Below are positions 1 to 64,000 of a stretch of 64,000 nt of DNA, piece by piece (within the stretch, counting starts at the first letter, position 1; every line of letters starts with the position of its first letter). The notes beneath the pieces were generated by a model. That model worked only from the letters and a program-made list of their open reading frames with translations. It ran no database searches and was not told where the DNA came from. Source of the DNA: a virus (lineage: Duplodnaviria > Caudoviricetes); IMG/VR virus record IMGVR_UViG_3300037781_000079, positions 6,489 to 70,488 of that record. One strand, 5' to 3'. Made by a program: the position numbers and the translations under genes.

Positions 1-10
1 ACGTGTAGTT

Positions 11-364
11 TCATACGATTTCTGATTTTTGTTGCTTCAAAGCGAGAGCTGCATCGGACCGGTACTTGTACATCCTCTTAGTAATGAAGGAGGATCGGAA
101 GTCATCAATCGAGACATCATCCCAACACGATTTGACTACCTCGCCATCCTCTACGGTGTAGTAGTCGTCACCCTCTTTGAATGTTTGAAGAGGGTTTTTC
201 ACGTATGGCGCCGACGTTTTATCGAAACACCGGCCGGTAGACGTACTGAACCCTGAAAGGCTCTCGATGTGCTCTTCGATTTTGCGAGCGATTTTGTTTC
301 GCTCATTATGATCTTTGACCACCTCTTCGATGCCGAAGTAGATGGCTGTGTATAGGTTACTCAT
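11..364 (-). CDS. hypothetical early phage protein (117 aa)
   Basis: ORF track; overlaps upstream ORF (357-364) in a tightly packed co-oriented run. Confidence 0.7.
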   Translation of the reverse strand: MSNLYTAIYFGIEEVVKDHNERNKIARKIEEHIESLSGFSTSTGRCFDKTSAPYVKNPLQTFKEGDDYYTVEDGEVVKSCWDDVSIDDFRSSFITKRMYKYRSDAALALKQQKSEIV

Positions 365-794
365 CGTAGAGTGTATTTAGGGGTTTCGAATTGAACATGA
401 TTTCCTCTTGGAATTCCTCCCAATCGTTACCGATGGAATGAATAAGAGACTCGACCACTTCGTCAGCGGGGCAGAGGTAACCTACCGCACCTGCGTTCGT
501 CACTGACGTAACCACAATCACAACCTGGTCGGGATCGTAACAGTAGTCGTAAATGATTCGGTGCCGAATCTCATCACGGTACTCGTGAATCAACTCAACA
601 CTGAACGGCACGTAATCTTCAATCATCCGCTTCAGAAGCCATTCAACGTATGGCTTTGCGCTGATTGTAGATATTGGTGACGCGCACCGGTTACACTTAC
701 ACTTTTGACCCGGCTTAAACACGGGTTTGTTCGGGTTTGCAAGCGCAACAATATCATCGCTGTCGCACTCGCTACATACATTGATGTACTTCAT
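357..794 (-). CDS. hypothetical protein with N-terminal Zn-ribbon
   Basis: CSEC...CNRC cysteine pairs; part of packed operon. Confidence 0.7.
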   Translation of the reverse strand: MKYINVCSECDSDDIVALANPNKPVFKPGQKCKCNRCASPISTISAKPYVEWLLKRMIEDYVPFSVELIHEYRDEIRHRIIYDYCYDPDQVVIVVTSVTNAGAVGYLCPADEVVESLIHSIGNDWEEFQEEIMFNSKPLNTLYDE

Positions 795-796
795 GG

Positions 797-961
797 CTAC
801 TCTTGATCGAAAATAAGTTCCGGAGTATTACCGTGCTCAAGTTCAGCCCGTGCTTCCTTGATGGCATCCTCCACATTGTTGATTGGATTCTCAGTAAAGA
901 ACCCAGGCTCACCTTTCTCGTACGAAAACGTGAGCGTAACAGTGATGGTTTCGTCACTCAT
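797..961 (-). CDS. small acidic hypothetical protein (54 aa, not in ORF track)
   Basis: Manual translation MSDETITVTLTFSYEKGEPGFFTENPINNVEDAIKEARAELEHGNTPELIFDQE*; ATG overlaps TGA of upstream ORF (ATGA) and stop lies 2 nt before next ATG. Confidence 0.7.
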   Translation of the reverse strand: MSDETITVTLTFSYEKGEPGFFTENPINNVEDAIKEARAELEHGNTPELIFDQE

Positions 962-1227
962 AACTGAATGGATTTTGAACCGATGAGAATTGATTCCGCT
1001 GTTACTTGAACAGGCACGATTCGTTCGCCTTGTTCTGAATAGGCAATGACATTCACCGTAACGTATCCGTACTTGCGGATTGCCGTGCCAGTGAAAAGTC
1101 GGGCGCCACAGCGTGAACCTTTGATTATTACGTCAGCAGCCCGCTTCCTACAAAGGTTACGGGCTGCTCTTGCAATCGAGATAATGTCGTCGTCAGCGAT
1201 TGGCTGACGGGTGTGAATCGGTATCAT
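958..1227 (-). CDS. hypothetical protein (start revised to MIPIHTRQ)
   Basis: ATGA coupling with stop of 1224-1964. Confidence 0.6.
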   Translation of the reverse strand: MIPIHTRQPIADDDIISIARAARNLCRKRAADVIIKGSRCGARLFTGTAIRKYGYVTVNVIAYSEQGERIVPVQVTAESILIGSKSIQL

Positions 1228-1964
1228 ACGAGGTGGGTTTGGTTTCTGTAGATGAACGGTACTTTTGACTTGATCCACGCTTTAACTTCATTGAATCGCT
1301 CTTTACGGTGTTCCTCAATCCAATGATCAATAGCGGGTTTCGCGTGTTCGAACAGACCGTTTTCGTCCCAATCATTATACCCAAAGAAACCACCACAACT
1401 ACCAATTTGCTCACCATCTTTGGTTTCACATTCATACCTGTAGATGTCATTTGTCAGGTATTGGTCATAGACCTTAACCTCATCTCGCATCCACTCTTTG
1501 ACATTCTCTTTGCGCTTGGCACTCCACTTCTTCCAATCGTGTCCAAGTTCATTGACGGTATCCAATGTGGCGTAGATAAACCCAACTTGCCCCGAGTCCC
1601 AAGGGCAGCTGAACCCGCCTGTACTCATAGTTATGCCTGAATGATCGTACAGGTACAGGGGCAACATCACGTATCCTTTCGCTTCAAGTAGGTCTTGCAG
1701 CTTGTGGATGTAGTCCCGTCTGTCCATACCATCTTTCAGGTATTTTTCTTCCATCTCCCACTCATCCATATCTAACTCAGATGCAAAGAAGTCATCGACG
1801 TCTTGGTAGTTGTGTTTATCACCGAGATCATAATTTGGGTGCCAACAGATCATCCTTCCGGCATGACCGTCCCAATCTCTCCGAGGGTTGTTACCGAATC
1901 CGTCATCTTGATAGATGTTAATCTTGCAACCTCGGTAGTTTATTTGTTCAACTAAATCGTTCAT
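1224..1964 (-). CDS. conserved phage protein (LYLYDHSG...CPWDSGQVG family)
   Basis: 246-aa ORF; motif LPLYLYDHSGITMSTGGFSCPWDSGQVGFIY recurs in phage early proteins (recalled); function unknown. Confidence 0.75.
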   Translation of the reverse strand: MNDLVEQINYRGCKINIYQDDGFGNNPRRDWDGHAGRMICWHPNYDLGDKHNYQDVDDFFASELDMDEWEMEEKYLKDGMDRRDYIHKLQDLLEAKGYVMLPLYLYDHSGITMSTGGFSCPWDSGQVGFIYATLDTVNELGHDWKKWSAKRKENVKEWMRDEVKVYDQYLTNDIYRYECETKDGEQIGSCGGFFGYNDWDENGLFEHAKPAIDHWIEEHRKERFNEVKAWIKSKVPFIYRNQTHLV

Positions 1965-2227
1965 ACGTTTGCTGTTACTGCGAGGATGAGATTATCCTCA
2001 AGCATGTCTTTGAATTCAGACACCTTCATATCCCACACACCACCATGCTCGAGGTTATTGATGGTGTATTTTTGGATTGAGGTATTGAAGAACGTCAGGC
2101 GCACCTGAGCACCGGCAACTTCACCGGAATAGAAGCACCATTTGTCCTTGTTTTCGCGACGCATCTTGTTCATTGCGTTCACGAATTCACTGACGGTGTT
2201 GAACCGTTTGATAGAATTACTTTCCAT
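1961..2227 (-). CDS. hypothetical protein (88 aa)
   Basis: ORF with ATGA coupling downstream and A-rich upstream context. Confidence 0.7.
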   Translation of the reverse strand: MESNSIKRFNTVSEFVNAMNKMRRENKDKWCFYSGEVAGAQVRLTFFNTSIQKYTINNLEHGGVWDMKVSEFKDMLEDNLILAVTANV

Positions 2228-2251
2228 CGTTATACGTTTTAGGGGTTTGTA

Positions 2252-2800
2252 CTAAATGTCTTGTGTCACGAAAATGACGATGTGCGCACCTCGCAGGTAC
2301 AGAGCAAACCCGTCGGGCAACTCTTCCTTGCGATGAGGTACACCTGAGTATCCCGCGATTTCCTTTGCGCGTCGAATGATCGACACGTCGGTAGCACTCT
2401 CAGGCATATCGAACTCATCGCGTTTCACCCACGAGTAGTTCGCCTGACCACCGAAGGTATCAGTAACCTCGATTCGCCATTGGAATTCATCTTCGATACC
2501 CCATAGTGCAGCGTACTCAGACTGTACCGCAATCTTGAGGTCATGCGGAAGGTCAATGAACTCGATTGGTTTACCGAGGTGTGAGTACACAGGCCGGTCA
2601 GGTAGTTGTTCAGCGTTGCAATGCTGATAAAAACCTTGCGGGTGGCAAGGTTCTCCTGACGCACCGATAATGACGAACTCACCATTGAATCGCTTTCGCG
2701 TGAAGACAATGGTGTACCGGTCAAAGGTTTCACCTCCGTTGTCGTAGATGCGGAGGTATTTCGGGATGCCGTTCGGCATCAGCTGATCGTATCGGCTCAT
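2252..2800 (-). CDS. hypothetical two-domain early protein
   Basis: N-part YDNGGETFDRYTIV and C-part IEVTDTFGGQANYSWVKR, each resembling stand-alone small phage proteins. Confidence 0.7.
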   Translation of the reverse strand: MSRYDQLMPNGIPKYLRIYDNGGETFDRYTIVFTRKRFNGEFVIIGASGEPCHPQGFYQHCNAEQLPDRPVYSHLGKPIEFIDLPHDLKIAVQSEYAALWGIEDEFQWRIEVTDTFGGQANYSWVKRDEFDMPESATDVSIIRRAKEIAGYSGVPHRKEELPDGFALYLRGAHIVIFVTQDI

Positions 2801-3261
2801 AGTTTCTTGTTGATTTTCTCTTCAATCCTATCGACTGTCTTTTCAAGTTCCGATGTCTTGGAATCAAGCAGCAGTGTCAGTGTTTCAATGTATTTGAATG
2901 AGCACATCACAAAGTGGCGTCTCACTTCATCAATGCAGTAGAAAGGCTCACCTGATTTGTAATCCTTGTGCAGGTGCATAACGAGAAACGGGTACTCGTC
3001 ATAAAGCCATTTACTGAGTAGTTTGATGTCAGCTTTGTACTCGTTAACGAACACGCGATAGCAGAACTCAGGCGTTTCGCGAGAGTAACCGGCATTCGTG
3101 ATGTGGTCAGTCATCATAATTGCCCGTTCTCGACTGTTCATTTCATCCCAAGTGAGCAGGAACCAACGCTCTGAATCTCGAGGATCCATTTGCGGGTTGG
3201 TTTGAATCTCAACCTCAACCATTTCGTCGAGGATGCGTTGTGTTTTTTCGTCTTGGCTCAT
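2797..3261 (-). CDS. hypothetical protein (154 aa)
   Basis: ORF track; ATGA coupling on both sides. Confidence 0.7.
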   Translation of the reverse strand: MSQDEKTQRILDEMVEVEIQTNPQMDPRDSERWFLLTWDEMNSRERAIMMTDHITNAGYSRETPEFCYRVFVNEYKADIKLLSKWLYDEYPFLVMHLHKDYKSGEPFYCIDEVRRHFVMCSFKYIETLTLLLDSKTSELEKTVDRIEEKINKKL

Positions 3262-3641
3262 AACTCAAACCTTCCTTTGATTTCGTTTACTTTCAGCATT
3301 CCGAGGTGAGTGAGACCGCTCACACCCCAATAGTCTTTCTCGTCGTGAAGTGACTGCATGTACCTCAAAAACTCCAACTCGTCGGCGAGCACTCGAAACT
3401 CTTCTTTGATCACTTCCTTACCAAACATGCGAACGAGAGACTTTACTGTCTCTGTGTTGTATCGGGTAGTGATGATACGATGTTTGTAGTCTTCATTTAC
3501 AATGAGAGCTACCGCACATTTCTTGTTATTCGGACCGAAGTAGAGACAATTTCCGTTTACCATCGAGCGATTGCCCGAATGGTAGTGATTGACCACGAGG
3601 TCAAGATACTCGCGGGCTACTTGTTTAACGTCTTCTGTCAT
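3258..3641 (-). CDS. hypothetical protein (start revised to MTEDVKQ)
   Basis: ATG at 3641 preceded by A-rich AAAATCAAAAGCT; the upstream extension in the track runs through a hairpin. Confidence 0.65.
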   Translation of the reverse strand: MTEDVKQVAREYLDLVVNHYHSGNRSMVNGNCLYFGPNNKKCAVALIVNEDYKHRIITTRYNTETVKSLVRMFGKEVIKEEFRVLADELEFLRYMQSLHDEKDYWGVSGLTHLGMLKVNEIKGRFEL

Positions 3642-3670
3642 AGCTTTTGATTTTGCCGTTGGTCGCAGTG

Positions 3671-3714
3671 AAAAAGCCGGGACGCACGCTCTCACTATGA
3701 GACGGCATCCCGGC
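3671..3714 (-). terminator. intrinsic terminator-like hairpin
   Basis: GCCGGGA/TCCCGGC stem with inner TCTC/GAGA, followed by TTTTT on minus strand. Confidence 0.6.
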
Positions 3715-3733
3715 AATTTACCCCTACAAAATG

Positions 3734-3880
3734 TTACCAATTACTCAAACACTGTGGGCGTTCGCCGCGTTTGAGTTTGAATTCCTTCCCGTTACGAATC
3801 TCGTAGACGGAAGTATTGTGTGTGGTCGCGCACGATGCCAGTAGTGCACCGAGCACGATGATGATTACGATTCGTTTCAT
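3734..3880 (-). CDS. small predicted lipoprotein (48 aa)
   Basis: MKRIVIIIVLGALLAS-C lipobox; ATGA coupling at 3877-3880. Confidence 0.7.
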   Translation of the reverse strand: MKRIVIIIVLGALLASCATTHNTSVYEIRNGKEFKLKRGERPQCLSNW

Positions 3881-4095
3881 TTGTACTCTTGTTTGCTCGC
3901 CACAAGTGAGAAGACAGACAGAGCGGAACAACTCAGCCCGATAGTCCACAAACCGGGTATTATCTCGCTATTCTCTTTCGCGTTCATCCAATTCAATTCA
4001 GGTACACCATAGAACACGGCATACGCGCACCATCCCGCGATAAATGCGCAGAACACACCGTACGCAAGGAATGTAAGACTCGTTTCGTTTTTCAT
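3877..4095 (-). CDS. small membrane protein, 2 predicted TM segments
   Basis: Hydrophobic runs FLAYGVFCAFIAGWCAYAVFYGV and GLWTIGLSCSALSVFSLV; ATGA coupling. Confidence 0.65.
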   Translation of the reverse strand: MKNETSLTFLAYGVFCAFIAGWCAYAVFYGVPELNWMNAKENSEIIPGLWTIGLSCSALSVFSLVASKQEYK

Positions 4096-4307
4096 AGCCA
4101 CACCTCCGTTTCGGGATACACTGCGTCATCGGGCACGATAGAGCGCAGAATACTTTCGACGCGCACCATGAAGCCCCACTTGCTCGTGAACCCCAATTTA
4201 TAGTTCTCGATTTCATCGCAAACCTGAGCGATTGCCTTCGGTTGTTCGCGCATAGCTTTAGCCACGAGTTTCGTGTTAAGTTCGAGTTCAAACGTTAGAT
4301 CATTCAT
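4092..4307 (-). CDS. hypothetical protein (start MNDLTF)
   Basis: ORF packed between coupled neighbours. Confidence 0.6.
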   Translation of the reverse strand: MNDLTFELELNTKLVAKAMREQPKAIAQVCDEIENYKLGFTSKWGFMVRVESILRSIVPDDAVYPETEVWL

Positions 4308-4563
4308 CGCTTTGCTTGTTTGGTTCAACAATTACGCAGGTGCATTCATCATTGAATACAGCGCGTGTGCGTTCTCGATATTTCCACACACCTATAGTAG
4401 TGTTTGGTCGTTCGGCAACGATTGTGTCACCAACCCCGAACTCATCGGGGATCTCGTGTACGACTACATCGATAGACGTGTTTTCAAAATCGCATCGGTG
4501 CGAACTTGTGCCACACGACGCGAGCGCGACGATTGCCGCGCTGAGGAATAAGAACTTTTTCAT
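4300..4563 (-). CDS. predicted lipoprotein (87 aa)
   Basis: MKKFLFLSAAIVALAS-C lipobox. Confidence 0.75.
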   Translation of the reverse strand: MKKFLFLSAAIVALASCGTSSHRCDFENTSIDVVVHEIPDEFGVGDTIVAERPNTTIGVWKYRERTRAVFNDECTCVIVEPNKQSDE

Positions 4564-4567
4564 TGTT

Positions 4568-4606
4568 GGGGTATTAAAAAGCCCGACGAATTGCCGGGCT
4601 GTGGTT
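4568..4606 (-). terminator. repeated hairpin + T-tract + translation-start module, copy 1
   Basis: AGCCCG/CGGGCT stem then TTTTTAATACCCC then ATG; 18 bp identical to 4853-4870. Confidence 0.65.
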
Positions 4607-4625
4607 GATAGATTTGTTTGCTTGT

Positions 4626-4847
4626 TTACACGGGAGATTCGTCTCCGAATTTTTCACGTGCCTCTTCGCGTGTACCTATGAACAACTCAGCTATTGAGTT
4701 TTCCTGAGCGTACTCTTCGTGTTCCTGCATAAAGTTCATCCCTTCTATGCTGTTGAATTTTCGCACTCCTGAGAACTGCATTTCGCCCCGGTTCTCCCAA
4801 TACTGAAATATAAATTCAGATTCGATTTTCTTGATAAGGTTATCCAT
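4626..4847 (-). CDS. hypothetical protein (start revised to MDNLIKK)
   Basis: ATG directly after the repeated TTTTTAATACCCC element. Confidence 0.65.
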   Translation of the reverse strand: MDNLIKKIESEFIFQYWENRGEMQFSGVRKFNSIEGMNFMQEHEEYAQENSIAELFIGTREEAREKFGDESPV

Positions 4848-4852
4848 TTGTA

Positions 4853-4890
4853 GGGGTATTAAAAAGCCCGCGTAAAGCGGGCTATGGTTT
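4853..4890 (-). terminator. repeated hairpin + T-tract + translation-start module, copy 2
   Basis: AGCCCGC/GCGGGCT stem then TTTTTAATACCCC then ATG. Confidence 0.65.
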
Positions 4891-4962
4891 GTGAATAATT
4901 GAGCGCACCGATGCACGACCATCGTGACGGCGTTACCGTAGTGCGCTGAGGTTGTCAGAATC

Positions 4963-5367
4963 TTAGTTCTGACTGAATTCGAACGCTGAAGTTTTGCGTT
5001 CGGTGTACTCCATACCGCTACTCATCTCGAGTGCGTACAGGAGGTTCTCTCGTACTTTGTCCGCATTTTTCAGCGAAACGCGGAATGTTGACCCGCTCGA
5101 GGTTTGGAGCGTTTCACTATCGACCACAACCTCGTCATCAACAACAACCTTGATTGTGAACGGAATACTCTTACTCCAAACGTGTTTCGCGTTCGGGTAT
5201 TTATCCATCTTCGAGCGCATTTGCTCGAAAGCATTTGCCGCCGCGTGCACAAGCGCTTTCGCACCTCGTGAAGATTTAATTTCGCGAGCTACTGCAAAGA
5301 ACTCGCTTGTAGTTTTCGCACCCTTAACCATACGGGTTTGGGTAAAGGTAATTTTCAAACTTTTCAT
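4963..5367 (-). CDS. first early-arm protein, hypothetical (134 aa)
   Basis: ORF immediately downstream of the long leader; AT-rich start context. Confidence 0.75.
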   Translation of the reverse strand: MKSLKITFTQTRMVKGAKTTSEFFAVAREIKSSRGAKALVHAAANAFEQMRSKMDKYPNAKHVWSKSIPFTIKVVVDDEVVVDSETLQTSSGSTFRVSLKNADKVRENLLYALEMSSGMEYTERKTSAFEFSQN

Positions 5368-5400
5368 AGCTTGATTATTTAAGGGTTAATAAAAAAAAAT

Positions 5401-5498
5401 TGAGCGGTTGCAGGACTCGAACCTGCGCAAAGAGGTAAGGGTATAACCCTCATACTTTATATACGACTATATCGTACCCTAAGCAACCGTTAACCGCT
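5401..5498 (-). ncRNA. tRNA-like element (acceptor stem + T-arm, non-canonical D/anticodon region)
   Basis: Minus strand AGCGGTT...GCAGG-TTCGAGT-CCTGC-AACCGCT-CA; inner hairpins TACGA/TCGTA and AGGG/CCCT; no canonical D-arm, no CCA. Confidence 0.5.
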
Positions 5499-5767
5499 TA
5501 AAGTGTGTTATTACTTAAAGCGGACGCACACCACCAAGCGCACGACCGTAATAAGTAAAGCTAAGGTTTCCAATAGTTAACCTTAGTACAATATCCTCTA
5601 TTCACGGGTATTTAATCCGCGCCCCCGACTATTTCAAGTTCTATATACTTCGGTGCATATAGATTTTTTTACGGGAGTTCAACTTTACAAGGTGCTGAGG
5701 TAGCTACCTAAGTGAGACTACTATCAACCGCAACCGCTTTTTACCGCGGTTTGTCTCGGTTCGAACG

Positions 5768-5800
5768 CAAATGTATCTTATTAACTTACTACTTTGTCAA
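5768..5800 (-). promoter_or_regulatory. Bacteroidota-type promoter P2
   Basis: TACATTTG (TAnnTTTG -7 element) at 5768-5775 with TTG(ACA) about 22 nt upstream. Confidence 0.6.
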
Positions 5801-6237
5801 CCTATAGGTAGCTATCCTAATCATAGGCAAAGTAAGGCAATAAGGTAACACCCGCCCCTTTCGGTTTACACACTTAGTTTCGTGTGTTCAGCGGTTGCAA
5901 CCCTTAAAGGGTGCGCGTTACAAGCAATATTTCAATATCTTTCTAATTAAGCGGATAACCCTTTGTTATTAACTTCCTACAATCAACCCGCGTTGACAGT
6001 ATCGGTTTACTAACCTTTCGCCGTTAACCGTTCGGACGTTTCCTACTTAGAAAAGGGGTACTCGGACGTATTCACAGGACGTGAACCGTAGCCCTAACAC
6101 TTCAACTGTTAACTGTAGTTATTCGAGCGGACAGAAATAGGCGCTAACCTTACACGCTACTACAGAAGCAAACAAAGTACATACCTCGCAACCTCTTCGG
6201 GTTAGTGGGTAAACGTTTCTACCCTTTCGAGACAATG

Positions 6238-6270
6238 CAAATATAGGGCAACTAAAACGATATATCCAAA
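6238..6270 (-). promoter_or_regulatory. Bacteroidota-type promoter P1
   Basis: TTTG (-33) + 21-nt spacer + TATATTTG (-7), matching the known Bacteroidota sigma consensus. Confidence 0.7.
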
Positions 6271-6334
6271 TTTGGAGATAAAAAAACACGTAACTACCTG
6301 AAAATCAGCGCAATAAAATGAAACAACCCCTACG

Positions 6335-6348
6335 TACGCGCGCGCGTA
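6335..6348. repeat. 14-bp perfect palindrome TACGCGCGCGCGTA
   Basis: Directly visible; (CG)n core. Confidence 0.9.
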
Positions 6349-7072
6349 TCATATACGGGACAGGTTCACCGAACTGTTAACGGTGCAAAGGTCAGAAGCG
6401 GTAAAATAACGGAGCGGTAAACGTAACACGCTGAAAGATATAGGGGTTAGGAGGGGGGAGCTAAACCGTCACTTCACTCCCCGCCCGTAACACGCTGACC
6501 TTCACCATTTTATCCTCACACAACGAGGGCTGCACCTCAACCCTGACAAGGCAATAGGGCAACCGACGACGACCAACGGCAATAACGGTAACACCCGCCG
6601 GCACTATATAATAAGGGGGGGTACCCTTAAAAAGGAGGCTCATTTCAGCGGCTTTATGGCGGCTTTCGGCAGCGGTTTTCGGCTGAGATCAGGTGGGGGC
6701 GCTTTGGGCCTAACAGACCCCCACTCACACCTTAACCACTTCCACACATTTTCCCTTATTTCACCACACAACAATCCTTATTCCGGCTTCCGGTCCACTA
6801 TTTAAGCTCTTGCAGTGTGCTTATTGCAGAGGCCATGCAGTGTCGCTTCGCGGTTTCAACATCAAGAGAGAGTTTTGTCTCCCTTCGGGTCGATCCACAG
6901 GTGATCCAGAGGTCTTCGACGCCCTGGAACCCCAGTGTTTCTGACAAAAGGACAGTAAAGAATATAAGGGCGAATTACGTTGTTTACTGGTTGTCAGGGT
7001 ATTAAGGGGTCTATAGTGTTACAATACTGTAACAACTTGTTATCGTACTGTAACGTTTCAACTTTTTTTTGA

Positions 7073-7083
7073 TAGATTGCGGC
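7073..7083 (+). promoter_or_regulatory. candidate rightward (late-arm) promoter -7 element TAGATTGC
   Basis: TAnnTTGC variant about 30 nt before first rightward ATG; similar TATCTTGC at 19333. Confidence 0.35.
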
Positions 7084-7110
7084 ATTATTCACCTCAAATA
7101 CTGATTACCA

Positions 7111-7608
7111 ATGACCATACAGCAACTCAGTGATATCCGGCCGGTGTGTCTTGAGACCTTTATTGATCTTCTTAACGAGGGTTGGGCCGCTTGCACTGCT
7201 CCTACAGCCACTTACCTCTACAGTAATTTCGAGTTGTCCGACATTGTGAGGTTGTCTGAAGTGGATGTTGAATCACCTGCCTCAAACCCAGATGCTTATT
7301 ACGCTGTCAAGGAGTGGGAGATTGGAGAGATTGAAGGGTGGCTTGTCTTATTTCACTTGAGAGGCCAGAGCAGAAGGTGTGGTAGGTGTGGTAAGATTGA
7401 CTACAAGACAAGGTTCTGTGCTCAGCGGCACCTGGATGCTATCAAGCACAAGGAAAAAGATAAGAGCAAGGTGATTCCTCAGAGAGTCTACAAGTGCGGG
7501 TGCGGATCATTCCTGCTTACCTCTGAGAAAGAACCGAAACACGAATTCGAATTACCATTCCCTAAAAGAAGACATCTTCCAAATGATACTCGCGAAACTG
7601 AAAGATAA
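7111..7608 (+). CDS. hypothetical protein with C-terminal Zn-finger-like motif
   Basis: CGRCGKIDYKT...RVYKCGCGSFLLTS. Confidence 0.7.
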   Translation: MTIQQLSDIRPVCLETFIDLLNEGWAACTAPTATYLYSNFELSDIVRLSEVDVESPASNPDAYYAVKEWEIGEIEGWLVLFHLRGQSRRCGRCGKIDYKTRFCAQRHLDAIKHKEKDKSKVIPQRVYKCGCGSFLLTSEKEPKHEFELPFPKRRHLPNDTRETER

Positions 7609-7903
7609 GAGACTCATGACTCCCGTAGAGGACAGGCCGTTCGACGCTACGCTGCCTGACATCTACATTGAGGAGCTTGCCGGCGGGTACTGCAAAGCAC
7701 TGTCTGTTGCATTCACCTCGGAAGGAAGGTTCATCGGTGTGTTTAACTGCACACTGAAGATGAACGGTGAAAACCTCAAGAGCGTAGCCACAGCAGAAAT
7801 TATCATTGACTCGGTGCAATTCATCGACAAGTCAGAAGCCTACATAACCAAAAAGAAATCAGCTGTGCCGGCCAGATCATTCGCCGACATCAGCAAAAAC
7901 TAA
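7583..7903 (+). CDS. hypothetical protein (106 aa)
   Basis: ORF track, packed operon. Confidence 0.65.
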   Translation: MILAKLKDKRLMTPVEDRPFDATLPDIYIEELAGGYCKALSVAFTSEGRFIGVFNCTLKMNGENLKSVATAEIIIDSVQFIDKSEAYITKKKSAVPARSFADISKN

Positions 7904-7909
7904 AACCTT

Positions 7910-8206
7910 ATGTATTTAGAAATCCCGAAATACCCGGAAGTAGCATGGGTCGAGAAAAAAATCAATGATTTCGCCTCTTCAGAAGAAGGGTATAGGCAAC
8001 TCATAGAGGTCAACATAGCGACCCACTTTGATATTCCCAATAATGAAAAGATCTCCATGACAAGGAGGTACATAAGAACCGAAGCGGAGCCCCTGCATAG
8101 GTTTGTGTCTCAGTTCCTCAGAGAGGCATTAGATCAATTCATGGTCTCGAAAACCCCTGAAGAACTCCTTACCGCACAAAAGAAAATCAAAAACCAACAG
8201 CCATGA
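7910..8206 (+). CDS. hypothetical protein (98 aa)
   Basis: ORF track, ATGA coupling downstream. Confidence 0.7.
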   Translation: MYLEIPKYPEVAWVEKKINDFASSEEGYRQLIEVNIATHFDIPNNEKISMTRRYIRTEAEPLHRFVSQFLREALDQFMVSKTPEELLTAQKKIKNQQP

Positions 8207-8664
8207 TTCACATTTTAGAAGAAACAATCCCGTACTTCGGGCTACTCGGGTGGCTCACCGCCCTCGTCTTACTCATCATCGCCATCGCTACAACACGGAA
8301 GGCGATTGTCCTTAGAAACATTTCCGATGATCTATCAAAACAACTGCATATTTCATCCCTGGAAAAATCCGGTCTGCAGCAAGACAATAAGGTGATGGGC
8401 GCCGAAATAAGGAGGCTCAGAGACAAAGCCGATCATCTCGAGAAGGTAAGATTAGGGATGAGCGAGGTAATCAACAACCGGGAAGCCAAAATCGACATGC
8501 TCACCACAGAGCTCGGGAAGCAGAAGATGAAGTACAGCTCACTCGTGAAAAAGAATGACGACCTCATCGTAAGGAACGCATCCTTGGCCAGGAAACTCAA
8601 AGAGAAAGCAGAAAGCAGACCGGACCGCGATCCTAAAACCGGAAGATTCATCAAGCGACCATGA
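8203..8664 (+). CDS. membrane-anchored coiled-coil protein
   Basis: N-terminal TM FGLLGWLTALVLLIIAIA, heptad-rich body, C-terminal RDPKTGRF. Confidence 0.7.
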   Translation: MIHILEETIPYFGLLGWLTALVLLIIAIATTRKAIVLRNISDDLSKQLHISSLEKSGLQQDNKVMGAEIRRLRDKADHLEKVRLGMSEVINNREAKIDMLTTELGKQKMKYSSLVKKNDDLIVRNASLARKLKEKAESRPDRDPKTGRFIKRP

Positions 8665-9125
8665 TAGAACAAGCCCCAAAAATAAAGTCGCTCGACCGGC
8701 GAGTGATGATCGCATCCTTCATCCAATCCCGGAAGAAAGTGGAAGAGGTGTTCAGAGTGGTTGAGAAACTGCAGGTGTCCGAAGACCTCAAAGAAGCAAT
8801 CCCGGAAATGTTCGAAGCACTCAAAGCGGTATGCTTCGAAGTCAACTTCAAGACAGAAGGTGATCCAATTCACCACCAACACGACGGCCTGCTCAATCAG
8901 ATGTTCGACTCCCGGCCCGACATCAAGGTCTTCGATGATAATCACGATTGGTACGTGCACTATTTGTGGACATGCCTCTGTGAGATCCAAGCCATCACCT
9001 CATCGCTGATCCTTAGAGAGATGGTTGGAGCTATCAATCTGTCGGATCAAACAAAGTCTGTAGTGCATGAACTCGGTAGGAAAAATGTCAGGTGTATGAC
9101 ACTGACAATCAGCGAGTTTGTGTAG
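8661..9125 (+). CDS. hypothetical protein (154 aa)
   Basis: ORF track, ATGA coupling. Confidence 0.7.
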   Translation: MIEQAPKIKSLDRRVMIASFIQSRKKVEEVFRVVEKLQVSEDLKEAIPEMFEALKAVCFEVNFKTEGDPIHHQHDGLLNQMFDSRPDIKVFDDNHDWYVHYLWTCLCEIQAITSSLILREMVGAINLSDQTKSVVHELGRKNVRCMTLTISEFV

Positions 9126-9146
9126 TTCAGTTAAAGCAATACTTCA

Positions 9147-9638
9147 ATGGGATTAGATGTGCTCGACAAAGTGCCGAGAGGGGAACCTGTCTACATAAAG
9201 CAGGGCGATGTTTACGTGGAAGTTGCAGTCTATTACCCTGAGCACGAGGAAGAAATAAGGAAGGAGGTCTGGCGCATAGCCGGAAGAAAATACAAGTACA
9301 TGAGTATTTTTCAGAAGCTCGAGAAGGAAGCTATTGCTAACCTGAGCAAGAACGCATACCTGGTCCTGTGTTGGATGAGGGCCCACATGAAGCGCAACAA
9401 CTTCGTGAGAGCGACTGTGCGCGAGGTGTGCTCGTCAATCGGCTCATCACCCAACACGGTATCAGCTGCTATCAAGGAGATTGAGAGCCGGGACTACATC
9501 AAGCGACATAAGGGATCTTTGTACCTTGTCAATCCAAGTTTCGGCTTTCTCGGCACCAAGACAGAGCGAGCCAGGTTATCAAAACGATTCTATGAGGGAA
9601 GAGACATACGCGGACAGGAGGATTCAGAGCGATCCTGA
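9147..9638 (+). CDS. RepL-like winged-helix DNA-binding protein
   Basis: AYLVLCWM...TVREVCSSIGSSPNTVSAAIKEIESRDYIKR...YLVNPSFGF resembles the RepL/wHTH pattern. Confidence 0.6.
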   Translation: MGLDVLDKVPRGEPVYIKQGDVYVEVAVYYPEHEEEIRKEVWRIAGRKYKYMSIFQKLEKEAIANLSKNAYLVLCWMRAHMKRNNFVRATVREVCSSIGSSPNTVSAAIKEIESRDYIKRHKGSLYLVNPSFGFLGTKTERARLSKRFYEGRDIRGQEDSERS

Positions 9639-9936
9639 CAACTGCTTTTTCTGTGGCCGGTACACCGGGATACACGCAAGGAACAGCACAACAGTTGATC
9701 ACTTACATCCCAAATCTCAAGGCGGAAACCTATCGAAAAAAAACAAGGTGTACTGCTGTAACGAGTGCAACTCTACAAAAGGAGACCTCAGTGTCGAAGA
9801 GTTTCTGAGGGTCATACTCGCGATGGAAAGACAGGAAAGGTCTCGCCACAAAAGGCAGATGGGTTACTTCAGGAGGGTTCGTAAAGCAATCGACGGCCTG
9901 AAAGCTATCAAACGAAAAAACCCTTCGGAACAGTAG
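9592..9936 (+). CDS. HNH endonuclease (start revised to MREETY)
   Basis: CFFCG...TVDHLHPKSQGG...NKVYCCNECNSTKG. Confidence 0.85.
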   Translation: MREETYADRRIQSDPDNCFFCGRYTGIHARNSTTVDHLHPKSQGGNLSKKNKVYCCNECNSTKGDLSVEEFLRVILAMERQERSRHKRQMGYFRRVRKAIDGLKAIKRKNPSEQ

Positions 9937-9952
9937 AGACCGAAGGGCTTTT
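9921..9952 (+). terminator. hairpin with short T-tract between HNH and terminase
   Basis: CCCTTCGG/CCGAAGGG followed by CTTTT. Confidence 0.4.
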
Positions 9953-10013
9953 GCGTAACTGATAACAAAGAAAAACCCAGAACCGATGTTCGAGACAACA
10001 CAAATATAGCGGA

Positions 10014-12089
10014 ATGAAGTTTAGAATCGCGGTACGCGAAGTAGAAAAGAAGGAGTGGTTCCCGGAGTGGGAAGCGCAGGATTACCCGGACGACTTCTGG
10101 AATTGGATCAACTCCATCAACGAGAGTTTTGCCAAGCGAAAATACTACCGGCCCTTTGAGTTGTACCGTGTTCAGCAGTACCACTGGATGCAAGACACGA
10201 GCCACATCACCGACTTCCGGCATGAGGAAGATCAGATAGAATGGCTCAAGCGAGAGATTTACCGGTGCCGGACCAACTCTCTCTACGCATGCAACAAGTA
10301 CGGTTGGCTTAAAGACGGTGATGACATTTCCGGCGACGGGGTTGTCAAGTTCAGATCCTTCCCGGCCCAGGAGATCATCATGTATCTGATTGACATCCTC
10401 ATGTCGCTCATCATCGCCAAGGGGCGACAGATTGGTGCGACATCAGCGCTCACGCTGCAGTCAATCATGACCATCAACTTCAACAAGAACTTCTTCATCA
10501 AGTACATCGCCAACTCCAAGGACAAGGGTGAAGAGATCTTCGGCGACAAGATCAAGGATGTCAACTCAGAACTCAAGTCGAGATATCCCTGGCTCATAAA
10601 CCCGGTGCTCAACGACAGTAAAAACGAACTCAGGTTCGGAAAGAAGACAGCCAAGGGTCAGATCACCGGTATGAATTCGCGCATCTACGTGGACACTCCA
10701 CACAAAAATGCGATCAACGGTGGATCTCCTCAGCGATCACTTGTCGATGAGATCGGTCTGATTGACAACATGAGCTACTCGCCGATGATCAACGAAGCTC
10801 GTCCGACGCAGTACCGATTCAACCCGGTAACAGGTAAACTCGAGCTTGTTCGTCAAATCATCTCATGGGGTACCGGAGGTGAGATGGAAAAGGGTGGTGC
10901 ACAGATGGAGGTTGAGTACAAGGCCGCCAAAGAAGCGTGGCTCGACAAAGACTTCTCATTCGGTATCATACCGATATTCCTGGACTGGACAGCGCGTCCC
11001 GGCGCGACCAAAGAGATCTACGAGAAGGAGCGGAAGTTCTACTACCGTAAAGCTGAGAAAGAGAAGGACACCAAGCACATCATCCAGTTCCACCAATCAT
11101 GGCCATCCACAGAAGAGGATGTGTTCATGAGGAACTCCAACACGATGATCTCACGCGATAAGATCAACGCTCACATAGCCAGAGTCAACGAGCTTATCTA
11201 TCAGGGTGAAATCGAATTTGGCTACTTCGATCCGGTCTACGACTACAATACGCCATACCCGGATCACTTCAAAGTACCCTACAGAATCGTTGGCGCCAAA
11301 TGGGTCAAGACAGAATCCTACACCGACCCAATGACGAAGGCTTTTGTCCGCCGGAAACCGGAGCCCTGGAAGTACAGGTGGTACCAGGGGATAGACCCAA
11401 TCAACTCGGAAACCGGTAAATCAAAATTCTCATCATCCATCTGGGACCGGTACCACAACGACATCGCTTCCGGTGTATTCTACCGCGAGAAGGATTATCA
11501 AATGTGCTACGTTCAGGCACTCCTGCAGAAGATGTACTACGGGAAGATGCAAGGCGTGGAGTGCGAGACGCTGATTGAGAACAACATCGGTGACGACCTT
11601 ATGAACTTCTGGGAGCTACTCGAATGCGACTACGGAATCATGAGTCAGCAGCAGCTACCTCCATACATGAGAGCGCGAAACCCCGGAAAGTGGTGGGGGA
11701 TCAACAACAAGTCGCACAACGCCGGCCAGATTACAAACACCATCAAAGCGATGATTGACATGTTTGGCGACAACATTGATTCGCTTTGGTTCTGGCTGCA
11801 GGTCAAAACCTTTGTTGAAAAACCTGTTGGTAACGGAAGCAACCAGGTGCGCGAAACAAGATGGCAAGCTCAAAATAAGGAGGTCGATTACGATGACCAC
11901 TTGTTCAGCTCAGTGTTTGCCTACATAGGCGCAGAATGCGAAACAAGACCACCGGTTGAGGTCAACCCTAAAAAAGACGGAGGCGTCAAGAAAAAACAAC
12001 TGAAGTACGTCAACCAGAATGGTTCCCTCGTGCTTGCGTATGTGGACAGCAAAGGCAAAATAGTGGGTCGCCCAACTGTAAAATTCTGA
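10014..12089 (+). CDS. terL: large terminase subunit
   Basis: Walker A AKGRQIGATS, Walker B SLVDEIG, nuclease YQGIDPINSETG and DDHLFS; upstream of portal. Confidence 0.9.
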   Translation: MKFRIAVREVEKKEWFPEWEAQDYPDDFWNWINSINESFAKRKYYRPFELYRVQQYHWMQDTSHITDFRHEEDQIEWLKREIYRCRTNSLYACNKYGWLKDGDDISGDGVVKFRSFPAQEIIMYLIDILMSLIIAKGRQIGATSALTLQSIMTINFNKNFFIKYIANSKDKGEEIFGDKIKDVNSELKSRYPWLINPVLNDSKNELRFGKKTAKGQITGMNSRIYVDTPHKNAINGGSPQRSLVDEIGLIDNMSYSPMINEARPTQYRFNPVTGKLELVRQIISWGTGGEMEKGGAQMEVEYKAAKEAWLDKDFSFGIIPIFLDWTARPGATKEIYEKERKFYYRKAEKEKDTKHIIQFHQSWPSTEEDVFMRNSNTMISRDKINAHIARVNELIYQGEIEFGYFDPVYDYNTPYPDHFKVPYRIVGAKWVKTESYTDPMTKAFVRRKPEPWKYRWYQGIDPINSETGKSKFSSSIWDRYHNDIASGVFYREKDYQMCYVQALLQKMYYGKMQGVECETLIENNIGDDLMNFWELLECDYGIMSQQQLPPYMRARNPGKWWGINNKSHNAGQITNTIKAMIDMFGDNIDSLWFWLQVKTFVEKPVGNGSNQVRETRWQAQNKEVDYDDHLFSSVFAYIGAECETRPPVEVNPKKDGGVKKKQLKYVNQNGSLVLAYVDSKGKIVGRPTVKF

Positions 12090-12105
12090 TTCAAAGGATT
12101 TTTTA

Positions 12106-12113
12106 TACTTTCG
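12106..12113 (+). promoter_or_regulatory. candidate promoter -7 element TACTTTCG
   Basis: Near-consensus TAnnTTTG in the intergenic gap; same octamer at 63081-63088 on minus strand. Confidence 0.45.
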
Positions 12114-12164
12114 TGTCAACGGATCCGGATGAACCGGGTCAGATCATAAAAAACGATCAGTTAA

Positions 12165-12944
12165 ATGAAAAAAGCAGCTTTAGCAGTTGTACTGAACACA
12201 GTTCAGGCAACCGCAGGTGACCTCGATCTCTTGAGGAACGTAATGACCCTCACCGGTCTTGGTGAAGGTCTCCGATTGGCAGACCTGGTGTCTGTAAACA
12301 AAGAAACCTACGCGGCCGGCACCGCTTCTGTCAAGACGCTTGACGTGAGCTCCGGTATCAGCCTCGTAGCAGAAGCAACTTACCGCTTGAAGGTATTTTG
12401 CTCGAAGACAAACAAGTCCCGTGAGTACACCTGGACTTCAGGCGCTTCAGCACCAACGGCGGCAAACGTAGCGACAGCCTTGGCAGCAGCCATCACCGCT
12501 GATCAGGGCAACGACAACCGTTTGGTTTCTGCGACCTCATCAACCGCTGACCTCGTGTTGACACTGTTGGATGTGGACAATGGAGACTTCCAGATTCAGG
12601 TGACTGTTGAGGGAGCCATTCAGACACTCAGTATCTCTGTCGGAACTGCGTACGTAGCTCCTACCGGTACTTTCGAAGTGTTGAGGGAGCTCACCGGTCT
12701 TCCGGAAGGAACCGGCCTGAACGAAATCAAGACTGATGGTCAGTACACCACGTACGAAACTATCCTCCGTAAGTACGTCAACCACAACGAGGTAGGTGGT
12801 GCACAGGTTGTTGCTCCCCTCAAGGTTGTGATTGCCGTCGAGGAAGGCGCGGCTAACGCGGGAGCGCTCGTCACAGCGATTGACGCAGTATTCGGTGGAA
12901 CCCACACTCCGGCCACCGACTATGATGGTGTTCCATCTGCATAA
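12165..12944 (+). CDS. probable virion structural protein (auxiliary capsid/decoration-like)
   Basis: Ala/Thr/Val-rich beta-type composition, own promoter and terminator, position in the head module. Confidence 0.55.
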   Translation: MKKAALAVVLNTVQATAGDLDLLRNVMTLTGLGEGLRLADLVSVNKETYAAGTASVKTLDVSSGISLVAEATYRLKVFCSKTNKSREYTWTSGASAPTAANVATALAAAITADQGNDNRLVSATSSTADLVLTLLDVDNGDFQIQVTVEGAIQTLSISVGTAYVAPTGTFEVLRELTGLPEGTGLNEIKTDGQYTTYETILRKYVNHNEVGGAQVVAPLKVVIAVEEGAANAGALVTAIDAVFGGTHTPATDYDGVPSA

Positions 12945-12971
12945 GGTGTGTAATTTTTGGTTAAGGTTTAG

Positions 12972-12999
12972 AAGAGAGGGCAATCGCCCTCTTTTCTTA
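12972..12999 (+). terminator. intrinsic terminator
   Basis: AAGAGAGGGC-AATC-GCCCTCTTTT followed by T-rich run. Confidence 0.8.
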
Positions 13000-13010
13000 T
13001 TTTTGAGCGT

Positions 13011-13607
13011 ATGAAACCCAAACTCGAAGAGATACTACAGATTTTTGAGCCGACAACCAGGTCGCTCATGAGTACCTACCCGGAGCTCGAAAAGCATGAG
13101 GAGTTCATGGAGCTTGGGAAGTCAAAAGAGCTTGAGCTGTGTTGGTACATAGGGTGTCAGACATCACCGATAAAGAAGAAGTACCCGAACAAAGTTGACT
13201 GCGTAAGAGCAGCTCTCAAGGAGGTCTACTCGAAAGAGTACATCGAATCTAATAAAGAGCTGAAAGACATGTATGAAGGAAAATCAATACCTTCACGGAT
13301 TGTAAACGCAGCCAATCGGTTTTCTACATTTGAGGTTTCAGCCAGACTGAGAAGCCGCATCCTCAACAACATGATCCTGAAGAACCTTGAGAGGATCCTG
13401 TATATTGATGATGAAGATTGGGAAAACATGGACCCGGACCAAATGAAGGGTTACACAGCTACAGCGAAATCAGCTCTTGATTTGATGCCGAAGGTTCTCG
13501 AGAACATCGAAGGCGGATACGGACTGATAGAGAAAGAAGTGGGTCAGGACGAGAGGATTACAGAGATAAACGAAGTCCTTGTCAGCATTGATAAAGTCAC
13601 CCAATAA
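13011..13607 (+). CDS. hypothetical head-module protein upstream of portal
   Basis: 198-aa ORF coupled (TAATG) to portal. Confidence 0.75.
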   Translation: MKPKLEEILQIFEPTTRSLMSTYPELEKHEEFMELGKSKELELCWYIGCQTSPIKKKYPNKVDCVRAALKEVYSKEYIESNKELKDMYEGKSIPSRIVNAANRFSTFEVSARLRSRILNNMILKNLERILYIDDEDWENMDPDQMKGYTATAKSALDLMPKVLENIEGGYGLIEKEVGQDERITEINEVLVSIDKVTQ

Positions 13608-15832
13608 TGATCGGATCCAACCAGTTTGTTCAGCTCAAAAAGCCGAACAGAGAAACAAGCAATAAAGACGAGAAGTACCACTCAGACTATGGTAAGTGGG
13701 CCGCGTCTTCAATAAATTCCTCCGCGTACCTTCACTTTCTTGAGAAGTGCTACGTGAACTGGTGTTTCTACAAGGGTCGTCAATACCAATGGATATACGA
13801 AGAAGATATGGCCGGGTTCTTCCTGGACGAAACCGGAAGCCCCAGGCACCGAATCAGGATCAGCCACAACCTCATCAAACCAATGGTCAACTACTTCGTC
13901 GGTAATTCCATACGGACGGAGTTCAAATCAAGAGCTGAATCAAGAAACGATCTGGTCAAAAACAAGATAGATCAACTCGTAGAGAAGTTCTCAAGCCTTC
14001 ACGACATCATAGAAGACATCCCTCAACTCGAGGAAGTCATAAGATCACAAGTCCCTCTTGGCGAAAACAAGGATGAGACCGAAAGACTTATCCGGATGTC
14101 ATCCATCGACGAGGTGACGGACGCTATGAACAGCCTCATCTCGATCCTTTCAGAGCGAGTCAATGATGAGGAGATTAAGGTTCGCGGAGCGAGATCTCTT
14201 GCGCTTTACGGCATGGCGGTTTACTACGGTGTGTCAAGAAACCTTCAGTACACCGGTAAGCGAATAGACAGCTACCTATACTTCTGGGACACCAACGCCA
14301 GGGAATCAAACCTGCAGGACGCTGCGTTTATGGGTCACATCGAATACAGCGATGTCCCTCAGATTGCGGAATACTACCAGAACCTCACATCAGAAGAACT
14401 TAAAACCCTCGAAGCTCACGCTTCGGCGGTCGCCGGCCACCCGACAAGGTTGATTTCCCAGAAGATGAACAATCAGACCGGTAACACGGTGATGGTTGTT
14501 CATTCTTACTGGAAGGATTACGCCAAATACCTGTACGGTTGGGTGCGCGATGATGCCGGGTACATATCGCTTGAGCGAATTGAAAAAGACGACAAGTATT
14601 CAAAGAAGGATCTTGTCAAGAAGTCAGAGCTCAACGACGATCAGCTTGCCATCACCGGAGGCGACACAAGCAAGTATGTCATCGTAGAGGAAATCAGGTA
14701 CTGCATATTCACTCCCGGTGAGTCATTGGGAGGTGGAGTGAACACCGGTGGAAAAGACATCGTTTACGAATACGGTGTTCTTGAAGACCAGGAGGATGAC
14801 CCTGTTTACCCGGAAAGCTCAAGGTATCCATACAAGGTGTCCACCTGGGCCTACGAGAACGGGGAGGTGTTGACTCCGCTTGACGACGCTATCGACCCGC
14901 AGAGGATGATCAACAGGTTGTTCTCTATTTCCGAGTCTCAATTCAACAACGCGCACGGATCCGGAACAATCGTCGCGGCTGACGCGATAGATGATGAAGA
15001 GGGTGATGTTGGCCTTAGCGCGAAGATGAAACGAGGTGATGTCATCACTGTAGATGCAAGGAAGTACAACTCAGTGCACAACGCCATCAGTGAGTACAAG
15101 AGCAACATGGGCGACGCTCCTCAGCAGATTGCCGGTTTCATAAGCATGGTTCAGCAAGCGTTCAGAGAGATGACCGCTGTAAACGATTCGATGACTGGAT
15201 CCACAGGAACATCCAACGCGCTTGTAGGTGTTGTTCAAGAGCAGATCAATCAAGGTACACTTGTTCAAGAGCCGTTCTTCTACGCTCTTGCGAGCTACAT
15301 GAATCAGATCTATCAGAACATGGCTCATGTAGGCCGGAAGGTTTACTCAAAGTATCCGAAGATGCTATCGCTGTTCGCCGGCGACAGGGCAAGGTCAATC
15401 GTGCAGAACATCGAAGACATGTCTCTTGAGTCTTGGAGGGTATTCATCAAGAGGGCTGAACCAGAGTCAACCGAAGTACAGAAAGCCGACAACCTCATCT
15501 TCATGCTGCTTCAGTATCAGATGATTGACGCAAATCTCGCATCGAAATTGCTTGGCCGGTCAACGACTGACCTGGTGTACGACCAGGTACGCAAATACCA
15601 GGGCAAACTCGCGCAAGCTCAAGAAGAGCAAGCTCAACAAGAGCAAGAGATACTTGCGGCTCAAGCTGAAGCTGAAGAGCTTGATAGGCAACAGCAAATG
15701 GAGATGTCCCGACAAGAATCCGACAGGGACCAATACAATAAGGATGCGGACCGAATGGTAGACTACGTGAAGTCGCAAGAGAGAAACGAAAACAGTCTTG
15801 AAAGAGATTTGCTTAAATTGAGCGCACAATAA
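13607..15832 (+). CDS. portal protein
   Basis: 741 aa, position after terL, long C-terminal Q/E-rich coiled-coil barrel typical of podovirus portals. Confidence 0.8.
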   Translation: MIGSNQFVQLKKPNRETSNKDEKYHSDYGKWAASSINSSAYLHFLEKCYVNWCFYKGRQYQWIYEEDMAGFFLDETGSPRHRIRISHNLIKPMVNYFVGNSIRTEFKSRAESRNDLVKNKIDQLVEKFSSLHDIIEDIPQLEEVIRSQVPLGENKDETERLIRMSSIDEVTDAMNSLISILSERVNDEEIKVRGARSLALYGMAVYYGVSRNLQYTGKRIDSYLYFWDTNARESNLQDAAFMGHIEYSDVPQIAEYYQNLTSEELKTLEAHASAVAGHPTRLISQKMNNQTGNTVMVVHSYWKDYAKYLYGWVRDDAGYISLERIEKDDKYSKKDLVKKSELNDDQLAITGGDTSKYVIVEEIRYCIFTPGESLGGGVNTGGKDIVYEYGVLEDQEDDPVYPESSRYPYKVSTWAYENGEVLTPLDDAIDPQRMINRLFSISESQFNNAHGSGTIVAADAIDDEEGDVGLSAKMKRGDVITVDARKYNSVHNAISEYKSNMGDAPQQIAGFISMVQQAFREMTAVNDSMTGSTGTSNALVGVVQEQINQGTLVQEPFFYALASYMNQIYQNMAHVGRKVYSKYPKMLSLFAGDRARSIVQNIEDMSLESWRVFIKRAEPESTEVQKADNLIFMLLQYQMIDANLASKLLGRSTTDLVYDQVRKYQGKLAQAQEEQAQQEQEILAAQAEAEELDRQQQMEMSRQESDRDQYNKDADRMVDYVKSQERNENSLERDLLKLSAQ

Positions 15833-15845
15833 AAACAGGATTAAA

Positions 15846-17105
15846 ATGGCTTTTGACAACAAAGGACAAGGGGGTTCCCCGGCGCCATCAGGAGGTAAGA
15901 CCGAGGATAATCCTTTTGAAGGAATGGACCGCGAGGAGGTGGAGAACCTCTACAACCAGGGTCTTGATTACGTAAAGATCGCTCAGGACAAAGATTCTGA
16001 CGATTACAAACAGATGGTGGAAACTCTCAGGGTGGCTGAGGAATTCCTTGGTATTTCTGAAGACGAAGGCGGAGCATCTGGCTTTTCTTCTGAAGACGAG
16101 GATCCAACCACAGGAGACGGAGACCCTGAAGAGGAAGAAGAGGAAGAGGAAGAGGAAGAGGAGGAAGAGGAGGAAGAAGAGGAAGAGGACGAAGACGACC
16201 CGTTTGGAATCAAGCAAAAAACAGGTAAATCGAAAGTCACTGACGGCGTAAAGTCGTGGGATGACTTCGTAGCCAAGATGGGCCTTAAAGGAGGTCCAAA
16301 GGAAGCATACGGTTCCGTTAAGAAATGGAGGAAGGACAGCCAGAAGCTCGGAAACGTAGCTAAGGAGCTCGACACCTTCAAGAAAGACCTCACGAGTCTT
16401 CCGGCTGAGATTCAGATGTCGATTACAGCATTCGCTGAAGGCAAAGACTATGTGTCAGCATTCAACGAAAATTCACGAAAATTGGATTTTTCTCGTAAAT
16501 TCGACGAGTACAAGCCAGAAGAAGTGATTGAGCGACTGATGCCTAAGCGCATGAACTCACTCAAAAGCAAGCTCGAGAGTGGCAAAATTGAACAAGAGGA
16601 TTACGACGCGGAGATTGAAGATCTCACTGATGCTGCTAAAGAGCAGTTTGAACTGAAGAGAGAGGCTTACGAGCGGAGGCGCAACGACCTGGTGAAGGAG
16701 CAAAAGGATTTCGAGAAGAAATTTGAAAGCTCAATAGGTAGTTCCGTACAGAAGCTCCAACAGAAAATCCCTTCTTTTAACAAGAAGGCACTTTCGAAAG
16801 TTGAAAAGGTCCTTTCTTCACCCGAAGCTATTACAGCGATGTTCTTTGATCAGGACGGAACCGTTAAACCGGAAGCAGCAGAGATGTTGGCTTACGCTAT
16901 GAATGGAGAGTTCCTGTTGAAGAAAGCTATGGATGCTTCAGGAAAAAAGAGCAAGAAGAAGACTACCGAAGAAATTGTTCAGAGGTCAAAAGGCCGAGCG
17001 GACAGATCGAAAGGTAATCCAGGATCAGATGAGGCTCAGAAATCAGTACAAGGACTCAGTCCTTATTCAATGGATAGGGCTGACCCGTGGCGTAGCAGAA
17101 GTTAA
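15846..17105 (+). CDS. probable capsid scaffolding protein
   Basis: Very acidic N-region, coiled coils, directly upstream of major capsid. Confidence 0.6.
   Translation: MAFDNKGQGGSPAPSGGKTEDNPFEGMDREEVENLYNQGLDYVKIAQDKDSDDYKQMVETLRVAEEFLGISEDEGGASGFSSEDEDPTTGDGDPEEEEEEEEEEEEEEEEEEEEDEDDPFGIKQKTGKSKVTDGVKSWDDFVAKMGLKGGPKEAYGSVKKWRKDSQKLGNVAKELDTFKKDLTSLPAEIQMSITAFAEGKDYVSAFNENSRKLDFSRKFDEYKPEEVIERLMPKRMNSLKSKLESGKIEQEDYDAEIEDLTDAAKEQFELKREAYERRRNDLVKEQKDFEKKFESSIGSSVQKLQQKIPSFNKKALSKVEKVLSSPEAITAMFFDQDGTVKPEAAEMLAYAMNGEFLLKKAMDASGKKSKKKTTEEIVQRSKGRADRSKGNPGSDEAQKSVQGLSPYSMDRADPWRSRS
16128..16187 (+). repeat. GAR microsatellite encoding 20 consecutive Glu
   Basis: GAA/GAG run in scaffold gene. 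Confidence 0.9.
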
Positions 17106-17134
17106 TTTTTGTACACGAAACATCACTTTTTGTC

Positions 17135-18373
17135 ATGCTTTACAAACCAGGAAGCTCTAACGAGCCATCACTGAGGGGCTTAAACGCTCCGGGGTCTGAT
17201 TTTGCAGCCACATTCGGAGCGCAAATCAACGACCTGATCGCAAGGGAAACTAACTACGCGATCTTCGACGCTGCTCCGCAGCAATTCTACGATCTCAAAC
17301 TCCTGAATATGACTCCATCATTGCCTTGTGGTTCTGATGAGTTTGATTACAAGGAGATGAACTACCAAAGGGAAGCGATTGGTATCGTTTCAGGTGCCTC
17401 TGGTGTTTCATTCCCAAACACTCAGGAAATTGAGATTTCAAACATCGACAGCATTACAACTCAGACCATCGTTGTTTACCCAGACAACAGCAAGGGTAGC
17501 GTTGTAAACGTTGATACGTCAACCAACAAGATCACTGTATCTCCACTCAACGGAGGTGACTTGCCGGCTGTTACAGCGGCTGACGTTCTTGCGAACCAGT
17601 CTCCTGTTGAAGCTGACGGGGCTTCTGATTTTGCTCAGGCGTTCCGCGCAAGCACAATCACTCGTACCAACTACATCCAACTCTTCTCAAAGAGCATTAA
17701 GTACGGTGAAGTTGAGTTGTTCAAGCTGCAAAACAAGCAGATGTACAACTTCCTCGAGAACGAGAAGAGGGCTATGTTCCAACAGTCACGTATCGACATC
17801 TCGAACGTTTTCTGGAACGGAGAGAAAGGAGAGGCGGTTCTCCCGAACGGTGATCGCGCTAAGACCACTCGAGGTGTAATCCCTTGGATGAACATCGCCG
17901 GATCACCTATCGTTGAAGCTACCTCTTCAAACCTTACAAAAGGACTTGAGGATCTCGCGCTCAACACTGAGTACGGAGATTACGGCCACACCCGCTTCTT
18001 CTTTGCGACACCTCGTATAATCTTGAAGATCTCGAAGGCGTACAAAGACGCGAAGACCAGGTACAACCCGAACGATAAAGTTGCGAAACTCGGTCTCGAG
18101 TCAATCAACATCGGTTCGACCAATATCGTTCTTGTTCCGTTCAAGCGCCTTGAAGACGAGGCTTCTTTCCCTCGCTCTTTCGCGAATCAAGGTATTCTCC
18201 TTGACTTGATGAACATCAAGATGCGTCAGATGTGGGATGAGCGCATGGGCGAAACCGACGATCACCGCGCAAACGGTCAGCGTAAGCGTTCGAAGGAATT
18301 CTGGGTTGATCACAACTTTGGAGTTGAGATGAACAACCCTCTCGCAAGCGGATTCCTGAAGCTCGTATCGTAA
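17135..18373 (+). CDS. major capsid protein
   Basis: 412 aa; TNYIQLFSKSIK...ENEKRAMFQQSRIDISNVFWNG...TTRGV pattern of HK97-fold capsids; followed by terminator. Confidence 0.8.
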   Translation: MLYKPGSSNEPSLRGLNAPGSDFAATFGAQINDLIARETNYAIFDAAPQQFYDLKLLNMTPSLPCGSDEFDYKEMNYQREAIGIVSGASGVSFPNTQEIEISNIDSITTQTIVVYPDNSKGSVVNVDTSTNKITVSPLNGGDLPAVTAADVLANQSPVEADGASDFAQAFRASTITRTNYIQLFSKSIKYGEVELFKLQNKQMYNFLENEKRAMFQQSRIDISNVFWNGEKGEAVLPNGDRAKTTRGVIPWMNIAGSPIVEATSSNLTKGLEDLALNTEYGDYGHTRFFFATPRIILKISKAYKDAKTRYNPNDKVAKLGLESINIGSTNIVLVPFKRLEDEASFPRSFANQGILLDLMNIKMRQMWDERMGETDDHRANGQRKRSKEFWVDHNFGVEMNNPLASGFLKLVS

Positions 18374-18409
18374 TCAATGCTCTCCTGCAGCAAGGAGCGA
18401 AGACATAAC

Positions 18410-18440
18410 AAAAGGAGGGGTTCTGCAGGGCCCCTCTTTT
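18410..18440 (+). terminator. intrinsic terminator after major capsid gene
   Basis: AAAAGGAGGGG...CCCCTCTTTT. Confidence 0.7.
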
Positions 18441-18453
18441 AAGGATTATCAGA

Positions 18454-19323
18454 ATGGCAGTAGAAAAAAGCCGAGAAGAGGAAGCGGATGACTTCAACTT
18501 CGAAAACGAAGACAAGGGTGAGCAAGATGAAAGCAAAAAGCCCGAACAGAAAAAAACAACCGGTAAACCACCCACAAAGGCTGATGTAGAGGCTGAGAAC
18601 AAGCAGCTCAAAGCCAAGATGAAGGAGCTTGAGGAAGCGGTAAATTCTTACAAAAACACAGCCGAGAAACAATCTCCTGAGAACAACATTGAGGAGCTTA
18701 TCGAGAAGGCTCTTGAAAGCAAACTCAAGAAGGTAAACGAGCTACAAGAGGAGGTCAAAAGACTTCGTAGCGCATCCGGTGACCATGTACCGACTACAGA
18801 GGAGATTGTAGAAGATCTTCTTGAGGATCCGGCTGTGTACTACAGCTTCAGGTCGAGCTACCAAATCAGGGGCGACGTAAGAGGTGGTAAAGAGGTTCAG
18901 AACCCCGGTGATCAAGAGATTCTTTTCAGGCCGTTTGTCAGTTACAGGAGCGGATTAAACAAGACCAACGACATCATCGTCAAGAACATCTCTGTTTTCA
19001 GGACTGTTTCTAAAACGATGGTCGAATTCCTTGAAAACCACTCAAGCTACGGGATATCATTCTTCAAGGATAGCCGTGACGCAGAAAAGGTTGAGACCGA
19101 CCTTGCGAGCTACATCATTGATGCGAGCGACATCGTAAGGAGGTTGTCTGATCACGATGTGATAGAACGATCTGTAAAGCTCGGCATGAATCGCGAGCCG
19201 GATGTTGGCAACATGCGGAAGAAGCTCATCCGGGAGATGGCCAACAGGAAATTCAACTCTGTAAAGCAGAGGGGTATCGACATGGTTACAGAGTCGCACT
19301 TGAACAAGCGATCCAGAGAGTAA
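18454..19323 (+). CDS. hypothetical virion-module protein, charged N-terminal coiled coil
   Basis: 289-aa ORF after MCP. Confidence 0.75.
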   Translation: MAVEKSREEEADDFNFENEDKGEQDESKKPEQKKTTGKPPTKADVEAENKQLKAKMKELEEAVNSYKNTAEKQSPENNIEELIEKALESKLKKVNELQEEVKRLRSASGDHVPTTEEIVEDLLEDPAVYYSFRSSYQIRGDVRGGKEVQNPGDQEILFRPFVSYRSGLNKTNDIIVKNISVFRTVSKTMVEFLENHSSYGISFFKDSRDAEKVETDLASYIIDASDIVRRLSDHDVIERSVKLGMNREPDVGNMRKKLIREMANRKFNSVKQRGIDMVTESHLNKRSRE

Positions 19324-19332
19324 CGAAATTGG

Positions 19333-19343
19333 TATCTTGCAGC
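19333..19343 (+). promoter_or_regulatory. candidate promoter element TATCTTGC for tail genes
   Basis: TAnnTTGC in a 42-nt gap before the ring-protein cluster. Confidence 0.35.
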
Positions 19344-19365
19344 GAAGGATTAAAACAAGCAGCAA

Positions 19366-20124
19366 GTGCCTATTTCATCAAACAACGTACGTCAACAGAT
19401 GCTCTTTCAGCTTGATGCTGAAGGAGTTGACTTTTACGGAGATCAAGAGGATATCATCCCCGCCATAAACGCTGCAATGAGGTGGATTGTCAGCGTGATC
19501 AATTCTGCTTTAGGTCAGAAAAGGCTCGGGGAGGAAATCTTCAAGGACATGCACAGAGCCCTTGTTTTTCGCACATCGCGGAATTCAAGGGTTTCTGTTG
19601 GTGTGTTTCCAGGGCAGGTATGGACCATAACCGCCATCGCTCCGCTCCCGGTAACCGGTACAACCGGTCAGCCGGTGCCGGCTATGCCGAACGAGGATCA
19701 GTCTTACCTCAGACCGGATCTGTACCACAAGGATTCCCGGTATTCATCAAAAAGGGTTCCTATCGAGGAGTGGAACAGGGTGTCTCAAAACCCATTCGCT
19801 GCAGGTTTCGACAACGAATGCGAAGACCTGAGAGAATACGCCTATCTCAATCCAATTACTTACGACCCGGATGGCGGCCTTACCATAGAGCACGAGATTG
19901 AAATCAAGCCATTCATAGACAAAGGTCTTGTCACTATCTTCTTCATTGAGAGACCGGTAGAAATAGACACTCTTGGTGATGATGATATACCATTGCCTTC
20001 CCAGGTGTTCAACATGCTCACCAATAAAGCCCTTCAGTACATATCGTATCAGCAGGGCGACAGGACAAACCTGTTCATGGTGACACAGAGCGATATAACA
20101 ACCCTCGTTAATTCAGTACAATGA
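19366..20124 (+). CDS. head-tail ring/adaptor protein 1 (GTG start)
   Basis: About 250 aa, QEDIIPAINAAMRWIV helix typical of adaptor proteins; first of three similar-sized ORFs before the muzzle-like gene. Confidence 0.55.
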   Translation: MPISSNNVRQQMLFQLDAEGVDFYGDQEDIIPAINAAMRWIVSVINSALGQKRLGEEIFKDMHRALVFRTSRNSRVSVGVFPGQVWTITAIAPLPVTGTTGQPVPAMPNEDQSYLRPDLYHKDSRYSSKRVPIEEWNRVSQNPFAAGFDNECEDLREYAYLNPITYDPDGGLTIEHEIEIKPFIDKGLVTIFFIERPVEIDTLGDDDIPLPSQVFNMLTNKALQYISYQQGDRTNLFMVTQSDITTLVNSVQ

Positions 20125-20840
20125 CATTTAGATACGCAGCATTCGCTATACAAGAGTCCTTGAAAAAGACCGGTGATGACAGTGATGTTCAGATACCGCT
20201 GATCTTGTTCTATCTGTCAGTTGTCGCCAACAGGATAAACGCCAGGGATCTCAAGAAAGGAATCCGATCAGGTAAACACCTGGCCATATTCAACAACGTT
20301 CAGGTCCAGATGGATGACGAGCTCGGACTGTACTACATCGTGCTACCAGAGGACATCATCGAGACTGAGTACGAAGGTGGCATAGAGTTCATCACCTACA
20401 ACGTAGAGACATGCAAGTGTGATGGTCCGCAATGGGCTCAGGTGTCCTCCGACCCGGTTACCGCCGGTGAGCTTCGGGTTATCTACGGAGACCCTATAGA
20501 AAAGCCATCCGTAAAACAGCCATACCACTACATAGTTGGCTGCAGAGTGGATGACAACAAAGGGTACAAAGTGTTCCTGGCCGGACCGGAATGTATTACC
20601 CTTCACAGCGTAAAGGTAGGGCTGTACTGCCCTGTGAACCCGGCGCCATGTGATTTGGACTCAAAAATAGCTATCAAGTCATCTGATGAAGACGAGTTGA
20701 TACGCGAAACTATCAACCTCATCAGATGGGTTCAGCTTGTCCCGGAAGAATCAATCAACGATGGCGCTGACATGCAGCAAGCCCCGGAGCAACCAACTTC
20801 ACCTATTCCACAACAAGATCAATACACTGAGGATCAATGA
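20121..20840 (+). CDS. head-tail ring/adaptor protein 2
   Basis: 239 aa, synteny with crAss-like ring proteins. Confidence 0.5.
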   Translation: MTFRYAAFAIQESLKKTGDDSDVQIPLILFYLSVVANRINARDLKKGIRSGKHLAIFNNVQVQMDDELGLYYIVLPEDIIETEYEGGIEFITYNVETCKCDGPQWAQVSSDPVTAGELRVIYGDPIEKPSVKQPYHYIVGCRVDDNKGYKVFLAGPECITLHSVKVGLYCPVNPAPCDLDSKIAIKSSDEDELIRETINLIRWVQLVPEESINDGADMQQAPEQPTSPIPQQDQYTEDQ

Positions 20841-21577
20841 CAACCGACTACATAAAACCAGAAGAGGTATTAGCGCTTGCCACATCATACACCGGTGATC
20901 GCTCTTTTAGGAGTGGATTTACAAGGGGTTGGTATTTGAGCCGTTTGAAGGATGCTGTCAATGATTTCGGTGTTGCCACTTACTTGTTCCACAAGGCTAA
21001 AGACCTGAAGTTGAACCAGAAGCTACAAATCGATATCCCGGAGGGCATGTACAACATCTCAGGTGTTTACGTGATGAATGTTACCAACGGATGCTGTGTA
21101 CCAGGATCTTTCAGGCGCGTTTTATGGAAGAAGGACTTCAATAACCACCGGAACCCGGAGGATCACCCGGCCAAGCGCGACACAGGGGAAGCTCAGACTT
21201 TCTTCAATTACGACTACGAGTTCATATCTGATTCAGACAAAGGAATCTTTGGTAATGTTCAGAACAACGTTCTGATGCTATCTCCGTCCGCGTCGTCTTA
21301 CAGCCACGTAAGGATTATCGCTAATCACTACGGATCAGACAATGGTGAATTGCCTCCCGTACCAAGGTTCATGAAGGAGTATATCGCCAACTACATATCG
21401 CTCGCATTCTTCAGGGGTAAATCAGCACACGAGCCAAGAAAGTACAGAGCTCTTGCGATGGATCAAGCCCAAATGCTTGAGATGGCAGAGCGAAACGCGA
21501 GAAGAGCTGCAGTAAGATCTTCGAAATGGATAAGGGAATCTTTCCATGAGTACGCAACCTCACCAAACATCAAGTAA
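20837..21577 (+). CDS. head-tail ring/adaptor protein 3
   Basis: 246 aa, synteny. Confidence 0.5.
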   Translation: MTTDYIKPEEVLALATSYTGDRSFRSGFTRGWYLSRLKDAVNDFGVATYLFHKAKDLKLNQKLQIDIPEGMYNISGVYVMNVTNGCCVPGSFRRVLWKKDFNNHRNPEDHPAKRDTGEAQTFFNYDYEFISDSDKGIFGNVQNNVLMLSPSASSYSHVRIIANHYGSDNGELPPVPRFMKEYIANYISLAFFRGKSAHEPRKYRALAMDQAQMLEMAERNARRAAVRSSKWIRESFHEYATSPNIK

Positions 21578-24500
21578 TGGCAGAGCAGCAGAAACACCCA
21601 GAAGAGAAGAGGTTTTTCCACAAAGGGGTTGATTACGACTCAGAAGAGGAGTTGATTCAACCGGATTCCGGTATGGCTATTGACTCATGCAATATGAGGT
21701 CAAGCAGCGGTACGCAGAATCGCGGTGCCCGGAAGAAAATAAAAGGCGAGGTAGTTGAGTACCCGGCCGTTGACAACGCATGTTTTGATGGTACTGGCGG
21801 AGCTTTGTCTCCGACCTACTTCTGCATAGGCACCGAGTACATCAACAGGTCGAAGTTTGAGGTTTGGGCCGATCAGGACGGAGTGCTACCTACACTCATC
21901 AGAATCGACGGAGTTATAGTGTGCCGGTCGGAAGACCTTCCGCTTACCGCTGCTCACCCGCTTCAAATTGACAAGAATGAGAATTGCCCTGGCGGAGAGG
22001 TTTACCTCACGGATTACAATGTGCCGCCAATGGTATTCAATGTTCTGGACTTGAGAAGAAATGGTGGGCTTGAGCCAGGTTTCGAGTGCACTAATAAATA
22101 CTTCTCAGGGTTCCAGTACGATGAGTACGTACTGAGCACCAAAATATCCCAGAATACACCGGTGTTCATTCAACTGACAGGGGATCAGTCTATAATGGAC
22201 AACGTGTTCGCGCCTGATGAAAACCCTGGTCTTCCAGTTGGGTACTACTCGTATTCAGTCAGGTACGTAACAGAGGCCGGCGACCGAAGCCAAAGATCTC
22301 AGCTTACGCCTCAGATACCGGTAGTAAGGAGTTTTGGTTTTGATTGCGGTCCGGAGTTTCCCGGAACCAAAACGTTTACCGGTCCGGCCAACATAGAGGC
22401 AGCAACGGCGTATGGTATCCACATGATGCTCCGCGTTGATAATCGCCTGAACTACGACTTTATAGAGGTCATCAGGAATAAGTGGAACGCAGAGGATCCA
22501 ATAGGTACACCTCCTATTACCGAGATAGTAGGATTCATAGACATCGAACCTGGGGAGCTATCTGTTCGCAACATCCTCGACCTGAACGGCTTCGAGAGTA
22601 CACTCAATGCCGAGGAGATCTCCGAGGTCATGACCAGTATCAAGAGGGCAAAGGGTATCAGGTATCACGAAAGAAAATTGTACCTGGGTAACATTGAGTA
22701 CAACTCAAAAGTTGTTGACGACAGCTCTTACTCTCTTCTTGATGGGAACGCGATTGAACCGTGTATCAGGAAGATAAATCGCGACGGACACACCAATCCA
22801 TACAAGGCTACATACTTCAAGCATCTCATGACCGACGAGAAGTACGGTTGGGGATTCCTGCTCTGGGACGAAAACGGAGGGTACACGTTCGCGGAAGACA
22901 TCGATGGTTTTGAGAGTTTCAAACAGCCGACCAGAAGGTCAGCGCTCACACCTATCCAAGAGGATCTCAGTTATTACGGATCCCCACTGGCTGCAACAAC
23001 TGTAGCTACTGTTGATAACGTATTCGAGGTCTTCGATCTCGAGAACGCTTACGCGAAAAGTAACATAGACCTGTTCTTCAACATTGCTGATAGAGGTAAC
23101 AAAGCTCAAAGCAACATGGAGGATTACGCTCAGGTCCCCGGTGATTGGGTGAACGGCATCGGCCAGGTTCAGATACCTGAGATAGGTTTCAGACCTTTCA
23201 GACCGACCAGGCACGGAGATGACAGCTGCAATGGTCACGATTACATAATCAACCCGGAAGTAGGCACGAACGGAGAGTGGAAGACGTACAGACCGAACGG
23301 GTTCGGACCTAATTACTACGCGCATGGAGTGGCATTCAAAGGGTTCAACACCCTTCCGGAGTGGTGCACCGGCTTCTCGATTGTAAGGACAAGGCCGGCA
23401 AAAAGGGTGATGGCTCAAGGTATCGGCATGTACAAGCTGAATTCATCAGGCAACTCCCTTGGGGCGAACACAACGAAGGATCTGAACAAGATGTGGTGCT
23501 ATTTCCCTGATGGAGATCCGCTGACAGGAATAGATCCTGATTTGTACGACAGAATACTCGAGTCGCCGGAAAGCTACCGAATTGAAGCAGTGTCTCCTCT
23601 TGGTTTCTTCTCTGAGGTTTACCACTTCAGGAACGACAGCGATATATTCGACTTCCAAGCAAGCAGAGACGAAGGTATCGACATGGTTACTTACGCAAGA
23701 GTAATCAGGGAGGTGTTTGAAGGTGGGGTTCCGGACATCAACCCATTTGAAACAAACAATATGGGTATTGCCGGAGGAGACGGTAACAGGTACACAGCGT
23801 TCGGAAAGTGGAGGTCTTCTTCATCGAGTTCGGTCCCTCAGTTTGCCGGAAACCAAAAAGTAGGCGACTTCGGCATCACCTCCATAAACCAGATACCAAA
23901 CTTGAAGGGCAGGGGTAACTACGTGGAGATACAGCTTGATGAAAATATCTACCAAACCGGTCAAACCGGAGGACCAACGTCTGAGTCACCCGCTGTGAGA
24001 GCATGGCATGAACCTTTCTACATCATCAACATCGTAAAGGTGAATGCAGATGTTCCTGATCAAAACATAAAGGAGTTCCATAACGGCGGCCACGTCCAAA
24101 AACTCAAGTCTCGAATCGGCGTTGCAAACAACGAGGACGAGCAGATCTTCCAGATAGTTGATGAGCGTTGGGAGGATTTCACTCACTACGAAGAGGCAAT
24201 CCCGGAAGCTGTAAGGTCAACAAATCAATTCCTCATCCCGCTTGAGAGGTTTATCTACGTAAAGGACGAGATAGGCAACACCTACAGGTGGCTCAATGTG
24301 AACGAGAAGACACAGCCGGAAATCAACACTATACTTCAAGCTATTGAAGACAACGGCTTTTACGAGGCCACAGACTCATCAGGCACATATCAGGTGTACG
24401 GGATATACACCACCGAAGAAGAAACGATAGGTTCAGCACCAACCTTCAGGATAAGGTTTGGTTTTGACTACGACGAGTTCTCTTTCAGTTCTCAGGTACC

Positions 24501-26601
24501 ATCATCAGGGTGGCAAATTTTCGTGCACTACGACAACAGGATACCGGTACGTGTGTTCACTGGTGACACTTGGATCAATGAGTCTATCTGGGCTCCTATT
24601 GACTTAAAGTACAACGCCAACGGGGAGCCTGAAACGCCGAATGATGACTTCGGCATGAACCTCCCATTCCCTATTCAAGAGTACCATGTGAACCCGTTCA
24701 CGATCATATACAACAACACCGGGGTAATCAACAGTATCCAGGACAGGTCAAGGATGAGGTTCGACACGGATAACGGCGCCAGGCCCGCGAGAGTAAGACA
24801 GATGATCAACATGTTCACGTGCGAGTCAAGGATCAACCTGTCGATGTTCTACAACCTGGAAGACCCGTTGGAATCGAATCAGCAGTCCTTCCCAAAGAAG
24901 GGCTACATTCTGAGGCCGTACAAGTGGTCTCCCGCGAGCGATGAAGACTTTCTTGATGATAATAAGGTCTTCCAGTCTTACGAGTCTGAGTACGGAAAGG
25001 AGTGGTATAATTGGGGATACGGGGGTTTCAGATTCCTGCCGCAAGTCAATATCGACCTATCGAAAAAGAACGGTGACGGAAGGTCTTTCAGCTCTGTCCC
25101 TCAAGTCGGTTTTGAAGAGCAGAACCTGTTTTGCACCAGGATTATATGGACCCCTGACAGGCCGGTAAACGCTCAGAATACACCCTCGGTAAAGACGTTC
25201 CCGGAGTTGAATTTCAGAGACATATCTGACAACAACGGCGGCATCAAAATGCTTTGGAGTGCACTGACTCAGCAAGCCGGAAACAGCCTTTACGCGCTCA
25301 CTGATTCCGGAATCTCAATGCTACTGGTTGACAAGAGGATGCTTTCCGATGCAGACGGGGGAGATTTGAGCTACATGCAGTCAATCAACCAGGGTGTTGT
25401 AGCAGACAGATGGATCTCTCAAGAAATAGGTCTCACTGATGAGTTTTGGAGATCTGCTGCAGACTTCGACAACGCTCTGTTTTTTGCCTCAAGGCACGGC
25501 ATCTTCAAGTTCGAAGAGAATCAGATTACTCCTATACTCAGGCTCGGTTACTTCTCGAAGATGTACGAACCTCTTGAGCTTCTGTCTTCCGACTACACGG
25601 ATCATATTACAGCCGGTTACAACCCTCTCCACAATGAGTACATGCTCACTTTTGAAAGAAGGAACAGGTTGATAAACGAGCCGGTTTACCCTGTTGATTT
25701 TAGAGGTTGGTACGTCATCGATGAGGATCCCCAAGATTATGAGATACCGGGTTACTTCCTTGGCGGTGAGTACAACATCATCGAGACACTTGAGAATGAC
25801 GCGCTGATGTTTATGCCGGAGGTAGAATATGACATCCAATCAGGAATCATACTCGGGCACTACAACTTCTTCTTTCTCACCCATAGTGTAACAATCTGTA
25901 ATCACCCGAACGCTCAGTATAACCTGAAGGTAAAATTCAAGTCAGAGCCGGACGTCATAACGACTCTCGAGCTCGAGCCTGGTGAGTGCTACACTTTTAG
26001 CCACTACGAGCTGATACAAGCGCAAGGGGGTGAGTTCAACCCATTCAGCAAAGGGCATCCGTATTTCGAGTACGAGCTTTCAAACCCGGTTGTGCCGGAC
26101 CAGTTTTTTGATGGTTGCAACACGGTTATTTTTGACAACCTTGAAAGTCACTGGCAGGGTTCAACAAGTCACATCTACGATCAGTACCTACGTGTAAACA
26201 ATGAGATGTACGGGATGCGCGATGGAATCACTTATCGATTGGATAAGGGTAATGTTCTGAACGGACAACTCATCGAGGCATGGCTCATAGGTACGTGTGT
26301 AGGCATACAGGAAGACGCAAAAGAGTTCATCAGAATCAGGGTCAACTCAGACAATAAGCCGTTCTCCATCAGGTTCTATCTCAACAAGTCTGACGCGACA
26401 GCAGACAACGCGGTATGTGAGCTGTCTTTTGATCAGATCAAAAACAGGAGAGGTTTTGAACAGTACGTCCCACGGCAGATACAGAACAGACTGAGATGTC
26501 AGGGTAGAATTCTTTTTTACCGCATAATGCATAACTTAGATGAGGATTTCAAGGTGGTAACATCTGAGGTCCAATTCAAATCACTTAAAGGTCACGGATA
26601 A
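21577..26601 (+). CDS. tail stabilisation / muzzle-like protein (1674 aa)
   Basis: Size, beta-rich composition and position after ring genes as in crAss-like and P22 gp10-like tails. Confidence 0.6.
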   Translation: MAEQQKHPEEKRFFHKGVDYDSEEELIQPDSGMAIDSCNMRSSSGTQNRGARKKIKGEVVEYPAVDNACFDGTGGALSPTYFCIGTEYINRSKFEVWADQDGVLPTLIRIDGVIVCRSEDLPLTAAHPLQIDKNENCPGGEVYLTDYNVPPMVFNVLDLRRNGGLEPGFECTNKYFSGFQYDEYVLSTKISQNTPVFIQLTGDQSIMDNVFAPDENPGLPVGYYSYSVRYVTEAGDRSQRSQLTPQIPVVRSFGFDCGPEFPGTKTFTGPANIEAATAYGIHMMLRVDNRLNYDFIEVIRNKWNAEDPIGTPPITEIVGFIDIEPGELSVRNILDLNGFESTLNAEEISEVMTSIKRAKGIRYHERKLYLGNIEYNSKVVDDSSYSLLDGNAIEPCIRKINRDGHTNPYKATYFKHLMTDEKYGWGFLLWDENGGYTFAEDIDGFESFKQPTRRSALTPIQEDLSYYGSPLAATTVATVDNVFEVFDLENAYAKSNIDLFFNIADRGNKAQSNMEDYAQVPGDWVNGIGQVQIPEIGFRPFRPTRHGDDSCNGHDYIINPEVGTNGEWKTYRPNGFGPNYYAHGVAFKGFNTLPEWCTGFSIVRTRPAKRVMAQGIGMYKLNSSGNSLGANTTKDLNKMWCYFPDGDPLTGIDPDLYDRILESPESYRIEAVSPLGFFSEVYHFRNDSDIFDFQASRDEGIDMVTYARVIREVFEGGVPDINPFETNNMGIAGGDGNRYTAFGKWRSSSSSSVPQFAGNQKVGDFGITSINQIPNLKGRGNYVEIQLDENIYQTGQTGGPTSESPAVRAWHEPFYIINIVKVNADVPDQNIKEFHNGGHVQKLKSRIGVANNEDEQIFQIVDERWEDFTHYEEAIPEAVRSTNQFLIPLERFIYVKDEIGNTYRWLNVNEKTQPEINTILQAIEDNGFYEATDSSGTYQVYGIYTTEEETIGSAPTFRIRFGFDYDEFSFSSQVPSSGWQIFVHYDNRIPVRVFTGDTWINESIWAPIDLKYNANGEPETPNDDFGMNLPFPIQEYHVNPFTIIYNNTGVINSIQDRSRMRFDTDNGARPARVRQMINMFTCESRINLSMFYNLEDPLESNQQSFPKKGYILRPYKWSPASDEDFLDDNKVFQSYESEYGKEWYNWGYGGFRFLPQVNIDLSKKNGDGRSFSSVPQVGFEEQNLFCTRIIWTPDRPVNAQNTPSVKTFPELNFRDISDNNGGIKMLWSALTQQAGNSLYALTDSGISMLLVDKRMLSDADGGDLSYMQSINQGVVADRWISQEIGLTDEFWRSAADFDNALFFASRHGIFKFEENQITPILRLGYFSKMYEPLELLSSDYTDHITAGYNPLHNEYMLTFERRNRLINEPVYPVDFRGWYVIDEDPQDYEIPGYFLGGEYNIIETLENDALMFMPEVEYDIQSGIILGHYNFFFLTHSVTICNHPNAQYNLKVKFKSEPDVITTLELEPGECYTFSHYELIQAQGGEFNPFSKGHPYFEYELSNPVVPDQFFDGCNTVIFDNLESHWQGSTSHIYDQYLRVNNEMYGMRDGITYRLDKGNVLNGQLIEAWLIGTCVGIQEDAKEFIRIRVNSDNKPFSIRFYLNKSDATADNAVCELSFDQIKNRRGFEQYVPRQIQNRLRCQGRILFYRIMHNLDEDFKVVTSEVQFKSLKGHG

Positions 26602-26602
26602 G

Positions 26603-27232
26603 ATGTCAGAAGATTTAATAACCTCCGGTGGGGGCCTCGGAAAAAAGGGAAAACTCGCATCCAAAACACAGCTCGCAGTTGGAACAGGACAACTCATTTC
26701 GGGTTTCCTTGGTAGAAAAGAAGCCGAACGGATGCTTCCCGGAAATGTGGATCCCATCCTTCAAACCCAAATGAACCGGATCGACAAGAAGATCAGAGGA
26801 TTTGAAACAGGTACCCGGACCAACCGGATAGCCTCAATGATAGCCGGCGAAACAAAGCCTGGCGCTTTTGCCGGCTCAGGGCGAGCTTATCAATCAGCCG
26901 TGAACAACTCAAACACGGCTCTTGGCAGGGTGCTTACATCCCTTAACGATAGGAACAACCAGATGATTGCCAACCTTGAAGGTATGAGGCGCGGTGTAGC
27001 TGAAAAGATGTCGGATAGAAATCTTCAACTCGGCATGTACAGACACCTGGCTAAAAAGGCAATCGCTGAGAAGAGAATCCAAACCGGAGGGAACACTCTT
27101 ATGTCGTACATAGCCAACAAATCTAACGTGGGCGCTGATCCAAGGTCAGCTTACGGAACCGAGGCTTACCAAAACGACAAGAGAGTAGTGGTAACTCAAG
27201 AGGGCGACAACAATCAGAAAGATGGCCAGTAA
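26603..27232 (+). CDS. putative internal (ejected) virion protein, 209 aa
   Basis: Gly/Ala-rich N-terminus, helical basic body, position after muzzle. Confidence 0.5.
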   Translation: MSEDLITSGGGLGKKGKLASKTQLAVGTGQLISGFLGRKEAERMLPGNVDPILQTQMNRIDKKIRGFETGTRTNRIASMIAGETKPGAFAGSGRAYQSAVNNSNTALGRVLTSLNDRNNQMIANLEGMRRGVAEKMSDRNLQLGMYRHLAKKAIAEKRIQTGGNTLMSYIANKSNVGADPRSAYGTEAYQNDKRVVVTQEGDNNQKDGQ

Positions 27233-29354
27233 GAAAACGAACGTAGGTGAATCTCTAAGGAGTGTCATTCTTGGGGATATGACAACCACTGATGCAAAAA
27301 GACTGAGAATTGCAGAGCGCGTTGATTCCAGGTCTGCAAAACAAGATCTTGTAGGAGATATTTACGACATCAACAATGAAGCTCAAGAAAATCAGATTGC
27401 GGCAACCGCTCGAAGCCAAGAAATCGACCCGATTTACAATTTCGGCGACATGGGCGCGTCTCGTGCAATTTCGTTTCAAGAGGAGTATCCGACCCTGAAC
27501 GCGCCTATTCAGCAAGGTGTTTACCAGGGCTCTCAAATAGGTAGTGTTCCAATCTTTGCTGCGAATCCCGCCGTAATACCAATGGAGGTCATTCGATCTC
27601 GCAGAAAGGCTCTCCGTGAGGCGTACGCCAAGATGGAGCAGGACATGTCTGAGGTTGAGATGATTTCTTTGTCTCGCGGCGCCGAAGCCTACAACGATGT
27701 CATGTACGCAAAGGCGTATGAAGGGCTTGAAAAAGATCTTGAAAAGCACGGCTACAGTTATCGTAGGCTGCTTCAAAACCCAAAGGACTACCAGGCGTTC
27801 ATGAAAAGAGTTACACAGCTCAACAACGTAATGGATAAGTCAAAATGGGTAGAAAAGGAAATAGATCGGTACTCTACACAGATGGCAGAGGATAAAGATC
27901 TATACGTTCCTCAAAAACTGAGGAATATTATGATGAAGTGGAATACCGGAGATTACGATTCTGAATCTTGGCTTGACGGAGACGCCAAACAGCTTAACGA
28001 AATAGTAGCTCAATTCAGAGAGTACAGAAACCTTCAGAATACAGTTGAAGGCATGATTTCAAGTGGCTCTCTAAAGCTCGACAAAACTGTTGTCAGCTCG
28101 ACCATTGACAAACTCAACCAGATGTTTCAGAACAACGAGCTTGAGGAATCTACTATCAAGTCTCTTAGTGATGCGTACCGTCTGTACAAATCAACCGGTG
28201 ATTACGATGCCTTCATAACAGCTACATTCCAGGCTGTACCGGATGACAGGATCGATGTTATAGCTGATCAGATGGCTGAATCCGGAGAATACTTCCAGGA
28301 CAAGGATGAGATTAAAAAGTACATCAGAGCCATGGCTTACAAGAGCCTTGAGGTTGACCTTGAGGCCTTAAACAGGTACAACTGGCAAGCAAGGGCAAAG
28401 GGTGTCAACGCCACTCAGAAGGATTCTTTCTTCAGCGCTGTAGGCAACTCGTACTTTGGCACAAACAGCAATGTTTTGCGTCCAGACTTGAAGTCTTCCA
28501 TCTCAGAGGCCGGTAATGATCCTGCTCGAATTTCAGAGGCACTCAATAAGGCCGGGAATTCAAAATCATGGAGCTTTACAGATGGTGTTTACAAGAGCAA
28601 AATCAAGATACCACCTGAAAGGCGTGAGCTCGTAGAGAATGTTCTGATTAGCAGCTTTGACAAAATAAAGAGCCCGTACGATGGAAGGTTTTACACTGTC
28701 GATGGTTACCGAGATGAACTTCTCGAAGACCTCGAGTCTGCTAAAGCGGGTGATGCTAACGCTTGGAGTGTGATAGAAAAGGTTGACGGTGGGCTGAACC
28801 CTGAAGAAAGCAACTATTGGAGCAAGCTACGATCTGAATCCATAAGCGGGATGGACGGAGTTGATGAGGAAACAGCCGGCATGTATGTGGATATGTACAT
28901 CGAACACAAGTTGCTTTCAGGTACCTCAACCTATGCTTCGAAATACAAAAACACCGAAGCATCTTTAGAGATACAAAAAGCCGTTGTTGACGCAAATGGT
29001 GTAACCACCTATATCCCCACCGGTAAAAGTCTTTCAGACCTTATGAAGGCCGGAGCCGAGACTGATCTCGTGGTAGCTGTAACTTACACTCCTGTATCCA
29101 CAACAAAAGGCTTTGTACCGGACCCTGATGGAGGTTCAAGCCCTATATCTCAAGACGTTGTGGTCAGCAAAGGGATAGGAGTCATGTATTACAACCTGGC
29201 TGATCCTACTGACGTAACAGCTCTTGATAACATGTTCGGAACCGGCTTCACGAGTCAGATGAACTTTAACGCAGCAGGGGAGATATTTTTCGGTGGTTCT
29301 AACACTGGCACACAAGACCAAGAGTCGGAAGCAGCTGATATGTTGAGCAATTAA
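27222..29354 (+). CDS. putative internal (ejected) virion protein, 710 aa
   Basis: Helical composition, position before giant protein. Confidence 0.5.
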   Translation: MASKKTNVGESLRSVILGDMTTTDAKRLRIAERVDSRSAKQDLVGDIYDINNEAQENQIAATARSQEIDPIYNFGDMGASRAISFQEEYPTLNAPIQQGVYQGSQIGSVPIFAANPAVIPMEVIRSRRKALREAYAKMEQDMSEVEMISLSRGAEAYNDVMYAKAYEGLEKDLEKHGYSYRRLLQNPKDYQAFMKRVTQLNNVMDKSKWVEKEIDRYSTQMAEDKDLYVPQKLRNIMMKWNTGDYDSESWLDGDAKQLNEIVAQFREYRNLQNTVEGMISSGSLKLDKTVVSSTIDKLNQMFQNNELEESTIKSLSDAYRLYKSTGDYDAFITATFQAVPDDRIDVIADQMAESGEYFQDKDEIKKYIRAMAYKSLEVDLEALNRYNWQARAKGVNATQKDSFFSAVGNSYFGTNSNVLRPDLKSSISEAGNDPARISEALNKAGNSKSWSFTDGVYKSKIKIPPERRELVENVLISSFDKIKSPYDGRFYTVDGYRDELLEDLESAKAGDANAWSVIEKVDGGLNPEESNYWSKLRSESISGMDGVDEETAGMYVDMYIEHKLLSGTSTYASKYKNTEASLEIQKAVVDANGVTTYIPTGKSLSDLMKAGAETDLVVAVTYTPVSTTKGFVPDPDGGSSPISQDVVVSKGIGVMYYNLADPTDVTALDNMFGTGFTSQMNFNAAGEIFFGGSNTGTQDQESEAADMLSN

Positions 29355-29365
29355 AAAGAAGCGAG

Positions 29366-32300
29366 TTGACACAGCAGACAACATTAGGAGGTCCAACAGG
29401 GCCAGGTGGGCCACAAGGTCCAGAAAACGGAAAGCCTTCAGTAACAGCAAGGCAAGTTTACGATTACGTCAGGTCTTTTGACAAAATCAAACCTATTGTA
29501 GGAGACTCTTTTGAGGAGTTCTCCGATAAGTACAGTGACCCGGTTGCGCAGGTGAAGCTGTGGGAGGCTGTGTCGAAACTCTCCACTAAGAGAAGACCCG
29601 ATTTCGATTTCAACGACATCGACGGATTCAAGAAGGGTGTTTCTGAGACGATAGACCCAAAATCATCAGCCGCTACTCGAGCGCTTGATAATCTCACCAG
29701 GTCTACCGTGAAGCCATCATACCTTGGTACCGGTGATGAATCTGACCGCGATGACAAACCTATAACCGGCAGCATACCTCCAATCACAAAGGAGCAGAAG
29801 CAGGAAAAAGAAAGAGCGAAAAAAGAAGAGGAGCAAAAGAAAAAGGAAGAGGAGGAAAAGAAAAAAAACAGAGAAGCAGAAGAGCAAAGAGGTCAAATCC
29901 AGTCGAATCTCGAAACCGCTCCTGACCAACCTGTTTCCCCTTTGGGGCCAACAAGGATCACGTCACCAAGCGAGTTTTTCGGAGGTCCTGCTCCTGATGC
30001 TGAGAGTCTCGAAATGCAGAGACTTGCCGGTTCTGATGTCCCAACAGAAAGCATCGTCCCATCAAATGCTTTAGGTGCTGATCCATCTTTGAGGCTCACG
30101 ATTGATCAGGCTGTCAGTATGGGTTATGTGGATGAATACTCAAACATCGATGGCACCTCTTCGTATCAGATAGCCCCTCACTTGTCATCAGAGATGGCAG
30201 AGTGGGTCAACAGTAGGTTTGACCCGAGTAAGCCGAACCCTATTAGCACCGGTGATGAAGAGGCGATAAAAGACAGGGTGAACACGTTTGAGACGGCTGC
30301 CAACGTAGCGTCGGACTCAAGCCAGTGGACCGAAAGGAGAAGGCTCAAAATGCAAGCTGACCTCATTGACCTCGGGTATGACCCAGATCAAGCAAGGAAG
30401 AAAGCGTCGTCCATCATGGAGACCGCCGAAGATGCGCTGTGGTCGAAGAAGTACGGCAGCTTCCTTGGTGATGATTTTTTCAGCAAGTACGATTGGGACA
30501 AGGAGTACAGGAGTATAAAAGACCCCTACGCTTTTCTTAGGGAGCAAAACCCTGATTTACCAGAAGGCTCGGCAACAGCAATGCTGCCAAACTTCGACCA
30601 ATACAACGAAGTTCAGAAAGGTCTTCTATCTCAAATACCCCAAGACGATAGCTTTGATAGCAGGATTATCGGTAATTATTGGGTTACATCAGTGTCTTCT
30701 GATCCTCGAGTGATCAAGGATATTGACAGGTACGCCAAGCTCGTCGAATCCGTAAAGGAAGGCGAAGATCTCAGCGAGAAAGACGAGGCGTTTCTCATGG
30801 GCACAAGGGTCAAAGCGTATCAGATGTTCGCAAAACACATCGAGGCAGAGACCAAGCGACTGAACTCTACGATTGATTGGAATCTCTACAACGAAGGCGT
30901 AGAGGAATACGCAAAGATAGATTCAGACCTCAAGGAGCTTGTTCAAAAAATAGAGGCTTCCGGAGGTGTTACAGAGGATGATCCTGACTACAAGAGATAC
31001 CGAGAGCTTGTTCAGGAAATGAAGGTGTCTCTTGAAAAGTGGAAGAAGTCCGGAGTAAACCAAGAGAATATCTCTCTCGCGACAAACATGTGGGCGGCGC
31101 AGAAGGTGCTCACTCAGCAAGCGAACCATGTATTATCGAACCGGGCGGTAATATACCCCGACCTTGAAAAGATGGTCTCAGAAAAGGAGGCTATCAGAAG
31201 GTTGAAAAGCGATGCTTACACTTGGTCGTCAAGCGTCTTTTCAAGCGGTGGTTCAGCCGGTCTTGGTTCGTACGCCCAGGCTACAGGAGTACAGGCTTTC
31301 GATCAAGTCATAAGACCAATGGTGTCTCCATTCACAAGGCTTGCAGAAAGTATTCTGAAGACGCCAAAGAACATTCAAGATGGTCTCGGTGTAGCTGAAA
31401 ACACCTGGACACTGCTTGACGACGTTTATGATTGGGCGGACGCTTCCGGGCAAGAACTTTGGGATCCACCAAAGGAACTTCAAGGTGAGCTCTTCAACGA
31501 GGATCTCTCTGTGAACTGGACCCTGATGCCGTCAAAGTCATTTGAGGCTATTTCTCAGCTGTACATGTTTGCTGTTTCCGGTGGAGCTGCAGGTGCACCA
31601 GGTATCGTTGTGAATGCTGCCATCATGGAGCAAGACAACCTTTACCAAGAGGCAATCAACGCGGGTCTCGACAGGCAAGAAGCCAGTATCTTCTCGACAT
31701 CTCTCGGTCTTGCTATTGGACTATCGGAGCTTATTGTTCGAGACGACAAAGTTGTAGGTCTGACACGTACAGTAAAGAAGGAAGTCACCGAGACTACCCT
31801 TCGAATGATAAAAGACGGTGTGTCACCAAGGGTTGCGGTCAAAAGAGCGTTGACTGATATCGGCATGAATACCACCAAAGAGGGTATGGAAGAGGTCATC
31901 AACCTCGCCACAGAAAAAGCCGGTAAGCTCACTTACAACATGGTCTACAATGAGCGCCTGTTTGATGATGAGATTCACCTGAATGAAGCTGCTGAAGCGT
32001 TCACGATGGGTATGGTCGCCGGGTTCTTCGGTGGCGCCGGAGGAGCCATTAACAGTTCCCGAAGCAAGGTTCGACAGGATTACATGTTCAATGCTGCTCA
32101 AAACAAGGATCAGACCATTGACGTGATCGATAAGTCGAACATGTACACTCAGCAAGAAAGGGAGCAGTTCAAGCAACTGGTAAGGGACTACGCTGAGATT
32201 ATTGAGGCTCAATCAGATGAAGTCAAGAACCTGCCGGCATGGATGAGGTCTGAGCTTGCTGCTGTGGAGTATGAGATTTCTCAGTACGCCAAAGACAAGA

Positions 32301-35300
32301 ACGCAGAGAGAATGACCGCGAACAATCCGTTCGTAAATAGAGATCAGCTCAGGAATGAAGTAACAAGAGCGAAGTTTGGCGCCTACATGGACAAGATGGC
32401 GAAAAGGCCGCTCACCGAAGTTCAGAAGGTTCTTGCTCGAGAAGTAGAAGTGGAGCTTCAAGAGCTCAGGAGGCTCCGTGAACAACTCTCACCAGGAGAA
32501 ACAAGAGCGTCTTTTACCGGTTCCGGACTTGATCAACGCTCGAGAGGGAAGACCTCGATAAGAGATCGCGCAAGGTCGATATTCACCAGGCATAAAAAGA
32601 ACACTCAAGACACTCAAGACTCAAGACCATTCAAGGGTCCTAAGAGCGAAGTTGGTTACTACTACATCGCCGGAAAGGAGTTTATGCTTGACGCTGATCT
32701 CGACAACCCGCTCGATGCGGTAAGGATGACTCCGGAAGGTACAATCGTTGTCACCCTGGTTGATGACGACGGTAACAGATCTCAAATTGCCGGAAAGCAT
32801 GCGAGTGATCTTTTGAACCAAGTGATTTCAGACATCACAGATCAGTCTGATCAAGAGATTATTGATTCCCTTGTTGAACAACTCGATGTCACTGAAGAAG
32901 TGGCTCAAGAGATGCTTAACACAGCAAGGGTTGAATCCACAGAAGAAGCAAATCAAGAATCGCAAGCAAGAGAGCAAGAGCTTGACGACAAGGTGGTTCA
33001 GGAGGTTTCATCTCAAGTATCCGAAGAGGTAGCCACCGAGGAAATAACCACCGAGGAAGTCACTACGCAAGAGGAGGAAACCACCGAAGAAACCGCTACC
33101 GAGGAAACCGCTACAGAAGAAGAAACCGCTACCGAGGAAACTCAGGATCAAACCCCTCAAATCACAAAAGAAGAGCTCGAAGAGGAGATTCAAATCATTA
33201 CCGACAAGATAATCAGGGGTCAGGTTCTATCACCTACACAGATGGTTATTTACGACAATATGCGTAACACCATCACCGAGGCGGTAGAGGCATCTCTTGA
33301 CGGTCGGACATTCTCCATAGACCAAGCGCAAGAAGAGACTCAAGAGGAAACTCAAGAGGAAGTTCAAGAAGAAGCCCAGGAAGATCAAATGTCGGAAGAG
33401 GATCGCCAGATAGTATTCGAGATAACCGGCAAGCTCGTAGGAGAAGAAACACAGGAAACCCAGGAGGAAACCCAGGAGGAAACCCAGGAGGAAACCCAGG
33501 AGGAAACCCAGGAGGAAGAAGAGGAGATTCAAGAACAGGAAACCCAAGAAGAAACTGTAGAAGAGGTAGATGAAGCACTCAGCTCAGAAGAGAAAAACGC
33601 TGAAAGAGCTCGTGAGATGCTACAGGAGGAGAAACTCTTCACTGAAGAGGAGATTAGAGAGATAGCCATGCTTCTGCCTGGGGCTGTAGAGATAATAAGG
33701 GTTGCAGAAGAAAAGGGTTGGGAACTTAGTTTTTCCTACAAGCATACACGAGATGAGGTATTCGTAGGTGTAAGAAAGAGAGAGCATAGCCCTTTAATTC
33801 ATTGGGTTAACGTATCTACATATTCTCCTTCGAAATGGTTTTTTGATCATACTTACCACGTTGGGTCAGGGGCTGTAAAACGAGGTTTTTCTCACAGGTA
33901 TGACATGGCTGAGTCCATTCAGAAGGCTATAGACTCGGTAAAAATCGATGAGGACACTGCAGATACCCAACAGGAAGAAGTTGTAGAGGAAGAGACTGTA
34001 GAAGAGGTAGATCAAGATCTCTACCCAGGAGCGACAGAGCTAAAGACGGATAGGCTTTCTCTGTACGATAGGAGCGCTGAATCCGAACCTGCTGATTTTG
34101 GAAGGACAAAAACACCTCTCAAGGTCTGGGGTATTATGACCGATAAGGGCCCGAGGTTTTTCGCCAAAAGCGAGAGGTACAAAGGTTGGATAGAGGTTAC
34201 CTTAAAAGGAAACTCTCAAGGGCGATGGATGCTCGCGAACCCGGTCTCTAAGAAAACCTACCAAAGTAAAGGCAAGGTAGAAGAGGCCATGGCTGACAAT
34301 ACCGGCGTTGCTAAAGCGTCTGAGTCCGTTTCAAAGCCATCTACACCAAAAACAAATCAAGGAGTTACAGAAGCAAGACGAACACCGTCGGACATCGTGT
34401 CTCTCGCGGAAGCTATAAACGAAGAGGCAAAAGATGAGTCTGAAACCGTCTCGCTTGAAGAGATAGAGGAGATTTACAGGCTGTTCTCTACCAAGAAAGA
34501 GTCTTCTATCAAGTCAGCCTTGAGGATGATAAACGTGATGCTTCCATCGGAAGTCGCGTTAGCAAGAGGTTGGGATGCGCACACTGACAAGAAAGCAGTC
34601 GAGTACAGCGAGTCAAGGCAGAAGCTCAAGGACCAACTCAAAGCCAGACATCAGCAAGCGATTAGAGAGTCTGACGAGTATCAGAAAGAACTCGACAGGC
34701 AAGCTCTTTCCGAGCAAGGCCGTCTTGACATGAAGGAAGGTATGGATATGATTGGTGACTCAGACAACATGTCGATGTCACTTGCTTTCAGTCTTACCAA
34801 TCTTACAAGGGGTAGCGCGAAAATACTCTCGGGAGCGATTAAGGTTTTGAGGTCTGAAGCTATGAAGGGTTCTGATCAAACAGCTCTTCTTGCCGCATTT
34901 GACAGGTACGCTGCAGATGGTTCTGAAGCCGCTTCAAGGCAGATAAACAGGCTTCTTAAAAAAATCCCTGCGCTTCAAGCGACAGCTGACAATGCGGAGT
35001 CATTCGGGAAAAGACTCGGAGTGGATAGCCGGTACAAGACGTTCCCTGCGGTAATAAGGGCAGCGCTCAGGAATGGAACCTCATCTGATGAGATCCTCGA
35101 CGCGATGTCCAGGTACGTGAAGATCGACAGTAAGACCGACTTCAAGAAGCTGTTTCCGGCGGAATACCAAGTTCTTGAAGATCTTGCCGAGTCGTATGGA
35201 GTGTCAAGCACAAAGCTGTTCAACTTCCTCGCGAATCCGGCAAAGCCCGGAAAGATGAAGAAGATGACGGATGATCAGGAGCTCATTTACCAAATGGTCA

Positions 35301-38300
35301 TTTCATCTGTCCTGGCTGAATCAAACAGCATGACCACCGGTGCTCAAGTTTCTGAACTCCTTGATGAGATGGCGGTAGCGTACGGTGTTACATCCATGTC
35401 TTCATCACTGACTCCGCTGAACCTCATGAATGTAGCCATGAGGATGAAAGCTCTTGCGGATGAATACCGGTCTATGAGCATTGAGGATGTTAGAGACCAA
35501 ATGGAAGAGGTGCTACTTGATTCGAAACTCAAGGTCAATGAGGAGCTCGAGAAGGCGTTCGAGAAGAACCAAGAGCTCAAAGACTTGATGGTCAGTATAA
35601 GACAAGAGTCGAGGGACAAAAAGAAGACGATTGACCAGAAGAAGCAGATTATAGCTGACCTTCTCAGGTCTACCATGAAGAAGGGTATCATGTCCAACTT
35701 GAACCCAAGCGACATGATGGTGATGGTTACTATTCTCAAAAACGTAGAGACAGCTGATCAGCTTGAAAAAGGAATACGTGAGATAAAATGGAGGGTCGGC
35801 AACGCATTTATCCGTCAGGCCCAGGGAACGCTTCAGAAACAACTGAAGTCGAAGTTTTCCAAAAAGGAGAATGGAATACTCAAGGCTAATAGGGTTGATG
35901 ACGCGACAAGAATTGCTGTTGAAAGGATCAAGAAAGCTATTGGTAAAGATGGTGAATCTGCAATTCCGACTTCTGATCTAAACAATGACAAACTCATAGA
36001 AGAGCTTGGCACCGATATATCAGATGATCGTAGAAAAGAGGTCGTCGCTACCATATATGCCAATGAAATCATACAGTCTTACAGGGCTGCGGATAACGTC
36101 CTTAAAAATCCGTCAGAATACTCTCCTGTAAATCAAGGAACCAGAGAGATAAGTAACACTCTGTCAGCTATCGGAAACATCAGCTCGGCATTAGAGAACT
36201 TCTCCACCCTGGTTGAAACTGGTCGTCAAAACCTGAAAGACGAGCTTTCTAAGGCTCACGAGGAGATACTCGACAATGTTGATCAGGTGTATGAAGGCAT
36301 AAGAAGGGAAGGCCCGGATACAGCCGCAGGGGAAACCACAGAGGAGTACCAAGGTAGGGTGAACCCAAGAAGGAAGGTTGGTAAAGACAACAAGCGAACC
36401 ATAGGGAACAAATTTAGGAGGTTTGTCTCTTCATTCAGGGGTATCATACAAGACATGGACGGATTGGCGGCAATGCTTTCGTTGAACAATCAGCGCCTCG
36501 TTGAGATGTCGAAAGACCTCCAAATTGGCGATGTCCACTACGAAAGAGACATGCACTCCGTTGGTAAGTTGGTTGAGGAAGCCTATGTCGCTTACTTCGG
36601 GAAGAACTACAGGAACACCATACGTGTCCTGAGAACAAGGAGGGCCATAAGGCTTGATGGTTTCGGGCGTTACGCGAGAGATCCTCGACACAACAACGGA
36701 CCAATGGTTCTCAATCAGTTCCAGGCGCTTCACGTTTGGCAGCAGTACAAGGATCCGACACAACTCAAAAACATTGCTCATACTTTTGGTATTGAGACCA
36801 GGAACAAAGACATCAAGGATGTAAAATCCGAGGTTGACGTGATAATGAAGCACATCGACAACAACCTTGATCCCAGAGTTAAAGAGTACGGTAATTGGAA
36901 GCAGCAAAAGCTATTCCCTTACATATACGAGCAGGTGAATCCTGTCTACAGGGCTGTGTACAGAGCTCAACTTCAGCAGGTCGAAGTGTACGTTGGTCCG
37001 GCTATAAAGAGGGGCACCGATATCTCCGAACCAACTCAGCTTCTTGACTCAAAAGACGATAGCTCAAGAGCTTTTGGCGCAAGCGTATCGAATAACTCAC
37101 TGAAGGAAAGGCAAGCCAACGTGCATGCACTTGAGATACTTGATGATGAGGTCATCACTTTCAAGTACCTGAACGACATGATGTGGTTCAAAAACATGGC
37201 TGTTCCCTTCAGAGACATGAAGAGGGTCATCACTAACCAAAAAGTCAAAGAAGCTGCTGAACAAGCGAATCTTGATAAAGAGCTCAAAAAGATGAACGAG
37301 CTTCTTAATGCTGCTTCGAACAGGTATGTAACTCTTCAGGACACAGCTACTAAAATCTTGAACTGGACCACCGGTGCGATGGCTGTAGGTACTCTCGGTG
37401 CGAACCTTGCTACATCCATAAAGCAAACGTCTTCAGCTATCATCGCTTTTTCGAGACACCCATACGGTGTTGCTGACTACTTCTGGACACTCATGAAGCT
37501 ATCTGCTCAACCGGCGAGAGTGGCCAGAACCGTGAAAAAACTGTACAAGGATCCATTCATAAGAAGGAGGTACGAAAAAAGCTATTCCGCCCTCCTGTCA
37601 TCAATGAACGACTACATAACCGGAGCACCTAAAACAGGGTCGAAAGTCATTCAGTTGATGGATTGGCTGTCGGGCTCCGTTATGTTCCACTTGAAGGTTG
37701 GTGACTTTTTTGGTGCTATGGGTGCTCTTCCGACTTACATATCCGTGTACGAGAAAGAGCTCGCGAAGACAAACGATCACGCAGCTGCAGAACTGAAAGC
37801 GATGGATGAATTCGCTATCTCTACCAAGAAGCTGCAGCAGTCGAGCTCGGGTCTTGACAAGGATAGCACACAGTTGAACCCAAACACCGCTATACTCAAC
37901 CTGTTCCTTACTGCTCCAAAGCAACAGTACAGGGAGTCGGTATCTGACCTCAGAGATATCTACAGACATCTTCACAACACCTTCAAGGGTACCAACTACA
38001 GCACACGAAAAGGGCTCGGCCACTCATTTATGAGTTGGGTAACAATCCGCTTCGCGCTGCCGGTGCTCATACAGTACATCGGGAATGGATTTATGGGACT
38101 TGCGGGTCTTTCTGATCCTGAAGAAGACGAGCAGTCTAAGGACTTGATAAGAGCTGCAGTGCTCGGAAACCTTAACGCTATTTTCTTCCTTGGATCGGTT
38201 CTTTCAACGTTTGCAGATGCTGTACAAGGAAAGCCATACACAAGGTTTGAGCTTACGCCAAGTGAGTCATTATGGAATACGTTCTTTGATTCTGTGAGGG

Positions 38301-38587
38301 ACTTCTCTACAGCCTCAAAAGACGGAATGGATATGGATGTTCTCATATCAACACTGAGGCTTACAGGTGTACCTGCAGGTAACATCAGCAGACTCGTGAA
38401 CAACTACTCAGAATTGCTAAATTTGGACTTGTCTGATACAGATAACTGGCATGAGGCTGTTCTGAGGATTATGAATTACAGTGAGTACATCACTGACCAG
38501 TTAAACGACACCGGGGGCTCCGGAGGATTTGCGCCTATTATGGGAGCGCCGGCGCCACCACCACCCCCTCCTCCACCAGGAATGTGA
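29366..38587 (+). CDS. giant putative ejected virion protein (3073 aa, TTG start), polyvalent-protein-like
   Basis: Uninterrupted ORF; central acidic repeat linker; helical C-terminal region (ANLATSIKQTSS...KKLQQSS...NLFLTAPKQ) like the C-termini of large phage internal/polyvalent proteins. Confidence 0.7.
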   Translation: MTQQTTLGGPTGPGGPQGPENGKPSVTARQVYDYVRSFDKIKPIVGDSFEEFSDKYSDPVAQVKLWEAVSKLSTKRRPDFDFNDIDGFKKGVSETIDPKSSAATRALDNLTRSTVKPSYLGTGDESDRDDKPITGSIPPITKEQKQEKERAKKEEEQKKKEEEEKKKNREAEEQRGQIQSNLETAPDQPVSPLGPTRITSPSEFFGGPAPDAESLEMQRLAGSDVPTESIVPSNALGADPSLRLTIDQAVSMGYVDEYSNIDGTSSYQIAPHLSSEMAEWVNSRFDPSKPNPISTGDEEAIKDRVNTFETAANVASDSSQWTERRRLKMQADLIDLGYDPDQARKKASSIMETAEDALWSKKYGSFLGDDFFSKYDWDKEYRSIKDPYAFLREQNPDLPEGSATAMLPNFDQYNEVQKGLLSQIPQDDSFDSRIIGNYWVTSVSSDPRVIKDIDRYAKLVESVKEGEDLSEKDEAFLMGTRVKAYQMFAKHIEAETKRLNSTIDWNLYNEGVEEYAKIDSDLKELVQKIEASGGVTEDDPDYKRYRELVQEMKVSLEKWKKSGVNQENISLATNMWAAQKVLTQQANHVLSNRAVIYPDLEKMVSEKEAIRRLKSDAYTWSSSVFSSGGSAGLGSYAQATGVQAFDQVIRPMVSPFTRLAESILKTPKNIQDGLGVAENTWTLLDDVYDWADASGQELWDPPKELQGELFNEDLSVNWTLMPSKSFEAISQLYMFAVSGGAAGAPGIVVNAAIMEQDNLYQEAINAGLDRQEASIFSTSLGLAIGLSELIVRDDKVVGLTRTVKKEVTETTLRMIKDGVSPRVAVKRALTDIGMNTTKEGMEEVINLATEKAGKLTYNMVYNERLFDDEIHLNEAAEAFTMGMVAGFFGGAGGAINSSRSKVRQDYMFNAAQNKDQTIDVIDKSNMYTQQEREQFKQLVRDYAEIIEAQSDEVKNLPAWMRSELAAVEYEISQYAKDKNAERMTANNPFVNRDQLRNEVTRAKFGAYMDKMAKRPLTEVQKVLAREVEVELQELRRLREQLSPGETRASFTGSGLDQRSRGKTSIRDRARSIFTRHKKNTQDTQDSRPFKGPKSEVGYYYIAGKEFMLDADLDNPLDAVRMTPEGTIVVTLVDDDGNRSQIAGKHASDLLNQVISDITDQSDQEIIDSLVEQLDVTEEVAQEMLNTARVESTEEANQESQAREQELDDKVVQEVSSQVSEEVATEEITTEEVTTQEEETTEETATEETATEEETATEETQDQTPQITKEELEEEIQIITDKIIRGQVLSPTQMVIYDNMRNTITEAVEASLDGRTFSIDQAQEETQEETQEEVQEEAQEDQMSEEDRQIVFEITGKLVGEETQETQEETQEETQEETQEETQEEEEEIQEQETQEETVEEVDEALSSEEKNAERAREMLQEEKLFTEEEIREIAMLLPGAVEIIRVAEEKGWELSFSYKHTRDEVFVGVRKREHSPLIHWVNVSTYSPSKWFFDHTYHVGSGAVKRGFSHRYDMAESIQKAIDSVKIDEDTADTQQEEVVEEETVEEVDQDLYPGATELKTDRLSLYDRSAESEPADFGRTKTPLKVWGIMTDKGPRFFAKSERYKGWIEVTLKGNSQGRWMLANPVSKKTYQSKGKVEEAMADNTGVAKASESVSKPSTPKTNQGVTEARRTPSDIVSLAEAINEEAKDESETVSLEEIEEIYRLFSTKKESSIKSALRMINVMLPSEVALARGWDAHTDKKAVEYSESRQKLKDQLKARHQQAIRESDEYQKELDRQALSEQGRLDMKEGMDMIGDSDNMSMSLAFSLTNLTRGSAKILSGAIKVLRSEAMKGSDQTALLAAFDRYAADGSEAASRQINRLLKKIPALQATADNAESFGKRLGVDSRYKTFPAVIRAALRNGTSSDEILDAMSRYVKIDSKTDFKKLFPAEYQVLEDLAESYGVSSTKLFNFLANPAKPGKMKKMTDDQELIYQMVISSVLAESNSMTTGAQVSELLDEMAVAYGVTSMSSSLTPLNLMNVAMRMKALADEYRSMSIEDVRDQMEEVLLDSKLKVNEELEKAFEKNQELKDLMVSIRQESRDKKKTIDQKKQIIADLLRSTMKKGIMSNLNPSDMMVMVTILKNVETADQLEKGIREIKWRVGNAFIRQAQGTLQKQLKSKFSKKENGILKANRVDDATRIAVERIKKAIGKDGESAIPTSDLNNDKLIEELGTDISDDRRKEVVATIYANEIIQSYRAADNVLKNPSEYSPVNQGTREISNTLSAIGNISSALENFSTLVETGRQNLKDELSKAHEEILDNVDQVYEGIRREGPDTAAGETTEEYQGRVNPRRKVGKDNKRTIGNKFRRFVSSFRGIIQDMDGLAAMLSLNNQRLVEMSKDLQIGDVHYERDMHSVGKLVEEAYVAYFGKNYRNTIRVLRTRRAIRLDGFGRYARDPRHNNGPMVLNQFQALHVWQQYKDPTQLKNIAHTFGIETRNKDIKDVKSEVDVIMKHIDNNLDPRVKEYGNWKQQKLFPYIYEQVNPVYRAVYRAQLQQVEVYVGPAIKRGTDISEPTQLLDSKDDSSRAFGASVSNNSLKERQANVHALEILDDEVITFKYLNDMMWFKNMAVPFRDMKRVITNQKVKEAAEQANLDKELKKMNELLNAASNRYVTLQDTATKILNWTTGAMAVGTLGANLATSIKQTSSAIIAFSRHPYGVADYFWTLMKLSAQPARVARTVKKLYKDPFIRRRYEKSYSALLSSMNDYITGAPKTGSKVIQLMDWLSGSVMFHLKVGDFFGAMGALPTYISVYEKELAKTNDHAAAELKAMDEFAISTKKLQQSSSGLDKDSTQLNPNTAILNLFLTAPKQQYRESVSDLRDIYRHLHNTFKGTNYSTRKGLGHSFMSWVTIRFALPVLIQYIGNGFMGLAGLSDPEEDEQSKDLIRAAVLGNLNAIFFLGSVLSTFADAVQGKPYTRFELTPSESLWNTFFDSVRDFSTASKDGMDMDVLISTLRLTGVPAGNISRLVNNYSELLNLDLSDTDNWHEAVLRIMNYSEYITDQLNDTGGSGGFAPIMGAPAPPPPPPPPGM
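33455..33514 (+). repeat. tandem repeat (GAAACCCAGGAG)x5 encoding ETQE
   Basis: Five exact copies counted. Confidence 0.95.
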
Positions 38588-38605
38588 GGGAATTAAAAGA
38601 ACAGC

Positions 38606-39868
38606 ATGGCATTTCAATCAGGCATTCAAACATCGGTAGACGGAGTTGCGGGAACCGCATTGATCACGGACTTGTCGAACTATGACGCTGCAGCTCAAAA
38701 TGGAGCTGAGAGAGCTGATTTTACCGACTTCTTAATGGTAAGGGTTGAGAGACCTGTTGATGGAGGTATATACGAGTTTGCAACAGCTAACGCGCAAACA
38801 CTCGATAACGATCAGATCATAGACGCTCCATCCGAGGACACTGGTAATGAATACACCGTACCGAGTTCGTTTCACGTTGTCAATGGATCATACACAGCTA
38901 CAGTTGTGGCTATACCTACGTATGATGCTACAGTTGGCTATTTTACGGATAATCTTGTCTACCATAACGGGTCGATCTATAGAGCGGTTCAAAACGTAAC
39001 CGGTATTGAGCCGGGGACGAATGACCTTGCCTGGGAGTTGAAGACCGTAACGGAGGTCATAGATGGAGACATAGGTACTGTTTACACTTCATTCAAAGTG
39101 TACTCGGTTGAATTCCTTACCGAATCTACGGATCCTTACGCGACAACCATGCTTGACGCTCAGAGTGTCCTGCAGGTGAGTATCGGGTCAAACTGTGACC
39201 TCATCACAGCTGTTGATGGCTCCAACTATGGAACAAATGACGAGAACGGACATTCATTGTCGGATTTCGACGGTTACAGAAGGTTGATAATCAGTAACTC
39301 TGGCGGCGTTGTCGCTGAGTTGAATTCTCTTGACAACGACGATACTACTGATGAGATAACTCCGGCCTCTACCGGTAACACCGCTTTGGTGTGGGATATG
39401 GCAGACAACGACAATGACGGTCTGTACACCATAGAGCTTTGCTCTGTACCCTCTTGGAAGCAAGAGGTCTACTACAACTCAATGACCGCAAGTAGGAAGG
39501 TCATCGTTTGGCACAATAACCAACTATGGGAGGCTACAGCTGCAAACCTGAACGAAGAGCCAGGAGCAGAAGGGTCGTCGAATTGGACTGTATTCACAGG
39601 GAACTTGTCTGACACCAGGTACTGTTTTGACGCTAAGGTTGTCGTCACCTGCCGGACGATTGATTTATGCTACAAGACCATGGTTTACGAGGCAAATTGC
39701 CTTTCGATAAATTGCTGCGAAGATGAGATCTGTGACAATCCGAAACTCGTTGGCGCCATGAGAATGAACCTCATCATGACAGAGCTGCCGTGGGCTGTGT
39801 CAAACAAAGACTGGTCAAGGGTTGATTCCCTGGTGAACGCCGCTCTAAATATCTGTTGCTGCTCATGA
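38606..39868 (+). CDS. tail structural protein with two internal repeats carrying CBM5/12-like motifs and Cys-rich C-terminus
   Basis: YDATVGYFTDNLVYHNGSIYRA...EPG...W and WKQEVYY...IVWHNNQLWEA...EPG...W; ends NICCCS. Confidence 0.6.
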   Translation: MAFQSGIQTSVDGVAGTALITDLSNYDAAAQNGAERADFTDFLMVRVERPVDGGIYEFATANAQTLDNDQIIDAPSEDTGNEYTVPSSFHVVNGSYTATVVAIPTYDATVGYFTDNLVYHNGSIYRAVQNVTGIEPGTNDLAWELKTVTEVIDGDIGTVYTSFKVYSVEFLTESTDPYATTMLDAQSVLQVSIGSNCDLITAVDGSNYGTNDENGHSLSDFDGYRRLIISNSGGVVAELNSLDNDDTTDEITPASTGNTALVWDMADNDNDGLYTIELCSVPSWKQEVYYNSMTASRKVIVWHNNQLWEATAANLNEEPGAEGSSNWTVFTGNLSDTRYCFDAKVVVTCRTIDLCYKTMVYEANCLSINCCEDEICDNPKLVGAMRMNLIMTELPWAVSNKDWSRVDSLVNAALNICCCS

Positions 39869-40086
39869 GTGTAGTTGTAAGCGAATACAAGTTTGAGGAA
39901 GGGAAAAGAGCCCTCCTCAAGAAGTCATCGAAAGCCCTCGACAAGGAGGTTTACGGAATCGGTTGTGATCACTCCTGGGCCAACATCTTCTCAAGGTTTT
40001 TGGCTCTTGATGTGCTTGCATGCCCTGATGGTTTAACACAAGATCAGGTTGATTGCCTGGTCATAAAAGTCTACAAGAACTGCTGA
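39865..40086 (+). CDS. small Cys-containing tail-module protein
   Basis: MSVVVSEYKFEEG...; coupled to neighbours on both sides. Confidence 0.65.
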   Translation: MSVVVSEYKFEEGKRALLKKSSKALDKEVYGIGCDHSWANIFSRFLALDVLACPDGLTQDQVDCLVIKVYKNC

Positions 40087-41423
40087 TGCCTGTATGTAAC
40101 GACGACATACTGAAGGAAGGATTTACGGAGCAACAACCCGCTGAACAAGAGGCGAATCACTCCCTTTTGCTCAAACCTTTGTGCCCGAGTCCATTTGACG
40201 CATCTACTGATTGTGATCCGGTAACCATAACGGAAATCGATGGGTCAACATCAACCGCTCCGTCTGGTTCTGAGTTTACGTGCTCTTTCTCTCCTATTAC
40301 TCTTGAGACATCAAGGGGTAACGAAATAGCCGATATTTTGTCTTATCCGGAGGATGGTGTTTTTGTCGTTCCCAACATCAACCTTTCTGATGCGGATGGA
40401 GTTGTCGGGCCTGTAGCCGCTCCTTTAGGTATTGAGATCTCGAACACAACTGTAGCCTCATACACGACAAACCTGGCTACAGGCGATCTGTCTATAACGG
40501 TGGATCCTTTTGGTTCAGCCACAGTTACTAATCTCGACGGTACTGAAGCAACTGTCAATGTTGGTGAATCATACTCGTGCACGTTTCCAGAGATACAGCT
40601 TGTCACTCAACTTGGTGTGGTTGTGGATACAATATCGTCCATGCCGGCAGGAGGGGAGCATACCTTACCTCTGGTGAACATCAATGATCAATCTATACTG
40701 GTCGGTATATTCCCAACCCCAACCGGGGTGAATATAACGAACGCGGATGTGGCCGGAGCTTCTGTAGATCTCGTAACAGGTGAGTTCAACATCGAGATTG
40801 ATCTACCGCCAACCATAACACCTTCAGGCACTCTTTACCAAGGGGTAGCTTTCAATCAGTTTGTAAGTCATGAGACAGGGGATCAAGGATGGTTACTTCA
40901 AAACAACATGATTCAAAATGTTGTTCCTGCCAACCCTGACAAGATAATGAGGCTTGACTATTCGAGTCCTTCTCCTTTTTGGACACTAACAGAGCTCAAC
41001 GGGCATGGTACATACGATAGATTTACAGACACATCCGGGAACCCTGTAAACCAGGGTAGCGCAGGAGTTCAAGTTTTTCAGGATTGGCTTACTGGATATG
41101 AGTTTTTATCTGAAAGACAGTTTCTTGGTCAGACATTCACTCAGCAGATCGCGAGCGCATCCGCTCTAACAACGAATGGTCACAGCGACTGGTTTGTCGT
41201 CCCAAGAGAGCTTTGGCTTACTATTGTTTACTTCGATTCAACACCAGGAAACATAGGTAGGACACCTGGCGGTGGTATCATGACTGGAATAAGATTCAAC
41301 ACTGTTAATCCACTGAACACTGGTCAAACGTACGTAACATGGACAAATGGTGAACCAAACATCAGCAGGGTTGATAAATCAAACACTACGTATTACTGCC
41401 TCGTTGCAAGAAAAATGACATGA
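40086..41423 (+). CDS. tail fibre / receptor-binding protein with C-terminal DUF1566 (Lcl-C, C-type lectin)-like domain
   Basis: QDWLTGYEF...NGHSDWFVVPRELW...YYCLVAR; two ~95-aa N-terminal repeats; start revised to MPVCND (TGATG). Confidence 0.6.
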   Translation: MPVCNDDILKEGFTEQQPAEQEANHSLLLKPLCPSPFDASTDCDPVTITEIDGSTSTAPSGSEFTCSFSPITLETSRGNEIADILSYPEDGVFVVPNINLSDADGVVGPVAAPLGIEISNTTVASYTTNLATGDLSITVDPFGSATVTNLDGTEATVNVGESYSCTFPEIQLVTQLGVVVDTISSMPAGGEHTLPLVNINDQSILVGIFPTPTGVNITNADVAGASVDLVTGEFNIEIDLPPTITPSGTLYQGVAFNQFVSHETGDQGWLLQNNMIQNVVPANPDKIMRLDYSSPSPFWTLTELNGHGTYDRFTDTSGNPVNQGSAGVQVFQDWLTGYEFLSERQFLGQTFTQQIASASALTTNGHSDWFVVPRELWLTIVYFDSTPGNIGRTPGGGIMTGIRFNTVNPLNTGQTYVTWTNGEPNISRVDKSNTTYYCLVARKMT

Positions 41424-41424
41424 A

Positions 41425-41697
41425 ATGGTTAAAAGACTGAAAGACTATACCTGGCAGATAAACGGTGAGTTCCCGTTCAAAGATTCATCTCTGTTGAATC
41501 CAACCTTTGAGGTCTTACTTGTGGTTTATAGCCCGAGAGACTTGATGGCCAGAATAACACTTGAGTTCAGGGAGGGGAACTTCCCTCACACGGAGGATTA
41601 CGAATTATTCATCACGGGTGACAATGAAGGGATTGATGCTACGAACGTCGTAGATTTGATATCAATTTTGATACCTGAAGCAAAGATCATACAATGA
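41425..41697 (+). CDS. small tail-module protein (90 aa)
   Basis: ORF coupled to next gene (ATGA). Confidence 0.7.
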   Translation: MVKRLKDYTWQINGEFPFKDSSLLNPTFEVLLVVYSPRDLMARITLEFREGNFPHTEDYELFITGDNEGIDATNVVDLISILIPEAKIIQ

Positions 41698-43745
41698 GCT
41701 GCGATTCATCACTACAGTCAGAGAAGTTTGGACAAGATTCAGACAACTACACAAGCCAGGTGAACATCTATGATGGAGTCACTTTTTCTTGTCTTGAATT
41801 GGGAGAAAGCCCAACCCTAAACAGCGTCCTGCAGGTTTTCGGCAACGCAATATGCACTTTGATCTCAGGAGGCGGAGATTCGGGAGGGACCGAAAACATC
41901 GATGTATCAAATGTGATTTGGGAAGGGTCAACAACCCTTCAGACTTACATAAACCAGATCACGTCAGACATTTCCGACCTTCAGGAATCGGTATCCGGCA
42001 TTGGCACCTACACCATGGATGACATCCTGTTTGGTGATACGCTGTCTTTACCTGATTGCTTTGATGGTACCTACACTTCAGAATCAACCCTGACAAGTGT
42101 TTTCCAAGAAGCAGCTGGCCTCATTTGCGAAAACAAATCTGACATCCAAACCGTAAAGGACTACATAGCTGCAACGCATCTCGAAATCATGCAGAATCAA
42201 GAGATGTTGACTTTTGAAGGTGGTTCCGGAGACTACAAAATAGTGTCAGGGTCTGGTGTTGAGTTTTGGAATTCTGCCGGCGGCGGGATCAGCCGGTTCC
42301 TTGTCAATGGGAAATACACTGAGGTTTCAAACTCAGCCATGATAGTCACAGACAACTCAGACAACTACATAGAAGTCAGAGAAGACGGTACTTACGGAAA
42401 AGTAGCTGTGCCGATTGGTGACCCGGTTCCATCCCCTGTTTCTGGTCAGTTTATCTGGAAAGTCCAAAAGAACCTTGGCGTCATGCTTAGTGCACCAAAC
42501 TTCACTGATCTCAGGAACTACAAGTACATCAACAAGAGCTCGAAAATTGGTGACGAAATAATCCAGACAATACATCTTGCTGATGAGGCTGTTTCCTCAG
42601 CCAAGATGACCCCACTCATAGCTGCCGGAACCAAGGGTTCATCAAACTTTTTTCAGATTACCGTTGATGTATCCGGCCGTGTTTCAAACGTCACCTCATC
42701 CGCGTCTTTCTCGTCTCTCTCAGACGGCGACTACATGAGGTGGAATGCTTCCGCCGGGCAATGGCAGAATGTCGCAGGGTCTACCGTTGTAGCTCCGTCA
42801 GCCAACGAAGGGGATGTGATGTACTACGACGGTACAAATTGGGCTGCAAGCTCAATGTTTGACATCTCAGCGTCTTCAATAGGTGTCAACTACACGAATG
42901 GTCAAGAGCACGCTCATCAATTTCAGCTCGGTAACGGGTTATGGCTTTCTTTTGGATCGAGGTTCTTGGGGCCCGATTCTATCACCTTGACATCAGGTGG
43001 TACCCTTTCGGCTTCTACCGAATACTTCTACAGGATTCAGTACGAAGACGCAGGAGGTCAGCTTTCTTTGCCTTCAGAAGAAGAATCAGAAGTTACAACC
43101 GTGTCAGACAAGACCGTAAATGTTTCGGTCAAGTTCCCGAACGGAATTGTTGGGGCAAGGGTTTGGAGGTCTACAACTTCTGGTTCATACTCTGATTACA
43201 TTGACATCACGGAAGAGCAAATCGTGGTTGATGATGGTTCAATCTCGTGGAGCAGTGGCTCTATTGTTGATATCGACAAAAGCAGAGCTCTGCTCGTGGG
43301 TCAATCCGGAATTCTTTTTGGTGAGAACGACCCTCAGTCTATGATGTCTCTGTACAGCAAGACAGGGGCACTGGTGAACGTAGCTAAATTCAGGAGGGAA
43401 TCGAGCTCGATCATAGATTCGTATGCTCTTACTGTGGAGAACAAGGATACGAGCAACGAGAACAACTACGGTATCAAAGTGTCTACAGAGAACTCCACTT
43501 CAGACAACGTTTCCGTGTGGGTTGAATCAGGGAGGCTCGCTATGGGTTCAAACCCTGCATCATTCAATACCAATGCTTTAGCTGAGTTCAGTTCTACAGA
43601 AAAAGGTATATTGCTCCCAAGAATGACGACCATCGAAAGAGATGCAGTATCCTGGGTTGCAGGAGATGCAGGGATGGTGATATTCAATGTTACTGATTCG
43701 AAATTCCAAGGTTGGGACGGCAGTGCCTGGAACAACCTACACTAA
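41694..43745 (+). CDS. tail fibre protein (683 aa)
   Basis: Ser/Gly/Thr-rich; W-turn motifs YMRWNASAGQWQN, MYYDGTNW; C-terminal KGILLPRMTTIERDA...FQGWDGSAW. Confidence 0.7.
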   Translation: MSCDSSLQSEKFGQDSDNYTSQVNIYDGVTFSCLELGESPTLNSVLQVFGNAICTLISGGGDSGGTENIDVSNVIWEGSTTLQTYINQITSDISDLQESVSGIGTYTMDDILFGDTLSLPDCFDGTYTSESTLTSVFQEAAGLICENKSDIQTVKDYIAATHLEIMQNQEMLTFEGGSGDYKIVSGSGVEFWNSAGGGISRFLVNGKYTEVSNSAMIVTDNSDNYIEVREDGTYGKVAVPIGDPVPSPVSGQFIWKVQKNLGVMLSAPNFTDLRNYKYINKSSKIGDEIIQTIHLADEAVSSAKMTPLIAAGTKGSSNFFQITVDVSGRVSNVTSSASFSSLSDGDYMRWNASAGQWQNVAGSTVVAPSANEGDVMYYDGTNWAASSMFDISASSIGVNYTNGQEHAHQFQLGNGLWLSFGSRFLGPDSITLTSGGTLSASTEYFYRIQYEDAGGQLSLPSEEESEVTTVSDKTVNVSVKFPNGIVGARVWRSTTSGSYSDYIDITEEQIVVDDGSISWSSGSIVDIDKSRALLVGQSGILFGENDPQSMMSLYSKTGALVNVAKFRRESSSIIDSYALTVENKDTSNENNYGIKVSTENSTSDNVSVWVESGRLAMGSNPASFNTNALAEFSSTEKGILLPRMTTIERDAVSWVAGDAGMVIFNVTDSKFQGWDGSAWNNLH

Positions 43746-43759
43746 AAACCAAAACCCAC

Positions 43760-44464
43760 ATGAAAAAGGTGATTGTTATCGGTCGTTCTGGTGTACAGTA
43801 CGACGAGAAGATCTTTTCAGATGATGAGCTCGGAAAGATCTCAAACAAAAGAATGACGAACGAGATAGGCGTAGCACTCCTCGAAAAGGATTACCCGAAA
43901 TGGTGCTCCCGATTGACTGTTGTGGAGAAAAACCCTATCGGGCCAGAGAACCAGTACGAATGCGAAACGGATGTTTGCAAGAAGTGGATGAAGTCCAAAA
44001 TCGAGAGTCTTCTCAGCGTCGAAAAGAGGGATGGTGAGCGCATCCGTGGTTTCATATCTGGTGTTTCCATTGTCCTCTCTTTGGAAGATGAGAACATCCG
44101 TCAAATGGCCGGGAAGCAGTTGGTACGGAACGCTATTGGCACAATGGATCAGTACGATCTGAAACTCTCTGATATCCCGGTATTCAGCGATGAGGAAGCC
44201 GCTTTTATTGATAGGGTCTACAGGACTTTCGACCCTGTTTCAAATGCGACCCCAAGTTCAACCGCTTCGGTTCTTGATAATCTGTCCGAAGAAGCTGAAA
44301 CAACAACTGGTGATTCAGATCCAGGTGATCCAGAGATGAAATCAGAAGAAGAGATTAAAAAAGAGGAAACAGAAAATCACAGAGATACCGCCGGAGGTTT
44401 GAACCTTGATGATATCCCTGAAGAAGCAAATGGAGATCAATCAGAAGAGGAGGAGATCAAGTAA
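43760..44464 (+). CDS. hypothetical protein, acidic C-terminus (start revised to MKKVIVIG)
   Basis: ATG after A/C-rich leader. Confidence 0.7.
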   Translation: MKKVIVIGRSGVQYDEKIFSDDELGKISNKRMTNEIGVALLEKDYPKWCSRLTVVEKNPIGPENQYECETDVCKKWMKSKIESLLSVEKRDGERIRGFISGVSIVLSLEDENIRQMAGKQLVRNAIGTMDQYDLKLSDIPVFSDEEAAFIDRVYRTFDPVSNATPSSTASVLDNLSEEAETTTGDSDPGDPEMKSEEEIKKEETENHRDTAGGLNLDDIPEEANGDQSEEEEIK

Positions 44465-44937
44465 TGGACGTAAACATCAGCATAACAAGAGGAGAGTCTT
44501 TTGCTCTCAAGGTAGCCGTTGATTCAATCCAGAAGCTCCCGGCGGACAAGTTCAAGATGAGTCCGAGGAACTGGATGAACCTTTCGAAGTCGATCAAGAA
44601 GATCGTTGATCTCAACATCGAGACGGAGGCTACCAGAAAGTCTCTTGCTTTGAAACTTGAAGAAGAGTTGAAAGGCGTAGACCCGAAAGAAGATGGAGCC
44701 GAAGAGAAGAAAAGGAGGATTCACGAGTCTTACAATGACCAATTCCTCAATTACCAAAACGAAGAGGTAAAACTTCGCGTGAGTAAAATCATGATGAACG
44801 AGATCCACGGAGATATTCCGCCGGCGCAAAACCTCACACTGTTTTTCAATTACCTCGTCCTTGAGGCAGGTGATGAGAAATCAGATGTTTACGAGCACCC
44901 CGAAGAGGAAGCCGACAAGGAGGCCGCCGAAGCCTAA
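44464..44937 (+). CDS. hypothetical protein (possible tail assembly chaperone)
   Basis: 157 aa, TAATG coupling, last rightward gene. Confidence 0.6.
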   Translation: MDVNISITRGESFALKVAVDSIQKLPADKFKMSPRNWMNLSKSIKKIVDLNIETEATRKSLALKLEEELKGVDPKEDGAEEKKRRIHESYNDQFLNYQNEEVKLRVSKIMMNEIHGDIPPAQNLTLFFNYLVLEAGDEKSDVYEHPEEEADKEAAEA

Positions 44938-45378
44938 TTTCCTCAGAGTCTTGTTTTGAGACTCAAGACCCTCGATAGCGTCACTTTGAGACCTGATCAT
45001 GGCTTCATCCAAATTGGAGTCTTCGATCAGGTCTTCTTTTTGCCTTTTAAGGAGCGCATTCTCTTCCTTCAAGGCTTCGTTCTTGTCTTTCCTTGATTCA
45101 GACACAATCTCAGAAGTCCACAGGGCTTCCTGCGCGTGGATTGACCTTTCTGTATTCGCTATCGAGTATTCGAGTACGTATCGAATCTTTGTATCGCACG
45201 GAGTCGGAAAGAAAATCCCAGAATCTCCTTCGTACACTATCGGAACGATGCAGTAGCTTGGAAATTTCGACAGCGGATTCACTTGCGTTGAGTCTCCTTG
45301 CGACCACACCGCGAAGGCGATCAGTAGACCTGTCAAGGTCAGCAATGTTCTCTGAATGAATTGACTCATAGTATTCAA
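44881..45378 (-). CDS. secreted/membrane coiled-coil protein, spanin-like partner
   Basis: Signal-like TLLTLTGLLIAFAVWS, coiled coil, C-terminal hydrophobic GFGGLLVGFLFGVLV; overlaps next gene in another frame. Confidence 0.55.
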   Translation of the reverse strand: MNTMSQFIQRTLLTLTGLLIAFAVWSQGDSTQVNPLSKFPSYCIVPIVYEGDSGIFFPTPCDTKIRYVLEYSIANTERSIHAQEALWTSEIVSESRKDKNEALKEENALLKRQKEDLIEDSNLDEAMIRSQSDAIEGLESQNKTLRKLGFGGLLVGFLFGVLVNI

Positions 45379-45577
45379 CTTTGTTTGAGATGCTGTCGTA
45401 CTTGATTTTCAAAAAAGCGAGAGAATCAGCGTAGGCTTCATTTCTGATTTTCCTTTGCTGAAACTCTCTCTCTTTCTCAGCTGTCAGGTGCCCGGAACCG
45501 AACTTCAATGTGAGGGCGGCCCCCACAAGGAGTCCGACAAAGAACACCAGGACGTGCGCTTGGTGGCGACTTTTCAT
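45110..45577 (-). CDS. i-spanin-like protein
   Basis: N-terminal TM VLVFFVGLLVGAALTL then coiled coil; directly downstream of lysin. Confidence 0.55.
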   Translation of the reverse strand: MKSRHQAHVLVFFVGLLVGAALTLKFGSGHLTAEKEREFQQRKIRNEAYADSLAFLKIKYDSISNKVEYYESIHSENIADLDRSTDRLRGVVARRLNASESAVEISKLLHRSDSVRRRFWDFLSDSVRYKDSIRTRILDSEYRKVNPRAGSPVDF

Positions 45578-46566
45578 TATCGTACAATTACGGCTACAAT
45601 CTTGCCTTCTTCGATGTCCGGCATGATTCTATCGTAGAAAATCTTCATTGCTTTGACGCTATCAACAACAATCTTGCCCTCACTCGTGTCTTGAGTGCCA
45701 AGACCTGTAAGCGGGCAGCCGAGAGAATCCTCTGGTTTGTTGCCGGCGTGGTAATAAATCGATGAGTAGAACGGGACGTTCGCGATGTGTATGAAGTTCT
45801 TGAACCAATCCTGAAGTGCGCTTTTTGATCTCCACCTTTTTGTCATAGGTGTAACACCTTGCTTCCTTAGAGGGTAGACACCTTTCGGAATCGCGCTCTC
45901 ACCGAACTCTTTGTTGTCAGAATTGAAATCCTGGTTCTCATCGACATGATAGATCTCTTTGTCCTCGAGTGTAAACAACCATGGGTTTTTCTGCTGACTT
46001 CCAGAGATAGATACTCTGCTTATACACCTGTCGTTCATCTTGATGAACCGTTCATGAATAACAAGGGTGTCAGCTACTGCTGCGATCTCTTCTTCGCTAC
46101 ATCCGCTCAAAAACCGGTTTCTTTCGACTTTCTCCTTGTCATCCTCGGTGTACGTGGTTAAAAACCTTTTGATGGTTTCTTGCCTTGTTTCTGATTGTTT
46201 TGATGGCTTTTCAGCTTCAACTTTCTCTTCACCGATAATAGAATCGGCCTTTGCTTTTGCGAAAATCTTTTGGTCTGGTGAGAATTTACGGCCAACCATC
46301 ATGGCCCCACCGCCGCCTCCTCCGTATAAAAAGTAGTTCGCCCATTCCCTTATGACGCCAAAGTCAAGGGTAGCAAAGAACACACCGATGAACACAAGTG
46401 TCATCGTTATGAGAGAAATGATGATGAACCGGTTGGTCCGGCTTCCCTCGTGAAGGGTAAAAAAGAAAGAGCTCTTTTTTGTGGAGAGGACCGATTTAAC
46501 CGCGAGGTACCACAACCCAGAAACAATCAATGCCACGACAATGTATCTCAACACTTCACTCATCAC
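45577..46566 (-). CDS. putative endolysin: 2 N-terminal TM helices fused to DUF5675 (L,D-transpeptidase-like) domain
   Basis: LFTLED...SAIPKGVYPL...IYYHAGNKPEDSLGCPLTG. Confidence 0.65.
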   Translation of the reverse strand: MMSEVLRYIVVALIVSGLWYLAVKSVLSTKKSSFFFTLHEGSRTNRFIIISLITMTLVFIGVFFATLDFGVIREWANYFLYGGGGGGAMMVGRKFSPDQKIFAKAKADSIIGEEKVEAEKPSKQSETRQETIKRFLTTYTEDDKEKVERNRFLSGCSEEEIAAVADTLVIHERFIKMNDRCISRVSISGSQQKNPWLFTLEDKEIYHVDENQDFNSDNKEFGESAIPKGVYPLRKQGVTPMTKRWRSKSALQDWFKNFIHIANVPFYSSIYYHAGNKPEDSLGCPLTGLGTQDTSEGKIVVDSVKAMKIFYDRIMPDIEEGKIVAVIVR

Positions 46567-46781
46567 CCAATCGATTTATCAGCGTCACACTTATCTCTAA
46601 GCTCTAAGAACTTATCGAATGCTTCTTCTGCTTGATCGTCAGTAAACAAGTGTGTCTTCTCGCCTTGGTAAGATCCAGAGTAAGGGTCTGACGGTTTCTC
46701 CTCGTAAAGGTCGTAAGTGATAATGAACCCGTTTTCAGCGGGAGTCATTCTAAGGTGTCGATACTTCTTTTTCGTTGCCAT
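46563..46781 (-). CDS. hypothetical protein (start MATKKK)
   Basis: ORF coupled to lysin gene. Confidence 0.65.
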   Translation of the reverse strand: MATKKKYRHLRMTPAENGFIITYDLYEEKPSDPYSGSYQGEKTHLFTDDQAEEAFDKFLELRDKCDADKSIG

Positions 46782-47011
46782 TTTGACTTGCATTTGATCT
46801 GCAATTTAGGCAAAGCCATTGAAAGTCTTTGGAGTAGGATGAAGCTATTGTCGGATCCATCAAGAGATCTTCTGACCATAGATACGCTCATGTGGCACAA
46901 TTCAGAAAGATCCTTTTCATTCAAAGAGTAGTCAGAGCTAATCCTCCGGCAGATGATAGCCACGTCGTCTTGGTTGTAGTCGAAAACGTAGGATACTTCT
47001 TCTCCGTTCAT
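46745..47011 (-). CDS. small HTH-like protein (start MNGEEV)
   Basis: LNEKDLSELCHMSVSMVRRSLDG resembles HTH; ATGA coupling. Confidence 0.5.
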   Translation of the reverse strand: MNGEEVSYVFDYNQDDVAIICRRISSDYSLNEKDLSELCHMSVSMVRRSLDGSDNSFILLQRLSMALPKLQIKCKSKWQRKRSIDTLE

Positions 47012-47649
47012 TTCAAGAGACATGAGATTTCACAGTTCTCAATCCTGCAAGGGTTTTTCTCGATCACCCTTATTTCATTCCTGATTTCTCCAATCCTTGA
47101 CGTGTAGTAGTTCCTCTTGTCACCATCTGCGGCCTCTTGGAATATCATCAGGTTTTCCAATTTCTTTGCGACTCTACGGAGCCTTCTTTCTTTACAACCA
47201 ACCGGCCTGTCATCTGTACTCGGCCAATCAAATCGAACCGATTCAACATCATGCCAAACCATCATAAAGACAGTTCCTGGTGATATGGTCAAAGAGTGGG
47301 CTTTACTCTCTTCTATAGTGTGGTAATCTGATGGCTTGTCAAGAATCACCGTTTCTTCAGCCGTGTTGATCATCATCCTTCCTTTCACCAGGACAATCAT
47401 CTCTTTGGTATCGTGTATGTGCGCCGGGAATATCCCTCCTTCGTGAGACTTGTATATGCAAGCTACAGCATTCCCTTTCCCTTCAATTTGAGATGATTGA
47501 ACTTGGTCAAGCTCTCCTTTCCAGAATGCTGACCATTCCTCCGGGAACGTCCTTATGGAGGCGCTTTCAGGGCTTCCTTTCAGGAATAGGTAATTACTGA
47601 ATCCTCTTTTTGCTACCCTGTACTGATTTTCAAGCTCTTGGTCTACCAT
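47008..47649 (-). CDS. cupin-domain protein
   Basis: GGIFPAHIHDTKEMIVLVKGRMMI...TIEESKAHS cupin motifs. Confidence 0.7.
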   Translation of the reverse strand: MVDQELENQYRVAKRGFSNYLFLKGSPESASIRTFPEEWSAFWKGELDQVQSSQIEGKGNAVACIYKSHEGGIFPAHIHDTKEMIVLVKGRMMINTAEETVILDKPSDYHTIEESKAHSLTISPGTVFMMVWHDVESVRFDWPSTDDRPVGCKERRLRRVAKKLENLMIFQEAADGDKRNYYTSRIGEIRNEIRVIEKNPCRIENCEISCLLK

Positions 47650-47700
47650 TCAGATTGTTGATAATTCTTAACCTTTCAGGTCGTTGATAATTCTTAACCT
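47649..47700. repeat. 26-bp imperfect tandem duplication
   Basis: TTCAGATTGTTGATAATTCTTAACCT / TTCAGGTCGTTGATAATTCTTAACCT, 2 mismatches. Confidence 0.9.
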
Positions 47701-48024
47701 GGTGTTCTCTAACTCCTTGGTTATAGCCTTGATAGTTGCCGCACTATCGCCCTTCATCGCTTCTATGACGGCTTGATTTTTTTCGTTTACAAGCTCTGGC
47801 ATCCGGGAGTAGATTTTTATCTGTTCCCTCATCAAGGCTTCATACTTCGTTTGAAGCTCTTCGTTTGCAAGGTCTTTCTTTTCAATCTCTTTCTGTTTTG
47901 CCTTCACCTCTCTGCTGAAGAACCTGTACATAAGATACGAAACGAGGATGAGTATGAAAAGCGCGATGCTTACATCAAGTGCTTTAAGCGCCCCCTCTAC
48001 AGCTATTTTCTCAAACAGTCCCAA
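47668..48024 (-). CDS. holin-like single-TM coiled-coil protein
   Basis: TM VSIALFILILVSYLMY followed by charged coiled coil; near lysis genes. Confidence 0.5.
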   Translation of the reverse strand: MGLFEKIAVEGALKALDVSIALFILILVSYLMYRFFSREVKAKQKEIEKKDLANEELQTKYEALMREQIKIYSRMPELVNEKNQAVIEAMKGDSAATIKAITKELENTRLRIINDLKG

Positions 48025-48055
48025 CGGGTGCTAATATCGCAAATCAGAACGAATA

Positions 48056-48406
48056 TCAAGACCTGATAAACCTCACAGCAGCTGTAATCATGATCGGGAA
48101 GATAAGGATGATACAACCGAGAACGACAAATAGTGAGACAAGTGCAAGGCCGAAGTCATTGCCTCTCATGTATTTCTCGGTGCTGTCTTTTTCAAACGCT
48201 TGCATGCAATGGTTTGGGCCATCTATCGGGTAGAAAGTGTTGTCTACCACGTGCATAAGGAAAGATGCAATCCACACGTTTCTTCGGTCATGCAGGTAGT
48301 ACAACCTTCCGGAAAGCGTAACGTCTTCGTTACCCCAAGACAGCGCATTGAATAGCTGATCAATAGCCACAAGTATCCTTCTCGCCTGTGTCGTTTTTTT
48401 CTCCAT
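48056..48406 (-). CDS. conserved phage membrane protein (VAIDQLFNAL...DVTLSGR family), start MEKKTT
   Basis: Recognisable motif plus C-terminal TM. Confidence 0.65.
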   Translation of the reverse strand: MEKKTTQARRILVAIDQLFNALSWGNEDVTLSGRLYYLHDRRNVWIASFLMHVVDNTFYPIDGPNHCMQAFEKDSTEKYMRGNDFGLALVSLFVVLGCIILIFPIMITAAVRFIRS

Positions 48407-48410
48407 GACC

Positions 48411-48442
48411 CAAATATAGCCACCGGCCATGAGACCGGTGGC
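48411..48442 (-). terminator. hairpin with T-rich tail
   Basis: GCCACCGG/CCGGTGGC followed by TATATTT on minus strand. Confidence 0.5.
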
Positions 48443-48449
48443 ATTGCAA

Positions 48450-48935
48450 TTAAAATTCGAACAGCTCGGTTATCACTCCGTCTTCAATCTCAAAGAGACC
48501 AAGAGACTTTGTGGATGAGATCTTGTTGAACCTCACCTTCATACCTTCTTTCGAGTAGAAGTTCTTCACCGTACCCTCGACGTTCTTGATTTCGTCTGTA
48601 ACAACGTAGTGTCGAGCCTTGTCAAAAGCAACACCGTTGTCGTAGATCATTTCAATATCCGTCTTGAATACTCGTTTCTGGCCATCTGCAGAGTCAATTA
48701 TCACATCTTTGTGGATATTGTCTCTGTAGATCTTATCGATAGTCGCCGGATGCTCAGTCGGATTCATCTCTTCGAAAATCGACAGCGATACCGACTCAGC
48801 TTCAGCGTAAGAGGTGCATAACACCGAGATCTCAGCTTTCATATTCTTCATGTTTCCGCTGTCGATATTCAGCTCTTTGATGACCCCTACACATCTATGC
48901 CAGGTTCTTTCTCCTTTTACCAGTTCGCTCATCAC
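48450..48935 (-). CDS. hypothetical protein (161 aa)
   Basis: ORF track, coupled. Confidence 0.7.
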   Translation of the reverse strand: MMSELVKGERTWHRCVGVIKELNIDSGNMKNMKAEISVLCTSYAEAESVSLSIFEEMNPTEHPATIDKIYRDNIHKDVIIDSADGQKRVFKTDIEMIYDNGVAFDKARHYVVTDEIKNVEGTVKNFYSKEGMKVRFNKISSTKSLGLFEIEDGVITELFEF

Positions 48936-49351
48936 ATCTTCATGTTGTCAGCGGTAGGCTCAATCTTATCGCTGTCTGGGTTTTTGCTTTCCGGATACGG
49001 GTTCTCCTCATTCAATCGCTTCAGGTCCATCCCAAGCCACATGATAGCCTCCTGCAGCTTAGTGATTGATAGACTTCTTTCTCGGCTTCCAGGTAGAGGT
49101 TTGAGTCTCTGAAGAATAGCATCCATGTCCTGACGGAGCTCTTTATTGGCTCTCACGTTGTTCAGGTTTCTCGGGACCTTGTGTGGGCTCGTGTACTTCG
49201 GAAGCATGTTCCTCCTCAGTAGTTCGTAATTGTTTCTGGCCGCTTGTTCTGAAGAAAAACCTTCAGAGCTCGATCCAACGATTTCATTGTTCTCAGCCGT
49301 GACCTTCCATCGCCAGTCAGCAGAGCTGTCTTGGTAGAATTCTGTTTCCAT
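48932..49351 (-). CDS. DUF1508 (YegP-like) domain fused to Acb2/Tad1-like helical hairpin
   Basis: FYQDSSADWRWKVTAENNEIVGSSSEGF + GSRERSLSITKLQEAIMWLG. Confidence 0.6.
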   Translation of the reverse strand: METEFYQDSSADWRWKVTAENNEIVGSSSEGFSSEQAARNNYELLRRNMLPKYTSPHKVPRNLNNVRANKELRQDMDAILQRLKPLPGSRERSLSITKLQEAIMWLGMDLKRLNEENPYPESKNPDSDKIEPTADNMKM

Positions 49352-49371
49352 TTGGATTATTGATTTGATTT

Positions 49372-49737
49372 CTATTTTGGTTCATACCTACGCGTTATCT
49401 TCTCTTCAAGTTGAGCGATTTTTTTCTTTAACTTCTCCTCTTGCTGAATCATATACAGATACCTTTGCTTAAAGTGTTTGTATCCTCTCGAATGTTTTGC
49501 TATCTCCTCCTCACTCAACCAATCGTCGCCGATTTTGTACTCGATGGTGGTGGTGTCGACCTTGTATGCGGGGGATTCGATATGCCAATGCTTACCCCAT
49601 TTAACATCAGTTGTTCCAATGTATTCTCGATTGACCTGAACGACGATTATAGGGTCTCCGTTATTCCACAGAAGGTCGCCTTCTACTTTTGTTTCTGTTC
49701 CGCGTTTATTCGCTCGTGCTTTCATTATACTTGTCAT
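49372..49737 (-). CDS. hypothetical protein (121 aa)
   Basis: ORF track. Confidence 0.65.
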   Translation of the reverse strand: MTSIMKARANKRGTETKVEGDLLWNNGDPIIVVQVNREYIGTTDVKWGKHWHIESPAYKVDTTTIEYKIGDDWLSEEEIAKHSRGYKHFKQRYLYMIQQEEKLKKKIAQLEEKITRRYEPK

Positions 49738-49778
49738 TTACCCCCGAATCAGCGGGGTTTGGTTTATTTAGTGGTCAT

Positions 49779-50030
49779 TTAATCTCCTCCGTCTCCTCCG
49801 TCGCAGTATATTGTAGCCGTGTGACTCCCATCAATGTTGTTATCGTGCCAGTTGCCGTTTATTCTGATGCTTATAGTGCCGTTAGCCATCAACCTCAGTC
49901 TACCGCTATCCATTTTACCAAGACGCTCTAAAGCTCTTAGGTACCTTTCCTCTGTCTCAGACAGGTTATACTGTTCGCCCCTTTGATTTATTACAGTTCT
50001 GCAATTCATGCTCATGTCTTTTAAGATCAA
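49779..50030 (-). CDS. hypothetical protein (83 aa)
   Basis: ORF track, ATGA coupling. Confidence 0.65.
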   Translation of the reverse strand: MILKDMSMNCRTVINQRGEQYNLSETEERYLRALERLGKMDSGRLRLMANGTISIRINGNWHDNNIDGSHTATIYCDGGDGGD

Positions 50031-50617
50031 TACCTCCGCCCCGCAGCGTCAAACTTCATTTGCAAGACTTGGTTTGCTTTGATCAATTCGTGAACTCCGA
50101 GGTCTGTAAAGAACTTTCCGTAGACGCACAAAGTTGAGCACCCATAGCTGAAACCAAAGCCGTCGATCTGAATGATGTAGTTGTCCGGCTCAAGATATAC
50201 GTCCATGAAATACTCTTGGCTCTGACTGCCGGGATCACCGGAGCAAGGAGTGATAGCTATCGGACTCATCCATATCGCGCAGACATCGTTGTTGTAGATG
50301 GCCATCTGAACACCCCCGTCTATTCCTGGTGGAGCCGTTGGTGGTGCTTGGTAGTTGCTCATCAAGTGGAAGTAGTACACTCCTTCTTGCTCGACTTGAA
50401 GCTGAATGAAGTAGTCGTATTCTTGAGACCAACACAATCCCGGCTCACCGTCTTGTTCGTCTGTACAGTTCCACACCGGCCAATCACCGTTGCAGACTGT
50501 TTCCGCGCATACCACTTCGTTCGTCGCGGGGGCACTCAAGATTTGAGGATCATCGCAGTTGTCGCCAGGGCATTGAGCGAAGGTGTAGAACGGTATAAGT
50601 AGGAATAGGTATTTCAT
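50027..50617 (-). CDS. secreted Cys-rich host-like protein
   Basis: Signal peptide MKYLFLLIPFYTFA-Q, multiple Cys, C-terminus LGVHELIK...KFDAAGRRY. Confidence 0.65.
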   Translation of the reverse strand: MKYLFLLIPFYTFAQCPGDNCDDPQILSAPATNEVVCAETVCNGDWPVWNCTDEQDGEPGLCWSQEYDYFIQLQVEQEGVYYFHLMSNYQAPPTAPPGIDGGVQMAIYNNDVCAIWMSPIAITPCSGDPGSQSQEYFMDVYLEPDNYIIQIDGFGFSYGCSTLCVYGKFFTDLGVHELIKANQVLQMKFDAAGRRY

Positions 50618-50991
50618 AGGTCGTGAATGTTTCCGGTTATCTTAAAGTTTCTGATAACCTTGTCTATGTCATCACCAGACAAAACCTCTTCAACTTCATT
50701 GTGGTCGTAAACGCTAAGTATGTGGATTTCCCATCCCATTTTACCGAAAACCCAGCAACACCCGCCAGCATCGAAGTCTCCTTGAAAGATTTTCTTACCG
50801 GTTTTGTCGTTCCATCCGGTGTAAAGACCTACGGTGGAGGGGTCTACTTCAAATCCATTGATGCTGCTCGCCGTTGTTCCTTCGCCAATCACCGAAGATT
50901 TAACGCCTCTTACAGAGTGCTCCCAAAGCCAACCCTCAACCCATTCTCCGTTGTCCGTTCGCTTCCCGCGATACAATCCAATTTCGTTCAT
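50614..50991 (-). CDS. YopX-family protein (start MNEIGL)
   Basis: YRGKRTDNGEWVEG...VGLYTGWNDKTGKKIFQGD...ITGNIHD. Confidence 0.85.
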   Translation of the reverse strand: MNEIGLYRGKRTDNGEWVEGWLWEHSVRGVKSSVIGEGTTASSINGFEVDPSTVGLYTGWNDKTGKKIFQGDFDAGGCCWVFGKMGWEIHILSVYDHNEVEEVLSGDDIDKVIRNFKITGNIHDL

Positions 50992-51069
50992 GTCGTTATC
51001 GTTTGATTGACCCTCCAAAGAGGGGTGGTCTTTCCCTGCTGTTTGCATTAAACGACACTTAGCTGGGAT

Positions 51070-51318
51070 TTATGTGTCATTCAGAAGAGAATTAATTTCA
51101 TCTTCCGTTAAAATGATATCTGATAAATCATCAAACGAATTTGCCCAACTGTAGTGTGGATGTTCAGGGTTATTTCTCCAACCAATTACTACCTCATTAG
51201 TTTTTAAATTAAATTGAGTAAAGGCAGACCCAACAATTCCTTTATGATTTACAACCCTTGAGTTAATGAAATCTACTAACTCTTTTTTTGGTTTATTGAC
51301 TCTTATTAAAATCTTCAT
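51070..51318 (-). CDS. hypothetical protein in AT-rich patch (start uncertain)
   Basis: MKILIRVNK...; visibly AT-rich codons. Confidence 0.55.
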   Translation of the reverse strand: MKILIRVNKPKKELVDFINSRVVNHKGIVGSAFTQFNLKTNEVVIGWRNNPEHPHYSWANSFDDLSDIILTEDEINSLLNDT

Positions 51319-51696
51319 TATACAATCGTCCATTTGAACCGACGATCCGCCACGTCGGTATGTAAAAAGGGGCGCTGTGGTACGAAGCACATTAACAGGC
51401 GCTTACTTTTGCCCGTGCACAGGCGTCCTGAGACTATTTTACCCCTTAATTATATCATAAAAATAACCATCTGTCCACTCCAATTGTGGAATATTAAACT
51501 GTATATGTATAAGTTATGAGCTTACCAAATACATCCGCAATAATAGCAGCATGGGGATTTAATACATTCATCCAAACCTAAACACCTCTTGGATGATGTT
51601 GGTAAAATAGGATTGTTCATGGTGTCTTAGTGTTCCACGCCTTGTTTTTCAAAGGAGACCTATTCACTTGTTTGTAATGAATCAGATGGTTATTAG

Positions 51697-51770
51697 TGCG
51701 CCTTGTAGGGCTTGAACCTACGACCTACGGATTATGAGTCCGGTGCTCTAACCAACTGAGCTAAAGGCGC
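51697..51770 (-). tRNA. tRNA with CAT anticodon, probably tRNA-Ile2 (lysidine); CCA not encoded
   Basis: GCGCCTT/AAGGCGC acceptor, D-arm GCTCAGTTGGTTAGAGC, loop CTCATAA, T-loop TTCAAGC; C4-G69/C5-G68 TilS determinants present. Confidence 0.85.
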
Positions 51771-51775
51771 TGAAG

Positions 51776-51849
51776 AGGCCGAGACGGGAATCGAACCCGT
51801 AGCCTTCAGTTTAGGAAACTGATGCTCTATCCTGTTGAGCTACTCGGCC
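51776..51849 (-). tRNA. tRNA-Arg(CCT); CCA not encoded
   Basis: GGCCGAG/CTCGGCC acceptor, TCAGT-TTCCTAA-ACTGA anticodon arm, ACGGG-TTCGATT-CCCGT T-arm. Confidence 0.9.
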
Positions 51850-51909
51850 TTGTCGATAGGGGTTTGGACAGCTCTGCAGAAGCCAACTTCACTCCTCACC
51901 CCTATCTTA

Positions 51910-52353
51910 TTAAAACGGGAGATCATCAGGGTCCTCAACATTCAAATCAGGGCCTGATGGCGTACTGTTTTGTGGCTGAGGCTGCCTTTGTTGACCTCCA
52001 CCTTGGTTTTCACTGTCAGACCTTGAGGAAAGAACCTGAACAGATCCTCCGTATTCAACCTGAACGCTGAATGAGTATCTCTTGTTCCCGCTTTGGTCTT
52101 CATACGATCTTGTTCTCATCTTTCCTTCGACGTAGACAAGAGCTCCTTTTTTCAGGAAGTTATTAAGAGCAACGGCTTGCTTTTCATTCATGACACTTAC
52201 GTTGTGCCATTCGGTTTTCTCTTTCTTGTTGCCATCTCTGTCTTTCCACGACTCGGTTGTGGCTACCGTAAAGTTCAGGATTGCGTATCCGTCACCCTGG
52301 TTCAGCTCGGGGTCTTTCCCGAGGCGCCCCACTATGATTGCTTTGTTGATCAT
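51910..52353 (-). CDS. ssb: single-stranded DNA-binding protein
   Basis: INKAIIVGRLGKDPE...KTEWHNV...VYVEGKMRTRSYED...DDLPF. Confidence 0.95.
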   Translation of the reverse strand: MINKAIIVGRLGKDPELNQGDGYAILNFTVATTESWKDRDGNKKEKTEWHNVSVMNEKQAVALNNFLKKGALVYVEGKMRTRSYEDQSGNKRYSFSVQVEYGGSVQVLSSRSDSENQGGGQQRQPQPQNSTPSGPDLNVEDPDDLPF

Positions 52354-52700
52354 CTCAATTTTGAAAAATCGTCAATACTTGGTTCTTTCTCTTCGAGCTT
52401 GGTTTTCTTGCTCGGGGTGTGCTGTTTGATGACGTGCATACCAACGTCGTTCTTTCTTTTTTCGGCTTTGATTTCTTCCATCTTATCGATGTACTCCGGT
52501 ATAGACATCGCGTCTCCGGACATCATCAAAGTGTTCTCATTCTGATTGAGCCACAAGCTGATGACAAAAGGATTACCCTCTTTGTCTTTCATGATGCCAA
52601 CCATAAACGGAGCAGACGGGCTGTAAGAGATGTTCTTCATCAGAAACACCCTTCCGTTGTGCACCTTCTCAGAAATTTTCTCAATGCTTTCAATGTCCAT
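52350..52700 (-). CDS. hypothetical protein (116 aa)
   Basis: Coupled to ssb. Confidence 0.7.
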   Translation of the reverse strand: MDIESIEKISEKVHNGRVFLMKNISYSPSAPFMVGIMKDKEGNPFVISLWLNQNENTLMMSGDAMSIPEYIDKMEEIKAEKRKNDVGMHVIKQHTPSKKTKLEEKEPSIDDFSKLR

Positions 52701-53146
52701 CAGTAGTCGAGTTTTCCAACGCTAAACAAGGCGTCGCTTTTTCTTTTCATGTGCTTCACGAACATGAACAGATCGTCGTCATCTCTGATCCATATCGAGC
52801 AGTAAGACCTTTTCTCTCTTACCAATTTCATTTCAAGGAGCTTCCATCGCAAGCAAGTCGCGTCGTCAGACCTTCCTTTTGTGTCAACAAATAACTCCCT
52901 TCCGAGGAAGTCCTTGAAGTAGAAATCAGGGGTGACAGTTACTCGTCTGACTGCCTTCTCTCTATGCGGAACATGAAAGGTTTCAAACAGCTCGACTCTG
53001 TACTGAAACTCAAAGTCAAAACCGGCATCTTCAAAGGCTTTTTTAGCCCTTGCTTCGAACTTGCTGTCAATAACCTCTCCGTACTTGTCAGAGGTTTTGA
53101 CATTGTTGTGTTTTGACTTCTCTTTCTTTTTGCCACCCCAACCCAT
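52700..53146 (-). CDS. PD-(D/E)xK endonuclease, DUF1064-like
   Basis: IDSKFEAR...VTPDFYF...LFVDTKG. Confidence 0.75.
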   Translation of the reverse strand: MGWGGKKKEKSKHNNVKTSDKYGEVIDSKFEARAKKAFEDAGFDFEFQYRVELFETFHVPHREKAVRRVTVTPDFYFKDFLGRELFVDTKGRSDDATCLRWKLLEMKLVREKRSYCSIWIRDDDDLFMFVKHMKRKSDALFSVGKLDY

Positions 53147-53961
53147 TACGCTGTGAATTTGAATGCTTCAGACCTGATGAATTTCCTTTTTCCGAGGGTT
53201 TGATGATACGGTGTGTCGATGTCGTTTTCGATGCTCATCTCGCCAAGCACACTCAAACGGACCATTGAGGAGTTGTAGTACGTCTCTTTATTGTCGGTGA
53301 TCATCTCTGTCACCACAACGTCTGCGCCGATACACACTTCAGGAAGATTCACATCAGCCGGCTCATTTGGGTCAAAGCTGACCTTGATGCTGCTCTTGTT
53401 GTCTATCCACAGGTGCATGTTCTTCAGCAATACTGGTGAGCCCATGTTGTTCAACGGGTATCCGCTGACACCAATGGAGATTCTTTTCTTCCAACCTTTC
53501 GACTCCGGGTTAGACCCATCAACAACAGATTCGTCGATTACAAGGAAAGCCTTCTCAGAGGTTTGATTGATGCTGATCTTAGCCACCGGCTTTTCATACT
53601 CAATCACCTCTACAGACTCAAACTCGTATATGATTGACGCATTTAACTTGGCTTCTTCCGGGTTCATCCCTCCTGAAATCATAGCTGTCATCCTGCCTTC
53701 GTTGATCACCCATACCCTAAGATCACCTGTCTCAAGAAGTTCAAACTCGTATGGCCACCCGACTAAACCAGGTTTTTTGCAACGAAGAACATTGTCGTCC
53801 ATGCCGTTGTCATCGTCAACCTCAACCCTTTCAACAAGACTTGATAGATCTGTTTTTAAGGGTGTGCTGTAGGGCTTTCCATTTATGTGCCTCGTCATTG
53901 ATTCGCACTTGAAACCGTCTACGTCGAGACCGGTTATCTGCTCAAAGATTTCGATGTTCAT
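53146..53961 (-). CDS. hypothetical protein (271 aa)
   Basis: ORF track, coupled. Confidence 0.75.
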   Translation of the reverse strand: MNIEIFEQITGLDVDGFKCESMTRHINGKPYSTPLKTDLSSLVERVEVDDDNGMDDNVLRCKKPGLVGWPYEFELLETGDLRVWVINEGRMTAMISGGMNPEEAKLNASIIYEFESVEVIEYEKPVAKISINQTSEKAFLVIDESVVDGSNPESKGWKKRISIGVSGYPLNNMGSPVLLKNMHLWIDNKSSIKVSFDPNEPADVNLPEVCIGADVVVTEMITDNKETYYNSSMVRLSVLGEMSIENDIDTPYHQTLGKRKFIRSEAFKFTA

Positions 53962-54743
53962 TTCAGATTCTTTTTGATGTTTACATTTCCGTGTCTTCCC
54001 AACTTGATAGAGAATGAGAGTACAGCGTACACTCTATCGGCGTTGATTTTAACGACGATTTTGCCTTCCTCAATAAAGATTCCGGTTTCCGATTGATTCT
54101 CTACGTTCACGACTTTGAACTCGTTGAACAGTTGCTCCCAATTCTCGTTTGTTCCGTTGATGGTAATACTGTCGGTAGACGCGAAGATGTCTCCGTTGTA
54201 AATCGTGACAGTGAAATCCGGCCGGTGCATTTCGAACTCGGCAGAATCCCACTTCTCATCATTGAAGAGCGTCAGGTTTCTCAGAACAACGCTTCCGTCG
54301 TTATCTTCCTCTTCTTCAATGACAGGAGTGTAGAAGTACACGAAGTCAGATTCGTTCTTCTTCCGGCATTCATAGATCGTTGTCGCTGCTTTTGCTGCCT
54401 CTACTTCACTCATGCCTCTTGCCATCATGAAGTTTTTAATCCAGTTTGACCGGTGCTTCAGGGTCACAAACCCATTGGTCTTTTCTGTGAGCTCGTAGAC
54501 TCGAGAAAATTGGTCAAGAATGTGCGTCACTGACCCGTCTTGATTCTCCCTTGTTTCAACATACCTTATTTTGCGAAGCATGCCTTGGATTGGAGTTTCA
54601 TACTTGTCAACGTCATGGTAAGCCTTGTTGTTCACAGCGTATCTCTTACCTCTGTACGCTCTCATTACGATCAGTTCTGACATCGGGGTGTTGTTCACCA
54701 ACCCTTCGTCATACCCTGCATCGATTAGGTTTTGCTTGTTCAT
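53958..54743 (-). CDS. hypothetical protein (261 aa)
   Basis: ORF track, coupled. Confidence 0.75.
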   Translation of the reverse strand: MNKQNLIDAGYDEGLVNNTPMSELIVMRAYRGKRYAVNNKAYHDVDKYETPIQGMLRKIRYVETRENQDGSVTHILDQFSRVYELTEKTNGFVTLKHRSNWIKNFMMARGMSEVEAAKAATTIYECRKKNESDFVYFYTPVIEEEEDNDGSVVLRNLTLFNDEKWDSAEFEMHRPDFTVTIYNGDIFASTDSITINGTNENWEQLFNEFKVVNVENQSETGIFIEEGKIVVKINADRVYAVLSFSIKLGRHGNVNIKKNLK

Positions 54744-54829
54744 CTTAATTGATTTGGGTTTGTAATTTCGCTCTTTTTATACCGCAAACAAAGGAATATC
54801 AACGGTTTCCTTATTTGACTGTCGTTTGA

Positions 54830-55219
54830 TTAGATGTCCAATTCAAGGTCAAGATCCAGGTCAAGGTCCAGGTCAAGATCCGGTTCGTAATCATACCGAA
54901 AATCAACCCCGATAGACTCAAAAATCTCGTTCGCTTTCTCTTGATTCGTAAGGTTCCAACCCGCGTTCTTAGATGTAAAACCAAGAACCTTCTTCCGTTT
55001 GATTTCAATGATTTTGTCTTTCTCTTCTTTCGCTCTTGTCTTCTTCGTCGCTTTAGAGGCGTGAGTGTCGATCATTTTTATGACCATCTTGAAATGATGA
55101 GAGTCTTCGATGATGAGATTGTCCTCCGTACCCACCATAGGCATATCACGAACCGTAACCTTGGTTTTGTTCCTGGTCAACACAATAACGTCGCAAAGGA
55201 AAATCGGCTCAGTCATCAA
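54830..55219 (-). CDS. hypothetical protein with (DL)n acidic tail
   Basis: Ends DLDLDLDLDLELDI. Confidence 0.7.
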   Translation of the reverse strand: MMTEPIFLCDVIVLTRNKTKVTVRDMPMVGTEDNLIIEDSHHFKMVIKMIDTHASKATKKTRAKEEKDKIIEIKRKKVLGFTSKNAGWNLTNQEKANEIFESIGVDFRYDYEPDLDLDLDLDLDLELDI

Positions 55220-55868
55220 AATCGAGGTCTATATCGAGTTCTACATCAAAATCTTCATCCTCTTCGGTTCCGAGGTCGTCAGGAAACACAAAATCATCAA
55301 AGCTGTCTTCCGTTGGGATGTCGTTGTTGGTGACCTTCAAGATTCTCGACATGTCTTGATTCACACCTTCATCTTCCTTTACGTAGTTCACAAGGCCTAT
55401 TCTGTGGAGATCTATACCTCCCGAAGGCAGGTTGAATCCAAGTTCCACCAGTCTTTCGTAATCCTCAGATGTGATGACTGTATCTCGAAAAGAGATGTCT
55501 TTCGGTGTTGACCTCATGAAGGATAGCATCGATGAGTCAGTTGACCATGAGCGCCACCTCCACTCTTCAATTTCATCTTCCTTGATGGTTGATACATGCC
55601 TTAAATTCAGCTTGATTTCCTCAAGGTAAAAATCCTCGAAGTACATCTTGCCGTCAAAAACACCAAGAGTCATAATTGGCTTTGGCCGGAAGACGACGCT
55701 CTTGTCTTTGTCAATTCCGCTCGGCCATGTCGCGCTGTGAGGGAATGTACTCACAAGAATCCTTTTCCCTGATCGAGTATTGATTGTGCGACCGATGTAC
55801 TTCTGAATGACCATACAGATCTTGAATACCTCTCGGTCAGTAAACTGTACTGATTGACTTTTTTTCAT
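55209..55868 (-). CDS. hypothetical protein with acidic tail
   Basis: Ends DFDVELDIDLDFDD. Confidence 0.7.
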   Translation of the reverse strand: MKKSQSVQFTDREVFKICMVIQKYIGRTINTRSGKRILVSTFPHSATWPSGIDKDKSVVFRPKPIMTLGVFDGKMYFEDFYLEEIKLNLRHVSTIKEDEIEEWRWRSWSTDSSMLSFMRSTPKDISFRDTVITSEDYERLVELGFNLPSGGIDLHRIGLVNYVKEDEGVNQDMSRILKVTNNDIPTEDSFDDFVFPDDLGTEEDEDFDVELDIDLDFDD

Positions 55869-55960
55869 GAGTGCTCTTTGTAATCTTTGGTTATCGATTT
55901 GGCTATGAGGAGAATACAGATTGATGAAAGGATCACCATGACCACATCAAAACTCTTCAT
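55865..55960 (-). CDS. 31-aa membrane peptide (start revised to MKSFDVV)
   Basis: Hydrophobic VVMVILSSICILLIA; overlaps DnaB stop and is ATGA-coupled downstream. Confidence 0.5.
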   Translation of the reverse strand: MKSFDVVMVILSSICILLIAKSITKDYKEHS

Positions 55961-57521
55961 TCGGTCGCATTGCTCCGGATGGTAGATCCAACAAATCATC
56001 CTCATCGTTGTCTCTGACGTAAGGATTGCTACCGTGATAATTCGAATTATCGCTATCCTTAAAAGCATCAAAAGTTCTCGCTTTAACTGTTCCATCGCTC
56101 TTTATTATTGCGTTGTCAAACATCGTGTACTTAGCAACGAACGCGACATCAGCCATGCCGAGACCTCCGTTTCTGTTCTTCGCTATTATGATTGCTGCGT
56201 AATCCTCTGTGTTTATTTGACGACCATCACCCATATCCATCAATCTCCAACTATCGTTTCGAGTTTGGAGATAGTAGTAGTACGGCCTCCAAAAGAACAA
56301 AACCATGTCTGCGTCTTGCTCAAGTGATCCGGATTCTCTCAAATCGGAAAGCATCGGCATCCTATCACCACCCCTATTCTCGACGTTACGGCTCAACTGA
56401 GCGAGCAGTATGATCGGAAGATCCAGGTCTTTAGCGAGCGCTTTCAATCTTCTGCTGATCTCCGAAACTTGCTGCTCTCGAGATACCTTTTTGTCGGTTG
56501 GCTCCACAAGTTGAGCGTAGTCGATCATTATGATGTCAAGACCCTCTTGAGCATGCAGGTTTCTACACTTCATGATGATCTCCTCAATGTTTCCAGGGGA
56601 GTCATCTATAAAGATTTGCTCTCCAATCTTTGTGGAGGTGTACTCACTGTAAGCGACACTTAGCTTACTGAACAACTCATCTACAGATGTCGTCACCTTC
56701 AGTATTTCATTCACTGATAACCTCGCAAGAGGAGATACGAGTCTCGCTACAAACTGAATGGCGGTCATCTCAAGGTGGAAAACAGCTGCTTTCTTACCTT
56801 GTAGGAATGCCGATCTGCAGATCCTCTCAAGAAAGCTCGACTTACCCATACCGGGTCTTCCTGCAGCGACTATAAGGTTTCCATCTTGAAATCCACCCGT
56901 GATCTTGTCGAGTTCCTCGAGCATGCTTGGGAATCCACTATAACCGCTATCAGCCGTTGCTTCGATTTTGCGGTTCAACTCCCTGAACACATCGTTCAGA
57001 CCCTTTAACCCTCCCGTTACATGAGAGTTGACAGCATCATAGATGTCTTTCACAACCCTTGAGCTCAAATCAAAAGCATCCGAATCAGGATCATAAGCAT
57101 CCCTGGCAGCTGTAGCGCAGGTTATGATAACCTCCCTCAGCATGTACTTCTCAACCAATACCCTGCAGTACGTGTCCATGTTGGAGGTTGAAACAACAGA
57201 GTCGGTCAACGAAGCGACATAAGATGGTCCGCCACAGTCATCAAGGTCACCACGTTTTTTAAGCTCGTTCACAACGACAAGTATGTCAGGGTGTATCCCT
57301 TCTGACTTCAAGTCTTTTATGACCGAGAAGATCCTTTGGTGTTGGTTTCTGTAAAAAACTCTCTCGTGCTTCAGAACAGATACGGCTATGTCAGATGCAG
57401 CCTTGAAAGACATGCAAGCGCCAAGGATAGCTTTTTCAATGTCAATAGCTTGAGGCGGAACTCTACCCACATCAAGACTGACGCTATCCGATTCTCGGTC
57501 TTGAGATCGATGATCCTTCAT
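55947..57521 (-). CDS. dnaB: replicative DNA helicase DnaB
   Basis: VPPQAIDIEKAILG, AAGRPGMGKSS, IMIDYAQL, LAQLSR, SDLRESGSLEQDAD, IIAKNRNG. Confidence 0.95.
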   Translation of the reverse strand: MKDHRSQDRESDSVSLDVGRVPPQAIDIEKAILGACMSFKAASDIAVSVLKHERVFYRNQHQRIFSVIKDLKSEGIHPDILVVVNELKKRGDLDDCGGPSYVASLTDSVVSTSNMDTYCRVLVEKYMLREVIITCATAARDAYDPDSDAFDLSSRVVKDIYDAVNSHVTGGLKGLNDVFRELNRKIEATADSGYSGFPSMLEELDKITGGFQDGNLIVAAGRPGMGKSSFLERICRSAFLQGKKAAVFHLEMTAIQFVARLVSPLARLSVNEILKVTTSVDELFSKLSVAYSEYTSTKIGEQIFIDDSPGNIEEIIMKCRNLHAQEGLDIIMIDYAQLVEPTDKKVSREQQVSEISRRLKALAKDLDLPIILLAQLSRNVENRGGDRMPMLSDLRESGSLEQDADMVLFFWRPYYYYLQTRNDSWRLMDMGDGRQINTEDYAAIIIAKNRNGGLGMADVAFVAKYTMFDNAIIKSDGTVKARTFDAFKDSDNSNYHGSNPYVRDNDEDDLLDLPSGAMRPNEEF

Positions 57522-58044
57522 TTAATTGTCCAATGGGTTTTCTGTACGGGCTTTCAAGCCAATTCTTGAAAGCTACGTCGTTCATTTTGTATCTCTTCCC
57601 TTTACTCTTGCAGTATTCAAGAAACCTTTTTCGTTCAACTTCAAGGCTTTTCGGTGTCTCCTTTCCGAATCGGTCAAAATCCGGGAAGATTTCCTCTTCG
57701 CAGAACTTTTTGAATAGGTCTGGATCAGATATGATCTCAATCCCTACAGGCTTCTTTTTGCTCTTCACAAGAGGAGATGTAAGCCCGGTACCCTCGTAAG
57801 AGAGGATACCGAGTTTTACACCTGTCAACACAATCGAGTGCGACTCTTCAACGTCTAATCCGGTTTCCATGCAAGTCTTCTCCATCAATCCGGTGTCAAG
57901 TCTCATAACGCTTTCTTTCGATGAAGAGATCTTTTCCAGTATAACCATCAGGAATCCATACCCTTTCAATCCGTGAACAGATATGACTGAGTTTGCTTTT
58001 CCAAGGTTGTGAAGCGTGGAAGGGTGTTCAAACGTTTTCGCCAT
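57484..58044 (-). CDS. replication initiator-like protein (DUF4373/Lin1244-like N-terminus)
   Basis: HGLKGYGFLMVILEKI; C-terminal CKSKGKRYK...AFKNWL; directly upstream of dnaB. Confidence 0.6.
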   Translation of the reverse strand: MAKTFEHPSTLHNLGKANSVISVHGLKGYGFLMVILEKISSSKESVMRLDTGLMEKTCMETGLDVEESHSIVLTGVKLGILSYEGTGLTSPLVKSKKKPVGIEIISDPDLFKKFCEEEIFPDFDRFGKETPKSLEVERKRFLEYCKSKGKRYKMNDVAFKNWLESPYRKPIGQLNEGSSISRPRIG

Positions 58045-58045
58045 G

Positions 58046-58627
58046 TCACTTCGATTTTATCGGGAATGAGACATACGTCCTTCCTCCCTTTTTGATTTTC
58101 GCACCCGGTATAGGGCCGAATTTTTCAGAGACATACTTCGTCGCTCCGATAGCTTTCTTCATCTCATCCTCAAGTTCTTTCATATCGTCTTTAACGCTGT
58201 CGAGCTTACTCTTGAGATCATTCCATTGTTTGCAATGATCAAAAGAGTAAGTGTCCGCTGACGATGATACTTTGAATTCGAGGTTATCGATGGATCGGTC
58301 ACTCTTCGGATACTTGTCAGCCTCATCAAGAGCTTCCTCAGATAAAGCACCGTCAAGAGCTTTCACGTACTCAGCAAGTATCTTCACCCTTGAGTACGCC
58401 TTGAGCACATCTCCACTTTCAGAGATCATCTCAGCGTGGTTTTTAGCTACACTCGAGATTGATTTCTTTGTTACGTCACCTGATTCTACAAGGGCCTGAA
58501 TACCATCAAGAGGGTTGAGACGAATAGCTACCTGATCGTTGGCTTCGTTTACGTCGCCAAACTTCAGCTTATCAGTAGCTTCATCATCGTCGTCAAAATC
58601 AAGGTTGAGGTCTAAATCTTCTGCCAT
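58046..58627 (-). CDS. conserved hypothetical protein next to recombinase
   Basis: 193 aa; TYSFDHCKQWNDLK coiled region. Confidence 0.7.
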   Translation of the reverse strand: MAEDLDLNLDFDDDDEATDKLKFGDVNEANDQVAIRLNPLDGIQALVESGDVTKKSISSVAKNHAEMISESGDVLKAYSRVKILAEYVKALDGALSEEALDEADKYPKSDRSIDNLEFKVSSSADTYSFDHCKQWNDLKSKLDSVKDDMKELEDEMKKAIGATKYVSEKFGPIPGAKIKKGGRTYVSFPIKSK

Positions 58628-58628
58628 A

Positions 58629-60044
58629 TCAGCTGTTCTTTTTCAGTTGCTTACCGATGTTCTCGATGAATGATTTCAACTCTTTCAGATCATCGTGTGT
58701 AAGCAAATCGTTCTCAAAATCCTTCTTAGCGTCAGTCCAGAGTTGCTTGTAAGAACTTGCGAATGTCTCGTAGTCACCCCAAGAGTTCACCTCGTTCTTG
58801 TACTCAACGAACTTGGAAACGTTATCATTCGGTTCATCCGGATCATCAAGATTGATACCGTCTGAGTCGTTCTCCTCCTTCGGAGCTTCTTCCTTCGGAG
58901 CTTCTTCCTTCGGAGCTTCTTCCTTCGGAGCTTCAGGTTCAGCTTTTTCGTTTGGTTCTCCGTATTTCTCGGTAATGTAAATCGCTGCGCCTTTCTGAGT
59001 AAACCTTTGGTTGCCCGTAATATCCGAGTAGTCGCTGTAATCAATGCCCATGTCGTCGAACATCTTCTTGACTTCCTGAGCGTTATCGCAAGCGTTGATC
59101 TTTTCGATCATTTTGTTGACCCTCTCTTCTTTCGAAAGGCTTTCAGACTGCTTCTTCTCAATCTTCTCATCAGCGGTCATAGCTGACCCTGCTGCCTTCC
59201 GCTCTTTTTCAAAGTCAACCGTTTTACCTTTCTCACCTTCTTCAGGCAACTCCTGATTTCGAGACTCTGGGTTTTGGTATGACTTCTGAGCTTCTTCCGG
59301 AACATCTGTTGTTCCGTAGACATCTTTCAGGTAGCGATTCTTGAACTCAGCTTCTTCTTCGGCTGTAAACTTAGCCTGGACGTTAGGACTGATGTCGTTT
59401 GGTTTGCCCTTGAAGATTTGAACACCGATCTCGAGGTAATTACCGGCCACTTTTGTAAAGGCGTCAGTCATCGCTTTCTTGAATCCATCACTCACGCTCT
59501 GATTGTAGTCATCAAGTTCACAACCCCCGTAATGCCAAGGCGTGTAAAGGTCGAATTGACGAATGTAGATTCGGACCCTCATGACCAGGTGGCGATACGT
59601 GTACAGAGGTTTTCCTGTCCGGAAATCTTTATCCTCTTGAGGGCGACCCCAATCATTCTTGATGATCTTCCCGTTTTTGTCTTTTCTCCACGTCTTTTCG
59701 CGTTCAGGCGTGTCAAAGATTCCGACAATCTGTTCCTCAACAGCCCAACCAAGCATACCAAATACAGAGTTCATTCTCTCGTAGATGTACATTGCTTTGA
59801 TGGTACTGAGTTTACCGGAGCCCTTTCCGGTGTATTCCTTGATTGCTTCCGGCGGGAACGGAGCGGAAAGTTCTCTCCGGTAATGCGCGGGAAGCCGGAA
59901 TACAGTTCCTTTCCCTTTGTGGTTTTCGGGTTCCTTCACGGCTGAGAACAGTTCGTCCTCACGAGGAATCCACGGCATCCTTGAGATGTTGTCCATCTCA
60001 AGCTCTCGAGCGCTCAGCTCTTTGTTCATGGCTTCTTTATTCAT
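58629..60044 (-). CDS. Rad52/Rad22-like single-strand annealing protein with long charged C-terminus
   Basis: IKAMYIYERMNSVFGMLGW...YGGCEL...DGFKKAMTDAFTKVA...EIG. Confidence 0.75.
   Translation of the reverse strand: MNKEAMNKELSARELEMDNISRMPWIPREDELFSAVKEPENHKGKGTVFRLPAHYRRELSAPFPPEAIKEYTGKGSGKLSTIKAMYIYERMNSVFGMLGWAVEEQIVGIFDTPEREKTWRKDKNGKIIKNDWGRPQEDKDFRTGKPLYTYRHLVMRVRIYIRQFDLYTPWHYGGCELDDYNQSVSDGFKKAMTDAFTKVAGNYLEIGVQIFKGKPNDISPNVQAKFTAEEEAEFKNRYLKDVYGTTDVPEEAQKSYQNPESRNQELPEEGEKGKTVDFEKERKAAGSAMTADEKIEKKQSESLSKEERVNKMIEKINACDNAQEVKKMFDDMGIDYSDYSDITGNQRFTQKGAAIYITEKYGEPNEKAEPEAPKEEAPKEEAPKEEAPKEENDSDGINLDDPDEPNDNVSKFVEYKNEVNSWGDYETFASSYKQLWTDAKKDFENDLLTHDDLKELKSFIENIGKQLKKNS
58876..58934 (-). 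repeat. 15-bp tandem repeat (about 4 copies) encoding EAPKE
   Basis: (TCCTTCGGAGCTTCT)x3 plus a near-complete fourth copy on + strand. Confidence 0.9.
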
Positions 60045-60325
60045 CGTTTTTTGGTTTTTATGAATCTTAGCTCAGTTTCGCTTACTCCTTTGGTGTCTGC
60101 TATCACTCTAATGATTTCAGACTGACTTATACCTGACAGTTTTGATAGCTCGCTACTCACTTTTGCAGCATGTACAAAAGAGACGATTGGTCTACCTGAG
60201 TAGGCAAGGTTGTGGATTTTGCAACCTATATCGTTGTTGTCAAGTATGGCTTGGATCTCATTTGCGTTTTTACCTGTCTTTTGGATGATCTCCTTCACTC
60301 TTTTCTTTCTCTCAGATGCTTCCAT
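60041..60325 (-). CDS. small putative DNA-binding (HTH-like) protein
   Basis: 94 aa, basic, helical; coupled to annealing-protein gene. Confidence 0.55.
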   Translation of the reverse strand: MEASERKKRVKEIIQKTGKNANEIQAILDNNDIGCKIHNLAYSGRPIVSFVHAAKVSSELSKLSGISQSEIIRVIADTKGVSETELRFIKTKKR

Positions 60326-60471
60326 TTTTTGTTCAAGTATGAATATCCAAATATGAACAAACTTTTCAATTCAGCAAAGACTAAAGCCAGTACAATGTAG
60401 AATTGCAGAAGGAGAACAGTTAGGCATAAGTAGTGTGCACCCCAGAATATCAGCTTCTTAAAGATGTCCAT
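60295..60471 (-). CDS. 58-aa membrane protein (not in ORF track)
   Basis: Manual translation MDIFKKLIFWGAHYLCLTVLLLQFYIVLALVFAELKSLFIFGYSYLNKKWKHLRERKE*; fills the apparent gap. Confidence 0.55.
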   Translation of the reverse strand: MDIFKKLIFWGAHYLCLTVLLLQFYIVLALVFAELKSLFIFGYSYLNKKWKHLRERKE

Positions 60472-60484
60472 TTGAATGTTTACT

Positions 60485-60838
60485 TCATGTTGATTTCTTG
60501 CCGGACTTGATAGACTGAATCACATCTGACTTGTGCACCACCCATTTGTGCGAGGATCCAAATCTTTCTTCGTAACCGACAAGGTGCTCTCCTACGTCTT
60601 TTGCCACAACGAACTCAGAATTTGAGTTGTTATCAAGGAGGTTGTTTGGTTTGACAATGACTACTTCTCCCGGCTTGTACTTCTTCATTGACCAAAAGTC
60701 TCTACCGATCCCAATCAGTTGATCTTTGGTCAAGTCAAGTCTTTTGTAGTTGTTCGCTGATGACGGATGAAGAATGGTAACGGATCCGGCGAATCCGGTT
60801 GATCCGAATTCGTTGACTTTTATGAATAGGTTTTTCAT
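60485..60838 (-). CDS. hypothetical protein (117 aa)
   Basis: ORF with CAATCAACAACC-ATG context. Confidence 0.7.
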   Translation of the reverse strand: MKNLFIKVNEFGSTGFAGSVTILHPSSANNYKRLDLTKDQLIGIGRDFWSMKKYKPGEVVIVKPNNLLDNNSNSEFVVAKDVGEHLVGYEERFGSSHKWVVHKSDVIQSIKSGKKST

Positions 60839-60850
60839 GGTTGTTGATTG

Positions 60851-61471
60851 TTAGGTGGTTAGCCACTCCTCGATAGAGTGATCATACCATGGTGTTGATT
60901 TTTTGGCTGACTTGAGTTTCTGCATAAAGACATCTGTAACAAGGTGCCCGGTCGGCGTCTGATGAAGATTCAGGGCTTTTGCGTAGCAATCGAACTTTGT
61001 TGCCTTCCGGTCTAAGAATGCAAAATCAATGACTCTCGTCATAAAATCTGCACGACCTTCTTGAATCATCTCGTTGCACTCAGACATGAACTCTTGAGGA
61101 CCAATGATGTCGTTCTCTTCAGGGTAGATCTTTTTGCCCTTCTTGATGAGGTTGTGGTAAAGATTTGAGTTCAAGTGGTCGATCGCATCCTTTTTGGTTT
61201 TTGCGTACTTCTTGATCACATCATCATTACGGTCAACCATCAAGTTGATCTCGTATGCACCTGGCTTCATCTTGAGTAGCTGAATATGAAACGTTGAAAC
61301 GTAATCAGGGTCAACCCCAAACGCTTTAAGGTGATGCTCGTCAACAGAAACATCATTTTTCCCTCGAACATCTTCTATTCGAACGAACGGCATTCCAATC
61401 AGGTGCCATACACCGTCTCGGATCGGATCGATTGACCCTTCTGCCTTCAGTTTGTGTGATACTACTTTCAT
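60851..61471 (-). CDS. hypothetical protein (206 aa)
   Basis: ORF track, coupled. Confidence 0.7.
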   Translation of the reverse strand: MKVVSHKLKAEGSIDPIRDGVWHLIGMPFVRIEDVRGKNDVSVDEHHLKAFGVDPDYVSTFHIQLLKMKPGAYEINLMVDRNDDVIKKYAKTKKDAIDHLNSNLYHNLIKKGKKIYPEENDIIGPQEFMSECNEMIQEGRADFMTRVIDFAFLDRKATKFDCYAKALNLHQTPTGHLVTDVFMQKLKSAKKSTPWYDHSIEEWLTT

Positions 61472-61986
61472 TGGTTTTGGTTTTCAGATTCGTATGGAGT
61501 CATCTCATCACCGCACACGTCGCAACGGTCGTTGTGCTCAGAGTCGCAGTTCTCCAATTCCCATGTTTTATCACATCTCGGGCAATGGTACTTGTTCGTG
61601 ATGTTCGTCCTTTCTGAGATCACATCATCGATGTAAACGTCAAGCACTTCCCAGGATATACCGGTGTTGGCATCGTGATGATTTTCTGCTCTCGAGATTA
61701 CTTCAGAAGCCTCATCGATGGTGAGGTCAACATCAAACATATCTCGCGCCCTCATCTTTGCGTCAACTGTACTCCAACGGACTTCGATGTAATTGACCTC
61801 ATCACCATCATCGTCGAGCTCCGGCTCCGGAGGATCAAGTTCATCGTGAATTACGTCGAGAAGAGTCAAGAGTCCTTCAAGGTCTTCTTCAATCGTTGGA
61901 TTGTCACAGTTTTCAATAGTGTTTAAGAGAGACATTTTTTGCTTGATGAGTAGGTCTAAGTCTATTCCTTTGATTGCTTTGCTCAT
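61468..61986 (-). CDS. hypothetical multi-module protein with C-terminal Zn-ribbon
   Basis: HCPRCDKTW...RCDVCG at the C-terminus. Confidence 0.7.
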   Translation of the reverse strand: MSKAIKGIDLDLLIKQKMSLLNTIENCDNPTIEEDLEGLLTLLDVIHDELDPPEPELDDDGDEVNYIEVRWSTVDAKMRARDMFDVDLTIDEASEVISRAENHHDANTGISWEVLDVYIDDVISERTNITNKYHCPRCDKTWELENCDSEHNDRCDVCGDEMTPYESENQNQ

Positions 61987-61990
61987 GGTT

Positions 61991-62461
61991 TTACGATTTA
62001 AGGATTACACCTGTTTTGGTGTCGATTACGAAAATGAATGACTCTTCGAGTACATTAGGATCATCGTTAAGCGAGCTGATCAGTCCAGTGAAAAGTCCGT
62101 CGAGGTTGTCACTTGACCAACAGTTCGTAGCCATCGCGATGACAGTGTTGTACCCTACATCGTGAAAATTGATTTCATCCCTATCGATAAGGGCGATCCG
62201 GTACCGTTCGGTCTGATCGAACTTACACAGCTCAAAACGCTTGAACTTCTCATCGTCAACAATGGAATACTCATCCCAACCGTGCATATCCCCAAGACCT
62301 TTCAGGTAGGCATTCTTTTCTGCCTCCGTATCGAATTCAACTTCATGAACCTGAATGTCGTCGCCTCCATTTTGCTGAATAGAGCTTGGAGTGATTCCGC
62401 ATTCTTCGAAAAAAGTAGCGCTTGTTGTACCAAGAGCTACTCGAACTTTGATTTTACTCAT
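61991..62461 (-). CDS. hypothetical two-module protein
   Basis: EFDTEAEKNAYLKGLGDMHGW motif plus a second domain. Confidence 0.7.
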   Translation of the reverse strand: MSKIKVRVALGTTSATFFEECGITPSSIQQNGGDDIQVHEVEFDTEAEKNAYLKGLGDMHGWDEYSIVDDEKFKRFELCKFDQTERYRIALIDRDEINFHDVGYNTVIAMATNCWSSDNLDGLFTGLISSLNDDPNVLEESFIFVIDTKTGVILKS

Positions 62462-62712
62462 AATTGATTGTTATTAAGGGTTTTACGATATTCTTTCTCA
62501 AGTATAGCTTTAAGCATACTCATTGTTTTTTCTTCCGAGTATTCAGCTTCATCCGAAAAGAAATCTGATCGATAGCGCTTCCAACAATCTCGGAGAACAG
62601 AGTCTTGAAACTTAGCTGAGACTGTTTCTCCATCTTCGGTTGTTCCTACAACTTTGTAGGTTCCGTATGAAACTGAGTAGACTTGATCTACTGATTTGAT
62701 GATTGAATTCAT
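62458..62712 (-). CDS. hypothetical protein (84 aa)
   Basis: ORF track, ATGA coupling. Confidence 0.7.
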   Translation of the reverse strand: MNSIIKSVDQVYSVSYGTYKVVGTTEDGETVSAKFQDSVLRDCWKRYRSDFFSDEAEYSEEKTMSMLKAILEKEYRKTLNNNQL

Positions 62713-63075
62713 GATACTGAGTATTGATTATCTTCTTTGGTGAACCGGAGCGAAGCAAGGTCGGAGAAACTCAAGTCAGCCCCCGCCCCCAAAGGGAAGA
62801 GGTGACTTGAATCCCGACCGCGATCATCTCCTTCGGAGCCACCATCGCTTACTGAGGCTCGAGGTAGCATTACAAGTCGTCGAAGAATGCCGGCCTCGAT
62901 TTAACGGGTGATTATACTGCCACGACAGACGCGCAGCAGTGACCAGGCTATTTCAACGGGTTGAGCTTTTTTAGTACGGTGTGAATGAGAAGCAATACGA
63001 CCACCGAGATTTCGGGGTCAAGAGGTATTGCGGTATAGATAGATTACGTATATTCGCATCATCATAATTATTGTT
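62713..63075 (-). ncRNA. candidate structured RNA / 5' leader (~360 nt)
   Basis: Four stem-loops (62759-62819, 62859-62899, 62916-62940, 62992-63031) downstream of a promoter-like element; no credible long ORF. Confidence 0.4.
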
Positions 63076-63080
63076 GTCTA

Positions 63081-63111
63081 CGAAAGTAGGAAAGAATTTT
63101 GGCTCCTCAAA
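63081..63111 (-). promoter_or_regulatory. Bacteroidota-type promoter
   Basis: TTTG + 19 nt + TACTTTCG. Confidence 0.55.
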
Positions 63112-63131
63112 CGTGGGGGGCCATTTTCTTT

Positions 63132-63392
63132 TCAAATAACCACGTAGGAGCACCGTCTTCGCTTCATAACCTTCTGAAGGCGAACCACCTCATTTCTTAC
63201 GAGAACGTCTTGTATTCGCTCTGTATTTAACTCCTGCGGCCTGAAGATGCTCATTGTTTTTATCCCGACCTTGACACATCCAACATTGATAGCATGACAC
63301 CGTACATACTCGTCGCATTCGCGACTTAACTCCGGAAACAGCATTGACGTTTCAGGCCAGTGTGTGTTTCTGAATCTTGATCTCATTTGCAT
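63132..63392 (-). CDS. hypothetical protein (uncertain)
   Basis: Possible ATGA coupling at 63383-63386; no recognisable motif. Confidence 0.35.
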   Translation of the reverse strand: MQMRSRFRNTHWPETSMLFPELSRECDEYVRCHAINVGCVKVGIKTMSIFRPQELNTERIQDVLVRNEVVRLQKVMKRRRCSYVVI

Positions 63393-63817
63393 GGTCGCGG
63401 GGTTAGGGATTGTTTCCAGTCGGGTACGGGCGGAGCTTTGAAATCAAAGTAGTCAGTACGATTTGACCAACATTTATCTTGTAAAATCGGTTTAGCTCCG
63501 TACCAATACCAAGAACCAACTGCGTCCATTGCAGCCCAATTCACCCACTCAGGCGCATCCTTCCAATACTCATCAGGGAGTTTGTTCGGGTCGGTTGCTC
63601 GGTCACTTGCTCGGTCGCTTGTCCGGTCATCATCAAACGGGCAATGCTTAGCGCGTTCGTCGGCGGCGATAACTGCGTATTCGTAAGCGTATTTTACCTT
63701 TTCTTGAGGTTCTAAATGCCAATAGGGTTGCATCCCCTGATTCACATCTATGCTATTCGAGTACATACCGTTCAGAACGGATACAAACACCTTGTCAATA
63801 AACTCTTGTCGTGTCAT
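63383..63817 (-). CDS. hypothetical two-module protein
   Basis: C-part WKDAPEWVNWAAMDAVGSWYWYGAKP resembles a common phage family; DRTS/DRAS/DRAT linker repeats. Confidence 0.7.
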   Translation of the reverse strand: MTRQEFIDKVFVSVLNGMYSNSIDVNQGMQPYWHLEPQEKVKYAYEYAVIAADERAKHCPFDDDRTSDRASDRATDPNKLPDEYWKDAPEWVNWAAMDAVGSWYWYGAKPILQDKCWSNRTDYFDFKAPPVPDWKQSLTPRPCK

Positions 63818-64000
63818 CCGAAATACTTTTTGAATAGTTCAACTTGCTTTTCTTTTTCGGTATATCCAGCAGCATCCCGAGCATAATCCTCCGCAGCATC
63901 CCGAGTAGCCTCCGTAGCATCCCACGCAGCGTCCCCCGCAGCACCCGCAGTACCCCTCGCAGCGTCCCCCGCAGCACCCGCAGCAGCACCCGCAGCAGCC
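63814..64000 (-). CDS. C-terminal part of Ala-rich repeat protein (AAWDAA-type), truncated by window edge
   Basis: Manual translation ...AAAGAAAGAAGDAARGTAGAAGDAAWDATEATRDAA...EKQVELFKKYFG*; ATGA-coupled to 63817. Confidence 0.75.
   Translation of the reverse strand, partial: AAAGAAAGAAGDAARGTAGAAGDAAWDATEATRDAAEDYARDAAGYTEKEKQVELFKKYFG

Follow-up and report, generated by a model that had tools for sequence, protein, structure and literature searches.

A phage protein joining a DUF1508 domain to an Acb2/Tad1-type helical hairpin: a candidate two-module counter-defence protein

Does a small phage gene whose product pairs a DUF1508 domain with a helical hairpin of the Tad1/Acb2 type encode a counter-defence protein, and what would each of its parts contribute? 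The gene lies in a stretch of 64,000 nucleotides (the window), which covers bases 6489-70488 of an IMG/VR virus record that is 70,488 bp long and carries direct terminal repeats. The first-pass annotation had called an open reading frame at 48932-49351 and described it as a fusion of these two domains. The frame exists as called, on the minus strand with a product of 139 residues (P0001), and both of its domains score above the curated Pfam cut-offs. The positions of its parts are given in Table 1.

Table 1. Window coordinates of the fusion gene, its parts and the adjoining downstream ORF
Feature	Position	Strand	Basis
Whole ORF, P0001	48932..49351	minus	139 aa plus stop; ATG start, TGA stop
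DUF1508/YegP-like domain, aa 1-49, three strands and one helix	49205..49351	minus	Pfam, AF2, structure matches
Linker, aa 50-60	49172..49204	minus	pLDDT <50 at aa 51-59; varies among the three fusion proteins
Acb2/Tad1-type helical hairpin, aa 61-114 (helices A, 61-83, and B, 90-114, with loop PLPGS between them)	49010..49171	minus	PF24729, profile match to CmTad1, pLDDT 94-97
R90 to T97, equivalents of cyclic-trinucleotide phosphate ligands	49061..49084	minus	Alignment to CmTad1; codons checked
Clade-specific C-terminal tail, aa 115-139; invariant N117-P-Y-P120, S122, P132-T-A-D135	48935..49009	minus	Family conservation
Downstream ORF, ~160 aa, ATG overlapping the stop of the fusion gene (TGATG)	48450..48932	minus	Sequence

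The fusion gene is one of a series of small accessory genes that follow each other on the same strand, downstream of an SSB gene (51910-52353) and a YopX gene. Its start codon is backed by the N-termini of two homologs, P0003 (MKLEFYQD) and P0004 (MKTEFYQD); no Shine-Dalgarno-like sequence was found ahead of it. Because of the stop/start overlap, the downstream ORF is probably in the same operon as the fusion gene, with coupled translation. The Pfam matches of this ORF (DUF4494, YolD) are all sub-threshold. A six-frame search of the 70.5-kb virus record finds DUF1508 and Acb2_Tad1_hairpin once each, both in P0001 only. PADLOC returned no match. Among public sequencing runs, a complete match to the DNA occurs only in one pond metagenome, possibly the source sample, and no RNA run matching the gene is listed.

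The identification of the N-terminal ~47 residues as DUF1508/YegP is borne out by sequence and by predicted structure. Residues 8-49 match PF07411 at 31.9 bits (cut-off 22, E 1.2e-7). In the AF2 model the domain has pLDDT values above 90 and consists of strands at residues 2-7, 13-18 and 24-27 and a helix at residues 35-49. It aligns to 3BID with a TM-score of 0.75 and an rmsd of 1.6 A over 51 columns (Foldseek) and to 6Q2Z with a Z-score of 8.7 and an rmsd of 5.7 A over 57 aligned residues (VIA-align). Apart from the fusions, the nearest DUF1508 relative is P0263, a chromosomal tandem protein whose contig carries Bacteroidota-type genes (a T9SS sorting domain, a SusC-like protein). Each half of P0263 is 49-50% identical to the phage domain, and because of this identity the phage domain looks, by sequence, like a captured host half-YegP. 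G+C content is similar in both halves of the fusion gene (0.46 and 0.48), and any capture would therefore not be recent. Many phages carry DUF1508 on its own, and a BFVD structure search matched several DUF1508 proteins of phages. A word-index search with residues 1-55 alone returned only the query, and a pattern scan of IMG/VR with the N-domain alignment gave no further relative.

To our knowledge, structures of DUF1508 proteins have been solved since 2007 without a role for the family having become known, and no functional study of YegP/DUF1508 was found in the literature searched. The domain is also absent from the sponge papers searched. Solved single DUF1508 domains are homodimers (6Q2Z), and tandem repeats form pseudo-dimers (2K8E). 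DUF1508 is present on Bub ubiquitin-like proteins. It also occupies the sensor position in Menshen NsnA proteins, and its pseudo-dimers have been likened to the PC4/Whirly single-strand binders (PMC12065111). In 57 loci a yegP gene is located downstream of capK/capS, which are regulators of immunity (PMC13373217).

The AF2 monomer of P0001 has a mean pLDDT of 82. The two helices of the hairpin are antiparallel and joined by a short loop, and the coil tail is predicted with low to middling pLDDT. The model suggests that the linker is probably flexible; both its length and its sequence differ across the three fusion proteins. In PDB fold searches (Foldseek, VIA-align) the hairpin matches many unrelated two-helix proteins at Z-scores of 6-7.5. 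The Foldseek comparison with Tad1 and Acb2 that the first-pass annotation had proposed yields weak Tad1 matches (E 0.25-0.9) and leaves Acb2 absent among the listed matches, while whole-chain alignments to Tad1 reach TM-scores of 0.25-0.31 at an rmsd above 20 A. The monomer search is unable to decide kinship with Tad1/Acb2, since hundreds of unrelated proteins fit a two-helix hairpin just as well. A BFVD match to a crAss-like phage "Acb2/Tad1 hairpin domain-containing protein" (E 8.4e-5) only repeats the Pfam call. P0002, a natural tandem of two modules whose near-identical repeats are a possible assembly artefact, was folded as a single chain with a pTM of 0.41 and tails below pLDDT 55, and its two modules showed no confident packing.

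Profile comparisons place the C-terminal part of P0001 with the Tad1/Acb2 hairpins, as had been proposed from a helix motif. Residues 64-106 match the Acb2_Tad1_hairpin family (PF24729) with a score of 31.1 bits (cut-off 27, E 2.8e-7), and the six-frame search gives 32.2 bits. The SRE..S.TKLQEA.MW motif, at residues 89-105, aligns to the Tad1 hairpin. With a profile of 51 module sequences, the best PDB sequence match is CmTad1 (8KBB) at E 5.7e-6; the same profile gives E 0.39 against CbTad1 and E 0.76 against Acb2 homolog 43 (9PTQ). The register of the CmTad1 alignment is fixed, as the 11 CmTad1 residues that Li et al. (10.1101/2023.11.15.567273) name all match the 8KBB letters at an offset of 10. 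In CmTad1, eight residues (R88, T95, K96, Q98, E99, M102, W103, K106) make the inter-dimer contacts of a D3 hexamer (10.1101/2023.11.15.567273). Seven of the eight are identical in P0001 (R90=R88, T97=T95, K98=K96, Q100=Q98, E101=E99, M104=M102 and W105=W103), and the eighth, K106, corresponds to M108. R90, T97, Q100, M104 and W105 are invariant in clade alignments of 49 and 51 members.

Two of these residues are also ligand contacts in the known sponges. R88 and T95 of neighbouring Tad1 protomers grip the three phosphates of cA3 or cAAG, and their mutation abolishes binding (10.1101/2023.11.15.567273); in Acb2, R67 and T74 are the ligands of cyclic-trinucleotide phosphates on the three-fold axis. 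The equivalents of R90 and T97 are R88/T95 in CmTad1, R90/T97 in CbTad1 and R67/T74 in PaMx33 Acb2, with the same spacing of seven residues. The pair is necessary but not sufficient for cA3, as T4 Acb2 D61R still fails to bind it. The known pockets for other ligands are not retained. At the CbTad1 positions for gcADPR and 2'3'-cGAMP, the cyclic dinucleotide, N92, R109 and R113 are replaced by R92, D109 and L113 in P0001, and F82 of CbTad1 has no reliable alignment position. The N-terminal segment of Acb2 with Y11 and K26, which serves cyclic dinucleotides, has no counterpart in the clade; about 28 residues precede the Arg in stand-alone clade members, against about 60 in Acb2. In hhalign comparisons of the module profile, T4 Vs.4 is matched with a probability of 31% over 15 columns, where the TKL.EA.MW motif alone aligns, and JBD67 Acb2 with 0.7%.

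The hairpin and tail together form a module that is far more widespread than the fusion. A search of 5.8 billion proteins gave 3,318 matches of near length, nearly all of which span residues ~62-139 alone at 60-77% identity. In the list clustered at 90% identity, which is less biased than the 50%-identity representatives, 92 of the 119 near-length clusters start fewer than 15 residues ahead of the module and are stand-alone proteins of ~80 residues; of the 131 listed 50%-identity representatives, 73 carry at least 40 residues ahead of it. Most members stand alone, and the module therefore works on its own. Invariant or near-invariant residues are K70, R73, D77, Q81 and K84 in helix A; S89-R-E-R92 from the loop into the beginning of helix B; T97, K98, Q100, E101, M104-W-L-G-M-D109 and R112 in helix B; and N117-P-Y-P120, S122, P125 and P132-T-A-D135 in the tail. 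Some members have a domain inserted between helix B and the tail, and the retention of the tail motif in these proteins argues from sequence that the tail is functional. The tail does differ from that of Tad1, as the first-pass annotation had remarked, but it is the hallmark of a clade of ~3,300 clusters and not a special feature of P0001. It had further been offered as a ground for new ligand specificity in P0001, a ground that falls away with a tail common to a large stand-alone clade already classified in Pfam.

The clade is found mainly in Bacteroidota phages, and stand-alone members are present in cultured or named phages such as Bacteroides phage BK735P4, Tenacibaculum phage Gundel_1 and crAss-like phages. 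Among species-representative genomes, the module is present in 35 MAGs/genomes at 49-77% identity, mostly Bacteroidota, with Verrucomicrobiota, Planctomycetota, Clostridia and others. No experimental data on the NPYP...PTADGL clade were found in the literature searched. In the work of Hadary et al., 9,141 homologs of Acb2 were counted, and the ones with a PF21825 fusion were left aside (10.1101/2025.08.24.671296); such fusions are therefore known but unstudied.

Fusions of DUF1508 to the hairpin are rare, and the papers searched contain no account of them. Three sequences were found, P0001, P0003 (58% identity, on a 950-bp contig) and P0004 (50%), and only P0004 aligns over both domains in a search of 1.84 billion proteins with one representative per 50%-identity cluster. 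P0004 occurs on three marine contigs, where the next gene downstream, on the same strand, encodes a Tad3 domain (PF25185, 77.9 bits); Tad3 inhibits the TIR protein of Thoeris directly. A C5 DNA methylase gene is convergent to the Tad3/P0004 region, and the window encodes a homolog (32% identity, E 1e-39) of a cupin protein whose gene lies near P0004.

The stand-alone and extended relatives also have sponge genes or domains beside them. The Gundel_1 cassette consists of Gundel1_107, a stand-alone ortholog of the module at 63% identity and the first gene of the cassette; Gundel1_108, which is Tad2-like (93.2 bits); and Gundel1_109, which ends in a C-terminal Sequestin domain (PF21825, 57.2 bits). 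At two MAG loci the module is followed immediately by a Sequestin-like ORF, and one locus encodes a Sequestin-module fusion. The partners identified among 100 extended members are Sequestin (7), DUF1508 (3), RyR (2), Tad2-like (1), WDGH (1) and DUF6062 (1); examples in the hairpin clade are the Sequestin fusions P0040, P0159 and P0190 and the Tad2-like fusion P0210. Sequestin, which sequesters 3'cADPR, itself came to light because it is fused to Tad2 and Acb4, and experiments have validated the joining of one sponge domain to another as a pattern (10.1101/2025.07.12.664507). A different setting is seen in the crAss-like phage cr111_1, where the stand-alone gene lies between nrdD and the dUTPase/DNA polymerase genes, that is, among genes of nucleotide metabolism and replication. 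In the phage's own genome, no Tad3 was found by Pfam HMM, and no Tad2, Sequestin or Tad3 by home-made profiles, which are weak with one to five seeds each.

As far as sequence goes, the Tad2, Tad3 and Sequestin neighbours together with the fusion partners point to an anti-defence role. The first-pass annotation had put the protein forward as a new anti-defence candidate. The conserved residues and the gene context lend support to the candidacy; its novelty is narrower, as the hairpin clade is already classified in Pfam and the DUF1508 fusion alone is unusual. The Acb2/Tad1 sponge part and the principle of sponge fusion are already known, and what is new is the DUF1508 partner and the uncharacterised clade.

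The explanation preferred here, and considered somewhat probable, is that P0001 is a two-module counter-defence protein, with a hexameric Tad1/Acb2-type core that probably captures cyclic trinucleotides, a second site built by the tail, and three peripheral DUF1508 dimers. The C-terminal 78 residues would assemble into a Tad1/Acb2-like D3 hexamer, a trimer of dimers, in which R90 of one protomer and T97 of another would hold the phosphates of a cyclic trinucleotide. The ligand would be of the cA3 or cAAG type, made by CBASS and bound in two pockets on the three-fold axis, and its capture would withhold the signal from the effector of the host. The invariant NPYP...PTAD tail and the basic helix A residues K70, R73 and K84 probably form a clade-specific second pocket or lid. 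The N-terminal DUF1508 domain would hang on the flexible linker and, because solved single DUF1508 domains are homodimers, would probably pair across the two-fold axes, giving three YegP-like pseudo-dimers outside the hexamer. In other members the corresponding place is taken by Sequestin or Tad2 domains, and DUF1508 is therefore most likely a second counter-defence module in its own right, which would bind a small ligand or nucleic acid or would mimic a DUF1508 protein of the host.

Several observations speak against this explanation. The module is 50-77% identical across phyla, which is unusually conserved for a counter-defence protein, although such conservation could be compatible with a sponge for an unchanging small molecule. 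The insufficiency of the R/T pair for cA3, the loss of both known second pockets, the cr111_1 context and the generic fold of the monomer also count against it, as does the own genome of the phage, in which no Tad2, Tad3 or Sequestin gene was detected.

The part played by DUF1508 could be larger than in the two-module explanation. The domain may itself be a player in the conflict between phage and defence, a copied host half-YegP presented in six copies on a sponge hexamer, where it would be a new sponge for a small ligand or, as a decoy, would poison host DUF1508 proteins of immunity or stress (Menshen NsnA, Bub ubiquitin-like proteins, capK/capS-controlled yegP). This proposal is regarded as unlikely. 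Its decoy form, taken as a separate explanation in which a captured host YegP-type domain is a dominant-negative partner of host stress or defence DUF1508 proteins and the hexamer gives avidity, is quite improbable. It draws on the 49-50% identity to each half of the Bacteroidota-type tandem protein P0263, on the homodimerisation of single DUF1508 domains, and on the occurrence of host DUF1508 in Menshen NsnA (PMC12065111), in Bub proteins and after capK/capS (57 cases, PMC13373217). The domain is, however, widespread in phages and cells without known activity, and the fusion is too rare for co-occurrence to be judged. An explanation about as improbable as the decoy moves all activity into DUF1508 and makes the hairpin mainly a hexamerisation scaffold, on which DUF1508, RyR, Sequestin, Tad2 and other N-terminal effectors are displayed six-fold. 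The residues that P0001 has in common with Tad1 are indeed largely interface residues, and many unrelated N-terminal domains are carried by the module, with the 73 of 131 listed 50%-identity representatives that have at least 40 residues before it. In Tad1, however, R and T are ligand contacts as well as interface residues; the predominance of stand-alone proteins in the less biased list (92 of 119) indicates that the module has a function of its own; and a scaffold leaves unexplained both the invariant tail and the basic helix A residues.

The protein may also lie outside counter-defence altogether, in phage DNA metabolism or regulation, for example as a PC4/Whirly-like single-strand nucleic-acid binder in which a DUF1508 dimer is mounted on a coiled hairpin oligomer. 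The likeness of DUF1508 pseudo-dimers to PC4/Whirly folds, the very high conservation of the module across phyla, the place of the gene downstream of SSB and YopX in a replication/accessory arm, and the position of the cr111_1 module between nrdD and dUTPase/DNA polymerase are all consistent with such a role. The position says little, however, as accessory counter-defence genes are commonly located in early or replication regions, and Pfam membership, the conserved ligand residues, the Tad2/Tad3/Sequestin neighbours and the sponge fusions argue against it. This explanation is judged very improbable, and the two-module counter-defence protein is retained.

Under the two-module explanation, the Arg/Thr pair of the clade predicts capture of cyclic trinucleotides, and the invariant tail predicts a second pocket that has not been described. 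The clade to which these predictions apply is very large and unusually conserved, in phage DNA associated with Bacteroidota, Verrucomicrobiota, Planctomycetota and Clostridia. Sponge fusion has already revealed Sequestin, and by the same logic DUF1508, RyR and several unnamed domains are candidates. DUF1508/YegP recurs beside bacterial immune operons, and its fusion to a phage sponge offers a handle on what the domain binds. If DUF1508 is a player in the conflict, this would be the first function for the family.

Comparison with known systems places P0001 close to several of them. Like the sponge-sponge fusions (Acb4-Tad2 of Pasteurella phage Pm86; Sequestin with Tad2 or Acb4; 10.1101/2025.07.12.664507), it unites a known sponge module and a further small phage domain in one polypeptide; unlike them, its partner, DUF1508, is without known counter-defence activity. 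With the YegP/UPF0339 proteins (E. coli YegP, 2K8E; NMB1088, 3BID; HVO_2922, 6Q2Z) it shares the N-domain fold and the Pfam family, but it has a single repeat joined to a phage hairpin module, whereas the cellular forms are single, tandem or long arrays. The stand-alone proteins Gundel1_107 of Gundel_1 and gp_23278 of crAss-like phage cr111_1, annotated as hypothetical proteins, are 52-64% identical to P0001 over residues 46-139 or 65-139 and share its invariant residues and tail, without DUF1508.

Acb2 proteins (PaMx33/JBD67 Acb2, T4 Vs.4 and the 76-residue homolog 43, 9PTQ) share the Pfam hairpin family and the spacing of R67 and T74, and the T-K-L-x-E-A-x-M-W motif is common to P0001 and T4 Vs.4. 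The stand-alone clade members of ~80 residues have the size and the two-helix plan described for Acb2_43. In contrast to Acb2, P0001 lacks the Y11/K26 segment, and its sequence similarity to Acb2 chains is marginal. Tad1 (CmTad1, 8KBB-8KBD; CbTad1, 7UAV, 7UAW and 8KBE) shares the helical hairpin, seven of the eight interface residues and both phosphate ligands of cA3. The domain order is also alike, with a beta-rich N-domain, the hairpin and then a C-terminal tail or lid. P0001 differs from Tad1 in that its N-domain is DUF1508 and not the antiparallel beta-sheet domain of Tad1, which contributes to the gcADPR pocket there, in its variable linker, and in a longer tail that carries its own invariant NPYP...PTAD motif.

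The gene immediately downstream of P0004, the marine homolog of the DUF1508-hairpin fusion protein P0001, encodes a Tad3-domain protein. This arrangement is present on all three marine contigs that carry P0004 (L005, L006 and L007). The C-terminal ~70 amino acids of the Tad3-domain protein lie beyond the Tad3 match and carry no domain assignment, and on L005 a C5 cytosine methylase gene is convergent to its gene.

Locations and features of genes discussed in the text.
Feature	Location	Strand	Description
Tad3-domain protein	L005:4765-5361 (marine metagenome contig)		198 aa; Tad3 domain N-terminal, 77.9 bits
ORF of about 160 aa	window 48450-48935	-	start overlaps stop of DUF1508-hairpin fusion gene
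213-aa protein	window 47008-47649	-	weak cupin matches, under cut-off; Cys-containing tail at end
P0263	L047:5001-5309, chromosomal		tandem DUF1508 (YegP-like) gene, with T9SS and SusC-like genes around it
Gundel1_107	first gene of Gundel_1 cassette		NPYP-tail hairpin module
Gundel1_108	second gene of Gundel_1 cassette		Tad2-like, 93.2 bits
Gundel1_109	third gene of Gundel_1 cassette		179 aa; ~100-aa N-domain and C-terminal Sequestin domain, 57.2 bits

At the P0004 locus a counterpart of the 213-aa protein adjoins the fusion gene (32% identity, E 1e-39), and no homolog of the ~160-aa ORF, whose only matches, to DUF4494 and YolD, are sub-threshold, is found there. A stretch of about 520 bp lacking a long ORF (window 51391-51909) separates the SSB gene from the small gene that opens the accessory run, and it could serve as a promoter or regulatory region. 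Outside the fusion proteins, the nearest relative of the DUF1508 domain of P0001 is the chromosomal protein P0263, with 49-50% identity per repeat.

The hairpin module also occurs in other architectures. Its fusion partners in alignment A4, to which P0018 and P0203 belong, include RyR (55 bits), WDGH and DUF6062, together with many N-terminal domains that fall in no Pfam family. By the logic of the fusions, all of these partners are additional candidate counter-defence domains. In P0158, P0175, P0186, P0201, P0161 and P0236, entire domains of 40-60 amino acids are inserted at the junction of helix B and the NPYP...PTADGL tail, and the tail motif is kept C-terminal to the insert. One insert type has the motif TEFKNFRGD..MP...W.AAV; another is Cys-rich (CPCC...C.C). 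A sub-group comprising P0234, P0265 and P0267 has lost the SRER motif and retained the tail; the module is followed by a second, tailless hairpin ending in MWLGMELGR, as if two protomers had been merged into one chain.

Tenacibaculum phage Gundel_1 has a sponge cassette of three genes in a row (L046:2441-3580; MT732474.1 71659-72798), annotated as hypothetical or DUF2829, in which the NPYP-tail module precedes the Tad2-like and Sequestin-domain proteins.
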